DNA of 64,000 nucleotides from an uncultured Acidobacteriota bacterium (GCA_963784195.1 CAWARA010000015.1:166334-230333); one strand, 5' to 3'. Positions 1 through 64,000 are shown, counted from the stretch's first letter. Notes: generated by a model from the sequence alone, not told the origin. Made by a program: numbers and translations.

Positions 1-599
1 TCGGTCGGCACTTGATTCCGGAGCTGGCCGACGCCCTGAAAGCACAGGGCCTCCTGGAAAAGGACGCACAGTTCGCGACCGTCGATCAGCTGCTGGACGG
101 CTTGGAACGCACCTCGTCGCGCGTCGCGGCAACCATCAACACGCCACCGCTCGACGTGGCGGGACTTCGACACGAATGGCAGGCAATTCGAGAAGAAACC
201 CGACTCCTGCCGCCGGGCAGTCTTCCCTCGCGTGACACCATCAGCCACCTGTGGGCGCAGCTGAAGGCAGAATCCGCGAGGCAGAACAGGTCGATTTTCG
301 AAACATCGTCGGTGATGGCAGTATCAGCGGCGCGAGCCCTTCCAAGCGGCCTGCGTTGGCTCACCGCCTCGACACGGGTTGGCGCGATGCGCACCGGCGA
401 GGTGTTCGCGGCGTCGCTGCTGGATCATTACAAGCAGACTCTGAACGAGATACGTCAGGTCGGATACGTGACATATGCCGGCCGGCAGTTTCGACCATAC
501 GTCCGTGCGGCCGTCGCTCAGTTTTCGCCGAAGCGGCGCACGCTCACCGAACGCCTGTATGAGAAGCTCCAGGGCATCAGGTCAGCCGGGCGAGAATGA
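1..599 (+). CDS. Hypothetical protein, C-terminal part (probably begins upstream of the window)
   Basis: Protein-like ORF (…TPPLDVAGLRHEW…) at the window edge; no family motif recognised. Confidence 0.65.
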   Translation, partial: GRHLIPELADALKAQGLLEKDAQFATVDQLLDGLERTSSRVAATINTPPLDVAGLRHEWQAIREETRLLPPGSLPSRDTISHLWAQLKAESARQNRSIFETSSVMAVSAARALPSGLRWLTASTRVGAMRTGEVFAASLLDHYKQTLNEIRQVGYVTYAGRQFRPYVRAAVAQFSPKRRTLTERLYEKLQGIRSAGRE

Positions 600-619
600 C
601 CGCGAGACTCACCGGAGGG

Positions 620-1138
620 ATGCTCTTTCATATTAGCGAGGAGTCTGACATCGCCCGATTCGAGCCGCGCGCGTCAGAATTCGCCACCGGCCTGGTTGTC
701 TGGGCGATCGACGAAGGTCGCCTGTGCAACTACCTGGTGCCGCGCGACTGCCCGCGGGTGACCTACTACGCCGGGGCTGACACCACTGCGACTGACGTGG
801 ATCGGTTTCTGGGCTCGAGTCCCGCGGTTGTCGCGATCGAGAGTGGCTGGCTGGAACGCGTACGGTCGACCTGGCTCTATTGCTACCACATGCCGACGGA
901 GACCTTCGAGTGCCTTGACGCATGTGCCGGTTACTTCGTGAGTCGAGTGCCGGTTATCCCTTCACGCGTCGAGGTCTTTCAGGACCCACTCGCTGAGTTA
1001 CTGGGGCGTGGGGTCGAGTTGCGAGTCATTCCGAATCTCTGGTCCTTGCGCGATGCTGTGGTTGCATCGAGCTTGCAGTTCTCGCTCATTCGCATGCGGA
1101 ACGCGGCGCCGGATTGCCGGTCCGTCTCTGGTAGGTGA
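620..1138 (+). CDS. DUF6886-like conserved hypothetical protein
   Basis: MLFHISEE-x-DIARFEPR…WAIDE…NYLVPRDCPRV motifs; GGAGG immediately upstream of ATG 620. Confidence 0.7.
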   Translation: MLFHISEESDIARFEPRASEFATGLVVWAIDEGRLCNYLVPRDCPRVTYYAGADTTATDVDRFLGSSPAVVAIESGWLERVRSTWLYCYHMPTETFECLDACAGYFVSRVPVIPSRVEVFQDPLAELLGRGVELRVIPNLWSLRDAVVASSLQFSLIRMRNAAPDCRSVSGR

Positions 1139-1259
1139 TGCGCAGCAGTGAACCAGCAGGCTCAGATCTCGCGACAGAGGAGGCCAGGATGAAAGGCCAA
1201 CTTAGGAAGGCTTGGGGATCGTCTAAGCGGTGGCTCGTGACGACCTGAACACGCGATAG

Positions 1260-2003
1260 ATGTCTGAATGGGCCCGCGAGTATTTCGAGCTCGGCTATGC
1301 CCAACGGTGGGGGCTCCCGCCCGTAACGGACAGGATCCGGCGGGAGGCGAGCGGCCTCTGGGGTCACCTCCAATTACATCCGGGTTCGCGTGTCGTCGAC
1401 CTAGGTTGCGGCCACGGGCGGCATGCGCTCGCACTGGCGGAACGAGGCGCGGATGTTGTTGGCGTTGATTCTGCGGTCGCGCTCCTGAGGCGGGCGCAGC
1501 GCCTCAGTTCGGAACTTCGCGTTGATGCTCATTGGGTTCGAGGCGACATGCGCCGCCTGCCCCTTATGTCGGTATCCTGTGCCGCTGCCATCTCGATCGA
1601 TGCCTTCGGCTTCTTTGAAGCGGAGGAGGAAAACGGACGTGTATTGGCCGAAGCCGCCCGCGCCCTGGTGCCCGGTGGGCGCCTCGGGCTGAAGGTCGTG
1701 AATGGAAGCGCGATTCTCGCCAATTTTCGCACCCACGCTCGTGAGGAGCGGGAAGGCACCGTGGTGACAATTTCGCGGACGCTGACGCTGGAGCCAGCAC
1801 GTATGATCGAACGAATTGAGGTGACTGGTTCGAGCCAGAGCGGCCGTTACACGCGGCACCAGCGGCTCTATCGGCCTGAGGAACTGTGTACGGTCGTGGA
1901 GCGTGCTGGTCTTTCCGTCGCAGGTGTTTTCGGGGACGCGCTCGGCGCAGCGTTCGAACCGGCGAGTTCTCCAACGATATGGATGATCGGGCAGAGGGAG
2001 TAA
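1260..2003 (+). CDS. Class I SAM-dependent methyltransferase
   Basis: VVDLGCGHGRH motif I, VVGVDS, RGDMRRLP, LVPGGRL. Confidence 0.9.
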   Translation: MSEWAREYFELGYAQRWGLPPVTDRIRREASGLWGHLQLHPGSRVVDLGCGHGRHALALAERGADVVGVDSAVALLRRAQRLSSELRVDAHWVRGDMRRLPLMSVSCAAAISIDAFGFFEAEEENGRVLAEAARALVPGGRLGLKVVNGSAILANFRTHAREEREGTVVTISRTLTLEPARMIERIEVTGSSQSGRYTRHQRLYRPEELCTVVERAGLSVAGVFGDALGAAFEPASSPTIWMIGQRE

Positions 2004-2851
2004 TGCGAACCTTTCTCGCGGCGCTCCACGTCGTCCTCTTCGCCGCTCTGTGCCTCGTGCTACCTGTTGCCGCGCAACAAAAGCCCTCTCCATCGACGCC
2101 GTCCCCTGAGCAGCTGAAGACGTACGAGACGTTTCGCGCGTGGTTCTCGAAGCAGCCCGCGGACGTGCAGAAGGCGACTGATGTCGTCGTATTCCAACGG
2201 TATGCGGCGGAGCTGCGATCGCAGGGGATGGGGGACAAGGAAGTCGCTGGCACCATCGAATTACTGATGAAGCTTGGTGACCGCGCGGAGGTGGAGTTCT
2301 GGAATCGGGTTTTGACCTCCCCGAAGCCGATGTTCAACACGGCGCCGAACGCGTTCCTGGCCGAGATGATCAAAGGCGTGAAACCCGGCCGTGCGCTGGA
2401 CGTCGGCATGGGACAGGGACGCAACACGATATACCTCGCTCAGCGGGGATGGGAGTCGGTGGGATTCGATCCCGCAGAGCGGGCGGTGGCGGTGGCGCAG
2501 GAGCAGGCGACCAAGATCGGCGTCAAGATCACGACGCATATCGCGCGAGTGGAGGACTTCGACTGGGGAGACGCCTCGTGGGACCTCATCGTCCTCAGCT
2601 ACGTCGGTGGCCGCGACTTCGCCGGAAAGGTCATGCGCGCGCTGCGCCCGGGCGGCATGGTCGTCGTCGAGGCCTTTCATCGCGATGCGACCAAGACACG
2701 ATTGATCGGACCGGCGGTCGTATTCGACACCAACGAACTGCTGCAGCTGTTTCCCGGCCTGCGGGTTCTTCGGTACGAGGACACGAATGCCGTAGGCGAC
2801 TTCGGCATGTCAGACACTCGAGTGGTGAGGCTGGCCGCGGTGAAGCCTTGA
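2003..2851 (+). CDS. Class I SAM-dependent methyltransferase with N-terminal signal peptide
   Basis: ATG overlaps upstream TAA; MRTFLAALHVVLFAALCLVLPVAA signal; ALDVGMGQGRN, ALRPGG. Confidence 0.85.
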   Translation: MRTFLAALHVVLFAALCLVLPVAAQQKPSPSTPSPEQLKTYETFRAWFSKQPADVQKATDVVVFQRYAAELRSQGMGDKEVAGTIELLMKLGDRAEVEFWNRVLTSPKPMFNTAPNAFLAEMIKGVKPGRALDVGMGQGRNTIYLAQRGWESVGFDPAERAVAVAQEQATKIGVKITTHIARVEDFDWGDASWDLIVLSYVGGRDFAGKVMRALRPGGMVVVEAFHRDATKTRLIGPAVVFDTNELLQLFPGLRVLRYEDTNAVGDFGMSDTRVVRLAAVKP

Positions 2852-2865
2852 AACACCGGTCACCG

Positions 2866-5800
2866 ATGCTTGCGCAATTGCGGTTCAGCTTTCTGCTTCC
2901 ACTCCTCGCGTGGATATGTGCCTCCCCTGAAGGCGCACAAAGGCCTGCTCTCGATTCTGCGAAGACCGCGACCCTTCGGGTAAGTGAGGGAACGAATCTC
3001 GGATTCGACCTTTCCCCTGACGAGCAGTCGATCACGTTCGACCTGCTCGGCCAGCTCTGGCTGATCCCAGCGTCGGGTGGCGTAGCGCGCCCCATTACGG
3101 ACGCGGTGCGCGACACCGCCGAGGACCTCGATCCTTCCTTCGCGCCGGATGGCCGGCGAGTGATCTTTCGGGCGGAGCGAAATGGTCGCACCGGCCTCTG
3201 GCTCATGGATATCGAGACCGGAGTGCCGCGCCAGCTCACGCAGGTGCCGAATCCGACGGGCTACGAGGGGAACGCCGCGTGGTCGCCAGATGGTCGGGTC
3301 GTGGCGTTCGCGCGCGGGTTCCCGGACTTCGCCGCCAAACGCCTGCGTAGCGACCTCATGATCCTGGACGTTGACTCCGGAAGCTTGCGTGAGGTCTCCA
3401 TCGCGGGCCTTCCGACGCCAGCGGTGGCTGACCCCTGCTGGTCGCGAAACGGTAAGCGGATCGCATTTGTCGCGCGCGATGCGCGCGGCGAGGAGGGCGG
3501 ACGGGTCTGGATCGTCGATGCATCCGGTGGCCAGGCGAGTCCGCTCACGGACGACTCCGTTCGGGCACGCGCTCCCGTGCTCTCGCCCGATGGCCGGCGC
3601 ATGGCGTATTTCGCTCACGATTCCGCCGGTCGCATGCAGGTCTGGGTGCAGGAGATCGCCGGCGTCAACGATGCTGACCGCCCGCCAATCCGGTTGACGG
3701 ATCACACCGACGTCACACCCACGCGGATCCGCTGGTTTCGGGACGGAAGCGCGGTCTTGTACTCTGCCGACGGCCGGTTGTGGACGGTTGCTGCATCCGG
3801 CGGCCAACGCTCGGAGATTCGCTTCAGCGCCAGGCTGTCACTCGACCTCCCGAGTCGCGTGCTCCCACCTGCCCGGTTTCCCGAACCGGGTCGACCGGAG
3901 CCTGCGCGGGGTTTCATGGGGCTGGCGCTCTCGCCTGATGGACAACGGATTGGAGTGCTCGCCCTTGGCAAGCTGTGGATCATTCCCGTCGGAGGAAGTC
4001 CACGCGCAGTTGCGGATGTGCCGTTCGACGCTACGTCGCTCGGGTGGTCGCCTGACGGCGACGAAGTCGCATGGTCAGCCGGGATCGCGGATCAGCAGGA
4101 TCTGTTTGCGATCGATCTGAAGACTGGCGAGACGCGGCGAATCACTGCGCTGCCCGGTCGGGAGGCCTATCCCTCGTATTCTCCCGATGGCCGCCACCTC
4201 GCGTTCGTGCACGCGCAAGGTGACGGCATGCTGCGCGTGGTGGATGCGCGTGCCAGGAACGTCACCGATGCCGCTCAGACCCGCGGCCTCGGCTCGATCG
4301 GTGTCGACTGGACGAGTCCCCCGCAATGGAGTCCGGAATCGGACGGGCTGCTCGTGACGGGCGCAGCAAGTCCGAACGAGCCGACCAGCGCGACATTCGT
4401 GCCGCTGTCAGGCCAGCGGCAGACGCTCACGCGCTTTCCAGATGCGCCGATCTTTCTGCACTGGACGCCGAACGGAATCGTATTCGTTCGGCACGACCGG
4501 CTCTGGCACGCGTCCTTCGATCGCACAGGGGTACTATCCGACCCGAAGCCGATTGGACGTGACGCGGCGCTTTACGTGTCGGCATCGCGCAACGGCACGC
4601 TGCTCTTCGTCTCCGGCGGAGGATTGCGGGTGCGCTCGCCCGATGGCGTGGAGCAGAGGATAGGCTGGCCGATTTCCTATACACCACCCGTCGCAGAACC
4701 AACGCTGATCCGGAACGCGCGGATCGTTGACGGCACCGGCGGACCGTTGACGGCTCCGCGCGACATTCTGATCGAGCGCGGACGGATCTCACGGATTGGT
4801 CCCGCGGGCAGCCTTTCCACCGAAGGCGTGCACACGATCGACGCCGCAGGCCGCGTCGCGATCCCTGGGCTGATCGATCTGCACGCCCACGTTTATCGGC
4901 CATATCTGCTCCCAGGGTTCTTGTATTTCGGTATCACATCGGTGCGCGATCAAGGGGCTTCGATGGCTCCTCTTGTAGCTTATTCAGATGCATTCGCTGC
5001 GGGCGCGCTTCCAGGCCCCCGAGTCGGCTACGGTGGCTTTCAGTTCTATAGCGACTGGCCGCTCGATGATGAGCAGGGGCGCGGGATCGAGCCGGAGGCG
5101 GATCCTGACCATGTCCTGCGAGCCGTAACGTTGGCCGAGGCGTTCGGTGCGCAGCACATCAAGACGCGAACGTTCAGGCGCTGGGACATCAATGCCCGCA
5201 TGATCGCAGAGGCCCATCGCCGCGGGATGCGCGCGACCGGGCATTGCGCGCACCAGTTGCCGCTGATCGCGGCCGGCATGGGCGCGAAGGAACATATCGG
5301 CCTCTGTGAGACACGCGGCGACACCTATCTGTACGACGATCTGATTCAACTGTTTCGAGCCGCCAACATCGGTGTCGTGCCCACGATCACCTATGTGGAC
5401 TTCGCGGTGCGGCTCAACGAGCGGCCGGCGCTGATCGACGACGATGAGGAGCTTGCCCGGTTTCTGCCGGAACGGGAGGCTTTTGCCTGGATGCTCAAAC
5501 TCAGCCAGGCCGCCCGCCAGGAATGGGCCGAGGACGTCAAGCGTGCCCGCGAAGCAACCGCGAAATTGTCACGTGCCGGCGTGACCATCGGCACCGGAAC
5601 CGACATCTGGCAGGTTCCGACGGGCGTCCACATGGAACTGGAGCAGTTGGTCGCCGCGGGTTTGACTCCCGCGCAGGCGATTCGGGCCGCCACAGCCGAT
5701 GCCGCACGGATACTGGGTGCGGACAAGGATCTCGGCACGATCGAGGCGGGAAAATGGGCCGATCTGGTGCTCCTGGACGCCGATCCGCTGGTCGATATCC

Positions 5801-5886
5801 GCAACACGCGACGGATCTGGCGCGTGGTGCACGATGGCCGGGTGGTTGATCGAACAGCCATACTCGCGTCGGTCAAACCACGATAG
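2866..5886 (+). CDS. Exported amidohydrolase with TolB-like (PD40) beta-propeller repeats
   Basis: Signal MLAQLRFSFLL…; repeated P-x-(W/F)SPDG; PGLIDLHAH, GTD, GTIEAGKWADLVLLD. Confidence 0.9.
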   Translation: MLAQLRFSFLLPLLAWICASPEGAQRPALDSAKTATLRVSEGTNLGFDLSPDEQSITFDLLGQLWLIPASGGVARPITDAVRDTAEDLDPSFAPDGRRVIFRAERNGRTGLWLMDIETGVPRQLTQVPNPTGYEGNAAWSPDGRVVAFARGFPDFAAKRLRSDLMILDVDSGSLREVSIAGLPTPAVADPCWSRNGKRIAFVARDARGEEGGRVWIVDASGGQASPLTDDSVRARAPVLSPDGRRMAYFAHDSAGRMQVWVQEIAGVNDADRPPIRLTDHTDVTPTRIRWFRDGSAVLYSADGRLWTVAASGGQRSEIRFSARLSLDLPSRVLPPARFPEPGRPEPARGFMGLALSPDGQRIGVLALGKLWIIPVGGSPRAVADVPFDATSLGWSPDGDEVAWSAGIADQQDLFAIDLKTGETRRITALPGREAYPSYSPDGRHLAFVHAQGDGMLRVVDARARNVTDAAQTRGLGSIGVDWTSPPQWSPESDGLLVTGAASPNEPTSATFVPLSGQRQTLTRFPDAPIFLHWTPNGIVFVRHDRLWHASFDRTGVLSDPKPIGRDAALYVSASRNGTLLFVSGGGLRVRSPDGVEQRIGWPISYTPPVAEPTLIRNARIVDGTGGPLTAPRDILIERGRISRIGPAGSLSTEGVHTIDAAGRVAIPGLIDLHAHVYRPYLLPGFLYFGITSVRDQGASMAPLVAYSDAFAAGALPGPRVGYGGFQFYSDWPLDDEQGRGIEPEADPDHVLRAVTLAEAFGAQHIKTRTFRRWDINARMIAEAHRRGMRATGHCAHQLPLIAAGMGAKEHIGLCETRGDTYLYDDLIQLFRAANIGVVPTITYVDFAVRLNERPALIDDDEELARFLPEREAFAWMLKLSQAARQEWAEDVKRAREATAKLSRAGVTIGTGTDIWQVPTGVHMELEQLVAAGLTPAQAIRAATADAARILGADKDLGTIEAGKWADLVLLDADPLVDIRNTRRIWRVVHDGRVVDRTAILASVKPR

Positions 5887-5960
5887 AGTGAAGATCGCCA
5901 CGGGAACATCGCCGTTGTCGCGGTGTCAGATCCCATCAGGGTCTAACTCCGAGGTGTCAT

Positions 5961-6131
5961 GTGACTGCACACACTCTGACCAATGAGGGAGGCAGGCGCG
6001 CCACGGTCCGTCGAAGGGGCCGGAATGGACTGCTTCAGCTGGGCTGGTGGCATTTCTGGTTCCTGATCAGCATCCTCGGTGGGATGCTTGCGCTGGCGGC
6101 AATGGTTTTCTTCATCGATTTCTTGTACTGA
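5961..6131 (+). CDS. Small (56 aa) membrane protein, missing from the ORF track
   Basis: GAGGTG SD then GTG; basic patch followed by hydrophobic WWHFWFLISILGGMLALAAMVFFIDFLY*. Confidence 0.55.
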   Translation: MTAHTLTNEGGRRATVRRRGRNGLLQLGWWHFWFLISILGGMLALAAMVFFIDFLY

Positions 6132-6197
6132 CACGGTCAGCTTCTGCTCTGCCCTCTGCTTCTGCCAGCGGCATGTCGGCTCGGAGTGGGGTGAGCC

Positions 6198-6866
6198 ATG
6201 TTCGTCGGACACTACGGCCCCAGCTTCCTGGCGAAACGCCTCGCCCCACAGATTCCGCTGTGGATTCTCTTTATTGCTGTCCAGCTCCTCGACGTGTTTT
6301 GGTCGATCTTCGTCTTCCTTGGGATTGAGCGCGTCAGGATCGTTCCCGGGTTCACGAAGACGAACGCGTTGGATCTCTATTACATGCCGTACACGCACAG
6401 TCTTCCCGGCGCCCTGGGCTGGGCTGTGGCAGCGGCAGTAGTCTGGCGGCTGATTGCGGGCCCGCGAGGGGGCGCCGCGTTGGTCGGGGCAGCAGTGTTT
6501 TCCCACTGGCCGCTCGATCTGATCGTTCACCGGCCGGACCTCGCGCTCTACGATGACGCAGCCAAGGTGGGCCTGGGATTGTGGGACTACCCGTACGTAA
6601 CGCTCGTCGTCGAGGCGGCCTTGCTCCTCGGGGCGATGGCAGTCTACCTGGCGGCATCGCGGCCGCTCACCAGTCGGGCGCGCTACGCGATGCCAGCGTT
6701 TGGCGTGGCGATTCTCCTGATGCAGGCGGGCATGGCTTTCGGTCCGCCACCGCCATCGGACCGCGCCATGGCCGCAACCGCGCTGACCGCCTACACCTTG
6801 ATCGCCGCATCGATCGCGTGGCTCGAGCGTGGCAGGACCGCTGAAGCAGGGACGCTCCGCTCTTGA
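6198..6866 (+). CDS. Membrane protein, metal-dependent hydrolase-like
   Basis: MFVGH, QLLDV, YTHSL, SHWPLDLIVH motifs; multiple TM segments. Confidence 0.75.
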   Translation: MFVGHYGPSFLAKRLAPQIPLWILFIAVQLLDVFWSIFVFLGIERVRIVPGFTKTNALDLYYMPYTHSLPGALGWAVAAAVVWRLIAGPRGGAALVGAAVFSHWPLDLIVHRPDLALYDDAAKVGLGLWDYPYVTLVVEAALLLGAMAVYLAASRPLTSRARYAMPAFGVAILLMQAGMAFGPPPPSDRAMAATALTAYTLIAASIAWLERGRTAEAGTLRS

Positions 6867-6898
6867 CACGCCGTTCACATGCTAGGGTAGTGACGCTT

Positions 6899-7339
6899 AT
6901 GGTTCATCTCGTTGGCGGCCTGGCACTCCTTCTGTGCGCCCTGTTCACCGGAGCCGCAATCTACATCAACGTCGCCGAGCATCCCGCCAGACTGTCGTGT
7001 GGGACCGAGGCCGCTGCTCGCCAATGGATACCCAGCTACAAGCGCGCTGCGAAAATGCAAGCCACGCTGGCCATTTCTGCGGCAGTGACGGGAGTCGTCA
7101 CGTGGCTCCACGGAGAGGGGATCGCGTGGTTGTGGGGCGGGCTCCTGATTCTCGCGGTCGTGCCCTTTACGCTCGCGATCATCAAGCCGACGAACGACCG
7201 CTTGCTGGCTCCAGGTCGGGACCTGGCCTCCGCCGAGACCCGGCAGTTGCTTGAACGGTGGGGCCGGTTGCACGCTGTCCGCAGTGTCCTCGGCCTCGCC
7301 GCGTCGCTCGTGTACGTCTATGGCGTCATGAACCTATAG
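6899..7339 (+). CDS. DUF1772 / anthrone oxygenase-like membrane protein
   Basis: VAEHPAR, PFTL…PTNDRLL, WGRLHAVRS; 4 TM segments. Confidence 0.8.
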   Translation: MVHLVGGLALLLCALFTGAAIYINVAEHPARLSCGTEAAARQWIPSYKRAAKMQATLAISAAVTGVVTWLHGEGIAWLWGGLLILAVVPFTLAIIKPTNDRLLAPGRDLASAETRQLLERWGRLHAVRSVLGLAASLVYVYGVMNL

Positions 7340-7520
7340 GCCACGCGCTTCGCAGCCATCCCGTTCCCCTAGCTCCCGCGACGGAACGAGCTCCTTCGTG
7401 TCCGCCGGAGTGCGGCGTAAGCGAATCGTCCTGAAATACGGGCCTCCCTGTCGAGCGGCCGCAATGGGCGTTTTACCCGCATGCTAGAATCCCGCTGCGC
7501 AACAGCTACTGAGGAGCGAC

Positions 7521-8601
7521 ATGTCTGTGCTGGTCTCACGGCTGACGATAGCGACGGCCGTTACCTGGCTGGCCACTTCTCTGACCCTGCCTGCAGCGAT
7601 CTTCGCTCAGACTGCACCCCAACAGACCGACACCACGCGTGGCCTCCGCATCCAGTGGGCCGACGGAAGGAGCACCACCACACCGCTGCGGCCGTCGGGC
7701 GGCATGTGGACCGGGGTTTTTCCGAGAATCAAGGGCGCCGACACGTCGAGAAACGGCTCGCCGCTCATTCGGATTGACTTGAGATATGTCGTCGACGCCC
7801 CCGACGTCGTCGTAACCGTCATGCTCGTGTATGGACGGACCAACAGCAGCGAGGTAAAGGTTGCGATCGTTCGAGTCTCGTCCGACGCGCCGGTCGAGGT
7901 GAGCGCTCTGCGCGACTATGGCGTCGAGCCGATCGTGTTATCCCTCGTGCCGATCCCAGTCGCGGTGACCTTTTCGCCGAATGTGATCAGCGCCTCGGCG
8001 CAACTGGTGGCGCGTGCTGAACCGGTCGGATCGAACGCAGCGGCCTATCGACTGATCATCAGCAACCAGTCTTCTCACGGGCTGATGTGGTTTCAATTCA
8101 AAGCCTATCGCGGCGCAAAACCGATCTCTGGCCGCCCGAGGGGGCGTCGTAATCTCCCACTCGTGCTGCCGAACGCCGAGTACACCTTCGAGCTTGCGGC
8201 TGGCACCGGATTCGCGCCGGAGCGCCTCTGAGGATTCGTTCCAACCGGTCGATCGGATCGAAATTACTTCCGTCATGTGGCAGGATGGCCTCGTCGAGGG
8301 GGACCCTGAGCCAGCCGAGCAACACGCTCGGTCCGACAGCGCCAAGGCATCGCAGCTCAGGACAGTGCTGACTGCGTTGCGCACCTCACGCGACAGTCCG
8401 ACCACACTTCGTTCCCAGATCGAGCGCTTGTCGACTCCAGATCTCGAGGTGCAGCAGTTCAGAGCCGCCTTGCTTGCAGACCTCGATGCCCTCGAGCGCA
8501 CGCAGCGTTCCACGAACGATCAGGACTTCGAGACGTGGTTGGCGCAGAACATCACCGAATGCCGGCAGTGGCTGGACCGGATCGTCCTGCCCAAGTCCTG
8601 A
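7521..8601 (+). CDS. Exported hypothetical protein, split by one +1 frameshift near 8200
   Basis: GAGGAG SD and signal peptide; ORFs 7521..8231 and 8194..8601 overlap and read as one protein. Confidence 0.6.
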
Positions 8602-8636
8602 CCGAAGCCAACTGCGCCTGCGCTCCATGGAACGGC

Positions 8637-8765
8637 GGACGTGCGGACGTGCTAACGTGCGGGCGTGCTAACGTGCTGACGTCCTGACGTGCATCGCACC
8701 AGGCACGTTGCACGTCGCACGTGACAAGCAGCACGTCGGCCGTAGCACGTCGCACTTAGCACGTA
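8637..8765. repeat. Inverted pair of short tandem arrays: (nnACGTGC)x7 then (GCACGTn)x~7
   Basis: Read directly; intergenic; 8-nt period on the left arm, 7-nt period on the right. Confidence 0.9.
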
Positions 8766-8770
8766 GCCTG

Positions 8771-9178
8771 ATGAAGCCCATGGCTCATGTCATTTCATTC
8801 AAGACGGCGAGATTCGACGCGTCGAAGGAACCGCCGAACCGGATCAACCCGATCGCCGGCCAAAGTGTCCTCGTGTGGCTTCGACAGGAATTGTTATCGG
8901 CCGGGTATAAGTCGACTGAACCGGACACGGAGGATTGGGGCTGGTATGTCGATGTCGAAGGTGGAGGCGCATCGTATCTTGTCGGCGCAAGCGGTGACGC
9001 GGAAGCGTCGACGGCGGACATCGAGTGGACCCTCCAGATCGACAAGGTGCGTTCGATGAAAGACCGGCTTCTGGGCCGGAACAAGATGGCTTCGGATGAT
9101 CCGCTGTCAGCGCTCGTCGAGAGCCTCATCCGCGCAGACAGCAGGATTGAAGAGATCTCGGTCGATAGGGACGGCTAA
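8771..9178 (+). CDS. Conserved hypothetical protein
   Basis: INPIAG…WL…EDWGWY motif; clean ORF after the repeat array. Confidence 0.7.
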   Translation: MKPMAHVISFKTARFDASKEPPNRINPIAGQSVLVWLRQELLSAGYKSTEPDTEDWGWYVDVEGGGASYLVGASGDAEASTADIEWTLQIDKVRSMKDRLLGRNKMASDDPLSALVESLIRADSRIEEISVDRDG

Positions 9179-9313
9179 CGACATCGGCGGCGTTCCGGAT
9201 CTCGCGGTATAACATCCGTGTTTCCTGATCCGGTTTGTGACGAGATCGAGAAACGGCTGTGAGGGAGCAGTTGTCTCACGCTTGCGCGTCAGCACGGCCC
9301 GACGAACTCCCGG

Positions 9314-9388
9314 AACGATCGCGACGGCCACGACGATCACGACGCCGGAAACAGTGACGTCGCGAGCGTTGCGGCCGTCGCGATCGTT
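9314..9388. repeat. Palindromic element with perfect 16-bp arms (AACGATCGCGACGGCC…GGCCGTCGCGATCGTT)
   Basis: Arms at 9314-9329 and 9373-9388; second copy at 19181. Confidence 0.9.
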
Positions 9389-9416
9389 GCTAGCGCCGTC
9401 AGGTCGTCGCAAATCG

Positions 9417-9644
9417 AGTGACGCGGGAATCTACCTGTCCGAGGGCGACCAGGGCCAACCTGGAACCTGGGTGTGGATTGGCGTCAGCGACGTTGAGGCC
9501 TTGCACGAAGAGCTCAAGGCGAAGGGTGCCACGATCCTCCATCCTCCGGAGAGTTTTCCATGGGCGTGCGAGATGAAGGTCGCCGACCCCGACGGGCACG
9601 TGCTGCGCTTCGGGTCGGATCCGCTCGAAGATTCTGGGTCGTGA
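9417..9644 (+). pseudogene. 5'-truncated VOC/glyoxalase-bleomycin resistance family gene
   Basis: C-terminal half only (WVWIGVSDVEALHEEL…PWACEMKVADPDGHVLRFG); in-frame upstream sequence is repeat-derived. Confidence 0.65.
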
Positions 9645-9692
9645 GCACCATGTGGCCCTGCACGATGCTCCGACAGAGGCGAAGCGACGACG

Positions 9693-10319
9693 ATGGGACA
9701 TGTGTTCACGCGAGTAGCCGGTTACGGCGTCCGTTTGTTGCCTGAGCCCGGTACATCGTTGTCGGCAATTGAAACGCCAACGGCCGTCCGCATCCGTACC
9801 GACGGGGAACCGGAGTCCACGATCTCGATCGACTCCGCGAGGCGCGCGCTCGGCAACCAGGCATCCATCTTTGAAGCGGGAATTGAGCTGACTGCCGGCC
9901 CTGGCGCCTCTGCGTGGCAGCTCGAGACCAGCGTGTTCACGTGCGACTGGCCGCGCGATCTCGAGCTCGTGGTTCCTCACGAGGCACCCGATCCTCCTTT
10001 CTACCTCCTCGGACCGGGCGAGATGTCGATTTGGATCAACGGCCCTGTGCCCCGAGACCGGACTCCGACTTCGGAGAAGTTTCGATCTGCGGGACAATCT
10101 GTTCGCAAGACAGGTCGCACGGGTGACGCCGAATGGATTGACGTCTCATACGAACACGACGGCGAATCGTGGATGCAGCGGTACCATTTCGTTCCATGGA
10201 CCAGCCGTGAAGTGCTCGTTGCCGTTGTCCAGTCCCTCGATCGCGAAGGGCCGCCGGATTTCGTCGCGAAGTTCATCGCCTCGATACGTGAGACGCGTGA
10301 CGCCGACCATGGATTCTGA
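9693..10319 (+). CDS. Hypothetical protein
   Basis: 208-aa ORF overlapping the next gene start; no motif recognised. Confidence 0.6.
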   Translation: MGHVFTRVAGYGVRLLPEPGTSLSAIETPTAVRIRTDGEPESTISIDSARRALGNQASIFEAGIELTAGPGASAWQLETSVFTCDWPRDLELVVPHEAPDPPFYLLGPGEMSIWINGPVPRDRTPTSEKFRSAGQSVRKTGRTGDAEWIDVSYEHDGESWMQRYHFVPWTSREVLVAVVQSLDREGPPDFVAKFIASIRETRDADHGF

Positions 10320-10851
10320 GCTGCCCGCGGATCTCGTCATTCGCCGCGCGGAGCCCTCGGATGTCGATGCGATCGCGGAAGCGCATCGCGATTCGATCCG
10401 GTCGATTGGCCCGGCGTTCTATCCGCCGGACGCAGTCGACGCCTGGCAGCAGGGCCTTGCAGGCAACGTCTATCTCAAAGCCATGGAAGGCGAAGAGGTC
10501 TTCTTCATCGGCACCGGAAAGATCGATGGCAGGGAAGTGGTTCTCGGCTTTGCCAGCGATTACCGCATCGAGGGCGCGACTCACGGGACGTCGGTATACG
10601 TGAGAGGCATCGCGGCGCGACGCGGTCTCGGCACCTCTCTTCTTCGGCGGGCCGAGTCACACGCCGCCGCCAACGGCGCGACGAGCATCAGGATCGAAGC
10701 CTCACTCGCGGGTGTCGATTTCTACAAAAGGAATGGATACGTGGAGGTCGGCCGCGGCGAGACGCGCTTGATGTCCGGGCATCCGATCGCATGTGTCTTC
10801 ATGACAAAACAGCTCGAAGCTGCGAACGGCTCGTTCGTCAGCGGTTCGTAG
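10309..10851 (+). CDS. GNAT family N-acetyltransferase
   Basis: IRRAEPSD…; YVRGIAARRGLGTSLL acetyl-CoA motif; FYKRNGY. Confidence 0.85.
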   Translation: MDSELPADLVIRRAEPSDVDAIAEAHRDSIRSIGPAFYPPDAVDAWQQGLAGNVYLKAMEGEEVFFIGTGKIDGREVVLGFASDYRIEGATHGTSVYVRGIAARRGLGTSLLRRAESHAAANGATSIRIEASLAGVDFYKRNGYVEVGRGETRLMSGHPIACVFMTKQLEAANGSFVSGS

Positions 10852-10936
10852 TTCGTAGGCGGAGCCGCAACTATGACTCCAAACGTTGCGAGCCGCGCCG
10901 CGCACGCGTATGCTGATGCGGCAACAGGTGCGATGC

Positions 10937-11716
10937 ATGCAGAGAAGAGACTTCCTCAAACTGTCCGCGCTCGGTTCCCTTGGCCTCGGGCTGGAGCGGT
11001 TTCATCTCAACGCAACCACGCAGGCGGCAACTCGGAAGATCCTCATCGCCGGCGGCGGCTATGGCACCGCCTTCATTCGCTACATGGCCACGCTCACCGG
11101 CAAGCCGCGGCCGAAGCTCCTCTACCTGCCGACCGCGTCGGCCGATAGCCAGAGCGGCATCATCTCGTGGTTCAGGAGCTGCGCGCCGCTCGACGTCTAC
11201 CCGCTGGCGCAGGAGAGCTTCATCGCCAGCACACGTCAGACGCAGTCGTGGGAAGAGGTCCTCCTCACGGTCGACGGCATCGTCGCGTCCGGCGGAAACA
11301 CGCTGAACCAGCAGGCCATCTGGAAAGCGCAGGGGATCGACGTCATCCTCAGGCAGGCGTGGGATCGCGGGATCGTTCTCGGTGGCGCCAGCGCGGGATC
11401 GCTCTGCTGGTTCGAAGAAGGGACGACGGATTCCAGGCCGAAAGAGCTGACGACGGTCAAGTGCCTGGGATTCCTGAAGGGTAGTCACTGTCCCCATTAC
11501 GACCGCGAGCCGCAGCGGAGGCCGCTCTATCGCAAGCTGATTGCCTCGGGCGAGATGAAGCCCGGCTATGCGTGCGACAACGACGCGGGCATCTACTTCG
11601 AGGACAACGAGGTCAAGCGCGTCGTGTCGAGCCGTGCGGGTGCGAAGGTGTACTTCGTCAGCGCGTCCGGCGGAGAGGCCGTCGAGAAAGCGCTCGAGCC
11701 GGAGATGATCGCCTGA
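10937..11716 (+). CDS. Peptidase E (S51) family, Tat signal
   Basis: MQRRDFLK twin-arginine; LPTASAD, SGGNTLN, GASAG nucleophile, CPHYD. Confidence 0.9.
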   Translation: MQRRDFLKLSALGSLGLGLERFHLNATTQAATRKILIAGGGYGTAFIRYMATLTGKPRPKLLYLPTASADSQSGIISWFRSCAPLDVYPLAQESFIASTRQTQSWEEVLLTVDGIVASGGNTLNQQAIWKAQGIDVILRQAWDRGIVLGGASAGSLCWFEEGTTDSRPKELTTVKCLGFLKGSHCPHYDREPQRRPLYRKLIASGEMKPGYACDNDAGIYFEDNEVKRVVSSRAGAKVYFVSASGGEAVEKALEPEMIA

Positions 11717-11794
11717 CAGCCGCTTCGTCCCACCACTCGTGACCGCGGCAAGGTTTCGGGAGTAAGCTCCGGGCGAGAGGGGAGGAGCCTGCGC

Positions 11795-14236
11795 ATGGTT
11801 CGTGACGCGCAATACGCCATCCGGAAACTGACGCGGTCCCCGGGCTTCACGGCGGTCGTCGTCTTCACGCTCGCGCTCGGCATCGGCGCGAGCACCGCGG
11901 TCTTCAGCATCGTCAACGCGGTTGTGCTGCGGCCGCTCGCGTATCCGGAGCCAGAAAGGCTGGTTCGGATAACCAGCGAGCTGCGTGGCTTCGGCGCCAC
12001 GGACACGGGCGTCTCGTCAGCGGAGCTCATCGACTATCAGTCGCGCACCGATCTCTTCACCGCTGTTGCCGGGATGCTGCCCGTCAGCGCCAACGTGACG
12101 AGCGGCAGCGAGCCGGAGCGCGTCGAGATGATGCTCGTGAGCTGGAACTACTTCGCCGTCCTTGGCGTCGCGCCTGCGAACGGACGGGCCTTCGGGCCCC
12201 AGGACGACGTGCCTGGCGTCGCCAACATCGCGATCGTCAGCGACGCCTACTGGCGGCGCAGGCTCAACGCCGATCCAGACGCCGTGGGCAGAACGGTCGT
12301 CATCGACGGCGACCGGATCCTCGTCGTCGGCGTCATGCCCCCGGGCTTCCGGCATCCCGGACGAACCGTTCAGGCCGAGGTAGACGTGTGGAGTCCGGCT
12401 GGTTTTCGAAGCGGGCCGGTGAGTCGCAGCCGACGGCGACTGGAAGGCTGCCTCGCGCGATTGCAGCCAGGTGTGACACTGGAAAGCGCTCAGGGCCGGC
12501 TGGCTGAGTACGGCGCCCAGGTGAGTCAGCAATTCCCGTCCGACTATCCCACTCAGAACGGCTGGATACCCCGGCTGGTTCCGCTACAGGAAGATTTCGT
12601 CGGCCGTGTCGCTACGCCGATGTTCATGCTGCTCTGCGGCGTAGGTCTGCTGCTGCTCATCGCGTGTGGGAATGTCGCGCATCTGGTCCTCGCGAGATCG
12701 TCTGAACAGCGTCACGAGATGGCGATCCGTCAGGCGCTCGGCGCGAGCTCCGCCCGGCTGACGTTGCAGCTGGTGACCGAGAGCGCTCTTCTCGCGGGAG
12801 CTGGCGGAGCGCTCGGGCTGCTCGCCGCGTCGTGGGGCGTGCGCGGCCTGATCGCTCTCGCACCCGGTCACGTGCCCCGAATTGCCGACGTCTCGATTGA
12901 CCTCGACGCCGTCGTCGTGACCGGGCTCATCTCGTTCGTGGCTGCGATGATCTTCGGACTCATTCCAGCCATACAGACGACGCGCGCCACGACGTTCGCC
13001 GTGATGAAAGAAGGCGGAACAGGACGGACTGCTGACCCTCGTGCGGACCGCGTTCGAGGGCTCCTGGTCGCTGCGGAAGTCGCCATGGCGACGGTTCTGC
13101 TGATCGGCGCAGGTCTTCTCGTTCAAAGCGTCGTGCGAATGCTGAACGTTCCCCTGGGTTTCGAGACAGACCGCCTGATCACGGCTCGCATCGCGCTTCC
13201 GAGGCCGAACGACGTCGATCGCGCGGCCTATCTGAATCCGGCCCGCCGCGTCGCCTTCTATCGCGAGGCGCAGCGTCGCGTCGAGGCGCTTCCGGGCGTC
13301 GAACGCGTCGCCATGTCATCCCAGATCCCGATGGGCGGCTTCAATCCGCCGTTGTTCATCGAGCTTGACGGTCCGGTGTCGGCGGATCAGAGTCTCCGTC
13401 CTGCTATCCACCACTTTCAGGTCTCGCCCAGCTATTTCGACACGATGGGGGTGAGGATCGTGAGGGGACGCGGGTTCAGTGACTCCGATCGGGCCGGCAG
13501 CGAAGAGGTCGTGCTGGTCAGCGAAGCGGCTGTGCGCATTTTCTGGAAGGGTGCCGATCCCATCGGCAAGCGTGTCCGGTTCTCCAGCGACTTACCCTGG
13601 ATGACCGTCGTCGGTGTGGCCGGTGACGTGCTCAATCGGCGCCTGACCGAATCGCCCCAGCCGATCCTGTATCGCTCGCTCGAGCAGTCGTCAGATTTGT
13701 CGTTCGCGCTGCTTATACGTACGCGCGGCGAGACTCCCAATCTGGGCGAGATGGTCGCCCGCGAAGTTCGCGCGATTGATGCGGAGCTGCCCGTTTATTC
13801 GGTGAGGACCATGAACGAGCTGATTGGGACCGCGGTCGCGCAACGGCAGTTCCTGATGCGATTGCTGGTAGCCTTCGGCGCGATCGCGACAGTACTCGCC
13901 CTGTTGGGCATCTACGGTGTGATGGCCTACTCAGTGTCTCAGCGGACGCGGGAGATCGGCATCCGGATGGCAATCGGGGCGAGCCAGATCGACGTGTCGC
14001 GGATGGTCATGCGTCGCGGAGTGTTGCTCACGTCCGCGGGTGTGGTGCTGGGCATCGTCGTATCACTGGGCCTGACCCGGTTCATCAGGTCGCAGCTCTT
14101 CGGGGTTCAGCCGTCGGATCCGGTGACGATGACGTCGGTCATTGTCGTGATGATGATGGTTGCGTTGGCTGCTGCCTATCTTCCTGCGCGACGCGCAGCG
14201 CGGGTCGATCCGATAGTGGCGCTACGACAGCCGTAA
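11795..14236 (+). CDS. ADOP-family (duplicated MacB/FtsX) ABC-type permease
   Basis: LALGIGASTAVFSIV, LLIACGNVA, YSVSQRTREIGIRMAIGA, PARRAARVDP. Confidence 0.92.
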   Translation: MVRDAQYAIRKLTRSPGFTAVVVFTLALGIGASTAVFSIVNAVVLRPLAYPEPERLVRITSELRGFGATDTGVSSAELIDYQSRTDLFTAVAGMLPVSANVTSGSEPERVEMMLVSWNYFAVLGVAPANGRAFGPQDDVPGVANIAIVSDAYWRRRLNADPDAVGRTVVIDGDRILVVGVMPPGFRHPGRTVQAEVDVWSPAGFRSGPVSRSRRRLEGCLARLQPGVTLESAQGRLAEYGAQVSQQFPSDYPTQNGWIPRLVPLQEDFVGRVATPMFMLLCGVGLLLLIACGNVAHLVLARSSEQRHEMAIRQALGASSARLTLQLVTESALLAGAGGALGLLAASWGVRGLIALAPGHVPRIADVSIDLDAVVVTGLISFVAAMIFGLIPAIQTTRATTFAVMKEGGTGRTADPRADRVRGLLVAAEVAMATVLLIGAGLLVQSVVRMLNVPLGFETDRLITARIALPRPNDVDRAAYLNPARRVAFYREAQRRVEALPGVERVAMSSQIPMGGFNPPLFIELDGPVSADQSLRPAIHHFQVSPSYFDTMGVRIVRGRGFSDSDRAGSEEVVLVSEAAVRIFWKGADPIGKRVRFSSDLPWMTVVGVAGDVLNRRLTESPQPILYRSLEQSSDLSFALLIRTRGETPNLGEMVAREVRAIDAELPVYSVRTMNELIGTAVAQRQFLMRLLVAFGAIATVLALLGIYGVMAYSVSQRTREIGIRMAIGASQIDVSRMVMRRGVLLTSAGVVLGIVVSLGLTRFIRSQLFGVQPSDPVTMTSVIVVMMMVALAAAYLPARRAARVDPIVALRQP

Positions 14237-14252
14237 ACGCCAAGGTTACACG

Positions 14253-15228
14253 ATGCCGATTCCGCAGATACTTTGGGCTGGTCACCATCCTCACTGTTGC
14301 CTGTTGTGCCGCCGCGACGCCGGCACACGCCGAACCCGCGCGCTCCGTAAAAGTCACGGTCCTCTCGACGATGCTGGCCGGCGATCCCGGACGGGGCATC
14401 GGCGAATGGGGATTTGCGGCGCTCGTCGAGGTCGATGGCCAGCAGTTTCTGTTCGACACCGGCGCCCGCCCGGAGGCGGTCCTGCGCAACGCCGCGGAGC
14501 TCGGGATCGATCTGTCGGTCGTCACGGATTTGATCATCACGCACAACCACGCCGACCACACCGGCGGTCTCGTGCCATTGCGGCGAGCCGTGGCCGCGAA
14601 GAATTCGCGTGCGCTTTCGCGCGCCCACGTTGCGCGTGGAATCTTCGATCGGAGGCCCCTGCCAGACGGATCGGAAGGCAACGGCCTGCTGCCGCTGAAG
14701 GCGGAATACGAGTCCCTCGGCGGCACATTCATCGAGCATAAAGGGCCGATTCAACTCGGGCCTTCCGTCTGGTTCACCGGACCTGTGCCCCGGAACCATC
14801 CCGAACGAAACTGGAGCGGCAAAGGTCAGGTCCAGACCCCGACCGGTCTTGTCGAGGACACTATCGCAGAAGATGCCTCGCTCGTGATCGACACGCCGGA
14901 CGGTCTGATCGTGGTGAGCGGATGTGGTCATGCCGGGATCATCAACACGATCGACCAGGCACGCCGCGTGGTGCGCGAGGCAAACGTCCTGGCCGCCATT
15001 GGCGGATTCCATCTCTTTCCGGCCAACGACAGCGTGCTGAAGTGGACCGGGAGCAAGCTGAAGGAATTCGGTCTTCGGTACATGCTCGGGGCGCACTGCA
15101 CCGGTGTGGAAGCTGTCTTTCAGCTCCGCTCGATAGCCGGGTTGACGCGCGCCAACGCGGTGGTGGGCGCAGTCGGGTCGACCTTCATCCTTGGTCGCGG
15201 CATCGACGCATTGAGCCTCGCGCGGTAG
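14253..15228 (+). CDS. Exported MBL-fold metallo-hydrolase (one extra C just after the ATG)
   Basis: GEWGF, LFDTG, THNHADHTGG, GCGHAG, GGFHL, AHCTG; removing one C near 14256 restores signal MRFRRYFGLVTILTVACCAAATPAHA. Confidence 0.82.
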
Positions 15229-15249
15229 GGCATTGCTCGTTCGGCGTGC

Positions 15250-16833
15250 TTACGCCCCTCGCGCGATTTCATCCGCTGACCTCAACGCCAGCGCCACGAA
15301 CGTCAAAGTGCCATTCGTGCATCCGCCCGTCGGCAGCGTCGGCGCGCCAACGACGAACAGGTTCTGATGATCGTGCGTGCGGCCGTAGCTGTCGACGACG
15401 CTCGTTGCAGGGTCGGTGCCCATGCGGCAACCGCCGGCGGGGTGATCCTGATAGCTCAAGCCGTTGATCTGGCCGATACGGCCGTCGTTAGCCTTCGCCA
15501 AAGACGCAAACACATGCTGAATGTGTTCGCGCGTGGCGGCTGCACGCGACTCACTCGAGGAGTCGATTCGATGCTGAATGACCGGCAGGGGATCGCCGAA
15601 TCGATTCTTCGTGGACGGGTCGAGCGTCAGGCGGCTCTCCTTGTCCGGGTGGACGTCGTAGTACGCGCGGACGCGCGCCGTGGCGCGCGATATTCGCGAG
15701 CGCCAGTCCGCCATGAGCGCATCGCCCAGCAGCAGCTTCCCGCTCGCGTCCCTGAGCTGCGGCCCCCGGCCTCCAGCGTTTTCCCAGATTCGCAGGTCGT
15801 GACGAACGTATGGCTGATCCGGCCGGCAACGGAAGAACTGCCGCGATATGAGGCTGTGCTGCTCGTTCATGCCGGGGAAGACCTTCGCATCCAGATCGAT
15901 CGTCGTCTGATAGGCGAGGTGTCCCGTCATGTAGCGGCCGACGTGATCCGACGAGTTGGCCAGACCGTTCGGAAACCGGCTGTCGGTGCTCGTCAGCAGC
16001 AAGTGCGGGCTCCAGCAGTATCCGGAGGCGAGGATGAACGTGCGCGCGCGGTATTGAAGAGCCGCGCCAGTCTCGTCCTCGCGAACGGCATGCGCGACGG
16101 CAACACGTGGACTCCGCTCGTCGAGTGCAAGCCGCCGCACGAGAGTCTGGTCATGGAGCTGGAAGTTCTTGCCGGTCAGTAACCTCTTGAACGTCCAGTC
16201 CGGCGAGTATCGCGCGCCTGTGGGACAGATCTCGCACGTGTTGCATCGACGGCAGATGCTGCGGCCGTCATAGCCCTCGACGGTGTTCTTTGCCTGCGGC
16301 GTCGTTCCGAACCTGATGCCGCTCTTCTCGGCCCACGCTTTGAGCTGAATCAGGTTCCAGGTCATCGGCATGGCCGCCATCGGGTAAGGCTCGCTGCGCC
16401 AGTCCTCGGGAAGTGGACTCGGCTCGCCGGACACGCCCATCCGTCGCTCGGCTTCACAGCAATAGCGCTCGAGCTCCTTCCATTCGATCGGCCAATCCAC
16501 CGCAAGGCCATACATCGACTTCAGCCGCGTATCTTCTTCAGAGAACCGGTTGCACACGCCGCCCCAGTGCAGCGCCGATCCGCCGACGGCCATCGTCCGC
16601 GAAATGATCCCGCGAGCAGACTGATCTTCGATGAAGTCCCCCGGCCACATGTTCTCGCCGTAGTCCATGTTGCGCTGCCGGTACTTCATCCGGTTCGCCG
16701 CGTCGAAGAGACGCTTGCCCGCTTCGACGACAATGACCGACCAGTCCGGCCGTCGCTCGGCGAGCTTCTGAGCGACCAGGGCGGCGGTGATGCCGCCACC
16801 GACGATGAGCACGTCGCATTCGTGTTGTTGCAT
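15250..16833 (-). CDS. GMC family FAD oxidoreductase
   Basis: VLIVGGG FAD motif, VGGSALHWGG, CRRCNTCEICP, HPAGGCRMG, NGTLT. Confidence 0.92.
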   Translation of the reverse strand: MQQHECDVLIVGGGITAALVAQKLAERRPDWSVIVVEAGKRLFDAANRMKYRQRNMDYGENMWPGDFIEDQSARGIISRTMAVGGSALHWGGVCNRFSEEDTRLKSMYGLAVDWPIEWKELERYCCEAERRMGVSGEPSPLPEDWRSEPYPMAAMPMTWNLIQLKAWAEKSGIRFGTTPQAKNTVEGYDGRSICRRCNTCEICPTGARYSPDWTFKRLLTGKNFQLHDQTLVRRLALDERSPRVAVAHAVREDETGAALQYRARTFILASGYCWSPHLLLTSTDSRFPNGLANSSDHVGRYMTGHLAYQTTIDLDAKVFPGMNEQHSLISRQFFRCRPDQPYVRHDLRIWENAGGRGPQLRDASGKLLLGDALMADWRSRISRATARVRAYYDVHPDKESRLTLDPSTKNRFGDPLPVIQHRIDSSSESRAAATREHIQHVFASLAKANDGRIGQINGLSYQDHPAGGCRMGTDPATSVVDSYGRTHDHQNLFVVGAPTLPTGGCTNGTLTFVALALRSADEIARGA

Positions 16834-16842
16834 CGCGTCTCG

Positions 16843-17427
16843 TCAGCGTTCCGCAAGTGGACGCGGCTGACCGGCGGAATCGTCGAGCGTCCGGCAGCTG
16901 TCGCGGCCTATCTGTGCGCGATAACATCGATCCCAGGCGTCGGCGCTCGTGAAGTAGCTGCCCATGAAGTCCGCAATGAGGTTCACCCCCGTCGGCTGCG
17001 CGGGCAGGCGGTTGACGGGCTTGGGTTCGTTGAGCAGCTTCTCGACGATGTCCCGCCGGGCGGCGGGTGCCAGCGCGGCGAACGTCGCGGCGCCGCGATC
17101 GCGTGCAGCGGCGTCAAGCCCGGCGAATTGGTCGGGATAGCGTCGTGCGGGGGAGGGGCCTGCAGGCACGCGCAGCGTTGACGCGCCGTATCCGTGTCCC
17201 ATGTCGGCGCCCTCGCGGTAGCTCGCGAACCAGGCGACAAACCGGTCGACGACACGCTGACGTTCGGATGCACCGACGTCGGAAGGAAGCACGACATCGG
17301 CAATCGCCGTCAGGGTCGCCACGTTGGAATCGCTGAACGCCGGCGGCTGGAACACGCGCGCGAGACTACGGATCGGCCGCAAGACGACGAGCGCGGCGGC
17401 GATCTGCAGCAACGTGCGACGGAGCAT
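16843..17427 (-). CDS. Tat-exported small partner subunit (gluconate 2-dehydrogenase subunit 3-like)
   Basis: MLRRTLLQ signal; TLTAIADVVLP; FAALAPAARRDIV; directly upstream of the GMC gene. Confidence 0.7.
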   Translation of the reverse strand: MLRRTLLQIAAALVVLRPIRSLARVFQPPAFSDSNVATLTAIADVVLPSDVGASERQRVVDRFVAWFASYREGADMGHGYGASTLRVPAGPSPARRYPDQFAGLDAAARDRGAATFAALAPAARRDIVEKLLNEPKPVNRLPAQPTGVNLIADFMGSYFTSADAWDRCYRAQIGRDSCRTLDDSAGQPRPLAER

Positions 17428-17803
17428 GACGCGCGGATTATAGTGGATCTGTCAGCCGACCCATCTTAAGGTCGCCGAAGTTGTTCGTTTCAGCGATCTT
17501 GCCGATGATGTCGCCGAGAAACCTTTCGAGCTCCGACCTCGTTCCGCAGCTGTATGATCCTTCAGCCACAGAGTGAATGCTGTAAGCCTCGACGCTAGAT
17601 TTCAAAGCAGTACCGCTGAGCGGCTCGCGGGCTTTCGCCAGGTGGCGCCGCAGTTTGTGACCGAACGCGAAGCCGAAGGCCTTCCGAAAGCGTCGTGGGT
17701 TGGCGAAGTTCTGCGTTCGGTGTTTCTGCCTGATCGAACGCCGGGATTCCGAGGTGCGACCTGGAGTCCGCGGCAGATGTGATCCTCGCCAGGCGGGAGT
17801 GAA

Positions 17804-18295
17804 ATGATGTGGTTTCGTCGTAAACCGAAGCCGGATACCTCGGAGGCGGCTCGCGAACTGCGCCAGCTGGCACTCACCGTGGTTGCCAGCGATCTCGGGC
17901 TCGCTCCTACGGCTGCTCGTCCGAACGTCTGGGGCCTCCTGATGGAGACCGCGTATCCGGAGGGAGTTGCCACGCTGGTCGTTCTCGCCGATGGCACGAC
18001 GAGCTTGTACTTCAGCGGCGGAGGGGGCGTAATTGGTGCTGGTGATCACGACAGCGTCCGCGCCGCCGGAGAGATGGTGCTGTCGGCTACCGAAGCGCAC
18101 CTACCACACTTCGTCACGGCAGGTGAGACGCCTCTGCCGGATGTCGGGCGCGTGCGATTCTACGTGCGAACGTTCGATGGGATAAAAGGCGCGGAGGCCG
18201 ACGAGGAGGATCTTGGTGAGGGACGTCATCCGTTGTCGCCGGTGTTCCACGCCGCTCACGAGGTGATTGGAGCGATCAGGCAGGTATCGCCCTAG
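17804..18295 (+). CDS. Conserved hypothetical protein
   Basis: GGGAG SD; ATLVVLADGTTSLYFSGGGGVIGAG motif. Confidence 0.75.
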   Translation: MMWFRRKPKPDTSEAARELRQLALTVVASDLGLAPTAARPNVWGLLMETAYPEGVATLVVLADGTTSLYFSGGGGVIGAGDHDSVRAAGEMVLSATEAHLPHFVTAGETPLPDVGRVRFYVRTFDGIKGAEADEEDLGEGRHPLSPVFHAAHEVIGAIRQVSP

Positions 18296-18350
18296 CAACA
18301 GGTTCCGGAACGGCCTCTCGCGATCCTCGTGAATCAGGGATAATGACCGC

Positions 18351-19106
18351 GTGCGTCGACGCGTTCATACCGCGCTCGCCGTCGTCTTCAGCGCCATCCT
18401 GGCTGCAGCGGTTCAGTCTGATGCGGCGATCCAGCCGCGCCGGGCAGACGTCACTTACGACGGCCGCTTCACATTCGTACGACTGCGCTGGGGGTCGGAC
18501 TCCATGTTTTCCAGGCGCGGCTTCAGCGCTGCCTGGAATCACGACTATCCCCGTGCGGAACAGCATCTCTCGTTGATCCTCGACGAGCTTACGGCTGTCG
18601 ACGTCCGCACCGACCGAACCCTTCTGCTCTCGCTCGACGACCCCGAGTTGTTCAACTACCCAATTGCCTACATGTGGGAACCGGGCTTCTGGAGCCTCAC
18701 CGACCGTGAGGCGCTTTCATTTCGCGAATACCTGTTGAAGGGTGGCCTCGCCGTCTTCGAGGACTTCGACGGGCCGGAGCAGTGGAGCCATTTCGAAGCG
18801 CAGATGCGACGCGTGATTCCGGACGGCCGCTTCATCAAACTCGACAACACGCACCGCATCTTCCGGTCGTTCTTTCAGGTCCAGGATATCGAAGGGATCG
18901 TCCACCCGATGACCGGCATTCGTCCGAGCTACTACGCACTCTACGAGGACAACGACCCGTCCGGGCGGCTGATGGTCGTCGCCAACTTCGACAACGACGT
19001 GCCGGAATACTGGGAATGGTCAGGGCAGGGGCTGTACCCGTTCGACGCATCGAACGAGGCGTACAAGCTCGGGGTCAACTACGTGATCTACGGGTTGACG
19101 CATTAG
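18351..19106 (+). CDS. DUF4159 domain protein
   Basis: FTFVRLR, WNHDYPRAE, LDDPELFNYP, LREYLLKGG, GVNYVIYGLTH. Confidence 0.88.
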   Translation: MRRRVHTALAVVFSAILAAAVQSDAAIQPRRADVTYDGRFTFVRLRWGSDSMFSRRGFSAAWNHDYPRAEQHLSLILDELTAVDVRTDRTLLLSLDDPELFNYPIAYMWEPGFWSLTDREALSFREYLLKGGLAVFEDFDGPEQWSHFEAQMRRVIPDGRFIKLDNTHRIFRSFFQVQDIEGIVHPMTGIRPSYYALYEDNDPSGRLMVVANFDNDVPEYWEWSGQGLYPFDASNEAYKLGVNYVIYGLTH

Positions 19107-19180
19107 CAACAGTCGCCGGACCGACTGAGTGTTCAACTGTGTTTGTTCCGAGGTCGGGTGACGGCCCCACGGGTTGCATG

Positions 19181-19257
19181 ACGATCGCGACGGCCACGAC
19201 GACCACGACGGCAAACCATTTGACGTCGTGAACGTCGCGTCGTCGTGCTCGTCGCGA
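19181..19257. repeat. Second, more degenerate copy of the CGACG palindromic element
   Basis: 19181-19210 matches 9315-9344 at 29/30 nt. Confidence 0.85.
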
Positions 19258-19392
19258 CAGCCGTCGGCCTCGTCTCGGCAGTTCCAGTTGTAGTCGGGGA
19301 GGGTTAGCCTGGTCTGGGGCGTCATGTGTTGCATCGCCTGGCTAGTTCATTCGAAAGATGCGGGAGATACCCAACCCAGGTCCCGGCCGCTC

Positions 19393-20112
19393 ATGAGCCC
19401 CTTCAGTCAGAGGGCGTGGGCTTGTCGCTGTGAATGGGGTCAGGCCGCCGTCACCGGGCTCGAGCCTGCGGACGTCACCGTTGTGATCGACGTGTTTTCT
19501 TTCACCACGTGCGTGGATGTCGCCGTCTCACGGGGTGCCGCGATTCTTCCGTATCCCTGGAACGATCCGTCTGCCGCTGAGTTCGCGCGCCGCCATTCCG
19601 CCGAACTCGCCGGCCGGCGACGGCAAACCCGATACTCGTTGGCTCCTGAGTCATACCTCGACGCGCCTGCCGGCCTGCGCTGCGTCCTTCCGTCACCGAA
19701 CGGCGCGCAAATCAGCCTCGCTGTGGCGAACACGACACCCGTTCTGCTCGCCGGCTGTCTGCGGAATGCGCGAGCGGTAGCCGAGGCAGCATTGAGTCTC
19801 GGCCGCACCTTCAATGTGATTCCGGCCGGGGAGCGATGGCCGGACGGCTCACTCCGTCCCGCACTGGAGGATTGGTTGGGCGCAGGGGCTATCCTGCGAT
19901 GGCTGCCACCCAGTCGTTCGCCGGAGGCCGAGTCGGCGGTCGCCCTGTTCGAACATCATCGTGAAAGGCTCGTCGACACCTTGCGTCAGTGCGGGTCGGG
20001 CCGCGAGCTCGAGGGCAGAGGACACCTCGAGGATCCGTTGATTGCCAGCCAGTTGGATGTGAGTTCGTGCGCCCCCCGATTCGACGGCGTAGCATTCGTG
20101 TCGCAACAATGA
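19393..20112 (+). CDS. 2-phosphosulfolactate phosphatase (ComB) family
   Basis: VVIDVFSFTT, LPSPNG, GCLRNARAVA, AGERW…RPALEDWLGAGAI. Confidence 0.85.
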   Translation: MSPFSQRAWACRCEWGQAAVTGLEPADVTVVIDVFSFTTCVDVAVSRGAAILPYPWNDPSAAEFARRHSAELAGRRRQTRYSLAPESYLDAPAGLRCVLPSPNGAQISLAVANTTPVLLAGCLRNARAVAEAALSLGRTFNVIPAGERWPDGSLRPALEDWLGAGAILRWLPPSRSPEAESAVALFEHHRERLVDTLRQCGSGRELEGRGHLEDPLIASQLDVSSCAPRFDGVAFVSQQ

Positions 20113-20148
20113 GCCGGCGCGACCCCGGCCGCCGGAACTGAATGGTCA

Positions 20149-20178
20149 GCACGTGGCACGTCGGCACGTCAGCACGTG
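20149..20178. repeat. GCACGT tandem array (4 units)
   Basis: GCACGTG GCACGTCG GCACGTCA GCACGTG, intergenic. Confidence 0.8.
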
Positions 20179-20193
20179 ACACACTATCTGCCA

Positions 20194-20805
20194 ATGAATC
20201 ACGATCAGATATTCCGCGCCGTACTGACAGTTGCCCTGCTGATCTTTCTTCCCATTGGCATCTACCACAGGGTCAAGTCACAGGCGACGCGTGAGAAGCT
20301 CGATCGGAGTCAGGAGGGCGTGTTCATCCTGGCGACGCTTCGTCCGGCTGCCGCCGGGTTCTGGTTCGGAACGTTCGCGTGGATGTTCAATCCGGCCTGG
20401 CTGGCCTGGTCGTCAATGCCATTGCCGGTCTGGCTGCGTTCGGTCGGCGTTGGCATGCTCGCCAGTGGCTTGTGCCTGGCGGTGTGGACCTTTCGCAGCC
20501 TCGGGCCAAACCTGACGGACACGGTCGTCACGCGGAAGCAACACACCCTGGTCTTACACGGGCCCTATCAGTGGATCCGGCATCCCTTCTACGTCTCCGG
20601 CGCGTTGCTCGCGTTGTCGATTTCCTTGATGGCGGCGAACTGGTTCCTGCTCGTGACCGGAGTCGTGCTGATCGGCCTGCTGGTGATCCGTACGAGGGTT
20701 GAAGAGGAGAATCTGGTCGCGCGGTTTGGGGATGGCTACCGTGGGTACATGGAGCGCACCGGCCGATTCTTCCCCAGAAGTCTGGCAAACCGGCGCGGTG
20801 CGTGA
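20194..20805 (+). CDS. Isoprenylcysteine carboxylmethyltransferase (ICMT/PEMT)-family membrane protein
   Basis: LVLHGPYQWIRHPFY, EEENLVARFGDGYRGY. Confidence 0.88.
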   Translation: MNHDQIFRAVLTVALLIFLPIGIYHRVKSQATREKLDRSQEGVFILATLRPAAAGFWFGTFAWMFNPAWLAWSSMPLPVWLRSVGVGMLASGLCLAVWTFRSLGPNLTDTVVTRKQHTLVLHGPYQWIRHPFYVSGALLALSISLMAANWFLLVTGVVLIGLLVIRTRVEEENLVARFGDGYRGYMERTGRFFPRSLANRRGA

Positions 20806-20807
20806 CG

Positions 20808-23800
20808 TTAGTGCCCGAACCAGCGTCCAGTCGACCGCTCTTCGACCGTGCGGGGTGACGGCGCCTGGGGCTCCGCAAGGCCATCGGACACGCGCTGCGG
20901 CAGATGGATCTTGAGCACCATGTTCCCCGACGGTTCCGCGGCCATCCACAAGTGGCCGCCGCAGTCGCCGACGAGTTCGAGCAGCACTCCGACATCCACG
21001 CCTGGCTTCGCGGTTGACGGCTGACCGCCGTCGGCGCCGGCAGGCTCGTTCCGGTGGCCGTTCGGCCAATGTGACGCTTTCTGGCTGTGCTCCTCGGTGA
21101 CGGTGATCAGCGCGTGCGCGCCGGGACGCACGTTCGGATACTTCGCCATGAACTTGCCATCCACCGTCACCCTCGTCAGATCGATCTTCAGGCGCCCGCC
21201 GTGTGGCATGCGTTGACGGGCGTATCCAGCAATGTTCACCAGGATCCGTTCGAGACGCTCGGCTCCGACGTCGACGTTGAGCGGGCGAGCGGTCTTCGGC
21301 AGGACGAACGTGATCTCGTCGCCGGCGACACGTTTGAGTACGGGCTCCAGCCCGCGCAACACCTCGGTCACGTTCACCGGCTCGAGGGCGCTCGTCTGCT
21401 GCTCGCCGTAGACGGCAATCTGTTGCAGGAAACTCGCCGCGCGCGTGACCTCGCCCAGCAGCAGCTCACCACGCTGCCGCAGCGCCGAGTCGCTGCCGAT
21501 GGCATCCAGCCACTGATGGCCATCTTCACTCACGTCGCGAAGCAGGTGGTTGCACGTCACGGCCACTTCCGATGCGAGCCGTCCTACGGCTTCCATCCGC
21601 TGCGCCTGACCGAGCTTTTCCTCCGTCGTCCTGAGATCGGTGATGTCTTCGACGATCATCTCGACCGATTCGGCGGGCGCGGCGAACGCCAGCAGGCGGA
21701 TGATGCGGCCCCGCCCGTCCTTTCTCTTCCACGTCGTTTCGACAGTTTCTTTTGCGTCAGTGCTCAGGCATCGCTCGATCAGCCAGCGCAGATCGTCGGC
21801 TGACGGGAATACCCCCGTCGCGAAATCGGTGGACCGGAGCTCGTCGGCCGTTCGGTAGCCGAGCAGACGCAAGAGCGCGCGATTGACGCGGACGATGGAG
21901 CCATCGCGAGTTACACGGCAGATGCCGTAGGGCGAGTGTTCGAGCAGCCGGCGAATTTCCGCGCGGCTCTCGTCGAGCTGGGTCTGCAGATGCGGCAATC
22001 GGTCGGCCTTGGCCCGCAGCGCGTCGCGATCCTTCGTCGTGATCTCCAACTCGCGCTTGAGATTCTTGATGTCCGATTGCAGCGTCCCGGCCTCGGCCTT
22101 GCCGGCTTCGACTGCCGCGTGGAGTTTGCTCTCGATCTCCGCGAGCGCTTCTCTAGCCGCCTGCTCCGACGCCCGGTGACGATCGGTCAATTGCTGAAGC
22201 TGGGCATCGCGGTCGGTCAGCAGGGTGCTGAGCCGGCCCACTTCCGCGAAGTGTTCACTGGCCACACGCGTGATGGCCTGATGGTCCTCGCGGACTTCGT
22301 CCAGCGTTCGCTGCAACGCGGCGTACTCGGCAGCCTGTTTGAGTCGGTCGATTTCGGCAGCCGTTCGTTCGTGGCCGCGGCCGTCTCGCTCTTCGGCCAA
22401 AGCAGTGTCGAGCTGCTGAACCTGATCGTGCGCAGTCTTGAGCGTCTGCTGCAGCGAATCCCGTTCGAGGCCGAGCCGCCCGAGGGCCTGCCGGGTATTC
22501 GTGAGGTCCTGCTCGGCAACTTTCTTCGCCTCGATCTCCAGAGCGATCTGCGCCTCGAGCTCGCTCTGACGAAGCGAGGCGGCTGTACGCTCGTCCCCTG
22601 CGAGCTCCTCGATGAGCTGACGCGCGGCCTCGGTATCGGCAAGCCGCCGTTCGAGTGTCGTCCGGGTCTCGGCGGCCTCTGCGAGCATCGTCCCGAGCTC
22701 TGACTCGCGTCGCGCGAGATGCGCACTCGCCGCCTCGGCCTGTGCGGCGCGCTCTTGCTCGACCCGCTCCAGCGTTGCAGCCGTGGTGCGAAGCTGTTGT
22801 TCGACGGCGTCGCGCGCGGCGATGGCCTGAAGCAGTCGCGCGGCGTACTCGGCCTGGCTCTCGGCAAGCTGGGCTTCGGCGATGCTCAGTTCGGACTTGT
22901 GGCGCTCGTCCGCATCGCGGTGCGCCGCCTCCGCGGCTGCGAGGTTCTGCTCGAGCGCGGAGCGCATGGCCGCCGCTTGATCGAGCTGAGCTTCGAGCTC
23001 CGTCTGGCGCTGCGAGGCGGCCGCGCGCTCAGCCGATCCACGCTCCTCCGAGATTCGGTGCGCGTCTTCAGCCTCCGCGAGCCTTCGTTCCAGCGCGGTC
23101 CGGATCTCGGCGGCTTCCGCAATCGTCGTGCGCAGCTCTGTTTCGCGCTGCGCAAGATGGCGGGCTGCGGCCGCGGACTCCTCGGCGTGCTCCAGACGTG
23201 CCTGCTCGAGCGCCGCCTCTCGATCTCTGAGCTGCTGCTCGAGCGCCAGTCGCGTGCTCGCTGCCAGCTCGAGCCGAACCTCGAGGTCCCCGTGACGTTG
23301 CGCAGCCGCTGCCAGTTCGAGGGTTGCGCGTTCGTCGCCGGCCTGACGCGCCGCTTCGCTCTCGGCAAGCCGTTGTTCGAGGGTGGTCCGCGTGTCGGCG
23401 GCCTCGGTGAGCAGTCCGCCCAGCTCCGTTTCGCGACGCGCGAGGTGCCGGGCAGCCGCCGCCGATTCTTCTGTGCGTTCGTTCTGGGCTCGTTCGTAGG
23501 CCGCCTGAATGTCACGGAGCTGCTGTTCGAGCCCTGCACGCGTGTCGGCACTCTGAGCGAGTTGAGCCTCGAGGTCCGACTCACGCCGTGAGGCGGCCGC
23601 CAGTTCGACCATCGCTCGCTCGTCGGCGCGCTCACGCGCGGCCTCGACGTCTCCAAGCCGGCGTTCGAGGTCTGCCCGGGTCGTCGCAGCATCGGCCGCG
23701 TCTTGCGCACGTTCCTGCGCGGCGCGCTCGAGTGCCATCGCGCCGTCTCGCACCTGTTGCTCGAGCGCTTCCCGAGCGGCCGCGGCTTGTAACGCTGCGG

Positions 23801-25172
23801 CGTCGTGCTCTTCCTGCCGTTCCGCAAGCCGGGACGCTGCGGTCTTCAGCTCGGACGTGAACCGTTCGATGGCGTCCTGGTGCGCTGCTTCCAGATTCGC
23901 GAGCTTCTGCTCGAGGGTTGATCGGGTGGCCGCCGCTTGCGCGAGCAGCCCCTCGAGTTCCTCTTGACGACGCGCAGCGGCAGCGCGATCCGCCGAGCCG
24001 CGCTCGTCGGCGAGTTGTCTGGCCGCCTCGGCGTCGGCAAGCTGGCGTTCCAGCGATGTCCTCGCATCGCTGGCTTCAGCCAGCATTGCCGCGAGTTCCT
24101 GTTCACGGCGGGCGAGGTGGTCGGCTGCGGCTGCTGCCTCGGCGGAGCGCAGTTGCCGGATCTCTTCGAGGGTGGCGGCCGTATTGCTGAGCTTCTGGGC
24201 GAGCGAGTCACGGGCGCGCGTGACTTCGGCGATGGCGGCCGAGTATTCGGCCTTGCGGCGAGCCAGGTCGCTGGCGGCCAGAGCCGCTTCCGACTCGCGC
24301 TGTTCCTCGGAGCGTTCGAGCGCGGCGTGCGATTCTGCGAGTTTCTGTTCGAGGGCGTCACGCGCCGCATCGGCGGCTGCCAACCCAGCGTCGAAATGGG
24401 ACTGACGCTCGGCGAGGTCCTTGGCAGCCGACCGCAACTCCGTCGAGTGCCGCTCTTCGAGGGCACGCCGGGCCGCCTCCGCCTCGGCAAGCTTCCGTTC
24501 GAGGATTTCCCGTGTGGATGCCTCCCGGAGGAGACGGGCTTCAAGTCCCGCCTGAAGATCGATGGCAGCCGCCTGCTCAATCGACGCCTGCCGTTCGGCC
24601 TGCTGGCGGGCGGCTTCGACGACGGTCACCCTGAACTCGAGGGCGCTTCGAATCGCGACGGATTCGTCCAGCGCCGTCCCCAGTTCCGCTTCGCGCTGCC
24701 GGAGCTTTTCGGCCGCGGCCGCGGCGTCCGCCGCGCGCTCCTGGCGCAAGAGTTCCAGCGCCCGTTCGGCGTCACGAAGCTTCTGGGCGACCGTGTCGCG
24801 ATTCTGCGCCCGCTGAAGACCCCGGCGGACGACGTCCGGCAGGTCCGCGAGCAGCGACTGGCTGCTGACGACGTAGTCGTCTGGCCCCGTTCCGAGCATC
24901 GCGGGAGGCGCGCCGTCACGTTCCGCCGTGACGGCAAAGACCGGAGCGGTCAGCCCCTGGTCGCGAAGGCGGCCGACGAACGCCGCGCAGGCCGGGTCGT
25001 CGACGTCGGCTTCGAAGATCAGGGCGGCGATGTCCCGGTTGCCCTCCGCCCAGGCCATTGCGGCGGACTGGGATCCGGCCCACGAAACCTTGACATCGTG
25101 TGCAATATTGCGAAGAGCGTAGGCGGCAAGCTCCGCGGCACGACGGTCGGTGGCAACGTAGAGGATTTTCAT
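20808..25172 (-). CDS. Giant coiled-coil protein: pseudo-receiver, ~950-aa coiled coil, PAS, degenerate histidine-kinase module
   Basis: MKILYV REC-like start; A/E/R/L-rich repeats; PAS (VNRALLRLLGY…WKRKDG…EDITD); AQRMEAVGRLA H-box lacking His. Confidence 0.85.
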   Translation of the reverse strand: MKILYVATDRRAAELAAYALRNIAHDVKVSWAGSQSAAMAWAEGNRDIAALIFEADVDDPACAAFVGRLRDQGLTAPVFAVTAERDGAPPAMLGTGPDDYVVSSQSLLADLPDVVRRGLQRAQNRDTVAQKLRDAERALELLRQERAADAAAAAEKLRQREAELGTALDESVAIRSALEFRVTVVEAARQQAERQASIEQAAAIDLQAGLEARLLREASTREILERKLAEAEAARRALEERHSTELRSAAKDLAERQSHFDAGLAAADAARDALEQKLAESHAALERSEEQRESEAALAASDLARRKAEYSAAIAEVTRARDSLAQKLSNTAATLEEIRQLRSAEAAAAADHLARREQELAAMLAEASDARTSLERQLADAEAARQLADERGSADRAAAARRQEELEGLLAQAAATRSTLEQKLANLEAAHQDAIERFTSELKTAASRLAERQEEHDAAALQAAAAREALEQQVRDGAMALERAAQERAQDAADAATTRADLERRLGDVEAARERADERAMVELAAASRRESDLEAQLAQSADTRAGLEQQLRDIQAAYERAQNERTEESAAAARHLARRETELGGLLTEAADTRTTLEQRLAESEAARQAGDERATLELAAAAQRHGDLEVRLELAASTRLALEQQLRDREAALEQARLEHAEESAAAARHLAQRETELRTTIAEAAEIRTALERRLAEAEDAHRISEERGSAERAAASQRQTELEAQLDQAAAMRSALEQNLAAAEAAHRDADERHKSELSIAEAQLAESQAEYAARLLQAIAARDAVEQQLRTTAATLERVEQERAAQAEAASAHLARRESELGTMLAEAAETRTTLERRLADTEAARQLIEELAGDERTAASLRQSELEAQIALEIEAKKVAEQDLTNTRQALGRLGLERDSLQQTLKTAHDQVQQLDTALAEERDGRGHERTAAEIDRLKQAAEYAALQRTLDEVREDHQAITRVASEHFAEVGRLSTLLTDRDAQLQQLTDRHRASEQAAREALAEIESKLHAAVEAGKAEAGTLQSDIKNLKRELEITTKDRDALRAKADRLPHLQTQLDESRAEIRRLLEHSPYGICRVTRDGSIVRVNRALLRLLGYRTADELRSTDFATGVFPSADDLRWLIERCLSTDAKETVETTWKRKDGRGRIIRLLAFAAPAESVEMIVEDITDLRTTEEKLGQAQRMEAVGRLASEVAVTCNHLLRDVSEDGHQWLDAIGSDSALRQRGELLLGEVTRAASFLQQIAVYGEQQTSALEPVNVTEVLRGLEPVLKRVAGDEITFVLPKTARPLNVDVGAERLERILVNIAGYARQRMPHGGRLKIDLTRVTVDGKFMAKYPNVRPGAHALITVTEEHSQKASHWPNGHRNEPAGADGGQPSTAKPGVDVGVLLELVGDCGGHLWMAAEPSGNMVLKIHLPQRVSDGLAEPQAPSPRTVEERSTGRWFGH

Positions 25173-25255
25173 GCAGCCTGAAACGAGGGGAGTCTCCCGT
25201 ACTTCTATCGGACGGAGTAAGGATAGCTGCAATTCTGGCGGTGGAGGCTGCGTTA

Positions 25256-25279
25256 TCGGGGCTCGGGACTCGGGACTCG
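25256..25279. repeat. TCGGGAC heptamer array
   Basis: TCGGGGC TCGGGAC TCGGGAC TCG; similar array at 35625-35650. Confidence 0.7.
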
Positions 25280-25288
25280 TCCGGAAAT

Positions 25289-25313
25289 GTAGCGTCCGGC
25301 TTTAGCCGGACCT
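25289..25313 (+). repeat. GTAG-type REP-like hairpin
   Basis: GTAG-C-GTCCGGCT-TT-AGCCGGAC-CT. Confidence 0.85.
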
Positions 25314-25395
25314 CCGTCCGGGCTCGTGGACTGCCGCCAGGCTGTAGCCGGGACCCCGCGTCAGGTCGATTCTGAACGGTCGCAAGGAGGGCACC

Positions 25396-26203
25396 ATGCC
25401 TGAAACAGTGGATTTGTACAACAACGTCTACGCCGACTTCGCAAGCCGCGCAGAAGCTGCGGTGCGGCATGATGCCTTCGGCGAGGACATCGGGCAGAGC
25501 AGCTGGCTCACCGCGACAGAGTGGCTTCGATTCGCCGATCAGGCACAGGTGCGTGAGGACAGCCATGTGCTGGAAGTCGGGAGCGGCTCCGGCGGTCCGG
25601 CGGTCTACCTGGCGACGAAACGCGGTTGCCATGTGACTGGGGTCGATATCAACGAGAACGGGGTCAAAAACGGGACCCGTCTCGCCGAGCTGCAGGGGGT
25701 TGGCGACCGCGTGACCTTTCAGGTCGTGGACGCCAGCCGGCCCCTGCCATTTCCCCGCGCGTCGTTCGACGCGGTGCTCTCGAATGACGCGATGTGCCAC
25801 ATCTCGAACCGCCAGGAGGTCCTCGAGGACTGGCTCCGCGTGCTCCGGCCGGGCTGGCCGGATGTTGTTCACGGACGCGATGATCGTGACCGGCCTGGTG
25901 TCCCAGGAGGAACTGGCGATCCGCAGTTCCATTGGTTTCTACCTGTTCGTCCCGCCCGGAGAGAACGAGCGCCTGATTACACGCGCCGGGTTCACCCTGC
26001 TCTCCGCCGAGGACCTGACATGGTCGGCCGAGACGATTGCGAAACGTTGGCACGACGCGCGCGAGCGGCATCGAGACGAACTGGTCTCGCGCGAGGGTGA
26101 GGCGAACTTCTCCGGCCTGCAGCGTTTTCTCATGATGGTCCACAGACTCTCGGCGGAGCGCCGGCTCTCCAGGTTCGGTTACCTGGCGGAGAAGACGGCG
26201 TGA
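25396..26203 (+). CDS. Class I SAM-dependent methyltransferase (+1 frameshift near 25855)
   Basis: AAGGAGG SD; VLEVGSGSGG; VLRPG/GRMLFTD continuity across frames. Confidence 0.85.
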
Positions 26204-26277
26204 CCTGGAGATCCCGCTTGCGGCACTTTGTCTTGTCGAGAGAATCGTCGCCTGTCGCGTAGTGAATCGCGGCGAAT

Positions 26278-27645
26278 TTACTTCACGGAGATTCGATAGA
26301 GGGACTTTCTCCCCCGGAGATAGAGCTCGTCACCCACGATCGCGGGCGACGCATCGAATCCGTCGTCAAGACGATTGACGGCGACCGTTTCAGGCGTCCT
26401 GCCGTGCTTCAAGACGACAACGGCGCCGTCGCGGCTGGCGATGTAGATGCGGCCGGCGGCGGCGACGGGGGAGGCGTAAAGATCCGGGACGTCGGAAAGA
26501 CGCGACGGCCCGAATTGCGTCTCGCCCGTCCGCGCGTCGAGCACGGTCATGATGCCGCTCAAGTGCTTGAACAGATACAACGAGCCTTGATACAGCAGCG
26601 GCGATGCGACGTACGGCGTATCGCGATCCCGACGCCACAACAACCCCGCGCCCTCAGCGATCGTTCCCTGCGCTTTGGCCAGATCCACGGCGAGGAGTGC
26701 GCTACCCGAAAACCCACTCGTCAGGTAGGCGATGCCGTCGCCGAAAACGGGAGAGGGGATGGAGTTGAAGGTCAGCCCAGGTCCTTGCCAGAGGACTTCG
26801 CCTGACTCGAGGTCGTATCCGCGGATGTTCTTGGTGCCGTTGGTGATGATTTGCGTGCGCGATCCCACTGGCACGATGAGTGGCGTTGCCCAGGTCGTCG
26901 GCTCGTCGCGCTCGCGCCGCCACAGTTCCTTGCCCGTCTCCTTGTCCAGGACGGCGAGGAAGGACGTCCCTTCGTGGTCCCAGGTGACGATCACGCGATT
27001 CTGATAGAGCGCCGGCGACGCGCCCTCGCCCCACCCGTTGCGCGTGTCCATCTCTCCGAAGTCTTTCTCCCACACGACGTCGCCCTTCATCGTCAACGCG
27101 TAGAGTCCGCGCGACCCGAAAAACGCAATGATGTGCGTGCCATCGGTGGATGGCGAGGCGGACGCGTACGTATTCGTCGGATGGCGGCCTTCTTTCGGCT
27201 GCTCGGTCCGCAGTGTCTTGCTCCACCGCAGGCTGCCCGTCGCGCGATCGATAGCGAGCACCTGGAATACCTGGTCCTGCTTCGACTGGACGTAGGCCTG
27301 CCCGTTGTACACGCTCTCGCCGGTGCGCTGGAAATCGACGGTGAAGTTCTGCTGCGTGGGTTTCAGATCGCCGGTTGCGACGGCGGTCTGCAGATAGATC
27401 GTGTCGCCCCAGATGATCGGCGTCGATGCGCCGCTTCCCGGTATGGGCACTTTCCAGCGAACGTTCTCGGTCTCGCTCCACCTCGTCGGCGGATCGCCGG
27501 TCGGGGCAACGCCAGAGGCGAGCGGGCCACGCCACTGAGGCCAGGACGGCGTCACCGTCTGCTCGGCGTCAAGGCCGGTCGGCCCTCGCAGACCCGCCGT
27601 GAGCATGACCAGTGAAAAGCCGGCGAGAACAAGTGTCTTCGACAT
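26278..27645 (-). CDS. Exported PQQ-like beta-propeller repeat protein
   Basis: Signal peptide; WPQWRGP; repeated ASP…G…W blades. Confidence 0.88.
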
Positions 27646-27809
27646 GCGCGCTCGCATCTTACTGGCCGATTCTCTCAGCTGCAACGTAGAAGCCTTGCAT
27701 GTCTGCCCCGATGCGATGCCGGGCTGCTTTCACGATACGATGCTGTCGGTTTCGAGCCAGGATGCCCTTCTCCTTTTCAAGAAGACAGGCAGCCGCATTC
27801 GGAGGCGTC

Positions 27810-28265
27810 GTGAAACGTCCATCTCGAAAAACCAAATCGCAGGGCACACGCGATGTGGACGCCTATCTGGCTACGGTGCCGCCCGAGGAACGTAGGGCGC
27901 TCCAGAAACTCCGAACCGCCATCGCGGCGGCGGCGCCGCGTGCGGAGGAGGGCTTCAGTTATGGGCTGCCGGCCTTCAGGCTCGACGGACGGCCGCTAGT
28001 CTGTTACCGGGCCGCAGCGAAACACTGCAGTTTCTTTCCCATGAGCCCCGCGGTGATCCGCGCCCACTCCTCGGATCTGGAAGGCTACGATACGGCGAAA
28101 GGCACGATCCGGTTTCAGGCGGAGAAGCCCTTGCCGGTTGCGCTCGTGCGCAAGCTCGTCCTGGCTCGCGTGGCCGAACTCGAGCAGCCCCGAGCACGGT
28201 CCCGCGCGCGCCCGCAGCCGACGAAGTCCCGGCGATCGACAGGGAGGAAACCTGACAGGACCTGA
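27810..28265 (+). CDS. DUF1801 (YdhG-like) protein
   Basis: GGAGG SD; VDAYLA…LQKLR…SYGLPAF…KGTIRF. Confidence 0.85.
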   Translation: MKRPSRKTKSQGTRDVDAYLATVPPEERRALQKLRTAIAAAAPRAEEGFSYGLPAFRLDGRPLVCYRAAAKHCSFFPMSPAVIRAHSSDLEGYDTAKGTIRFQAEKPLPVALVRKLVLARVAELEQPRARSRARPQPTKSRRSTGRKPDRT

Positions 28266-28269
28266 TGCA

Positions 28270-28452
28270 ATGAAAGCCTATCTACTGACTACCGGTGTGC
28301 TCTTTGGACTCATTGCCATCGCGCACATTCTGCGGATGATCGTCGAATGGCCACGTCTGGCGACCGACCCGTGGTATCTCCTCCTGACGCTCCTGGCAGC
28401 AGCCCTTTGTGTGTGGGCGTGGCGTCTGCTTCGACAGTCGTCTCCATCGTGA
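28270..28452 (+). CDS. Small two-TM membrane protein (60 aa)
   Basis: MKAYLLTTGVLFGLIAIAHILR…WAWRLL; fills the gap between co-oriented genes. Confidence 0.75.
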   Translation: MKAYLLTTGVLFGLIAIAHILRMIVEWPRLATDPWYLLLTLLAAALCVWAWRLLRQSSPS

Positions 28453-28464
28453 AGACGAGCGAAC

Positions 28465-28941
28465 ATGTTCCTTCTTGCGCGGGCGCTGACCTATGCGACG
28501 TTGTTTGTCGGGTTCGTGCTGGTGTTCCTGCCCGCCAGGGTTCTGAACGCCGCCGGGGTCAGGTGGCCGGACACATTTGGCGTCTGGCAAGTGGCGGGCA
28601 TGGTGCTGGGGATCGCTGGCGCGGCGGTTGCGGTCTCGTGCATTCTCACGTTCGTGTTCGTCGGGCGCGGAACTCCCGCACCGTTCGATCCGCCCCGCCG
28701 CCTCGTCGCTCAGGGGCCGTATCGCTTCGTGCGGAACCCGATGTACATAGGCGCGGCAGCTGCCGTTCTCGGCGCGGCGGTCTTCTATCGATCGCTGGCC
28801 CTTTTCGGCTACGTCGTGGCGTTCCTGCTGGTGATGCACGTGTTCGTTCGCGTGTTCGAAGAGCCAACGCTGCGTCGAATGTTCGGGGAAGAATACGACC
28901 GCTATTGCCAGCACGTCGGACGCTGGTGGCCGCACAGGTGA
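28465..28941 (+). CDS. ICMT/PEMT-family membrane protein
   Basis: GRGTPAPFDPPRRLVAQGPYRFVRNPMY, EEPTLRRMFGEEY. Confidence 0.88.
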   Translation: MFLLARALTYATLFVGFVLVFLPARVLNAAGVRWPDTFGVWQVAGMVLGIAGAAVAVSCILTFVFVGRGTPAPFDPPRRLVAQGPYRFVRNPMYIGAAAAVLGAAVFYRSLALFGYVVAFLLVMHVFVRVFEEPTLRRMFGEEYDRYCQHVGRWWPHR

Positions 28942-28963
28942 TGTTCACTTAGAGGGTGGATGA

Positions 28964-30658
28964 ATGGACAGAATCTCACGAGCGGAGTTCCTCGGCTTCG
29001 GTGCCCTGCTGGGCGGCGCGGCTTTCAGGCTGCGAGGCGGGACGACGGACGAACCGCAGCAGACCGCTGCGACGCTGACGACAGAGCCCGACGTCGTCGT
29101 CTTCAATGCCCGCGTCTACACCAGCGAGACAGCGCAGCCAAGGGCTGAAGCCATCGCCATCAAGCAGGGCAGGTTTGTTGCTGTCGGCAGCACTACCGAT
29201 GTCAAGAATCTCGCGAGTCGCGCGACTCAGGTCATCGATGGCGCAGGGATGACAGTCCTGCCCGGTTTCATCGACACCCACTGTCACCCGAGTGGCGTCA
29301 ACGAGCTTTACAGCGTCAACGCCAACGTCCGTACGGTGAAAGAACTGCAGGCTGCGTTACGCAAAAAGGCTGCGGATACGCCTCCCGGCTTCTGGATCGA
29401 AGCCTACATGTTCGACGACACCAAACTGGACGTCTCGCTGCATCGCAAGCATCTCGACGAAGCCGTATCGGATCATCCGGTCGAAGTGAACCATCGTGGC
29501 GGTCATACGAGCTTTTACAACAGCAAGGCGCTCGAACTGGCCGGCGTTACTCGGCAGACCCCCGATCCGGAGCATGGCCGGTTCTTTCGTGATGAGTCAG
29601 GTGAACCCAACGGCCGCGTCGCGGAGCTTGCTCGTGGGGTGTTCGGCCGCGTAGGAAAGAGGGAGGAGTTCACTCCAGAGCAGTCGCGCGAACGGGCGAA
29701 GAACGGGATGATGCACATCTCGTCACTGCTGACCGCCGCGGGCTTGACGTCCGTGCACGACGCCGGCGCCGGCCGCGCGCGTGTGCAGGCGTACGAGGAT
29801 GCCTATCGCGCGGGCGGGCTGCGTCACCGCGCCTACATGATGATCCGCGGCCGCGACGTCGTGAACGGCCTGAAGGCAGCCGGCATCGGTACCGGGTTTG
29901 GCAACGAGTGGATCCGGATTGGCGGCCTCAAGTACGCGGCCGATGGATCAGCCTCGGAACGGACGATGCGGATGACGACGCCGTATGTGGGAACGGATGA
30001 TTACGGCATCCTGACGATGACGCAGCAGGCGCTCGACGAAGCCGTCGAGGACGGGCACCGGAACAACTTCCAGGTCGGTGTTCACGCGAACGGCGATGTC
30101 GCCATCGACATGGTGCTCAAGTCGTACGAAAAAGTGCTCCAGCGATGGCCAGACCCGAATCGCCGCCACCGCATCGAACACTGCACGCTCGTCAACCCGG
30201 ATCTCTTGCGGCGCATCAAGGCGTGCGGCTGCATTCCGACGCCGTTCTGGACCTACGTCTTCTATCACGGTGAGAAGTGGGCGCAATATGGCGACGACAA
30301 GCTGCGCTGGATGTTTGCGCATCGTTCGTTCATCGACGAGGGCATCGTCGTGCCCGGCGCGTCCGACTACGGCCCGGGGCCTTTCGAACCGCTGATGGCC
30401 ATCCAGAGCATGGTCACGCGGCGGGACTACCGCGGACGCGAGTGGGGCCCGAACCAGAAGATCACCGTGGACGAGGCAATCCGCGTCGCGACGATCAACG
30501 GCGCGTATGCGTCATCGGAGGAGAGCCTCAAGGGCTCGATCAAAGCTGGCAAGCTCGCGGACTTCGTAATGCTGGAGAAGGACCCGCACGACGTCGATCC
30601 CAACCAGATCAAGGACATCAAAGTCATAAGGACTGTGGTCGGCGGGAAGACGATGTAG
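28964..30658 (+). CDS. Amidohydrolase 3 (YtcJ-like), probably exported
   Basis: PGFIDTHCH, HANGD, RIEHC, ASD, GSIKAGKLADFV; Tat-like ISRAEFLG. Confidence 0.9.
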   Translation: MDRISRAEFLGFGALLGGAAFRLRGGTTDEPQQTAATLTTEPDVVVFNARVYTSETAQPRAEAIAIKQGRFVAVGSTTDVKNLASRATQVIDGAGMTVLPGFIDTHCHPSGVNELYSVNANVRTVKELQAALRKKAADTPPGFWIEAYMFDDTKLDVSLHRKHLDEAVSDHPVEVNHRGGHTSFYNSKALELAGVTRQTPDPEHGRFFRDESGEPNGRVAELARGVFGRVGKREEFTPEQSRERAKNGMMHISSLLTAAGLTSVHDAGAGRARVQAYEDAYRAGGLRHRAYMMIRGRDVVNGLKAAGIGTGFGNEWIRIGGLKYAADGSASERTMRMTTPYVGTDDYGILTMTQQALDEAVEDGHRNNFQVGVHANGDVAIDMVLKSYEKVLQRWPDPNRRHRIEHCTLVNPDLLRRIKACGCIPTPFWTYVFYHGEKWAQYGDDKLRWMFAHRSFIDEGIVVPGASDYGPGPFEPLMAIQSMVTRRDYRGREWGPNQKITVDEAIRVATINGAYASSEESLKGSIKAGKLADFVMLEKDPHDVDPNQIKDIKVIRTVVGGKTM

Positions 30659-30661
30659 TGC

Positions 30662-30686
30662 GTAGTGTCCGGCTTTAGCCGGACCT
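30662..30686 (+). repeat. GTAG-type REP-like hairpin
   Basis: GTAG-T-GTCCGGCT-TT-AGCCGGAC-CT, 3 nt after a stop codon. Confidence 0.85.
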
Positions 30687-30804
30687 CTGCTTACATTCTC
30701 GCGCCGCGGATCAGTTCGGCATTTGCAGGCAGCGGCGAGCGATGCGATCATGGTCCGGCCCGTCTGAATGTCCAGCCGTCGGCCGGACGCTTCGCTGACT
30801 CCCG

Positions 30805-31455
30805 ATGCTCAACGCCGTCGACGCCCTTGCCCGCCTTCGAGCTGGAAACCACCGATTCGTGACAGATCAGACCACGACAACCGCGCTCTCGAGCGCCGCA
30901 CGCCGCAGTGCGCTGTTATCGGGACAGGCGCCCTTCGCGATCATCCTCGGCTGCTCGGATTCGCGTGTTCCTGCCGAGCTGGTGTTCGACCAGGGCTTCG
31001 GCGATTTATTCGTCATTCGAGTTGCAGGAAACGTCGTGGCTCCATCACAGGTGGGGAGCGTCGAGTTTGCGGCGTCGCGTTACGGGACACGGCTCGTGGT
31101 GGTCATGGGGCATTCGCAATGCGGCGCCGTCATCGCCACGTTGGAGGACTTGCAGGGCGGGCCGACGAATCAATCGATGAATCTGCGCTCGATTGTCGAT
31201 CGCGTCAGGCCCTCGGTCGAGACCTTGCTGTCCGGCAGGCGCGATGCCGATCCGGACACGCTCGTGCGCGACGCAGTTCGTGCGAATGTCCGTACATCGG
31301 TCGATCACCTGCGACACGGATCGGCATTGCTCGAGAAGCTGATCCACGAGACCGGTCTGCTCGTGGTTGGCGCCGAGTATTCGCTGGAGACTGGTGTCGT
31401 CGAGTTCTTCGAGAATGTTCCGCATGGGGACGTAGTGAGGCTCGGCAGTTCTTGA
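30805..31455 (+). CDS. Beta-class carbonic anhydrase
   Basis: GCSDSRV, FVIRVAGN, GHSQCGA zinc ligands. Confidence 0.95.
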   Translation: MLNAVDALARLRAGNHRFVTDQTTTTALSSAARRSALLSGQAPFAIILGCSDSRVPAELVFDQGFGDLFVIRVAGNVVAPSQVGSVEFAASRYGTRLVVVMGHSQCGAVIATLEDLQGGPTNQSMNLRSIVDRVRPSVETLLSGRRDADPDTLVRDAVRANVRTSVDHLRHGSALLEKLIHETGLLVVGAEYSLETGVVEFFENVPHGDVVRLGSS

Positions 31456-31510
31456 TCCAGCGAGTCGCGATGAGTTGTCGAGAATGCCCTCGGGCGATGA
31501 TTTCGCGAAG

Positions 31511-32041
31511 ATGTTGACCATCCCCTACCGTCGGTTCACGATCGCGTCCGATCGAACAACGGCCGACGTGGCTCAGCGAATGGCGGAGCAAACCGCGCCG
31601 CGGCACGGGTCGGGCGGTACGCCGTCTCACACGGCCCGGTATATCGGCACGATTCGCCCGGACCGCTTTCGTCTGGTGCCACTGATCCGCGGGATGAATA
31701 CGTACGCGCCGCGGATTCTCGGACGCATCCGGTCCACATACACGGGCTGCGTGATCGAGGGCCGCATGACGCTGCACCCTGTGATCGTGCTTGTGCTGCT
31801 CGGGTTTCTCGTCGTTCCGCAGTACCGGGCTCTGGGCGAAACTGGCACGGTCGATTTCGTCTGGCTGGGAATCGTGTTCGTGTTTCACGTGGTGATGTAC
31901 TACGCTGGCTTTCTGCCAGAAGCGCGTCGCGTCGAGTCGTGGATCCGCGAGATCGCAGGTCGTCCAGTCCGCAGCCAATGCGGGGCACCTACCGAGAACC
32001 GGAAGCGCGCGCAGATCTTCCTGACTGACTTTCAGGTGTAG
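31511..32041 (+). CDS. Hypothetical membrane protein
   Basis: Two hydrophobic segments; start codon uncertain. Confidence 0.55.
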   Translation: MLTIPYRRFTIASDRTTADVAQRMAEQTAPRHGSGGTPSHTARYIGTIRPDRFRLVPLIRGMNTYAPRILGRIRSTYTGCVIEGRMTLHPVIVLVLLGFLVVPQYRALGETGTVDFVWLGIVFVFHVVMYYAGFLPEARRVESWIREIAGRPVRSQCGAPTENRKRAQIFLTDFQV

Positions 32042-32125
32042 CGAAAGCAGACCATCCCAGCCGCCGAAATCAGGCAGAATAAGCATGGCCGTCCCTGGAC
32101 GGACGGCGGTATCGTGGAGCACGCA

Positions 32126-32611
32126 ATGAAACTCGCAACGATCTTCTGGTTGATGATCCTGCCGGGAGCCATCGGCTGGCAGGTATCTGACGGTGGTGAG
32201 GCCCAGGTCGCGTACCCCGAGGGATATCGCACATGGGTCCACGTCAAGAGCGAGCTGCTCAGTCCCGCGCATCAGAACTTCGCCGCCAACGGCGGGTTCC
32301 ATCATATCTACGCCAATCCCGAAGCGATGACGGGCTACCGGAGCCGGTCGTTTCCCGAGGGCTCGGTCGTCGTATTCGACTGGCTGGAGACGAAGGACAA
32401 CAACGGCCTGTTCGAGGAAGGCGCCCGTCGTCGGGTGGACGTGATGGTGAAAGACTCGAAGCGGTTCGCCAAAACCGGCGGCTGGGGATTCCAGCGGTTC
32501 GTCAAGGACAGCAAGACCGAGCGAGCCGCCGCGCCGTCACCGGAGCAGTGCTTCGCGTGTCACGAGAAGCTGAAGAAGGACGGCCTGATTCTGAGCAGCT
32601 ACCGGCAGTAA
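32126..32611 (+). CDS. Cytochrome P460/c'-beta family protein
   Basis: Signal; PEGYRTW, YANPEA, FPEGSVVV, VMVKD, GGWGF, C-terminal CFACH. Confidence 0.85.
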   Translation: MKLATIFWLMILPGAIGWQVSDGGEAQVAYPEGYRTWVHVKSELLSPAHQNFAANGGFHHIYANPEAMTGYRSRSFPEGSVVVFDWLETKDNNGLFEEGARRRVDVMVKDSKRFAKTGGWGFQRFVKDSKTERAAAPSPEQCFACHEKLKKDGLILSSYRQ

Positions 32612-32634
32612 ACGCTTCTATTTGGAGGATGACG

Positions 32635-33051
32635 ATGCCCTCGATTCGAGAGAACGCCGAACAATTCTTCGACGCGTGCGAAACCGGCAAGGGATGGTCC
32701 GTCTGCCAGCGCTACTGCCACCCTGCCGCGACCTTTGCCGCGCAGGCGGGCGCGTTGACGGATGTCAAGACCCTGGAAGGCTACACCGAGTGGATGAAGG
32801 GTCTTTTCACCCCGATACCTGACGGGCGTTACGAGCTCCGCTCGTTTGCCGTCGACGACCGGCGAAACAATGTCTCGGCGTATGCCGTGTTTCGCGGCAC
32901 ACACACGGGTGACGGCGGTCCCATCCCTCCGACGGGAAAGCGTGTCGAGGCGGATTACGTGTACGTGATGGAGTTCGACGGCGATCGCATCCGTCACATG
33001 ACGAAGATCTGGAACGATGGCATCAGCCTGAAGCAGCTGGGGTGGATGTGA
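32635..33051 (+). CDS. SnoaL-like/ester cyclase (NTF2 fold)
   Basis: GGAGGA SD; FRGTHTG…PPTGKRV…YVMEFDGDRI. Confidence 0.85.
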   Translation: MPSIRENAEQFFDACETGKGWSVCQRYCHPAATFAAQAGALTDVKTLEGYTEWMKGLFTPIPDGRYELRSFAVDDRRNNVSAYAVFRGTHTGDGGPIPPTGKRVEADYVYVMEFDGDRIRHMTKIWNDGISLKQLGWM

Positions 33052-34285
33052 GCGTCGGCATCGGCGTGTCGCGTTGCATCGGCTGACGCTTCCAGTAGGT
33101 GAGCGATCGCCAGAGCCACTCGGCCGGGCCGAACCGGTATCGCGCCAGCCACACAGGGCTCATGACGAGCTGGAACGCCCAGATTGCGGCGACGACAAGG
33201 AGCTGCTCGGCGTAGTCGAATTGTCCCGCAAGACCAAAGCCCCAGCCCAGAAACAGAATCGACGTGATGATGCTCTGGAAAAGGTAGTTCGAGAAGGCCA
33301 TCTGGCCGACGGCTGCCAGGCTCCTGCGAAGCGCACCGAGCACACCACTCTTGACGATGATGATCAAGGTGGCGGCGTAGCCCACGGACGCGAGAACCGC
33401 ACCTGCGTAGTTCCACAGGTCGGCGATGGTGCGTTGCGGCATCGCAAAACGAACGCGTTCGAGCTCGATCGTTCCGTACCACGCGAGCGCGAGGCCCACG
33501 GGAATGCATGTCGCCGCCACGAGCGCGTAGTGCGCGATCGAGCGGCTGCCGTCGAGAAAACCTGTCTTGTAGAGAGACATCCCGAGCAGCATCATTCCGC
33601 CACAGCGCCAGAAAAAGAACACGAGGAAGAAAAACGTCTGGGCCCCGAAGACGAACGCAGCCCGATGTGCGACGACTTCCGGATAGCTTCGAAGCAGGTT
33701 CGCGAGCTGCTCGCGTGACTGCTCGGGCGTGGGCATCATCATTTCCGCCATCTCGGCTCGTTCGGCCTCGCCCATCGAATCCCAGGCGATGCCGTGACCG
33801 ACTGACAATCCTGCACCAACGGCAAGAAAGAGGACCGCCCCTGCCATCAGCGCCCAGGCCGGCAATCGGCGCACCCACCAGAGAAGAATGATTCCGCACA
33901 GCGCGTACGGCACGAGGATGTCGCCGTCCCAGATCAGATAGGCGTGCACCAGGCCGAACGCCAGGAGCCAGAACATCCGTCTGAACCAGAGTCCGCGTGG
34001 CGGTTTCCCCGACTCGGTCGGCTTGGCTGCGTACAGCAACACACCCGCACCGAAGAGCATCGAGAAGAGGCCCATCATCTTCAGGTCGAAGACGACGCTC
34101 GTGAATATGTAGGCAGCACGGCTCGGGCCCGTGTATTCGAACAGCGTCGTCGGGTTCATGTAGGCGCTGAATGGCGCCGCCATGGCCCTGATGTTCATCG
34201 CAAGGATTCCGAGGAGTGCAAAGCCCCGGAGGACGTCGAGGGTTTCCAGCCGGGCGCTCGCGGAGACCGGTGCGGCCGGGTTCAT
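33023..34285 (-). CDS. DUF418 (YeiB-like) membrane protein
   Basis: LDVLRGFALLGIL, FSMLFGAG, WDGDIL, GQMAFSNYLFQS, GPAEWLWRSLTY. Confidence 0.92.
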   Translation of the reverse strand: MNPAAPVSASARLETLDVLRGFALLGILAMNIRAMAAPFSAYMNPTTLFEYTGPSRAAYIFTSVVFDLKMMGLFSMLFGAGVLLYAAKPTESGKPPRGLWFRRMFWLLAFGLVHAYLIWDGDILVPYALCGIILLWWVRRLPAWALMAGAVLFLAVGAGLSVGHGIAWDSMGEAERAEMAEMMMPTPEQSREQLANLLRSYPEVVAHRAAFVFGAQTFFFLVFFFWRCGGMMLLGMSLYKTGFLDGSRSIAHYALVAATCIPVGLALAWYGTIELERVRFAMPQRTIADLWNYAGAVLASVGYAATLIIIVKSGVLGALRRSLAAVGQMAFSNYLFQSIITSILFLGWGFGLAGQFDYAEQLLVVAAIWAFQLVMSPVWLARYRFGPAEWLWRSLTYWKRQPMQRDTPMPTLTSTPAASG

Positions 34286-34332
34286 ACGCCGGAGTCTACC
34301 CGATTGTGGCCTTTGTTAGAATCCGGTGCTTG

Positions 34333-35620
34333 ATGTCACCCGTTTTCTTGTTGCTTCTCCTTATTGCTTTCCCGCGTGAGACTTACTGGTCCCCGCAGGG
34401 CCAGCTGCCACCAGGGGCCAGCCTGGAATTGAGTGAACTGCAGGTGGTGGGCGCACGCCGGTATACGGCGGAAGACGTCAAGAAGCTCAGCGCTCTCGAA
34501 ATTGGCAAGCGAGTCGCGATTCCGGATCTCGACCAGGCGGCCGAGCGGATGGCAGCGACGGGACTGTTCAAGACCGTCAGTTACAGTTACGCCACGAACG
34601 CCGGGCGCCTTGTCGTCACGTTCGAGATCGTGGAATCCGAGTGGACCGTTCCGGTCGTCTTCGACAACTTCGTCTGGTTCACTGACGCAGAGATGGTGGC
34701 CTCTGTCAGGAACCATCTCCCGTCGTTCGACGGGACCGCTCCGGCGACCGCAGGGATTCCAGAGCGCATTACCCAGGCGCTGCAGCAGTTGCTCGCGTCG
34801 AAGCGCCTCGAGGGCCGGGTCGATTTCCTTCCGCTGGCGGCGCTCAACAAGGCTGTCGAGGGTTACCTGTTCCGCGTGGTCGATCCGGGCCCGAAGATCT
34901 GCACGCTGCGCTTCGAGGGTGCATCGGCGATTGCTCAGGAAGATCTGGTGGCTGCGCTCAAGAACACCATTGGCAGCGACTACTCGCGTACGTATCTGAT
35001 CAACGCGTCGAAGGGCACGCTCGTCGACCAGTATCGTCGCGCGGGGTATTGGCGTGCGGCGTTCGATGAGCCGGTCACCGCTCTTCAGGACCGCGAGCGA
35101 CTGTCGCGGGGTCGCAGTCATGGTCAAGGTCGACGAGGGTTCACAATACCTCTGGGGAGGTGCCATCTGGACCGGCAATGCGGCGATCGCCTCACCCGAA
35201 CTCGACGCCCTGCTCGGCATGAAGGGTGGCGAGGTGGCTGCCATGTCGAAGCTCGACGAAGCCCTCCGGCGTATCGGGAGGGCGTACGCGAAGCAGGGGT
35301 ATCTGATTCAGCGAGCCACTTATACGTCACGACTCGATGACTCGAACCGGCAGGCATCCTTCGAGATTCGCGTGGCAGAGGGGCCACAGTTTCGACTCGG
35401 GACCGTGGATTTCGTCAACCTCGCGCCGAACGACGCGGCGGCGCTGCGCAAGCTGTGGCGGTTGCAACAGGGCGACGTCTACGACAATACGTATCCGGAC
35501 CAGTTCGTGAAAGATGAGATCGTTCCGCGACTGAAAGGTGGCGGGGGAGTGCCACGCACGGAAACAGATCTGGACGTCAAGAAGGGCATCGTGAACGTCC
35601 GCGTGGTGTTTGGTGGATAG
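34333..35620 (+). CDS. Exported POTRA-repeat protein without beta-barrel (+1 frameshift near 35088)
   Basis: POTRA-like units (ATGLFKTV; FEG…YRRAGY…VDEG; WTGN…YAKQGY…VAEGPQF). Confidence 0.75.
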
Positions 35621-35670
35621 GTGGCCGGGCTCGGGATTCGGAGCTCGCGATACGATGGACTTCGCCAATC

Positions 35671-36228
35671 ATGAAAGCGCCGCTGCACATTGAAACACCG
35701 CGTCTCGCCCTGTCGCCGCCGACCGCTAGCGATGCCGAGTCGATCTTCGAGTGTTACGCCGGCGATCCTGACGTCACACGGTTCCTCGGCTGGCCGCGGC
35801 ATCGCTCGGTCGCAGAGACACGCGAGTTCCTCGACTTCAGCGCGCTGGAGTGGGACCGCTCGCCAGCAGGCCCGTATCTGATCCGGTTGCGTGCCGATGG
35901 CCGGCTGATCGGCGGCACCGGCTTGTCCTTCAAGAACGAGCACGAGGCGGTCACTGGTTACGTGCTGGCGAAGGACGCATGGGGTCAGGGCTACGCGACC
36001 GAAGCGCTCCGGGCAATGGTGGATCTCGCGCGGCAGATTGGCGTCGTGCGGATCGAGGCGCTGTGCCATTCGCAGCACCGGGCGTCAGCGCATGTCCTGG
36101 AGAAGTGCGGCTTCCGCCGCGAGAGCACGTTTCAGCAGGCGGAGTTCCCAAACCTGGCGCCAGGCGTGATGCAGGATGCGGCGTGCTACGTGCTTGCGGT
36201 CAGACCGGGTCAGACCCCTGGTGAGTGA
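35671..36228 (+). CDS. GNAT acetyltransferase, RimJ/RimL-like
   Basis: IETPRL, GYVLAKDAWGQGYATEA, VLEKCGF. Confidence 0.9.
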   Translation: MKAPLHIETPRLALSPPTASDAESIFECYAGDPDVTRFLGWPRHRSVAETREFLDFSALEWDRSPAGPYLIRLRADGRLIGGTGLSFKNEHEAVTGYVLAKDAWGQGYATEALRAMVDLARQIGVVRIEALCHSQHRASAHVLEKCGFRRESTFQQAEFPNLAPGVMQDAACYVLAVRPGQTPGE

Positions 36229-36586
36229 ACGTACTCACGTCGTCTGACCAGATTGAGGTGGCCGGGATCAGCATCAACGACTACCACTAACAAGAAATCG
36301 GTGTCCAAGATCTCGTGCTCCAGTGCGCGCGATGCCCGGACGGGCGGGCTTTCGCGAGGGTGATGCTCCTGTGGCGCATCACGGCGGGCTCGAGGACTTT
36401 TGCGACCAGTTCAGCTGGCCGAACGGGAAGTCGAAAGCCTGGTGCATCGCTGTCGCGCCATCTGAACACGATGTCGACGTTATTCAGGTGACCTGATCAT
36501 GGAGAAGCTTCTGGTATCACTCGTTCCTGGCTATGCGGAGACCACATTCGAAGCAGATCGCCTGACGACCGACTGACGCAGTACGT

Positions 36587-37156
36587 ATGACGACCGCCCC
36601 TGTCCGTTTCTTCGAGATGAACTACAAGCCTGTCTGGATCATCGTCATGACCGCGACGGCATTCGCGGTTGGATTTGCAATCGTCGCCATCGTTGCTGTA
36701 TCGCGAACGTTACCAGCCGCCATTGCAATGGGCCTGGCCACGACTGCTCCAGCCCAGGACTCAGGTTGGTTGATCATCGTTCACAGCCCGCCGACGGGCG
36801 TACTTCGTGGTGTTCAGCTCAGCCTGCTGGGCCTGCTGCTGGGCGGCGTTCCCGCAGCGATCCTAGCAACAGTCTTGGCGGCCTGGCCCGGCCCGTTCGG
36901 ACCCCGATGGTCAGCAGGTTGGTGGAACGTATTTCTCGGTGGGTTCGTGTTTCAACTAAGCAATCTCGTGCTGTCGGTCTTCCTGCTCCGGGTTCTGTAC
37001 TTGACTGCCCCGGTTCCCATGACCAGCGTGGATTTCCTGCTGATCGCCGGACCGCTCATTCTGAACGTCGTGTGCAGTATGTGGGGCCTCCGCATGTGGA
37101 GACGGTTGCAAGCCGCGACGTACGATCGCGCCGACGGTCATCATCGGTACTGCTGA
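36587..37156 (+). CDS. Hypothetical membrane protein
   Basis: Four hydrophobic segments; no family motif. Confidence 0.6.
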   Translation: MTTAPVRFFEMNYKPVWIIVMTATAFAVGFAIVAIVAVSRTLPAAIAMGLATTAPAQDSGWLIIVHSPPTGVLRGVQLSLLGLLLGGVPAAILATVLAAWPGPFGPRWSAGWWNVFLGGFVFQLSNLVLSVFLLRVLYLTAPVPMTSVDFLLIAGPLILNVVCSMWGLRMWRRLQAATYDRADGHHRYC

Positions 37157-37238
37157 TCTCAAATGAGGCTGGTCAGGTGCGGCAATCGCTCGATGACTTG
37201 AACACGTGCGGCCGCGAGGGGGCTGAGACAGGATTGAA

Positions 37239-38693
37239 TCAGCGTCCGGCCGCGGAGCCCGTGCCTTTCCAGCCGACAGCCTCCATCACCAGCCCGAGCG
37301 CCGTATTCGTTGCGCGCCGCGCGGGACCCTGACCTCGCATGTGTCCCATGCGCACGATCACCAGATCGTGCGTCGGCACGATCCACGTGTTCTGTCCGCC
37401 CGCGCCGGCCGCCAGATAGGTCTCCGGTGGCAGGTTCCAGTTGTTGATGCGGTTCAACCAGAAGAACCCTCCATACTCCGGACGCTTCCATGCCGGCGCT
37501 GGCGTGCTGACGAAGGTGGACCAGCCTTCCGGCAGAATGCGTTGGCCCTGCCACATGCCGTCCTGCAGATAAAGCATGCCGATCCGCGCCCAGTTCCTCG
37601 CCGTTCCGTAGTCGTATCCCGATATCAGGAAGTTGCCGTAAGGATCGGTCTCGAGGACCTGTTTCCGGATGCCGATGCGATCGAAGAGCGCGCGCTGCGG
37701 CCACGTGAGGATGTTGTCGCCGCGTTTGGTGACGGCGAGTTTGGTGAGGTACGCGATCGTCAGCGGGTCGCTGTTGCGGTAGCGGCCGTCCGTGTTGGCC
37801 GGGTACTCCACCGGACGCGTGATCGAATAGTCGAACGCGTCGATGCCACCCGTGTAGATGTAATAGTGATCGGGATACGTGTCGTTGGAGCCCGGCTCCT
37901 GGTTGCCGAGGAACTTGAGGCCAGCGCTCATGCGCAGCAGATCGATATGCCGAATCGTGCCTCGCGGATCGCCGGGCCGTCGCCACAGTGGCACCTGCGC
38001 CGGTTGTTCGAGGGTGTAGGTTCCATCCTTGACCAGCAACGCGAACATCGTGGCCGCCAGGCTTTTTCCCATCGACCAGCTCTCGAGCTGCGTGTCGCGG
38101 GTGATACCGGGTGCGTAACGCTCGGCGACGATCCGGCCCTTGTGGACGACGAGGAAGGCAGCTGTCAATGCCGCCGGATCGGCGAATGCGGCATCGGTGG
38201 CCGCATCCAGCTTGGCGCGATCGACGCCGGCAGGAAACGGCGACGTATCCTCGCGATCGCCCATCGGCCACGCCTGAGTACTGGCGTCAGGCAGTTGCGA
38301 CTTCACCGCGACCGGCTTGAAGTGGATGCCAGGCTTCTCGGGATTCTGGATGATGCAGCCCTGATCCCCGTAATATCGCGCTTCGCGCGTGACGTTGCCG
38401 AACGACGTGCGCGCCAGTTTCGCGTCGCGATCGATCGTCCATTTAACCTGTTCCTGTTCCGCGCGCGGCATGAAGAAGTAGGCGCTGCCGCGAGCGACGT
38501 CCTCGGGCGTCCTGCCGGATACAAAGACACCCGAACACAGAATCTTCGCGAAGCCTGCGAGGCCGTTCTCGGTGTGTGTGCCTCTGGGGCCCGGAATGGG
38601 CTGGGCTTCCTGAGCGCGAAGCTGGGGGAAGCCAACGGCGATGGCGCTGGCCGCGAGAAGCAGGGCGAGTAAGAAGCGAGGTCGGGCATGCAT
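37239..38693 (-). CDS. Exported serine hydrolase, class C beta-lactamase-like family
   Basis: Signal; SMGK (SxxK), YRN, LLRMSAG, AAGAGGQ. Confidence 0.9.
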   Translation of the reverse strand: MHARPRFLLALLLAASAIAVGFPQLRAQEAQPIPGPRGTHTENGLAGFAKILCSGVFVSGRTPEDVARGSAYFFMPRAEQEQVKWTIDRDAKLARTSFGNVTREARYYGDQGCIIQNPEKPGIHFKPVAVKSQLPDASTQAWPMGDREDTSPFPAGVDRAKLDAATDAAFADPAALTAAFLVVHKGRIVAERYAPGITRDTQLESWSMGKSLAATMFALLVKDGTYTLEQPAQVPLWRRPGDPRGTIRHIDLLRMSAGLKFLGNQEPGSNDTYPDHYYIYTGGIDAFDYSITRPVEYPANTDGRYRNSDPLTIAYLTKLAVTKRGDNILTWPQRALFDRIGIRKQVLETDPYGNFLISGYDYGTARNWARIGMLYLQDGMWQGQRILPEGWSTFVSTPAPAWKRPEYGGFFWLNRINNWNLPPETYLAAGAGGQNTWIVPTHDLVIVRMGHMRGQGPARRATNTALGLVMEAVGWKGTGSAAGR

Positions 38694-38801
38694 ATCGCGT
38701 GTCTCCAATCCGCGGCAATTGTTGCACGCCTGGCAATATGGCAGGAATAGGTGCGATTATCAGGGCCATCTCGGACCAACGTAGCAAAGGGAGGGGTCTA
38801 A

Positions 38802-39881
38802 GTGCCGACTCGAAGAGACGTCGTTGGGATGCTGATGGCCACCGCGGCAGGTACATTCGTGAGAGGGCCAGGCAACGCCGTCGGTGGCGTCGTTCAGCCT
38901 CAGCACGACCGGCGCCGGGTGGTGATCGGTGGCCGTGCGATCAGAGTGATCGACATGCACGCGCATTGCGTGATCCCGGTGACGGACATCGTCCAGGGCA
39001 CGCCGCTGGCCAGCAGCGGGGGCGGACGAGGCGGCAGCATCCTCGGTCCCGAACGGCTGCAGCTCATGGACCAGCAGGGTGTGGACGTCCAGGCCCTCAG
39101 CATCAACGGCTACTGGTGGTACGCGGCCGATCTGGAGCTGGCGCGCCGGATTGTTCGCGCGCAGAACGAGGGGCTCGCCAAGTGGGTCGCGAAACATCCC
39201 GATCGGTTCGTGGCTCTGGCGTCCGTCGCGCTGCAGCATCCGGAGCTGGCGGCCGAACAGCTGGAAGATGGCGTCAAGCGGCTCGGTCTGCGTGGAGTGT
39301 CCATCGGAGGGCACGTGAACGGCGAGGATCTCTCGTTGCCGAAGTACGACCCGTTCTGGTCGAAGGCGGCCGAGCTCGGCGCGCTCGTGTTCATGCATCC
39401 TGGTGGCGCGACGAATCTGATCAAGGAGGGCGCGTTGCGGGGTCGGGGCGACCTTGGCAACATCATCGGCAATCCGCTCGAGACGACGTACTTCCTGACA
39501 CGGCTGATCGTCGACGGGATTCTGGACAAGTTCCCCGCTCTCCGCGTCTGCGGCGCGCACGCGGGCGGATACCTGCCGTCGTACCTCGGCCGGACTGAAG
39601 CGGCGTGTGTGGTTCGCAGCGACGCGAACTGCGCCAACAAGAAGAAACCGAGCGAGTACCTCAGGTCACAGATTTTCATCGACACGATGGTCTTCTCACA
39701 GGCAGGACTTCGCCACCTGGTGGCGGAGCTGGGCATCGGGCAGATCGTCTACGGCACGGACGTTCCGTTCAACTGGCCCGTGACCGTGGACCTGGTGCTC
39801 GAGGCACCGTTCCTCGATGACGCCGGCAAGGAAGCGATCCTGAGCGGGAATCTCAAGAGGTTGCTCCGAATCGATCTGTAG
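38802..39881 (+). CDS. Amidohydrolase 2 family (ACMSD-like), Tat-like signal
   Basis: TRRDVVG; IDMHAH, FMHP, AHAGGYLP, YGTDVPF. Confidence 0.88.
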   Translation: MPTRRDVVGMLMATAAGTFVRGPGNAVGGVVQPQHDRRRVVIGGRAIRVIDMHAHCVIPVTDIVQGTPLASSGGGRGGSILGPERLQLMDQQGVDVQALSINGYWWYAADLELARRIVRAQNEGLAKWVAKHPDRFVALASVALQHPELAAEQLEDGVKRLGLRGVSIGGHVNGEDLSLPKYDPFWSKAAELGALVFMHPGGATNLIKEGALRGRGDLGNIIGNPLETTYFLTRLIVDGILDKFPALRVCGAHAGGYLPSYLGRTEAACVVRSDANCANKKKPSEYLRSQIFIDTMVFSQAGLRHLVAELGIGQIVYGTDVPFNWPVTVDLVLEAPFLDDAGKEAILSGNLKRLLRIDL

Positions 39882-39900
39882 CGCGTTCCCGCAGCCACGA

Positions 39901-40695
39901 ATGATGATGACGCTCCTTCTGTACTTCTCGCTCACCTTCATCATCAGCTGGGTCTTCTTCGTCGGCGCGGCAATGCTCTCCGGCCCCCTTGCCTTCCCAG
40001 TTCGCTTGATCGGTGTCTTTGCGCCGGCACTTGTCGCGTTGGCTCTGATCGCACGCGCTGAGGGCTCGGCCGGCGTCGCGAGGTTGCTCAATCGAATCGT
40101 CGTGTGGCCAGAGGCGGCGCGTTGGTATGCCTTCGCGCTGGGATTCATGATCGCGATCAAACTGACCGCGGCTGTCCTGCATCGCGTCATGACTGGCGCC
40201 TGGCCTACATTCGGAAATGACGCGCTGGTTCTCATGCTGGCCGTCACGATTGTGTCAACGCCGGTGCAGGCAGGAGAGGAGATTGGGTGGCGCGGCTACG
40301 CGCTGCCTCGCCTGGCTGCTCGTTTCGGTCTTGCTCCCGCCAGCATCGTTCTGGGCGTGATCTGGGCGGTGTGGCACCTGCCGTTCTTCGTCATGCCGGG
40401 AGGCGACACGTATCGGCAGTCCTTTCCTGCGTACCTGACGAGTGTCACGGCACTGTCCGTCGCGCTGTCCTTTCTTTACTGGCGAACGAACGGAAGCTTG
40501 CTGATGACGATGCTGATGCATGCAGCCATCAACAATACGAAGGACATCGTGCCATCGCAGTCGGCCGGTGGCATGACACCGTTCACCCTGACCGCGTCCC
40601 TGATGACGTGGCTCACGGCAGCGATCCTCTGGATCTGCGCGATATACTTTCTCGTTCGAATGCGCGCAGCAACGCTGCCGGCTGAAAATGCCTGA
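39901..40695 (+). CDS. CPBP (CAAX/Abi) intramembrane metalloprotease
   Basis: EEIGWRGY, WAVWHLP, HAAIN. Confidence 0.92.
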   Translation: MMMTLLLYFSLTFIISWVFFVGAAMLSGPLAFPVRLIGVFAPALVALALIARAEGSAGVARLLNRIVVWPEAARWYAFALGFMIAIKLTAAVLHRVMTGAWPTFGNDALVLMLAVTIVSTPVQAGEEIGWRGYALPRLAARFGLAPASIVLGVIWAVWHLPFFVMPGGDTYRQSFPAYLTSVTALSVALSFLYWRTNGSLLMTMLMHAAINNTKDIVPSQSAGGMTPFTLTASLMTWLTAAILWICAIYFLVRMRAATLPAENA

Positions 40696-41198
40696 CACCG
40701 TGAGCGTGTGGACGTGGCTGTGGCTGAGCCTGCGTAGCCTGCTGTGGATGCTCCTGCTCCCAGGGCTTCTTCGCTGCCTACGTTCCCTGGCGATTCTTTG
40801 GTCTCGCCAGCGTGCGCGATCTCTCCGGCGTGGTGCCCATCATTGGTCTGCTGTGTATCGGTGCCGGGACGTGTCTTCTGCTGGCGTGTATCTTTGAATT
40901 CGCGCGAAGCGGACGAGGCACGCTCTCCCCGATGGATCCTCCACGTCACCTGGTCGTGCGAGGCTTGTACAGGTACGTGAGGAATCCGATGTATCTCAGT
41001 GTCACCCTCATCGTGCTCGGGGAGGCGATACTGATGCGATCGATTCCACTCGCCGTGTACTGGGCGATCTGGTTTCTCTGCGCCAATATGTTTGTCATCG
41101 GTTACGAGGAGCCCTGGCTTCGTGAGAACTTCGGCGCCTCGTACGATCAATACGCACGACGCGTTGGACGTTGGATTCCGGCGTTTCGATCGAAGTGA
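40688..41198 (+). CDS. ICMT/PEMT-family membrane protein (+1 frameshift near 40765)
   Basis: GRGTLSPMDPPRHLVVRGLYRYVRNPMY, EEPWLRENFG; N-terminal TM in the preceding frame. Confidence 0.82.
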
Positions 41199-41210
41199 TG
41201 GAGGATCGAG

Positions 41211-41795
41211 TTGACATCCCCAGACGTCCGAACCATGACAGCAGCCGAAGAGCGATTAGCCGTCGACACCATTGTTCTGGCGTTCGCCGCGGATCCGATG
41301 GCCCGCTGGAGCTGGCCGGATGCTCATCAGTATCTCGAAGGGATGGCGAAGCTGGCCCGTGCCTTCGGGAGCAACGCTTTTCATCATGAAGGAGCGCACT
41401 GCACGAATGGCTACGCGGGCGCCGCGTTATGGCTGGCGCCTGGTGTCCATCCCGACGAGGAAGCGCTCGAGGCGGTCGTGGCGACCACTGTGACGGGCGC
41501 GATCCGCGATGAAATGGCTGCCGTCTTCGAACGGATGGCAAAGCATCACCCCGTCGAGCCGCATTGGTACCTGCCATTAATCGGCGTGGACCCCATATAT
41601 CAGGGCAAGGGCCACGGCGATGCGCTGATGGCATACGCGCTGCAGCGGTGCGACCGCGATCATCTGCCCGCGTATCTCGAGTCGACCAATCCGCGGAACA
41701 TCTCCCTCTACAAGCGGCATGGGTTCGAAGCGCTCGGAACGATCCAGGTGGGTTCGTCGCCATCGCTGGTGCCGATGCTGCGGCGCGCGCGCTAG
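41211..41795 (+). CDS. GNAT acetyltransferase (puromycin N-acetyltransferase-like)
   Basis: AFAADP, HWYLPLIGVDP-x-YQGKGHG, AYLESTNPRN…YKRHGF. Confidence 0.9.
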   Translation: MTSPDVRTMTAAEERLAVDTIVLAFAADPMARWSWPDAHQYLEGMAKLARAFGSNAFHHEGAHCTNGYAGAALWLAPGVHPDEEALEAVVATTVTGAIRDEMAAVFERMAKHHPVEPHWYLPLIGVDPIYQGKGHGDALMAYALQRCDRDHLPAYLESTNPRNISLYKRHGFEALGTIQVGSSPSLVPMLRRAR

Positions 41796-41957
41796 TGGCC
41801 CGTCCACGCTGAAGAAGGACCACCTCGCGGGCGGGGCGTCCCGCCTGGCGGCGTTGCTCATCGCTCACATATGCCCAATATGCTCGCTCTTCGCGCCTAG
41901 CCAGCCGGGCGCCGCGCTCCGCGATCTGGTCCTTCTTCAGCGTGGACGGGCCACTAG
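41792..41957. mobile_element. MITE-like non-autonomous element, 166 bp, perfect 31-bp inverted ends including terminal CTAG
   Basis: CTAGTGGCCCGTCCACGCTGAAGAAGGACCA (41792-41822) and its exact reverse complement (41927-41957). Confidence 0.88.
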
Positions 41958-41975
41958 GTCACTTTGGCGCGTACA

Positions 41976-42776
41976 ATGGAGCGATTGGAAAGAACACAAG
42001 TCGACTCCGGACGCGAACGTCGCTTCGTCTTTGACGAGGTCGCCGATGTCTACGCACGCGCGAGGCCCAGCTACCCGGCGGCGCTGATCGACGACGTCAT
42101 CCGCGAGGCCAAACTGCGCCCAGGATCCAGAATCCTGGAGCTCGGATCGGGACCTGGTAACGCGACGGTCCTGTTCTCGGGCCGCGGGTTCCAGATCGTG
42201 TGTCTGGAGCCCGGCGGGCGGCTGGCCGCGTTGGCCCGGCGGCGAGTGGCGGCCAACCACGATACCCGGATCATCGCCACGACATTCGAGAACTGGCAGA
42301 TTGGCACCGAGCGTTTTGCGCTCGTCTTCGCCGCCCAATCGTTTCATTGGATGGACCCGGCGACTCGATTCTCGAAGGCCGCTCAGGCACTCGAACCCGA
42401 CGGCGCGCTCGCCGTCTTCGCGAATCGGGCGCTGCGAGGGACCGGTGCGATCGACCTCAGAATTCAGGAGGTCTACGAAGCGCATGCGCCGCACCTGGGC
42501 AGTGAAAGCCGCAGCCGGAACACGCGCGAGCATTTTCTCGAGTTGTTCGCCGACGCGCCGGAATTCAGAATGGCGGACTGCCACGAGTACCCGTGGCACG
42601 CCGAATATACCGCTGCTGAATACACGGACCTGGCCCAGACGCACTCGGATCACCGGATACTGCCGGCGTCACAACTGCGCGCGGTGCTGGACGGCACGCG
42701 CGCGGCAATCGAAGAGGGCGGCGGCACTTACGGCGTGGACTACCTGGCTGTCCTGTGCGTGGCGCATCGGATCTAA
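41976..42776 (+). CDS. Class I SAM-dependent methyltransferase
   Basis: FDEVADVYARARPSYP, ILELGSGPG, AAQSFHW. Confidence 0.9.
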   Translation: MERLERTQVDSGRERRFVFDEVADVYARARPSYPAALIDDVIREAKLRPGSRILELGSGPGNATVLFSGRGFQIVCLEPGGRLAALARRRVAANHDTRIIATTFENWQIGTERFALVFAAQSFHWMDPATRFSKAAQALEPDGALAVFANRALRGTGAIDLRIQEVYEAHAPHLGSESRSRNTREHFLELFADAPEFRMADCHEYPWHAEYTAAEYTDLAQTHSDHRILPASQLRAVLDGTRAAIEEGGGTYGVDYLAVLCVAHRI

Positions 42777-42905
42777 TCACTGTTGCTCGAATGGTTGCCC
42801 CACGCTGAAGCTTTTGAACTGCCGGATGCCGGGCACCTGTTGCATCTGCAGAATACGAAAGGACTGGCGGACGGCCTCGTCGCGTTCCTGGCGCGCCATC
42901 CTGTG
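42777..42905 (+). pseudogene. C-terminal remnant of an alpha/beta hydrolase
   Basis: WLPHAEAFELPDAGHLLHLQN…LVAFLARHP (catalytic His region only). Confidence 0.6.
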
Positions 42906-42945
42906 GCGTGCCGTCAACACGGAGGGAAGACCGGAGGATCCTGCT

Positions 42946-43323
42946 GTGAAAGAAGCGTTCATCAAACATGGAGCCAGCCGCGTGACCGATGACGATTTCA
43001 GGAAGGTGACCGAGCAGGCTGACGATATCAAACAGAAGTTTGCCGCCGGCGGGCCGCTCAGCCGCTTCTATCTGGACGGCAAGCTGCTGCTGGCCATGGT
43101 GGGGGACTACTACCGCGGCACGTATCGCTCGGTGCCTTACTGGGCCATCGCCGCCGTGGTGTTTGCCCTGCTCTATGTCCTGAATCCGTTCGACATCGTT
43201 CCCGACGTCGTCCCGCTGCTCGGATTCGTCGACGACGCCGCGCTGATGGGCGTGTGTCTGAGCATGATCGAGCAACAGTTGTACCAATACAAAGGATGGA
43301 AGGAATCGAGGAAGGAAGGATGA
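42946..43323 (+). CDS. YkvA/DUF1232 family protein
   Basis: GGAGGA SD, GTG; LLYVLNPFDIVPDVVPLLGFVDD. Confidence 0.9.
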   Translation: MKEAFIKHGASRVTDDDFRKVTEQADDIKQKFAAGGPLSRFYLDGKLLLAMVGDYYRGTYRSVPYWAIAAVVFALLYVLNPFDIVPDVVPLLGFVDDAALMGVCLSMIEQQLYQYKGWKESRKEG

Positions 43324-44356
43324 GGAGCGCGCGCATGTATCGGACCGTTACGATCGCCGCAGCCGTTCATTGCGGCTGGGGCGCTCGGCCTCGCTCAGGC
43401 GCCGCGAACGCACCGTCTGCAGGCCACGCCGGCGACGATCTCGTACGGCTATTACTGGCACGAAGCGGCTCCCGTCCTTCGCATTGCATCGGGCGACATC
43501 ATCGACGTCGATACGCTGCTCACGAACACGCCCAACCGGCTCGAGGCCTCGGGCGTGCCGCCCGACCAGATTCAACAGTCGCTCAGAACCATTGTCTCGG
43601 AAGTGACCGGCGACCGGCGAGGCCCCGGCGGCCACATCCTGACCGGTCCGGTGTTCATCGAAGGCGCCGAGCCAGGCGATGCGCTCGAGGTCAAGGTCCT
43701 GTCGATCGATCTGGCAATCGACTACGGCTACAACGGGTGCAGCGGGTTCATACCGTCGAACTGCGACAAATCGGTTCCCCAGAAAATCTTCAAGCTGGAC
43801 TCGAAGCGGATGACGTCCGAGTTCAAGCCGGGCATCGTCATCCCGCTGAAGCCGTTCTTCGGAAGCATGGGCGTGGCGCCTGCGTCAGAGCTCGGACGCG
43901 TCAGCAGCAACCCGCCTGGGAGACATGCCGGGAATCTCGACAACCGGCTGCTGGTCGCCGGAAGCACGCTCTTACATCCCCGTGTTCGTCCCTGGCGCGT
44001 TGTTCAGCGTGGGCGACGGTCATGCCGCGCAGGGCGATGGCGAGGTCGATCAGACCGCGATCGAAACGTCGCTGCGCGGAAAGCTGCAGCTGACCGTCCG
44101 GAAGGGCATGACGCTCACGTGGCCCCGCGCGGAGACCGCGACCGACTACATCGCCATGGCCACCGACGAGGATCTGAAGGTGGCGACGACGGTCGCGATC
44201 CAGGAGATGGTCGACTTCCTCGCAGCGTCAAAGAACATGACGAAACATGAGGCGTATCAGCTGGTCAGCATCGCCGGGCACGTAGCGATCACGCAGCTGG
44301 TCGATCGGCCGGTCTACGGCGTCCACGTCACCATGGCCAAGAGCATTTTCAAGTAG
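43320..44356 (+). CDS. Acetamidase/formamidase family, exported (two +1 frameshifts near 43365 and 43970)
   Basis: HILTGPVFIEGAEPGD, PFFGSMGVAP, GNLDN, GDGHAAQGDGEV. Confidence 0.88.
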
Positions 44357-44378
44357 TCTGCGCATACAATCCATTTTC

Positions 44379-47300
44379 ATGACTCAACGAGTCCGCGCTA
44401 TTCCCTCCATTCTCATAACGTTTTTCGTTCTCGGTCTTGTGCCGCTCGCCGGACAGCCGGCGCGGCAAAACGGCAGCCGCCCGTCCGAGACCGACCTGGC
44501 CAACGCGCGGCCCGGACGCGATCCGAACCAGCCGATCGACGAGGAGTACACGAAGAAGATCAAGCAATACACGACCGAGACCTTCTTCCTTTCACCGCTC
44601 GTCGACTACATGCCGGCGTCGAAGACGGTGCCGACCCCGAAAGCGGTTCTCGGCGATATCGCGGGCGCGGAGGGAAAGCTTCCGTACACGAAAGAGATCT
44701 ACGAATACATGCGGCTGCTCGCGAAGTCGACGCCGCGAGTGAAGGTCTACACGATTGGCACGTCCGAGGAAGGCCGCGAGATGCTGGCGGTTGCCGTGGC
44801 GTCGGAAGCGCTGATGGCGCGGCTGGACGAGAACAAGGCGGACCTCGCGAAGCTGGCCGATCCGCGCACGCTGAAGATGGACGATACGGCGGCTGATGTG
44901 ATTGCACGGCGCGCCGCGCCCGTCTATTACATCACCGGCACGATCCACTCGACCGAGGCGGGCGCGCCGACAGCGCTCATGGAGCTGGCGTACCGGCTGG
45001 CGGTCGACGACAGCGCCTACGTCCGCAATATCCGCGAGCGCGTCATCACGCTGATCACTCCGGTCGTCGAGCCTGACGGCCGGGACCGCGTCGTCGATGT
45101 CTACGAGTACCCGGAAGAAGAATCCGAAGAGCACGCCGATGAGCCCGGTTTATTGGGGGCACTACGTCGCGCACGACAACAACCGCGACGCGATGGCGCT
45201 GACGCTCAAGCTTTCGCAGAACATCCTGAACACCTACCTCGGTTGGAAAGCGCAGGTACTGCACGATCTGCACGAGTCGGGATCGTTTCTCTACGACAAC
45301 ACGATCGGCAACGGTCCGTACAACGCGTGGCTCGACCCTCTCCTCACCAACGAGTGGCATCTGATCGGCTGGAACAACGTGAACGAGATGACGCGCATGG
45401 GGATGCCAGGCGTCTACGCGTGGGGCACTTTCGATACGTGGTCACCGGGGTACCTGATGTTCATGGCGGCCACGCACAATGGGATCAGCCGCTTGTACGA
45501 GACGTTCGGCAACAGCGGCAGCGCCGACACAGAAGAGCGGACCCTCTCGGACAACGAGACGTCACGCACGTGGTTCCGGCAGAATCCGCCAATATCTCGC
45601 GAGTGCGCTGGTCGCTGCGGAACAACAACAACTACGAGATGACCGGGCTGCTGGTCTCGCTCAATCATTTCGCGACCAACCGCGTGTACTTCCTCCGCAA
45701 CTTCTACGAGAAGAGCAAGCGCTCCATCCTGAAGTCACGGGTCGAGGGTCCGGCTGCCTATGTATTCCCGGCCAACGATCCGCGTCCTGGCGCGCAGGCG
45801 GAGTTGCTGCGCGTGCTGCAGAAGCAGGCGGTCGAGATCTCGCGGGCGCCGGCGGCGTTCACGGTCAACATGCCGTCGCGCCCTTCGGCGTCGGGGCGTG
45901 GCGGACGGGGCGGCCGCGGCGGTGGCGGCGACGGACAAGCGGACGGCAACAGCGGCGAGGCACCCGCGCCGGATCCCAAGACGACGACCCGTGAGTTTCC
46001 GGCTGGCAGCTATATCGTGCGCATGGATCAGCCCTATTCACGCATCGCCGACGCGCTGCTCGACTATCAATACTGGGCGCCGAACGATCCGCAGACACGG
46101 CCCGTACGACGACACGGGCTGGACATTTCCCGAAGGCTTTGCGGTCCAGGCAGCGCGGGTCATGGACGTCAAAGTGCTCGACGTGCCGGTCGAGCGCGTG
46201 GCCGTTGACGTGAAGGCGCCGAGCGGCGTAACGGGCCAGGGCGGCCTGTTCGCGATCAACCACAACGCGGACAACGCGCTCATCACGTTGCGATACCGAC
46301 TCAAGGGCGCGGACATTCAGATGGCCGAGGAGCCATTCGAGGCGAACGGGACGAAGTTCGCACGCGGGTCGTTCATCATCAAGGGTGTCTCGCAGGGTGA
46401 GCTCGACAAGGCCGTGGGTGAGCTCGGACTGCGGGCGCACGCGCTGGCTGCCGCACCGAATGTCAAGGCCCACCCGGCTCGCGCCGCGCGCGTCGCGATC
46501 CTGCACTCGTGGACGAACACGCAGACGGAAGGCTGGTGGCGTCAGGCCTTCGACTTCAACGGGATCCCGTACCAGGTACATCGATCCGCAGACGATTCGG
46601 AATACGCCGGATTTGCGGGCGAAGTACGACGTCATCATCTTCGGTCCGGGAGGGAACCAGGGGGTCGTCACCGGTTTGCCGCTGTGGCGGACGCCGATCC
46701 CGTATCGCAATTCACCGGAGACCCCGAACATCGGCACGTGGGCGCAGACCGACGACACGCGCATCGGCATGGGGCTCGAAGGGGTGACGAACCTGCGCAC
46801 GTTCATCGAAGCGGGCGGGGTGTACATCGGAGCGAACAGCTCTGCGGAGTTTGCGATCACCAACAACTTCACCTACGGCGTCAGTGCGAACACGCCGAGC
46901 GCCGCAAGCCGCGTCGTCGGCTCGCTGCTGCGGACGAAGCTCGTCGATTCGGCGAGCCCGATCGTCTACGGCGTTCCCGACAACCTCGCGATGTACAGCG
47001 ACAACGGGAGCAGTTTCAGCGTCAGCGCGAATGTCGGCGGAGGCGGACGTGGTGGTGGGGGAGGTGGCGGAGGCGGTGGCGGCGGACGCGGCGGCGGCCG
47101 TGGAAGCCGTCCGACCGGACGCGGCACGCCCGACGATCCTGACATCGTGCAAGGACGCCCGGCGCTCGAAGGCACGAACCTCAGCCCGCTGCCAGAACCA
47201 GTCACTGTGCAGCCGTGGCAATACGCGCTGCCGACCGAGGAGCAGTTGAGGCGAAATCCTGCGACGCTGATTCCGCCGCAATTCCGCCCGCGTGTCGCCG

Positions 47301-47530
47301 TGCGTTTCGACGCGCAGAATTCGCTGCTCGTGTCCGGCCTGCTCGACGGCGGCGCCGACATCGCCCAGCGCCCAGTCGTGGTGGACGTGCCGCTCGGGAA
47401 GGGCCACGTCGTGCTGTTCGCCAACAACCCCATCTGGCGCGGCGAGACGATTGGCAGCTATTTCCTGGTGTTCAACACCATTCTGAATTTCGACAACCTC
47501 GACGCCGGCCGGACGCTGGATCCGAGATGA
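44379..47530 (+). CDS. Large exported M14-type zinc carboxypeptidase (frameshifts near 45110, 45595, 46100, 46575)
   Basis: IGTSEEGR, IHSTE, HDNNRD, HDLHE, PYDDTGWT; continuity over four ORF-track ORFs. Confidence 0.85.
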
Positions 47531-47531
47531 T

Positions 47532-47555
47532 GTAGCGTCCGGCTTCAGCCGGACC
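47532..47555 (+). repeat. GTAG-type REP-like hairpin
   Basis: GTAG-C-GTCCGGCT-TC-AGCCGGAC-C, 1 nt after a stop codon. Confidence 0.85.
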
Positions 47556-47585
47556 CCCTTCGGACCCCCTTGCACTGGAGACCGC

Positions 47586-47822
47586 CTGACAGATCTCCTG
47601 ACCCGAATCGGCGTAGCGGGCGGGGCGTCCGGTCTTGCCTCGTTCCTTCTGCCCGTTCCCGCAGCCGTTGCGGCTGGCCTGCTCTGCGCCAATTGTGTCG
47701 CTGAGTTGCAGCGTTCCAAGCGATCGGGCGAGCCGTTCTCGTGGCAGCGGGCGCTGACCTATGGGTCGATCGCTGCGGCGGTCGCGTATGTCGTGCTGAC
47801 GTTTCTGTATGCCGGACGATGA
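47586..47822 (+). CDS. Small membrane protein (CTG start or 5'-truncated), missing from the ORF track
   Basis: 78 sense codons: LTDLLTRIGVAGGASGLASFLLPVPAAVAAGLL…WQRALTYGSIAAAVAYVVLTFLYAGR*. Confidence 0.45.
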   Translation: MTDLLTRIGVAGGASGLASFLLPVPAAVAAGLLCANCVAELQRSKRSGEPFSWQRALTYGSIAAAVAYVVLTFLYAGR

Positions 47823-47898
47823 GCGGAAATCCGCTATAGCATAGGATCCAGGACGGTCCATGCCGACGCCCGTGAGTCCATTACCCGGAGGAGCAGAG

Positions 47899-48075
47899 AT
47901 GACCTTTCATCCGAAGGGCCTGATGGCGCTGGTGGCTTTCGCCGTGATTCTGTTGCTGGCGCTCAACTCGTCGATTGTGCCGGTCGTCATTGCAGCCGGC
48001 ATCGTGCTCGAAGTGCTCTTGTGGCGCGGGGTGTTTGGCTTCGGGCGGTCAGCTCGCAGTGACCAGTCACGCTGA
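47899..48075 (+). CDS. Small two-TM membrane protein (58 aa)
   Basis: GGAGGAG SD; strongly hydrophobic. Confidence 0.65.
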   Translation: MTFHPKGLMALVAFAVILLLALNSSIVPVVIAAGIVLEVLLWRGVFGFGRSARSDQSR

Positions 48076-48127
48076 GGATTCGCGTCCACTAGGTAGCCGT
48101 TTGCCCTGCCCTTGAACCAGTGAGATC

Positions 48128-48334
48128 ATGAGGCGTCAGATGATCCAATACCTTCTCTATCTGATCGCCAAGGTGCGCCGGCGGCCGTGGCCGCCGTATT
48201 CCCCCGACGATCCCTTTGTCGGCGTGCGCCAGCCGATACAACGGGGTCCGGGGGGCCGCAGTGCGTCGGTTGCGGTTTCTGAACCCGACCCGCCCGTGCG
48301 AGTGCGCGCTGTCGCAACGCCGCACGAACGATGA
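48128..48334 (+). CDS. Small Pro/Arg-rich hypothetical protein
   Basis: 68-aa ORF, PDDPFVGVRQP…GPGGRSASVAVSEP. Confidence 0.5.
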   Translation: MRRQMIQYLLYLIAKVRRRPWPPYSPDDPFVGVRQPIQRGPGGRSASVAVSEPDPPVRVRAVATPHER

Positions 48335-48433
48335 CCTTTCCGCGCCCGGCCCGTTCGCAGCACATCGCGCGCTGCCGTGGCCGCTGCCCGTCGCTCGTTG
48401 AGGCTGTTGGGACGTGCGTTAGCGGGTAGATAG

Positions 48434-48910
48434 ATGCCCTATACCGTCAGGGTCGAGCAGGTTGCGTCGATTCCGACCGCTGTGGTTCGACGACGAGCGC
48501 AGTTGAGCGAACTGTCGCATGTCGTACCGCAGGCCTGCGGCATCGTCTGGGACGTGCTTAGGGCGCGATCGGTTCAAGGTGCCCAGCGCCACGTAGCTCT
48601 GTACCTCGACGGCGAGATCAACCTGGAAGTGGGCGTAGAGCTGGATGGCGGGACGTCGTTTGCGGGTGACGGCGAGGTCGTGCGCTCGGCTATGCCCGGT
48701 GGAACGGTCGCCACAGCGGTGCATATCGGGCCTTACAGCGGCCTTCACGAAGCACACGCTGCCATCCGCACGTGGTGCACGGATCACCGTTGCGCTCTGG
48801 CTGGACCCAACTGGGAAATCTACGGTCATTGGCTCGAGGATGAGACGCAGCTTCGCACGGATGTGTTCTATCTCTTGAGGAACACCATGCACAGCAGTGT
48901 TTCGCCGTGA
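48434..48910 (+). CDS. GyrI-like small-molecule binding protein
   Basis: ATAVHIGPYSGL…AH…WEIY…RTDVFY. Confidence 0.88.
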   Translation: MPYTVRVEQVASIPTAVVRRRAQLSELSHVVPQACGIVWDVLRARSVQGAQRHVALYLDGEINLEVGVELDGGTSFAGDGEVVRSAMPGGTVATAVHIGPYSGLHEAHAAIRTWCTDHRCALAGPNWEIYGHWLEDETQLRTDVFYLLRNTMHSSVSP

Positions 48911-49239
48911 AGTCCGTGTCCGAGATCGATGCCGTGCGGAAGCAGGGGATCCTGTCGTCGCTGGCAGGCTTTCCAATTCTGTTGGTGTTCGGCATCGCCT
49001 GGATTGCTGCTGGATCGCTGAGCTTCGTCGTCCCGCCGAATTTCGTTCTGTGGGTCTACAAGACGACGATCTATCTGGTTCTTGGAATCATCGTGGCCGT
49101 GGGTCCTTTTGCGCTCGCGGTGCTCTTCGGCCGGCGCTCGATGCACTACACCGGGTTTTTCGTCGGAAGCGTGCTGCTGATCGGCGCATGGCTCGTGCGC
49201 GCTCATGCGCGGGCAGTGTGGGTGGCATCACGAAAGTGA
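48907..49239 (+). CDS. Small membrane protein, possibly internally deleted
   Basis: GTGA overlaps at both ends; 3-4 TM segments. Confidence 0.6.
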   Translation: MKSVSEIDAVRKQGILSSLAGFPILLVFGIAWIAAGSLSFVVPPNFVLWVYKTTIYLVLGIIVAVGPFALAVLFGRRSMHYTGFFVGSVLLIGAWLVRAHARAVWVASRK

Positions 49240-49715
49240 GCTCGCGACTTGTTGCGGACGTGCGGCCGCCTGGCACTCAGCTGGCCGGTTTCATCGCTCG
49301 CTTCAACCCGGCGATCGCGAAGCTGGTACGGGCCGCTCGTGTCAGGCTCCGCAAACGGCTGCCGACGGCCGTCGAGCTCGTCTACGATAATTACAACGCG
49401 TTGGCCATTGGCTACGGGCCAAACGAGCGAACATCGGAGGCGATCGTCTCGCTGGCGGTTTACGCGCGCGGCGTGAACCTGTACTTCCTCGACGGTGCGC
49501 ATCTGCCGGATCCTGAAGGCGTCCTGCAAGGGAGCGGAAACCGCGGACGATTCGTCCGGCTGACGGATGCGGCGATGATCGATTCGCCGACGATTGTCAG
49601 GCTGCTGCGTGCGGCGGTCGATGAGGCGGATTCGCCGTTTTCTTCGACCGGCCGCGTACGCACGGTGATCAAATCTGTGTCCGCCAGGCAACGCGCCAGG
49701 CGGCCGCAACTGTAG
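49236..49715 (+). CDS. DUF1801-like protein
   Basis: ELVYDNYNALAIGY, GVNLYF, LPDPEGVLQGSG. Confidence 0.8.
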   Translation: MSSRLVADVRPPGTQLAGFIARFNPAIAKLVRAARVRLRKRLPTAVELVYDNYNALAIGYGPNERTSEAIVSLAVYARGVNLYFLDGAHLPDPEGVLQGSGNRGRFVRLTDAAMIDSPTIVRLLRAAVDEADSPFSSTGRVRTVIKSVSARQRARRPQL

Positions 49716-49740
49716 CCTCATCTGGCATTGATTCAGCGTC

Positions 49741-50283
49741 ATGGGTGTTCTTCCGATCCTTGCGCTCGTGCTCACGACGGGTGTCGCGTCTCAAGCCCTT
49801 CCGCCGCCCCGGGATGGAGATATCCGTGCGTTGTATTGGGAGCTCAGGAACGAAACCGAAATCTGGCTGACGCTCGAGCCAAGGTCCCCCGACGGGAATC
49901 CGGCTCCGCAGGCGATGACGTTGACGTTCACGCGCAGGTTCCCGGGCAAGTGGCCGGACAAACAGCCGCCGCGTTTCGAGATTCGCACCGATGCCGGGCT
50001 CTTGTGGAATCCGAAGAACGAACTCTGGATCGCGATTGACGGTGGGGAGAAAGTCGACTTCGTGGGGAAGAATCCCTTCGGTCCGACGAGCGGTGAGTAC
50101 TCGACGTACGTGGCTGCGGAGATACCGGTTGCCACGATCGCCAGGCTCGCACAGGCGTCACGGGTGACCGGCGACGCGCTCGGGTTCGAGTTCGAGCTGA
50201 CCGCGTCACAACGGCAGGCGGTGCGCGAGTTCTTCCAGCGGGCGATGTCTGACAACCCGGCGCGCCTGCCGCGCGACCGGTGA
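49741..50283 (+). CDS. Exported hypothetical protein
   Basis: Signal MGVLPILALVLTTGVASQA. Confidence 0.7.
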   Translation: MGVLPILALVLTTGVASQALPPPRDGDIRALYWELRNETEIWLTLEPRSPDGNPAPQAMTLTFTRRFPGKWPDKQPPRFEIRTDAGLLWNPKNELWIAIDGGEKVDFVGKNPFGPTSGEYSTYVAAEIPVATIARLAQASRVTGDALGFEFELTASQRQAVREFFQRAMSDNPARLPRDR

Positions 50284-50463
50284 TGCAGGATCCGTCGATG
50301 TTCGAGACGGATGGCCGAAGCGAAGCGCTTCTTACTGCCACCAGTCATTTCGTCACGTCCCGTCGTCGGCGAGTGCATCTGCTGTTTGGCAGCACTACCT
50401 TCGTGTGTGCCGCGACTGGCGCGATTGGTATGTGTCGCCATCGCGGGGACCATCGCGGCATGA

Positions 50464-50592
50464 CAGGAGATCAAGAGATCAGGAGCTCAGTGGATCCAAG
50501 CATCAGGAGTGCGACTGCATTTGCTCCAGTTGAGCGGCGGCAAGTTTAATGGTGCATGAGGAGGAACGGCCACTCAAACTCCTGATCTCCTG
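50464..50592. repeat. CAGGAGAT octamer repeats with an inverted partner
   Basis: CAGGAGAT CAAGAGAT CAGGAG (50464-50485) and CTCCTGATCTCCTG (50579-50592). Confidence 0.7.
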
Positions 50593-50644
50593 CCCTCGTG
50601 TTCGTCTTCCGGCGCCCGGTTCACGAACTATTCAAGGTCGACAA

Positions 50645-50673
50645 TCCGGGGCTGCTGAAAAGCCGGACGCTAC
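50645..50673 (-). repeat. Degenerate GTAG-type REP copy
   Basis: Minus strand GTAGCGTCCGGCT…, 6 nt after the ADOP stop codon. Confidence 0.65.
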
Positions 50674-50679
50674 GACAGG

Positions 50680-53103
50680 TTACTCGGAGCGTAAGGCCTC
50701 GACGGGGGCGACTCGTGTGCCGCGTCTCGCTGGGATGTACGAGGCCAGTGTCGCGACGATGACGAGCACGATCGCGGTGGCGGCGAACGTCCAGGGATCT
50801 CGCGGTTCGGTCTCGTAGAGCATCGTGTCGAGCAGGCGCGTGAGTCCGGCTGCGGCGACGAGGCCGGCGACGATTCCGATCGCAACGACGCGAAGCGCTT
50901 CGGTCAGGACGAGGCGGAAGATCGATTGTGGCGTTGCGCCGAGTGCCATCCGGACGCCCATCTCCCGCGTCCGCTGCGAGACGGAATACGCCATCACGCC
51001 GTAAACGCCGACGCCTGCGAGCACGAGCGCAATCAGCGCAAACGTCGTCAGCAACACGGAGACGGTGCGCGGCCGGGCCAGCGTCAAATCGACGACTTCT
51101 TCCATCGTCCGCACGTCCGCGACCGGCAGCTCCGGATCGACCGCATGGACTGCTGCCGCCACGCTGTTGGCAAGTGACGCTGGATCCTGATCGGTGCGCA
51201 CGACGAACGTCATCAGGCCGATGGCCAGTTGCGTGTGCGGGAGGAACACCGCGGCGCGGGTTTCGCCGTCGAGCGAGCCGAACTTGACGTCGCCGACAAC
51301 GCCGACGATCTCCCAATCGCCGCCGCCAGGGGGTCCGATGCTGACGTGCAGACGCGTGCCGAGCGGATCGCGTCCGCCGAGATGCCGGTTGACGAGCGTT
51401 TCGCTCACGATGGCGACGCGTGGTGAATCCACAGCATCTGCCGCGGTGAAGTCTCGTCCCCGTATCTGGGGGATCCCCATCGTCCGGAAGAAGTTCGGTG
51501 TCACCGGCCTGACTTCCGTAACCGGCGCCTCGCCTGGAGCCGGTTGGGGCCGGTCGGCAAGCCAGAAACTCGTGCCGATTCCCGGGCCGCTGAGTGGCAG
51601 GAAGCTGATCGCCGCCGCATCACGGACGCCAGGAAGCACGGCGATGCGTTCCAGCGTGCTCGTGTAGAACCCTGACGATCGACGGTCGTCGTTGTAGCGT
51701 GAACCGGGCACCGAGACGCGTGACGTCAGGACTCCGCTGGCGCGGAATCCGGGGTTCACGTTCTGGAGCCGCATGAAACTCCGGATCAGAAGACCGGCAC
51801 CAGTGAGGAGGACCAGCGACAGGGCAACCTCGGCGATGATGAGCCCGCTCAGCAGCCGGCGCGATCGCGGGCCGGCACCGTGCCGGCCGCCCTCGCGGAG
51901 TGCGTCGTTGGCGATTGAAGACGCGAAGAGTGATGGCAGCAGTCCGAAAACGAGACCCGTGCCGACGGCGAGCGCCATCGTGAACATCACGACGGTCGAA
52001 TCCAGCGCGACCTGATCGAGCCGCGGGACAGGAATACGCTCCGCGACGAGCGCCAGCAATCCGCGATGGAAGACAAATGCGAGGGCCAGTCCAGCGATGC
52101 CGCCGGCGGCCGACAGAAGCAGGCTCTCGCTGAGCATCTGACGAACGATGCGTCCGCGCTTCGCGCCGAGCGCCGTCCGGATGCCGAGCTCTCGCTGACG
52201 GACGGTGCTTCGTGCCAGCAGCAGGTTGGCGACGTTGACGCAGGCGATGAGCAGAACCAGCAACACCGCGCCGGAAAGAACGTACATTGCAGGCCGGATC
52301 TGATCGACGGTCTGCTCGTGCACCGGCACGATCGTGACCGACCAGCCCGCGTTGCGTTGCGGGGCTTCCTGCTCCAGTTGCGCGGCGATGGTCTTCATCT
52401 CGTCGGTCGCCTGCGCGACGGACACGCCGTCCCGCATCCGGGCGACGGCGAAGGATGAACCGCGTCCGGGCGACGCACGCAACCGTTCGAGAGTCCAGCC
52501 GTAGGGAATGAAGTAGTCCGCCTTCTGCCCCACGATCGTGAAGCCTGGAGGCATGACGCCGACGACGTTGCGCGTTCGGCCGTTGGCGTTCAGAGTGCTC
52601 CCGATCACATCGTTGCGTCCACCGAGCCTCGTCTGCCAGAACTCGTGACTGAGGATGATGACGGCATCCTGCCCCTGGAGATCTTCCTGAGCGGTAAACG
52701 CCCGCCCCAGTACAGGCTGCACGCCGAGCGCTGGAAACACCTCGGACGACGCGGACATGCCGGTGATCTCTTCAGGATTGCCGTTCAGGATCAGGCTGAT
52801 GCGCGACGGGCCGGCCATCCCGAGGTGCGAGAACGATCGGTTACGCGCGCCCCATTCCACGAAGTTCGCCGAGGCGATCACGTTCCGGGCCCGGCTGCGT
52901 TTGAGGTTGTTCTCCCAGACGATGACGACCCGGTCCGGATCGCTGTAGGGCAGCGGCCTGAGCATGACGCCGCGCACCACGCTGAAGATCGCGGAGGTGG
53001 CGCCGATGCCGAGCGCGAGGGCGAGGACCGCCGGGACCGTGAATCGGGGTGTGCGAAGAAACGACCGGGTGGCGAACCGCAAGTCCTGGAGCAGCGTTTC
53101 CAT
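50680..53103 (-). CDS. ADOP-family ABC-type permease
   Basis: METLLQDLRFA, LALGIGATSAIFSVV, LLIACVNVANLLLAR, PARRGTRVAP. Confidence 0.93.
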   Translation of the reverse strand: METLLQDLRFATRSFLRTPRFTVPAVLALALGIGATSAIFSVVRGVMLRPLPYSDPDRVVIVWENNLKRSRARNVIASANFVEWGARNRSFSHLGMAGPSRISLILNGNPEEITGMSASSEVFPALGVQPVLGRAFTAQEDLQGQDAVIILSHEFWQTRLGGRNDVIGSTLNANGRTRNVVGVMPPGFTIVGQKADYFIPYGWTLERLRASPGRGSSFAVARMRDGVSVAQATDEMKTIAAQLEQEAPQRNAGWSVTIVPVHEQTVDQIRPAMYVLSGAVLLVLLIACVNVANLLLARSTVRQRELGIRTALGAKRGRIVRQMLSESLLLSAAGGIAGLALAFVFHRGLLALVAERIPVPRLDQVALDSTVVMFTMALAVGTGLVFGLLPSLFASSIANDALREGGRHGAGPRSRRLLSGLIIAEVALSLVLLTGAGLLIRSFMRLQNVNPGFRASGVLTSRVSVPGSRYNDDRRSSGFYTSTLERIAVLPGVRDAAAISFLPLSGPGIGTSFWLADRPQPAPGEAPVTEVRPVTPNFFRTMGIPQIRGRDFTAADAVDSPRVAIVSETLVNRHLGGRDPLGTRLHVSIGPPGGGDWEIVGVVGDVKFGSLDGETRAAVFLPHTQLAIGLMTFVVRTDQDPASLANSVAAAVHAVDPELPVADVRTMEEVVDLTLARPRTVSVLLTTFALIALVLAGVGVYGVMAYSVSQRTREMGVRMALGATPQSIFRLVLTEALRVVAIGIVAGLVAAAGLTRLLDTMLYETEPRDPWTFAATAIVLVIVATLASYIPARRGTRVAPVEALRSE

Positions 53104-53138
53104 CCGGCCACATTATGCTAAAAAATTAGCATCGTCAA
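53104..53138 (-). promoter_or_regulatory. Sigma70-like promoter with overlapping palindrome
   Basis: TTGACG-N17-TAATGT-N6-ATG; ATGCTAA-N4-TTAGCAT at 53115-53132. Confidence 0.55.
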
Positions 53139-53647
53139 GACTGGAACACCCCAGGTGGACGTTTCGATCGACCGACCGATCGGATAATGCCGGGTAGCTG
53201 AGCCTGCAGAGTCTGCCTGACGTCGCGAAGGACGGCCGCCGCACTCAGCAGACTCCGTCGGGAGCTCCGCGGCCGCAGCTGCGCGCGGAGAACCCCTTCA
53301 CGTTTGACGATCGCCGCCACGGCTTGTTCGCCTTTGGATGTCAGCGCCATCAGCCGCGACTGCTTGTGCAGGGGATTGGGTCTGGACTCCACAAGACCGT
53401 CGTCGATCAGCCGATCGATGAGCGGCTGAAAACGCTGTCTGGACTGCGCCCGGTCCCGGGCCATGTGCGCGACGGTGCGTGGACCGCTGCGCGCAAGTGA
53501 CATCAACAGGGTGCGCCGCGGCCCGGAGAGCGATCCGAGGCCGTGGATCCTGGCGGCGTCGGCCGTCATCTGGTGATACAGGGCCACGGTTTCCTCGAAC
53601 AGGGCTGCGAGCTCGGCGCCCGCGTCCGCCTTCTGCTGCGACTTCAT
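53135..53647 (-). CDS. MarR family transcriptional regulator
   Basis: GPRTVAHMAR…SRQ…LIDDGLVE…NPLHKQSRLMALTSKG. Confidence 0.88.
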   Translation of the reverse strand: MKSQQKADAGAELAALFEETVALYHQMTADAARIHGLGSLSGPRRTLLMSLARSGPRTVAHMARDRAQSRQRFQPLIDRLIDDGLVESRPNPLHKQSRLMALTSKGEQAVAAIVKREGVLRAQLRPRSSRRSLLSAAAVLRDVRQTLQAQLPGIIRSVGRSKRPPGVFQS

Positions 53648-53677
53648 CGTTCAGCAATCTTACCGCTCAACCATAAA

Positions 53678-53709
53678 TGACAATAGATTGTCACTTTGAC
53701 AAAATGTCA
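53678..53709. promoter_or_regulatory. Tandem palindromic operator candidates
   Basis: TGACAAT-AG-ATTGTCA and TGACA-AAA-TGTCA upstream of the MarR gene. Confidence 0.6.
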
Positions 53710-53871
53710 TCCAGATACGACGCAGGCGTCCTCGGCCGGAGACGGCGGGGGAGATGGTCGGGTCGTCGGTGGTGATTCGTCACAGCCCATGACCCCGCCT
53801 GTCACAGGGAGAGCTGGCATATCGCGTGCTCAGGAGGCGGCGTCAGCACCGCCATACCCGAGGACGATCGC

Positions 53872-56191
53872 ATGCCCAGCCTGCACGTCGTGATGATGAC
53901 CCTCCTGGTCCTTCCGGCTCACGTCTCGGCTCAGACGCCGTCCGCTCCCTCAAACACCTATCGCTCGAACAATCGATGTGACGGGGATGGTCATCGACAG
54001 CCGCACGGAGCGGCCTCTCGCGGGCGTCCGTGTCGCTGCCGAAAGCCCGTCAGTCGGTGTCGATACCGACGCTGACGGCCGATTTGCCCTCGCTCTTCCA
54101 GCAGGAAAACATGTGTTGGTCGTGTCCCTGATCGGCTACGCGGTGGCGCGACACGCTGTGGACGTCGCCGAAGTCAGTAACGCGCCACTGACGATCCGGC
54201 TGTCGGAGGGCGCCGGGGCATACGAGGAACAAGTAACGGTGTCGGGCGACACGCCATCGGACAGCGCGCTGGCGCCTTCAGCGGCGGCCCTGCATAGCGG
54301 CGATCTTCAAGCGCTACGCGGTGTGACGCTCGATGATCCGCTTCGCGCCGTGCACGCCCTGCCCTCAGTCACCGCGACCGACGATTTCTACAGCGAGTTC
54401 GCGGTCCGCGGCAGCGCGTTCCGTCACGTCGGGCTCGTGGTCGACGGTGTGCCCTCCGAGTACCTGATGCATGCCGTCCATGGCGTCACCGACGGTGGAT
54501 CGATCGCCATGATCAACACCGACGCGCTGGGCAACATCGTCCTGATGCCGGGCAGCTACCCACAGCGCTTCGGCCGGCATCTGACCGGCGAGGTGGACCT
54601 GACGATGCGTGAGGGCGACCGTGAAGCGTTTCGGGCGCGTGCCGGCCTCAGCGGAACGAGTGCGACCGCTCTCGCAGAAGGCCCGCTGGCCGGCGGCCGC
54701 GGTTCGTGGCTCGTGTCTGCCCGCCGAAGTTATCTCGACCTGTTGCTCGAGCGCATCGACGACGAGGGCAACTTCGGGTTCGGGTTTGCCGACGCCCAGG
54801 CGAAGGTCGTCCTGGATCTGGGCACACGACATCAGCTGCAGATGCTCGCGCTCGGTGGTGCGTCGGCGTTCGACGAAGAACCGGACGATCTGAGACTGAA
54901 CGATCCGGCAGATTCGAAAGGCCGTTCGTGGCTGACGAGCCTGGCCTGGCGATTCACCCCCTCGCCACGCGTCGCGTTGACGCAACGCATCTATGCCACA
55001 GGCCTCGCCTATAAGAACAGGAACCGCGAGCAGAGTGTGCTCGATGACAGTCTCTCCACGGATATCGGCTGGCGGGCTGACGCCGTCCTGTCCGCTGCCC
55101 GCGGGGTCGTCCTGGAGGTTGGCGCGGACGCGCAACGGCTCCGAGCACGCTATAGCCGACAGCGTTCGGTCAACGACGCGCCGACACTGACGCCGATAAC
55201 CAGTTACATCCAGTCGGGTGTCTCATCGTCCGGTTACGTCCAGGCTGTTCTCGGTTCGCGTGGACGCCTCGTTGTGGCGCCCGGCGTTCGCGTCGACTAT
55301 TGGGGTCTCTCTCGGACGTCCACGACATCACCCTGGATTACCGCCGAGGTCGCAATCACCCCGGCCACGCGCGTCCGTGCCGGGGCCGGCATCTACAAGC
55401 AGTTTCCCACCGTCGATCAGATCCACGGTATCCGAGGCGGTGGTGACACGCTCGTGCCGGAGACCTCACGGCACCTCGATGCAAGCCTTACGCAGAAGCT
55501 GCGACACGATGTGTCGCTGCAGGTCTCATTGTTCGCGCGCGAAGAGCGCGACTTGTTGTGGACGCCAGGCGCGGAACCGCGGCGCCTGTCAGATGGTTCG
55601 ATTCAGATTGGGCGAGCCGACGCGCCGTGGACCAACGCCCTTTCTGGCCAGGCGCGCGGTGTGGAGTTCCTCGTCCGTCGCGATGCGCCAAATGGATTCT
55701 CCGGCTGGGCGGGGTATGCGTACGGACGCCACCGCCTCACGAACACGTCGACCGGCGAAATATTCTGGGCCGACCACGACCAGCGGCACACGCTGTCGCT
55801 TTTCGGCCACTATCGCCTGTCGAACCGGACCAGTGTGGGCGCGAAGTACCGTTTCGGCTCGAACTACCCGCTTGTCGGCTACATCGGCGCGCAATCAGCC
55901 GCGCCCGGCGCACCGGCACTCTTCGGCGGTGAACAGCCACTGTTCTTCGCACTCGTCGAGTCGCGCAATGATCTTCGGCTGCCTGCTTATTCACGGCTCG
56001 ATGTCCGCATGGATCGCACGTTCACGATCGCTGGCCGGCGTGTCACACTCTTCGTCGAAGTTGCGAACATTCTCAATCGCCGCAATCTTCGCAGCGTGCC
56101 ATATGGCGTCGGTCCAACCGGACAGGTCTTCGGACCGACAGATCCCCTTATGCCCATCGTCCCGTCTGCCGGGTTCGTCATCGACTTCTGA
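53872..56191 (+). CDS. TonB-dependent receptor-like outer membrane protein (+1 frameshift near 53955)
   Basis: Signal in 53872 frame; CarboxypepD_reg-like N-terminus, plug DPLRAVHALP…VRG, RLPAYSRLD, C-terminal F. Confidence 0.85.
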
Positions 56192-56259
56192 TTCGGGAAC
56201 CGCGCCGCCGCCCGGACTGGTTGCTGACGAAACAACCAATCGTCCGATGATCGACATCC

Positions 56260-57004
56260 TCAGCGGCCGGGATGTCTCGTGAGATCGACGACGATCTTGT
56301 AGCGGTCGCCGCGCATCACCGACTGGACGAACTCGAAGGGTTGTCCGTCCGAGAGGAGCGTGATGCGCTCGGCGGTCATCGCCGGCGACCGGACGGGCAC
56401 GCGAAGGAGCTCGGCCTCTTCCCGCCGCATCAACCGCACGCAATAGGTTTCGCGAGCCGATGCGGGCTGCAGCCCGTAGCGATTCTGCAGCACGTCGTAG
56501 AGCGATGCGTCGCCGAACGTCGTGTCCGCGAGGCCCGGCACCAGATGTGACGGGAGAAACGCCGTTTGAATGCCCATCGGCTGGCGGTTGGCGAGTCTCA
56601 GGCGCCGCAGCCGGAACACGATGGTGCCGGGTTCAATCGCCAGCGCGGCAGCCACTTCGGGTGCGGCGGGAACCGTTTCCTGCTCGAGCACCTTCGAGGC
56701 GGGTACCAGACCCGTGACCGCGCATTTCGCTGGTGAAGCTGGTGAGCTCACGCGGACCCTGCTGCAGCCGTCGCCGCTCGACGAAGGTGCCGCGGCCCTG
56801 CTCGCGTCGAATGTAGCCCTCGGTGGCCAGATCGCGCAGCGCCTGCCGGACGGTGATTTTGCTGACCCGGAAGGTGCGCGCCAGTTCGTCCTCGGTCGGG
56901 AGCTGCGCGTCGGGCTGCCAGCGTCCGGCTTCGATCTCCCGCAGGATCACCGTTTTCAGCTGGTGGTAGAGGGGCAGGGGGCCGTGCCGGGTCAACGTCA
57001 GCAT
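56260..57004 (-). CDS. GntR/HutC family regulator, HTH + UTRA (+1 frameshift near 56715)
   Basis: PLYHQL…LPTEDEL…VSKITVRQAL…QGRGTFV; UTRA SLYDVL…RGDRY. Confidence 0.9.
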
Positions 57005-57013
57005 GCTTGTCGA

Positions 57014-57032
57014 ATCATTATAATGTTATGAT
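57014..57032. promoter_or_regulatory. AT-rich palindrome and -10 boxes in the divergent GntR/TBDR promoter
   Basis: ATCATTATAATGTTATGAT; TATAAT present on both strands. Confidence 0.55.
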
Positions 57033-57071
57033 GCCCGCCGTCAGATCGTCATTGATTGTACGGAGGCAGCG

Positions 57072-60000
57072 ATGCTCGACGAACGACCCCGGCAGGTTCG
57101 ACGCGCGATCGTGTCCATCTTCTTCATGTTCATCCTGCTCGGGGCCCTGCCCGCGAGCAGCACCGCACAGACCGTCACCGGCACCTTGCAGGGTTCGGTG
57201 ACTGACACCACCGGATCGCCGCTGCCCGGCGTGTCCGTCAGCATCCAGAACATCGAGACCGGCGCCACGCGGCAGGCGACGACGAACGAGCGCGGGCAGT
57301 ACTCGGCGCCGTTCCTCCCGCTCGGCCGCTACAAAGTGTCGGCGTCGCTCAGCGGGTTCGGGGCAGTCGTCCGCGAGGCGAGCGTCACGCTCAATTCGAC
57401 GACGGTCGTGGACTTCCGGCTCGATCCGGCGATCACGCAGGAGACGACCGTCACGGCCGAGCCTCCGCGGATCAACACGACCAATCAGCAGGTCCAGCAG
57501 TCGCTCAACTCCGAGCAGATCCTCGACAAGCCGACGTTCCAGAATCTGAACAACAACAATACGTTTCTGTCGCTGGCCGAGACGTTCGCCGGATTCCAGG
57601 AGAACCCGACGAGCGGGCAGAACAACCCGACGGCCTCGTCGGGATCGTCGATCAACTTCAACGGCACCGGCACCCGCGGTGCCACATTCCAGATCGATGG
57701 CGTCAACAACGACGACTCGTCCGAGAACCAGCATCGTCAGGGAATCGCGCTGGCGGCGATCAAGGAATTCCAGGTCATCAGCAACAGCTTCAGCGCCGAG
57801 TTCGGCCGCGGATACGGCGCGGTGGTGCTCGTGCAGACGAAGTCGGGAACGAATCAGATCCATGGCGAGGCGGCCTATACCAGGCAGGACAGCGACTGGA
57901 ATGCGCTGCCGGCCTTCGCCACCGTCCGACCTAACAACCAGCGCCCGAACTACGGGGGCGTCGTCGGTTTGCCGCTGAAGAAAGATGTGCTCTTTGCGTT
58001 TGGCAGTGCCGAATACGGACGTCGTGACGGCACAAACAGCTACACGCGCGACCTGATCATCGGCGCGGATACATCCGGACCGCGGCTCACGCGCGGCAAC
58101 GACACGCCAGCGAATCGCGCTTTCCAGGATTCAGTACTGGCGCGATTCGGCAGCCTGACGCCGAACGATTCGCGGAGCAACCGGACCTATCAATCGCTGG
58201 TCGGCTTCGATCAGAAGACGGTGGACGGCAGCATCAGGCTGGACTGGAACGCGAGCGGCATCGATCGCTTTACCGGCCGCTACCAGGTACTCGAAGCAGA
58301 ACCTCGACAACCAGGACATCATCGTCGGCGAGGCGACACAGCAGCTCAACGACCAGCAGAACGTCGGGTATCTCGTGGACGCGCACGCTCTCGAGCCGGA
58401 CTGTCGGCGAGCTTCGCGTCGGCGTGGGAGTCCGCGACACCAACGTCAACATCAAGGCGGGGAACGACACACCGATCATCCGCTTCGCTGGTATCGCACG
58501 TGTCCGCCTCAATCATCGGTAACGCCGGCAACTTCCCAATCCTTCGCGATCAAAATGACTACCAGCTCGTTTACAACCTCAGCAGCCTGCTTGGCGGCGG
58601 GCACAACATCAAAGCTGGAACGGACGTTCGCTTCTCGCACCTCGACGATCTGGCGCAGAGCAACACGCGGGGTTTCTGGAGCTTTGCGGCCGCCTGCGGC
58701 GGTGTGACGTATCCCAGTTCGTTTGCGGCGTTCTGGGACGGCTGTGTGTCGACGTATCAGACCGCCTTCGGGCCGTTTTTCCTCGAAGAACCGGATCAAC
58801 GAATACAACTTCTACGCCGAGGACAGACTGGCAGAGTCGAGCAACTCACTGACGCTGAACCTCGGCTTCCGCTACGAGTATGCCGGCGCGGCGCAGGATG
58901 CGGACGACCTCGGTGGACTACGCGTACGACGATGACGCGAACAACATCGAGCCGCGGGTCGGGTTTGCCTGGACGCCCAACTGGAGCGGCGGACGCGTTA
59001 GGCGCGATCGCAGGTGAATCGGCCGGGTTCGTCGTCAGAGGTGGATACGGCCTCTATCACGGACGCCTGTTCCAGTCAGTTTTCTCGCAGAGCGGCGCCA
59101 GTATCCGAACGAACCCGCCGAATGCCGTCGCGCTCACCTTCAACACGACGCCGAACATCTTCAACCTGGCCGACCCGACAGCCGGGTTCGTGTTCACTCC
59201 CGGGCCGCAAACCGCCCGACATTCCGAGACACTGCCAAATGCGGATCTGGAAATGCCGGAGACGCACCAGTGGAACTTGAGCATCGAGCGGCAGATGCCG
59301 TGGCGTTCGACTCTGCGCCTCACGTACAGCGGCGCGCGTGGAACCGGACTGATCCGCTACGTTCCCGAGAACCTTGCCGTCACCCCGGCCGAAGGCGGCA
59401 TCGTCGTCGTCAACGCGCCCAACAACGCACCAGCCGCCGGGTCGCCCGATCTGCGTGGCGTGCTGATCAACACCGTTGCGACGGACTTTCGCTGTGCAGG
59501 CACCGGCGTCATTCCTGGACAGGCGGTCAACGCCGCCTGCCCGAACGCCGTGCCGATCGCGAACAACGAGATCAGCCTGCGCGTGCCGCGGATCAACGAG
59601 CGGCGTCCCGATCCGGCCTACACCACGAACCTGATCATCTCGAACGATGCAGACACCTGGTACCACGGGCTGCAGACCGAGTGGACCCGGGCGATGGCCA
59701 ACGGCCTGTGGTTCTCGGCGACCTACACATGGAGCAAGTCGATCGACGACACGTCGGAAGCGACGTTCGTCGGCGCCGGCGACACTAATCAGCTCGGCCC
59801 GGACAAGAGCTTCGCGCGTGGCCTGTCCCGGTTCCACACACCACACCGGTTCACGTTCAACGGCTCCTGGATGCTGCCGATATTCAGGGATCGGCGTGAC
59901 CTCATCGGTCAGATTCTCGGGGGCTGGCAACTGTCCGGCGTCGTCAAGCTCTCGCACGGCACGCCGTTTACGGTTATCGACACGGGCGGAGGCGACATCA

Positions 60001-60380
60001 ACTGGGACGGTTTCAACGAGAACCGGCCGGTCATCCTCGATCCATCGATCCTTGGCAATACCATTGGCGACGTCGCGACCGGCGAACAGGATCTGCCCAG
60101 GTCCGCATTCACGCGCGCCACGCCCGACGACTACAACCGCCTGGTTGGCCGGAACACGTTCTACGGCGACGGCGTGCGCAACCTGGATGCCGGGCTGACG
60201 AAGAACGTGTACCTGTCGAACGGCCAGCGCCTGACCGGCCGGATCGAGGTCTACAACGTTTTCAACCGGCGCCAGTGGGCGTTCCCGCAGGCCGACTTCG
60301 CGAGCGCCACGTTCGGCCGGATCACGTCACAGTTCAATGCGCCGCGCTCGGTGCAGGTGCAGGTGAGGTGGATATTCTGA
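57072..60380 (+). CDS. Oar-like TonB-dependent receptor (internal compensating frameshifts at ~58285-58500 and ~58790-58990)
   Basis: GGAGG SD, signal, GSVTD…LPGV, IDGVNN, IKEFQV…SAEFGR, KSGTN, C-terminal RWIF; LTLNLGFRYEY and EPRVGFAW lie in alternative frames. Confidence 0.9.
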   Translation: MLDERPRQVRRAIVSIFFMFILLGALPASSTAQTVTGTLQGSVTDTTGSPLPGVSVSIQNIETGATRQATTNERGQYSAPFLPLGRYKVSASLSGFGAVVREASVTLNSTTVVDFRLDPAITQETTVTAEPPRINTTNQQVQQSLNSEQILDKPTFQNLNNNNTFLSLAETFAGFQENPTSGQNNPTASSGSSINFNGTGTRGATFQIDGVNNDDSSENQHRQGIALAAIKEFQVISNSFSAEFGRGYGAVVLVQTKSGTNQIHGEAAYTRQDSDWNALPAFATVRPNNQRPNYGGVVGLPLKKDVLFAFGSAEYGRRDGTNSYTRDLIIGADTSGPRLTRGNDTPANRAFQDSVLARFGSLTPNDSRSNRTYQSLVGFDQKTVDGSIRLDWNASGIDRFTGRYQVLEAEPRQPGHHRRRGDTAAQRPAERRVSRGRARSRAGLSASFASAWESATPTSTSRRGTTHRSSASLVSHVSASIIGNAGNFPILRDQNDYQLVYNLSSLLGGGHNIKAGTDVRFSHLDDLAQSNTRGFWSFAAACGGVTYPSSFAAFWDGCVSTYQTAFGPFFLEEPDQRIQLLRRGQTGRVEQLTDAEPRLPLRVCRRGAGCGRPRWTTRTTMTRTTSSRGSGLPGRPTGAADALGAIAGESAGFVVRGGYGLYHGRLFQSVFSQSGASIRTNPPNAVALTFNTTPNIFNLADPTAGFVFTPGPQTARHSETLPNADLEMPETHQWNLSIERQMPWRSTLRLTYSGARGTGLIRYVPENLAVTPAEGGIVVVNAPNNAPAAGSPDLRGVLINTVATDFRCAGTGVIPGQAVNAACPNAVPIANNEISLRVPRINERRPDPAYTTNLIISNDADTWYHGLQTEWTRAMANGLWFSATYTWSKSIDDTSEATFVGAGDTNQLGPDKSFARGLSRFHTPHRFTFNGSWMLPIFRDRRDLIGQILGGWQLSGVVKLSHGTPFTVIDTGGGDINWDGFNENRPVILDPSILGNTIGDVATGEQDLPRSAFTRATPDDYNRLVGRNTFYGDGVRNLDAGLTKNVYLSNGQRLTGRIEVYNVFNRRQWAFPQADFASATFGRITSQFNAPRSVQVQVRWIF

Positions 60381-62200
60381 ACGTGCGACGTGCGACGTGC
60401 GACGTGCGACGTCGACGTCCCGTCGTGACGGCCCAGTAGTCGATCCACTGCCGTCGGATGCCGTTGGCTCGGTTGATGAGTTCAGCGCTTGGCGTTCGCC
60501 CGTGCTCCACGATCACCACGATCCCGGTGTTGAAATGTCGCTGGGAATGATTGACGTCGGGTAAGCGCGGACCCTCCGCGGCGATGACGTCTTGAATCGT
60601 AATCCTCATTCGTTGGCCCTTGAAGATCGGGCGTCCGTTTGCGTCCGTGCCGATCCGGACAAGCGGCCTCACGATGAAGAAGTCGGGCACCTCAGCGGCG
60701 GCGATCAATCCCATCAAGTAGAGATCGAGATAGGAGTAACGCGAGGCGGGTACGAAGTAGCCATCGCGCAATTGGGTGAACGTGCCGTCGAGATTGTCTT
60801 GCCACACGCCTCCACCTTCAGTGGAAGCCTCGAGAGGCAGCGAGTATGGATACGCCACGCGCGCCTGCAACCCGGGATCCCAATGGGGCCACGCGCCGAG
60901 CGAGATCATCTGGCCATTCACGCGGGCGGCAGCATACGCCGACCAGCGGTGTCCGATCTCGTGACCGAGATGCCCGACGGCGTAATTGTACGGACGGGGC
61001 TTCCCGTCGGGTGTCGCCTGCGCGAGCGGGCGTGTATAGAACGCGATATTTTTCGGGTTTCCGACTGGCGCATTGTCGGGCGGGCTCTCTTGCATTTCGT
61101 TCGCACCGACAAAGATCGGCTGCGCCAGGCCGAGCTGAAATCGCCCGCCCGTGCAGCGGCTCTCGAGGATCGGTTTCGTTTGAGCGTGCCTAGTATCCCC
61201 GATCCCGGTGACGTTGCCTCCGATCGGCCCATCGCTCGGGCTGCTGGCCTCCTGGCTGTCGACGCGGAAATCCGAATAGTAGGCGAGAAAATCGAACTTG
61301 TCGCCCAGCGCTTGAATGACGGTGCAGGAAAGGTCCTGCGGTCGCGGCGGCTCCAGGTAATGAAACGACTCATACACAGCGGCGAACGGACCGCTGTTCG
61401 GGGTCAGACGGGACAGGTGTACGGATTGAACGCGCTCACCCGTCGATAAGATTGGATAAATCCCGACGATGCCGTCCTTCGCCGCCATGGTCTTGTACGA
61501 CATCTCGATTGAGCCATCGCGATGCAGGACCGCCTGAAACAGATTGATCGTGGGAAACCAGGAGAAATCCAACAGGCTTCCGAATGGCTCGGTGAGCTTC
61601 CACGTAATGACGACGCGATCGGCTAACTCCCGCACGTCGTGCGGGCCGGCCATCCTGGGCTTCAGAAACACGCAGATGGCTGGCGCACGCGCACCCAGCC
61701 TGCCGCCCACGTCAGCGAGACGGTCAAATCGTCCAATGGCGGAAGCGATTCCGCCGTCAAGCTGACCGTACGCATCGACATCATCCACCCTCGGTGGCGG
61801 ACCGAATCGAATGGATCCCGTCGTCCCCACGGAAAACGAACTCCACCGTTGCCCTGAGAACGGAAACGTGAACCGCTGAAGGCTGAGGTCAGAACCGGTG
61901 AGTTCAACACCGTAGTCAGCCTCCCACTGTAACGTCTGATTCGTCACACGGTAACGGGAACCGGCTGGACTGAATCGCAGCGTGCGGCCGACGAGATCAA
62001 ACAGGTTCGGTTGCCCGAGTGCTGCGCGGTCCAATTCGATCACGATCAAATCGCCGTTTGTCGATACCTGACCGATGGAATGTCCCGGTGTCTTCTGCTG
62101 CCCGGCGTATGAGGACCCGGGATTCAACACCAATCCACACAACAAATTCACGCCACGAGACACGTGCGTCACTCAGTCCCCAGAATGAAGAAGTCCGCAT
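60334..62200 (-). CDS. Probably exported zinc-metalloprotease-like protein; both termini uncertain
   Basis: GHEIGHRW (HExxH), PHW, YSYLDLYLMGL; C-terminus reads through the repeat; start possibly frameshifted. Confidence 0.7.
60381..60419. repeat. (ACGTGCG)x4 plus 2 degenerate units
   Basis: Begins immediately after the TBDR stop codon. Confidence 0.92.
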
Positions 62201-62411
62201 CAGCATTCTCGCCGACAGATCGAAGTTCGCGATCCGTCGCTGGATGGGGCAGGCGTATGCGCTCGGGAACTCGATCAGGCACATTGAGTTGATCAGGAGT
62301 GCCCACGCTGACACCATCATCGTCGTGATGGCACAAAGCGGGCGCGATAGCGGTCGCGCACGCTTCGCTTCTATCTGACGCCGGGATGGGCGGCGGGTTC
62401 CACGGGCGATT

Positions 62412-62927
62412 TCAGGCTATATAGCGGTCGCGCACGATCTTCATGTGGTGGGTGACGTGGCCCGCCGCGATGTAGGCGAGTGCGCGCACGGTGAACGGGT
62501 TGCCGCTGGCGATGCCGCGTCTTGTCCACGCGTCCTTGGGCAGATTCTGGAAGAACGTCAGCGTTGCCGCGCGCACGGCGCGGAACTCCTCGAGATGGCT
62601 CGTCCACGTTCGCTCGTCTGCGCCAGCCGTAGCGATCGCCTGATTCTGGTCGAAGCTCGGCAGCGGATCCTCAAAGCCTCGCGCAAACCAGAAAGCACGT
62701 GAGACGAACAGGCGTTCTGTGTCGTTCAGGTGGCTCACCACTTCGCGGATGCTCCACTTGCCCGGCGCATAGCGATGCAGTGATTTCGCCTCGGAGATGC
62801 CGCGCAGGAAGGTCAGCGTCTCGGGAAACTGGGCTTCGAGTATCCTGCAGATGTCGCCCTCGCCGACCTGATCGATGTAGGTAAAGTAGTATTCAGCGGC
62901 TTCGGTCCGGTCCAGAATCGCGGCCAT
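62412..62927 (-). CDS. DinB family protein
   Basis: YAPGKWSIREVVSHLNDTER, AGHVTHH. Confidence 0.92.
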   Translation of the reverse strand: MAAILDRTEAAEYYFTYIDQVGEGDICRILEAQFPETLTFLRGISEAKSLHRYAPGKWSIREVVSHLNDTERLFVSRAFWFARGFEDPLPSFDQNQAIATAGADERTWTSHLEEFRAVRAATLTFFQNLPKDAWTRRGIASGNPFTVRALAYIAAGHVTHHMKIVRDRYIA

Positions 62928-62959
62928 TTCGCACCACCTGACAAGGAGACTACACCGCG

Positions 62960-63050
62960 AATCAGGCAGTCCGCAATCCGTGAATCGACAACCCCTCGAC
63001 CGTCAATGCACAATCGTGAATTGCGTCCGTCAATGCGCAATCGTCAATCT
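62960..63050. repeat. Degenerate (nCGTCAAT/CAATC) short-repeat array
   Basis: CCGTCAATGCACAATCGTGAAT (63000-63021) and CCGTCAATGCGCAATCGTCAAT (63027-63048) plus flanking variants. Confidence 0.7.
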
Positions 63051-63073
63051 GTAAGCGTCCATCGCCAAAGCCT

Positions 63074-64000
63074 ATGAAGCACCGACTTCTCGCCGTCTTC
63101 GCCACCGCTTTTCTGGCCGGCTGCTCGGGCCAGTCCTCGTCCGCGCCTCCTCCTGCCGACGCGCCCAAGCCGTTGAGCTCCGGTGTGGATCCAGCCGGTT
63201 TCGACAAGGCGATCAGGCCACAAGACGACCTCTACAAGTTCGTCAACGGCGGGTGGCTGGCGAAGACGGAGATCCCGGCGGACAAGGGCGCCTACGGTGG
63301 TTTCTACGAAGCTATCGATCGCACCCAGGATCGGCTGCACGAGATCGTCGAGGCTGCCGCCAAGGCGCCGAACAAGGCGGCCGGATCCGACCAGCAGAAG
63401 CTCGGGGACTTCTTCACGGCGTTCATGGACGAAGCCCGCGCCAATCAGCTTGGCAAGGCGCCGCTCGAACCCGAGCTCGCGCGCATCGATGCGCTGAAGA
63501 GCAAGGACGAGCTCGTTCGTCACATGGCGCGAATGGTGAAACTGAACATGACGTCGGTTGCGGGCGGCTTCGTCGACGGCGATGCGCAGGATCCGAAGAC
63601 GGCGGTGCTCTACCTCTCTCAGAGCGGGCTCGGGTTGCCCGATCGTGACTACTACCTGAAAGACGATCCGAAATTGAAGGAGTATCGGACCAAATACCTC
63701 GCCTATGTCACGAAGATGCTGACCCTCGCGGGGCAGTCGAATCCTGAGGCGGCTGCCAAGGAGATCGTCGCGTTCGAGACGAGGCTGGCGCGATCGCATT
63801 GGACGAACGTCGAGAGCCGCGATGCGGTGAAGACATACAACAAGGTGGCGCTCGCGGAACTGCCCAAACGGTTTCCGGGTTTCGACTGGTCTGCCTGGGT
63901 GGATGAGGCTGGCATCAAGGGTGCCACCGGTGTGGTCGTCGCCCAGCCCAGTTACTTTCAGGCCATGGCCGCCGCGGTCGGGCAGATGCCGGTCGATCGA
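63074..64000 (+). CDS. M13 family metallopeptidase (PepO-like) lipoprotein, runs off the window end
   Basis: MKHRLLAVFATAFLAGC lipobox; RPQDDLYKFVNGGWL; QSGLGLPDRDYY. Confidence 0.92.
   Translation, partial: MKHRLLAVFATAFLAGCSGQSSSAPPPADAPKPLSSGVDPAGFDKAIRPQDDLYKFVNGGWLAKTEIPADKGAYGGFYEAIDRTQDRLHEIVEAAAKAPNKAAGSDQQKLGDFFTAFMDEARANQLGKAPLEPELARIDALKSKDELVRHMARMVKLNMTSVAGGFVDGDAQDPKTAVLYLSQSGLGLPDRDYYLKDDPKLKEYRTKYLAYVTKMLTLAGQSNPEAAAKEIVAFETRLARSHWTNVESRDAVKTYNKVALAELPKRFPGFDWSAWVDEAGIKGATGVVVAQPSYFQAMAAAVGQMPVDR

Follow-up and report, generated by a model that had tools for sequence, protein, structure and literature searches.

Few bacterial pseudo-histidine kinases have, to our knowledge, been characterised. 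DivL of Caulobacter is described as a pseudo-histidine kinase that bears PAS and shows neither kinase nor phosphatase activity (PMC4211667), and PsmA of Streptomyces venezuelae as a cytoplasmic polar scaffold, a histidine-less kinase with a degenerate ATP site whose receiver is set off by a spacer of ~700 aa (PMC12963549). In Myxococcus xanthus, FrzS and AglZ, which have a polar localisation and a role in motility, join an N-terminal pseudo-receiver to a long coiled coil. According to PMC9811614 the receivers of both proteins serve docking and not phosphorylation, that of FrzS being a pure docking domain; AglZ is called filament-forming in a title, and in E. coli the coil of FrzS builds periodic structures. 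A pseudo-receiver is defined as a receiver in which any of the five active-site residues (DD, D, T, K) is missing (PMC12632262).

The window analysed here is a stretch of 64,000 nucleotides from an uncultured Acidobacteriota bacterium (GCA_963784195.1, CAWARA010000015.1:166334-230333) whose genome is 90.5% complete. On its minus strand, which also holds the gene's parts and its promoter as given below, one uninterrupted reading frame occupies 20808..25172, as a sequence-only reading of this DNA had stated, and encodes 1,454 aa from its ATG; a database protein (P0002) is 99% identical and of equal length. This single frame joins a pseudo-receiver, a proline-free coiled coil of ~950 aa, a PAS domain and a pseudo-histidine kinase, in that order. 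Its relatives make up an orphan, mostly single-copy family of Vicinamibacterales, found in 44 of 112 genomes of the host family. Vicinamibacterales are a common, mostly uncultured soil order, and the gene is real and conserved in uncultured soil Acidobacteria. Since it is absent from 32 of the 55 near-complete genomes of the host family, where a sigma-28 factor is present in 50/55 and pilC in 31/31, the gene is accessory. No conserved neighbour gene was found in surveys of 23 and about 32 loci, the largest neighbour cluster comprising 4-5 related loci. In four metatranscriptome runs (three studies), short contigs that are 90-99% alike cover both the gene and its neighbours; contigs cannot show transcription, its start or its level. 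The sequence-only reading did not recognise the architecture as a described system, and literature searches, which covered main texts of mostly open papers, found no published description of the family.

The N-terminal pseudo-receiver (residues 1-123; 24804..25172) does not match Pfam Response_reg in the window protein. AlphaFold predicts a receiver fold (pLDDT 86), which aligns to PhoP over 115 residues with Z 16.3 and rmsd 2.4. The place of the acidic pair is taken by A7/T8, within the VATD (residues 6-9) picked out earlier, and that of the lysine by S103. The motif IFEAD is also where it had been reported (residues 52-56), but the phospho-Asp position is E54, not D56. Among 140 complete members the phospho-site is Glu in 105 and Asp in 28, and none keeps all five catalytic residues, so that the domain, a receiver by its modelled fold, falls under the definition above. 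For the second receiver, Glu was found in 18/20, two being without a score. Against FrzS the model gave rank 46 (Z 14.3) amid generic receivers, a result with no specific likeness that leaves orthology unsupported.

The coiled-coil rod (residues ~126-1072; 21957..24797) is built of 46/50-residue repeats, a 96-residue unit, with proline absent from residue 113 to 1059. These repeats are seen at the protein level only, no DNA tandem repeats of that size being found in the rod. The hydrophobic period is 3.55 (power 33 versus a shuffled maximum of 8), and heptad/hendecad-like periods of 3.53-3.58 recur in 22 other members. Charge has weak peaks at 5-8 residues and is strongly negative overall, with no long-range period common to members. 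Rod length runs from 19 to 1,350 aa in the 140 complete members, and the receiver-to-kinase distance from 664 to 1,793 aa in 20 genome loci. Rod indels fall in coiled-coil register in 93 of 107 cases, compared with 65/111 in a random-indel control. With such lengths and in-register indels the rod is not a fixed ruler; the ~140 nm proposed earlier is predicted for the window protein but is not conserved. The periodicity, the in-register indels and the continuity into the PAS-DHp dimer make a continuous, parallel, two-stranded rod very likely. Many long-read loci carry frameshifts within the rod, and between some pairs that are otherwise 100% identical a single repeat block is present or absent, possibly through assembly collapse.

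Beyond the rod lie the PAS domain (residues ~1073-1180; 21633..21956; Pfam E 3e-8, TIGR00229), kept in 138/140 complete members, a pseudo-DHp helical hairpin (residues ~1181-1261; 21390..21632) and a pseudo-CA domain with an ATP-binding fold (residues ~1262-1426; 20895..21389). The window protein matches neither Pfam HisKA nor HATPase_c; CckA models match its C-terminal part with scores far under the cut-offs, PDB 5IDJ matches it too, and an ESM Atlas search with the head returned generic kinase clusters only. In the AlphaFold model of PAS-DHp-CA (pLDDT 79) the folds are present and the ATP-lid region is disordered, the modelled CA aligning to that of NtrB (Z 15.3, rmsd 2.7, 134 aligned) and to that of CckA (Z 14.4). 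The H-box reads GRLASEVAVTCNHLL at residues 1197-1211, with V1205 (codon 21558-21560) in place of the histidine and H1209 four residues on; the N-box is NIAGYARQRMP (1313-1323), its second Asn replaced by Tyr; and TEEHSQ (1359-1364) stands for DxGxG, the D-box Asp having become Glu. These three motifs agree with the sequence-only reading, as does PGVDVG (1390-1395) for GxGLGL, although the G2 box aligns one residue earlier, at K1389-V1394. The G boxes are lost and, by alignment, dN/dS and model, a hypervariable linker replaces the ATP lid within the pseudo-CA (21009-21092).

Across the family these changes are fixed. The H-box histidine is found in 0/348 unique members versus 20/20 canonical control kinases, which keep the H, N, DxGxG and GxGL boxes throughout, and its place is taken variously by V, A, L or G. 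Thr follows this position in 330/348, so the D/ExxT/N phosphatase motif is lost as well. Among 276 members the N-box Tyr is present in 266, the D-box Glu in 258 and GxGL[GS] in none. Meanwhile the first N-box Asn (336/348), Y1317 (320/348), Arg1321 (342/348) and C1207 (341/348) are held, H1353, C1404, H1407 and W1409 are nearly invariant, as is T1206, and E1202, C1207, Y1317, R1321 and D1393 are near-invariant replacement residues. The shifted His1209, conserved in only 12/348 members, was rejected as a phospho-acceptor. Conservation is higher in DHp and CA than in rod or PAS. Over the PAS-kinase region the ten closest pairs, out of 861, have dN/dS values of 0.10-0.32; the DHp lies lower and the lid near neutrality. 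The strong conservation of PAS and DHp suits a sensor equally well. The catalytic sites had been called decayed; loss of the H, N and G boxes is instead conserved under purifying selection, close homologs keeping neither the histidine nor the G boxes, and the sites were replaced once. With a kinase fold by model, lost catalytic residues and selection on the remainder, the head belongs by sequence with DivL and PsmA among pseudo-histidine kinases. Phospho-acceptor, ATP-binding and phosphatase residues being lost family-wide, the protein is almost certainly silent as an enzyme.

The absence of a transmembrane segment had been pointed out earlier, but a conserved amphipathic C-terminal tail was overlooked. 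In the window protein this basic/aromatic tail, predicted to be a membrane-binding helix, follows a variable linker of ~19 aa and ends W-F-G-H (20811..20837). W[FLIM] lies within the last 20 residues of 248/307 tails, and the hydrophobic moment is 0.74 versus 0.45 +/- 0.01 for shuffled sequences; over 251 tails the 9-residue core averages 2.5 basic and 0.03 acidic residues. For the window protein itself the moment is weaker, at 0.46 over the last 11 residues. Neither rod nor tail is universal, since one member (P0331, 497 aa) has neither and 42/307 tails lack Trp. MinD-type membrane targeting sequences are short C-terminal basic amphipathic helices (PMC8155659), which the tail resembles in sequence pattern only. 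It may well bind membrane, helped by dimerisation as in MinD.

In a quick, unrooted tree of 67 rows the members branch from CckA-type hybrid kinases as a single clade (SH-aLRT 100), with a long stem and short branches. The nearest relatives of the kinase part are these CckA-type (HDFNN) kinases (NF046020, PDB 5IDJ), about 30% identical and in many cases likewise REC-PAS-HK-REC. What the family lacks relative to them is every catalytic box, the positions of the c-di-GMP site and the receiver at the C-terminus: all 13 of the nearest canonical kinases with a full match bear a receiver-sized C-terminal extension of 131-150 aa, where members have a tail of ~28 aa. The columns that we take to correspond, approximately, from the canonical alignment and the CckA sequence context, to CckA G318, Y514, K518 and W523 hold S1201, L/Q/V1398, G/A/R1402 and H1407, and a CckA-like c-di-GMP site was rejected at this level because they are replaced. 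These four residues form the site in CckA as given in PMC5026420. In our reading the protein descends from a CckA-type hybrid histidine kinase and has lost its catalytic capacity, with a conserved tail, new here, in place of the ancestral C-terminal receiver.

Upstream of the gene, 33 nt before the ATG (25206..25231), lies a predicted sigma-28 (FliA/WhiG)-type promoter, TGCA-N16-CCGATA. Of the consensus taken from PMC8325347, -35 T(A/C)AA, N16 and -10 GCCGATAA, family loci keep the -10 and the spacing, the -35 being mostly TGCA or TACA/TAAA. CCGATA precedes the gene at 17/17 first loci and 19/20 held-out loci, and a promoter matrix scores at least 10 at 15/20 held-out loci versus 1/80 controls; across the whole genome, matches scoring under about 16 bits do not exceed those of the opposite-strand control. 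The host genome has one FliA/WhiG sigma, above the TIGR02479 cut-off, and flagellar genes were not found in it. The same motif lies before the HTH gene adjoining the sigma-28 gene (19/22 loci), and CCGATA before an unrelated family of ~70-aa small proteins (26/29), for which an ESM Atlas search gave Acidobacteriota clusters without a name. Upstream of pilC there is a match (18/29 versus 3/113) that includes TATAAT and could be a sigma-70 promoter instead; the pilC operon possibly shares the sigma-28-type promoter. The secretin gene has a match in 16/29 loci that sits within upstream coding sequence, and REC-PilZ was rejected as a regulon member (1/29 loci). Because sigma-28, pilC and the small protein are nearly universal in the host family, their co-occurrence with the gene carries no information. 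From the conserved promoter match, the orphan sigma likely transcribes the gene. WhiG/FliA regulons without flagella are described in Rubrobacter and Streptomyces, and sigma-28-type promoters are predicted to drive type IV pili in Rubrobacter; the main texts of these two papers make no mention of Acidobacteria (PMC8325347; bioRxiv 10.64898/2026.01.14.699351). The present case is like them in its -10 GCCGATAA, its N16 spacer and a genome where flagellar genes were not found, and unlike them in its diverged -35 and its targets.

We favour, as reasonably probable, a dimeric coiled-coil tether without enzymatic activity, probably anchored to the membrane and probably part of a sigma-28-controlled programme, because catalytic residues are lost in the signalling domains at both ends of a rod that varies freely in length. 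The earlier proposal of a non-catalytic rod with two interaction heads is partly upheld, by the missing H-box histidine and G boxes and the scattered His1209, and is amended as to its decayed sites and its length of roughly 140 nm. Models predict folded receiver, PAS, DHp and CA domains; the pseudo-kinase head would dimerise, probably keeping a pair of amphipathic tails at the inner membrane, and the predicted rod of 50-200 nm would carry one or two pseudo-receiver heads for partners to dock on. By analogy, the tether is best read as working like FrzS/AglZ and PsmA. It shares the N-terminal pseudo-receiver and long coiled coil with the former, which are described without its PAS and pseudo-kinase head. 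With PsmA, likened by description while the nearest relatives found are HDFNN kinases, it shares a hybrid pseudokinase with PAS, no H-box histidine and a degenerate ATP site; PsmA, which binds DivIVA, has the reverse order (PAS-PAS-HK-spacer-REC) and a disordered, proline-rich spacer instead of a proline-free coiled coil. Like DivL it is a PAS-bearing pseudo-histidine kinase, judged silent from its residues; in DivL, however, the histidine has become Tyr, nucleotide binding is weak and there is neither giant rod nor receiver, whereas here the histidine site is variable and the ATP boxes are replaced. A role at a type IV pilus/T2SS-like machine or the cell pole, as for FrzS, is a tentative guess from analogy and one ambiguous co-regulation signal. 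No Roadblock/MglB domain was found in the 90.5% complete host genome. The polarity module on which FrzS acts in Myxococcus, in a context of MglA and SgmX, may therefore be missing here.

Other readings are less probable. In a DivL-like allosteric sensor, the pseudo-DHp would bind a phosphorylated response regulator, or the PAS domain or Cys1207 would respond to a ligand, a metal or the redox state, and the resulting change would pass along the rod or to PAS-bound partners. The conservation of DHp and CA above rod and PAS, the near-invariant C1207, H1353, C1404, H1407 and W1409, the retention of PAS and the example of DivL (PMC4211667) speak for it; a signal is nonetheless hard to keep over a rod of several-fold variable length rebuilt by duplication, no cognate regulator is encoded nearby and the CckA c-di-GMP residues are replaced, and we hold it unlikely. 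An AglZ-, Scy- or crescentin-like filament former, its rods joined laterally or head-to-tail (receiver on the next dimer's pseudo-DHp) into membrane-attached filaments, seems more improbable: the long periodic rod, the membrane-type tail, the joint retention of receiver and DHp and the behaviour of AglZ and the FrzS coil (PMC9811614) fit, but members share no long-range charge period, and staggered packing is hard to square with a length that varies freely.

The DHp fold, intact in the model, and the parent-type (HDFNN) kinases in many genomes of the order would permit a dominant-negative regulator heterodimerising with such a kinase; yet none was found among all ORFs of at least 70 aa in the host genome (90.5% complete), and the DHp is only about 30% identical to those kinases, which makes this very improbable. 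Activity of a non-canonical kinase, on His1209 or a Thr, Cys or Tyr acceptor, could draw on the CA fold, the first N-box Asn and the conserved T1206/C1207, but the rarity of His1209, the change of the Mg-binding Asn to Tyr, the lost G boxes and the disordered, hypervariable lid leave it a shade less credible still. As for a decaying pseudogene or assembly artefact, to which the rod frameshifts and one-block differences might point, hundreds of intact homologs, purifying selection and a conserved promoter render it scarcely conceivable, and a pseudogene is already refuted by dN/dS and family size. The non-enzymatic tether can be carried further, doubtfully, to a whole hybrid two-component kinase that a lineage of abundant soil Acidobacteria turned into a membrane-anchored, length-tunable tether (a pseudo-kinase foot whose tails bind lipid, a rod of 50-200 nm and glutamate-locked receivers) that, in an undescribed non-flagellar sigma-28 programme with the ~70-aa family and a pilus operon, might position or gate the pilus machine at the pole.

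DivL and PsmA organise cell poles, and the present family would represent a separate route, in which a kinase and a receiver both lost activity once and came to be linked by an evolvable rod. Within this analysis it would also offer a first way into how Vicinamibacterales cells are organised. The promoter finding makes the question testable, since it points to a sigma factor, to a co-regulated family of small proteins and to a candidate machine.

The 1,454-residue frame of the rod gene runs uninterrupted over 20808-25172 of the minus strand, and in the translated ORF all the motifs quoted by the sequence-only reading fall at the places it had given, including Val1205 (codon 21558-21560) and His1209. 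Profile searches of the two ends, which that reading had proposed, returned PAS as the sole Pfam domain of the protein, and the kinase part was reached through CckA-type NCBIfam models that match at E 7e-24, well below their cut-offs. The only PDB sequence match at E <= 1e-5 was 5IDJ, which a fold search identified as the CckA DHp-CA. AlphaFold models, covering residues 1-125 and 1060-1430 separately, gave a receiver fold for the former (Z 16.3, rmsd 2.4, 115 aligned) and, for the latter, PAS followed by a long hairpin of helices and a CA domain with a disordered lid region.

The catalytic sites had been described as decayed; judged from the homologs (members), the inactive sites are fixed rather than in decay. 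Not one of the 348 unique member kinase domains has the H-box His or any His within 1200-1207, the residue after the H-box position is Thr in 330, and His1209 is present in 12. In a comparison of 20 canonical (HDFNN) kinases of the same order, the CckA-type enzymes nearest in sequence, with 276 members, the canonical set kept H, D, N, DxGxG and GxGL in 20/20, whereas the members carry near-uniform substitutes: G to E (271/276) and F to C (275/276) in the H-box region, the second Asn of the N box to Tyr (266/276) and its A to R (276/276), the D-box Asp to Glu (258/276), and the G2 Gly to Asp (266/276), with a hypervariable linker in place of the canonical FEPFFTTK lid. Close homologs thus lack the canonical His and G boxes, and this loss is conserved under purifying selection: dN/dS (Nei-Gojobori over PAS-kinase; 861 mutually non-independent pairs) was 0.10-0.32 in the ten closest pairs and up to 0.6 for more saturated ones, being lowest in DHp (e.g. 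0.034/0.53, 0.018/0.89) and highest in the lid (0.34/0.39). In a quick tree of 67 rows, the 29 members included grouped together with an SH-aLRT support of 100 and were set off by a long stem. By approximate mapping onto the CckA c-di-GMP site positions in the available part of PMC5026420, the member equivalents are replaced, the DHp Arg alone being kept. No HDFNN kinase was found among all ORFs of at least 70 aa in the window's genome.

At the other end, none of 140 complete members has the full set of five receiver catalytic residues. The phospho site of the N-terminal receiver is Glu in 105 and Asp in 28, Asp to Glu being the common change in pseudo-receivers (PMC12632262, available part); 20 of the 140 have a second receiver, with Glu at this site in 18.

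Residues 113-1059 contain no proline, show repeats of 46, 50 and 96 residues, and have a hydrophobic period of 3.55 (3.53-3.58 in 22 other members). With a coiled-coil rise of ~0.148 nm per residue, the rod of this copy would measure ~140 nm if straight, as had been proposed; the figure does not hold for the family, in which the rod spans 19-1,350 aa (median 650, 140 complete members). Since receiver start to kinase covers 664-1,793 aa in 20 genome loci, this spread is not solely assembly collapse. When 46 close pairs were joined in a spanning tree, 107 indels of at least 3 residues appeared along it, and 93 of them deviated from a multiple of 3.556 by no more than 0.8 residue (some events appear on two or more edges, and four pairs show no other difference), against 65/111 random deletions recovered with the same aligner. 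Given in-register indels and variable length, selection appears to maintain an unbroken coil, not its length. Three other proteins of this genome have proline-free coiled-coil-like stretches of 290-465 residues (C11:199314-201584, C13:149605-151506, C23:69179-71893).

With residues 1060-1430 as query, the matches listed included at least 120 proteins at 51-99% identity, all those carrying a taxon name being Vicinamibacterales, and at least another 120 from shorter forms, many on short contigs. When 1.84 billion representatives were searched with a profile, the matches listed included 150 proteins, 128 of them new; 114 of these score as members, the remainder are mainly ordinary HDFNN kinases, and no intermediate H box was seen. 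Genome matches were bimodal (47-67% versus <=34% identity). Order-wide, 10/201 genomes were positive, comprising 8/17 in the window's own GTDB family (its genome counted) and one each in two other families; phylum-wide, 2/401 were, both from the own family. Within that family 44/112 genomes carry the gene (23/55 of near-complete ones), with a single match in all but two; tallies over 112 take in one unpublished genome (G267). Two proteins, P0216 and L051, have source names outside Vicinamibacterales; L051 is identical in the matched region to a genome of the own family, so mislabelled sources are likely. P0070 is joined to a Glu/Gln-tRNA synthetase domain, probably through an assembly or frame error, and P0339 and P0340 lack PAS.

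Across the genome loci compared, no neighbour genes are conserved and the rod gene is an orphan. An ICMT/PEMT-family membrane methyltransferase gene (20176-20805, plus strand) lies tail to tail with it, 2 bases from its stop, an adjacency not kept beside homologs. On the other side, 25396-26203 (plus) holds a SAM methyltransferase divided between a pair of overlapping frames, 25396-26100 and 25784-26203, with the break around 25850, either a frameshift or a sequencing error. A REP-like short palindromic intergenic repeat occurs at 25294, 30667 and 47537, with 190 matches in the genome, and a 7-base tandem repeat adjoins it (25256-25279).

Members end ~28 residues after the kinase part, whereas the 13 nearest full-match canonical kinases continue for 131-150, a receiver-sized length. 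W[FLIM] occurs within the last 20 residues of 248/307 member tails, downstream of a variable linker, in the consensus R-G-R-x-(M/L/V)-A-R-W-F-R-H, which the window's own tail fits less well. In the 9-residue core, the helical hydrophobic moment is 0.74 (0.45 +/- 0.01 shuffled), with 2.5 basic residues and nearly no acidic ones. Trp is absent from 42 tails, and a divergent subgroup (P0331, P0332, P0337) terminates directly behind the CA domain, tail-less. MinD binds membrane via a C-terminal amphipathic helix that is too weak as a single copy and suffices on dimerisation (PMC8155659, available part); we infer that the rod-protein tail may likewise bind membrane.

Upstream of the ATG, CCGATA lies at 25-47 nt in 17/17 aligned loci (some near-duplicates), mostly 16-17 nt behind TG(C/T)A, which places a predicted sigma-28-type promoter at 25206-25231 (minus). 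In a further 28 loci, with the start detectable in 20, CCGATA was present in 19/20 and the matrix score was at least 10 in 15/20, against 1/80 control windows. The motif fits the sigma-28 consensus, -35 TAAA or T(A/C)AA, N16, -10 GCCGATAA (PMC8325347; bioRxiv 10.64898/2026.01.14.699351; available parts), with a diverged -35. One FliA/WhiG sigma scores above cut-off in the window's genome (L084, L119; C18:373566-375262), and ~90-92/112 family genomes have it; in this 90.5% complete genome, searches for flagellin, FlhA and the CheA dimerisation domain came back empty. Directly upstream of the sigma gene are an excisionase-like HTH gene, with a sigma-28-type motif in 19/22 loci, and a 65-aa HisKA-like peptide. 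When a matrix built from 15 homolog promoters was used to rank the 6,559 called genes, the top three places went to two paralogs of a ~70-aa protein and to the rod gene, the latter's rank being partly circular as one training locus is from the same genus. The ~70-aa family (L116-L118; C25:319635-319970, C25:202784-203047, C20:957415-957624), which matched no Pfam family, occurs in 94/112 family genomes at 1-7 copies, with CCGATA 9-17 nt upstream in 26/29 loci and CTAAAG as -35 in several; the promoter lies 9-20 nt ahead of the start, which makes these genes near-leaderless. The family is a candidate partner, or a candidate main target for the orphan sigma.

The matrix also scored at least 12 upstream of a type IV pilus/T2SS-like pilC-pilB-pilM/N/O-like-secretin-pseudopilin operon (L150, C30:158038-167450; pilC named by Pfam, the others read from sequence) in 18/29 loci versus 3/113. 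The conserved element there reads TATAAT-N~16-CCGATAAT and, with TATAAT in it, could be a sigma-70 rather than a sigma-28 promoter, and the secretin promoter match is confounded by coding sequence. A REC-PilZ gene (C20:960038-960697) was rejected as a sigma-28 target, its match being conserved in 1/29 loci; a second receiver-PilZ protein (C16:375681-376352) seemingly lacks the phospho-Asp. The genome has two PilT genes, and no Roadblock/MglB domain was found in it at 90.5% completeness.

In the available parts of the sources, a docking pseudo-receiver on a coil is a feature of FrzS/AglZ (PMC9811614) and a His-less scaffold kinase one of PsmA (PMC12963549); the rod protein probably works in the manner of both and belongs to neither. 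Searches of the available literature gave no description of the family, in agreement with the sequence-only reading. The main rival explanation is a DivL-like sensor (PMC4211667, available part), followed by a filament former. In the scheme we favour, the ancestor was most likely a hybrid REC-PAS-kinase-REC protein in which catalysis was lost once, the C-terminal receiver would have been exchanged for a membrane-type tail, and the receiver-PAS linker would have expanded into the rod. P0331 (497 aa), which has no rod, is compatible with this order of steps and could also be a secondary loss. These steps would yield a parallel dimer whose pseudo-kinase foot sits at the membrane and whose pseudo-receiver hands are held 50-200 nm off.
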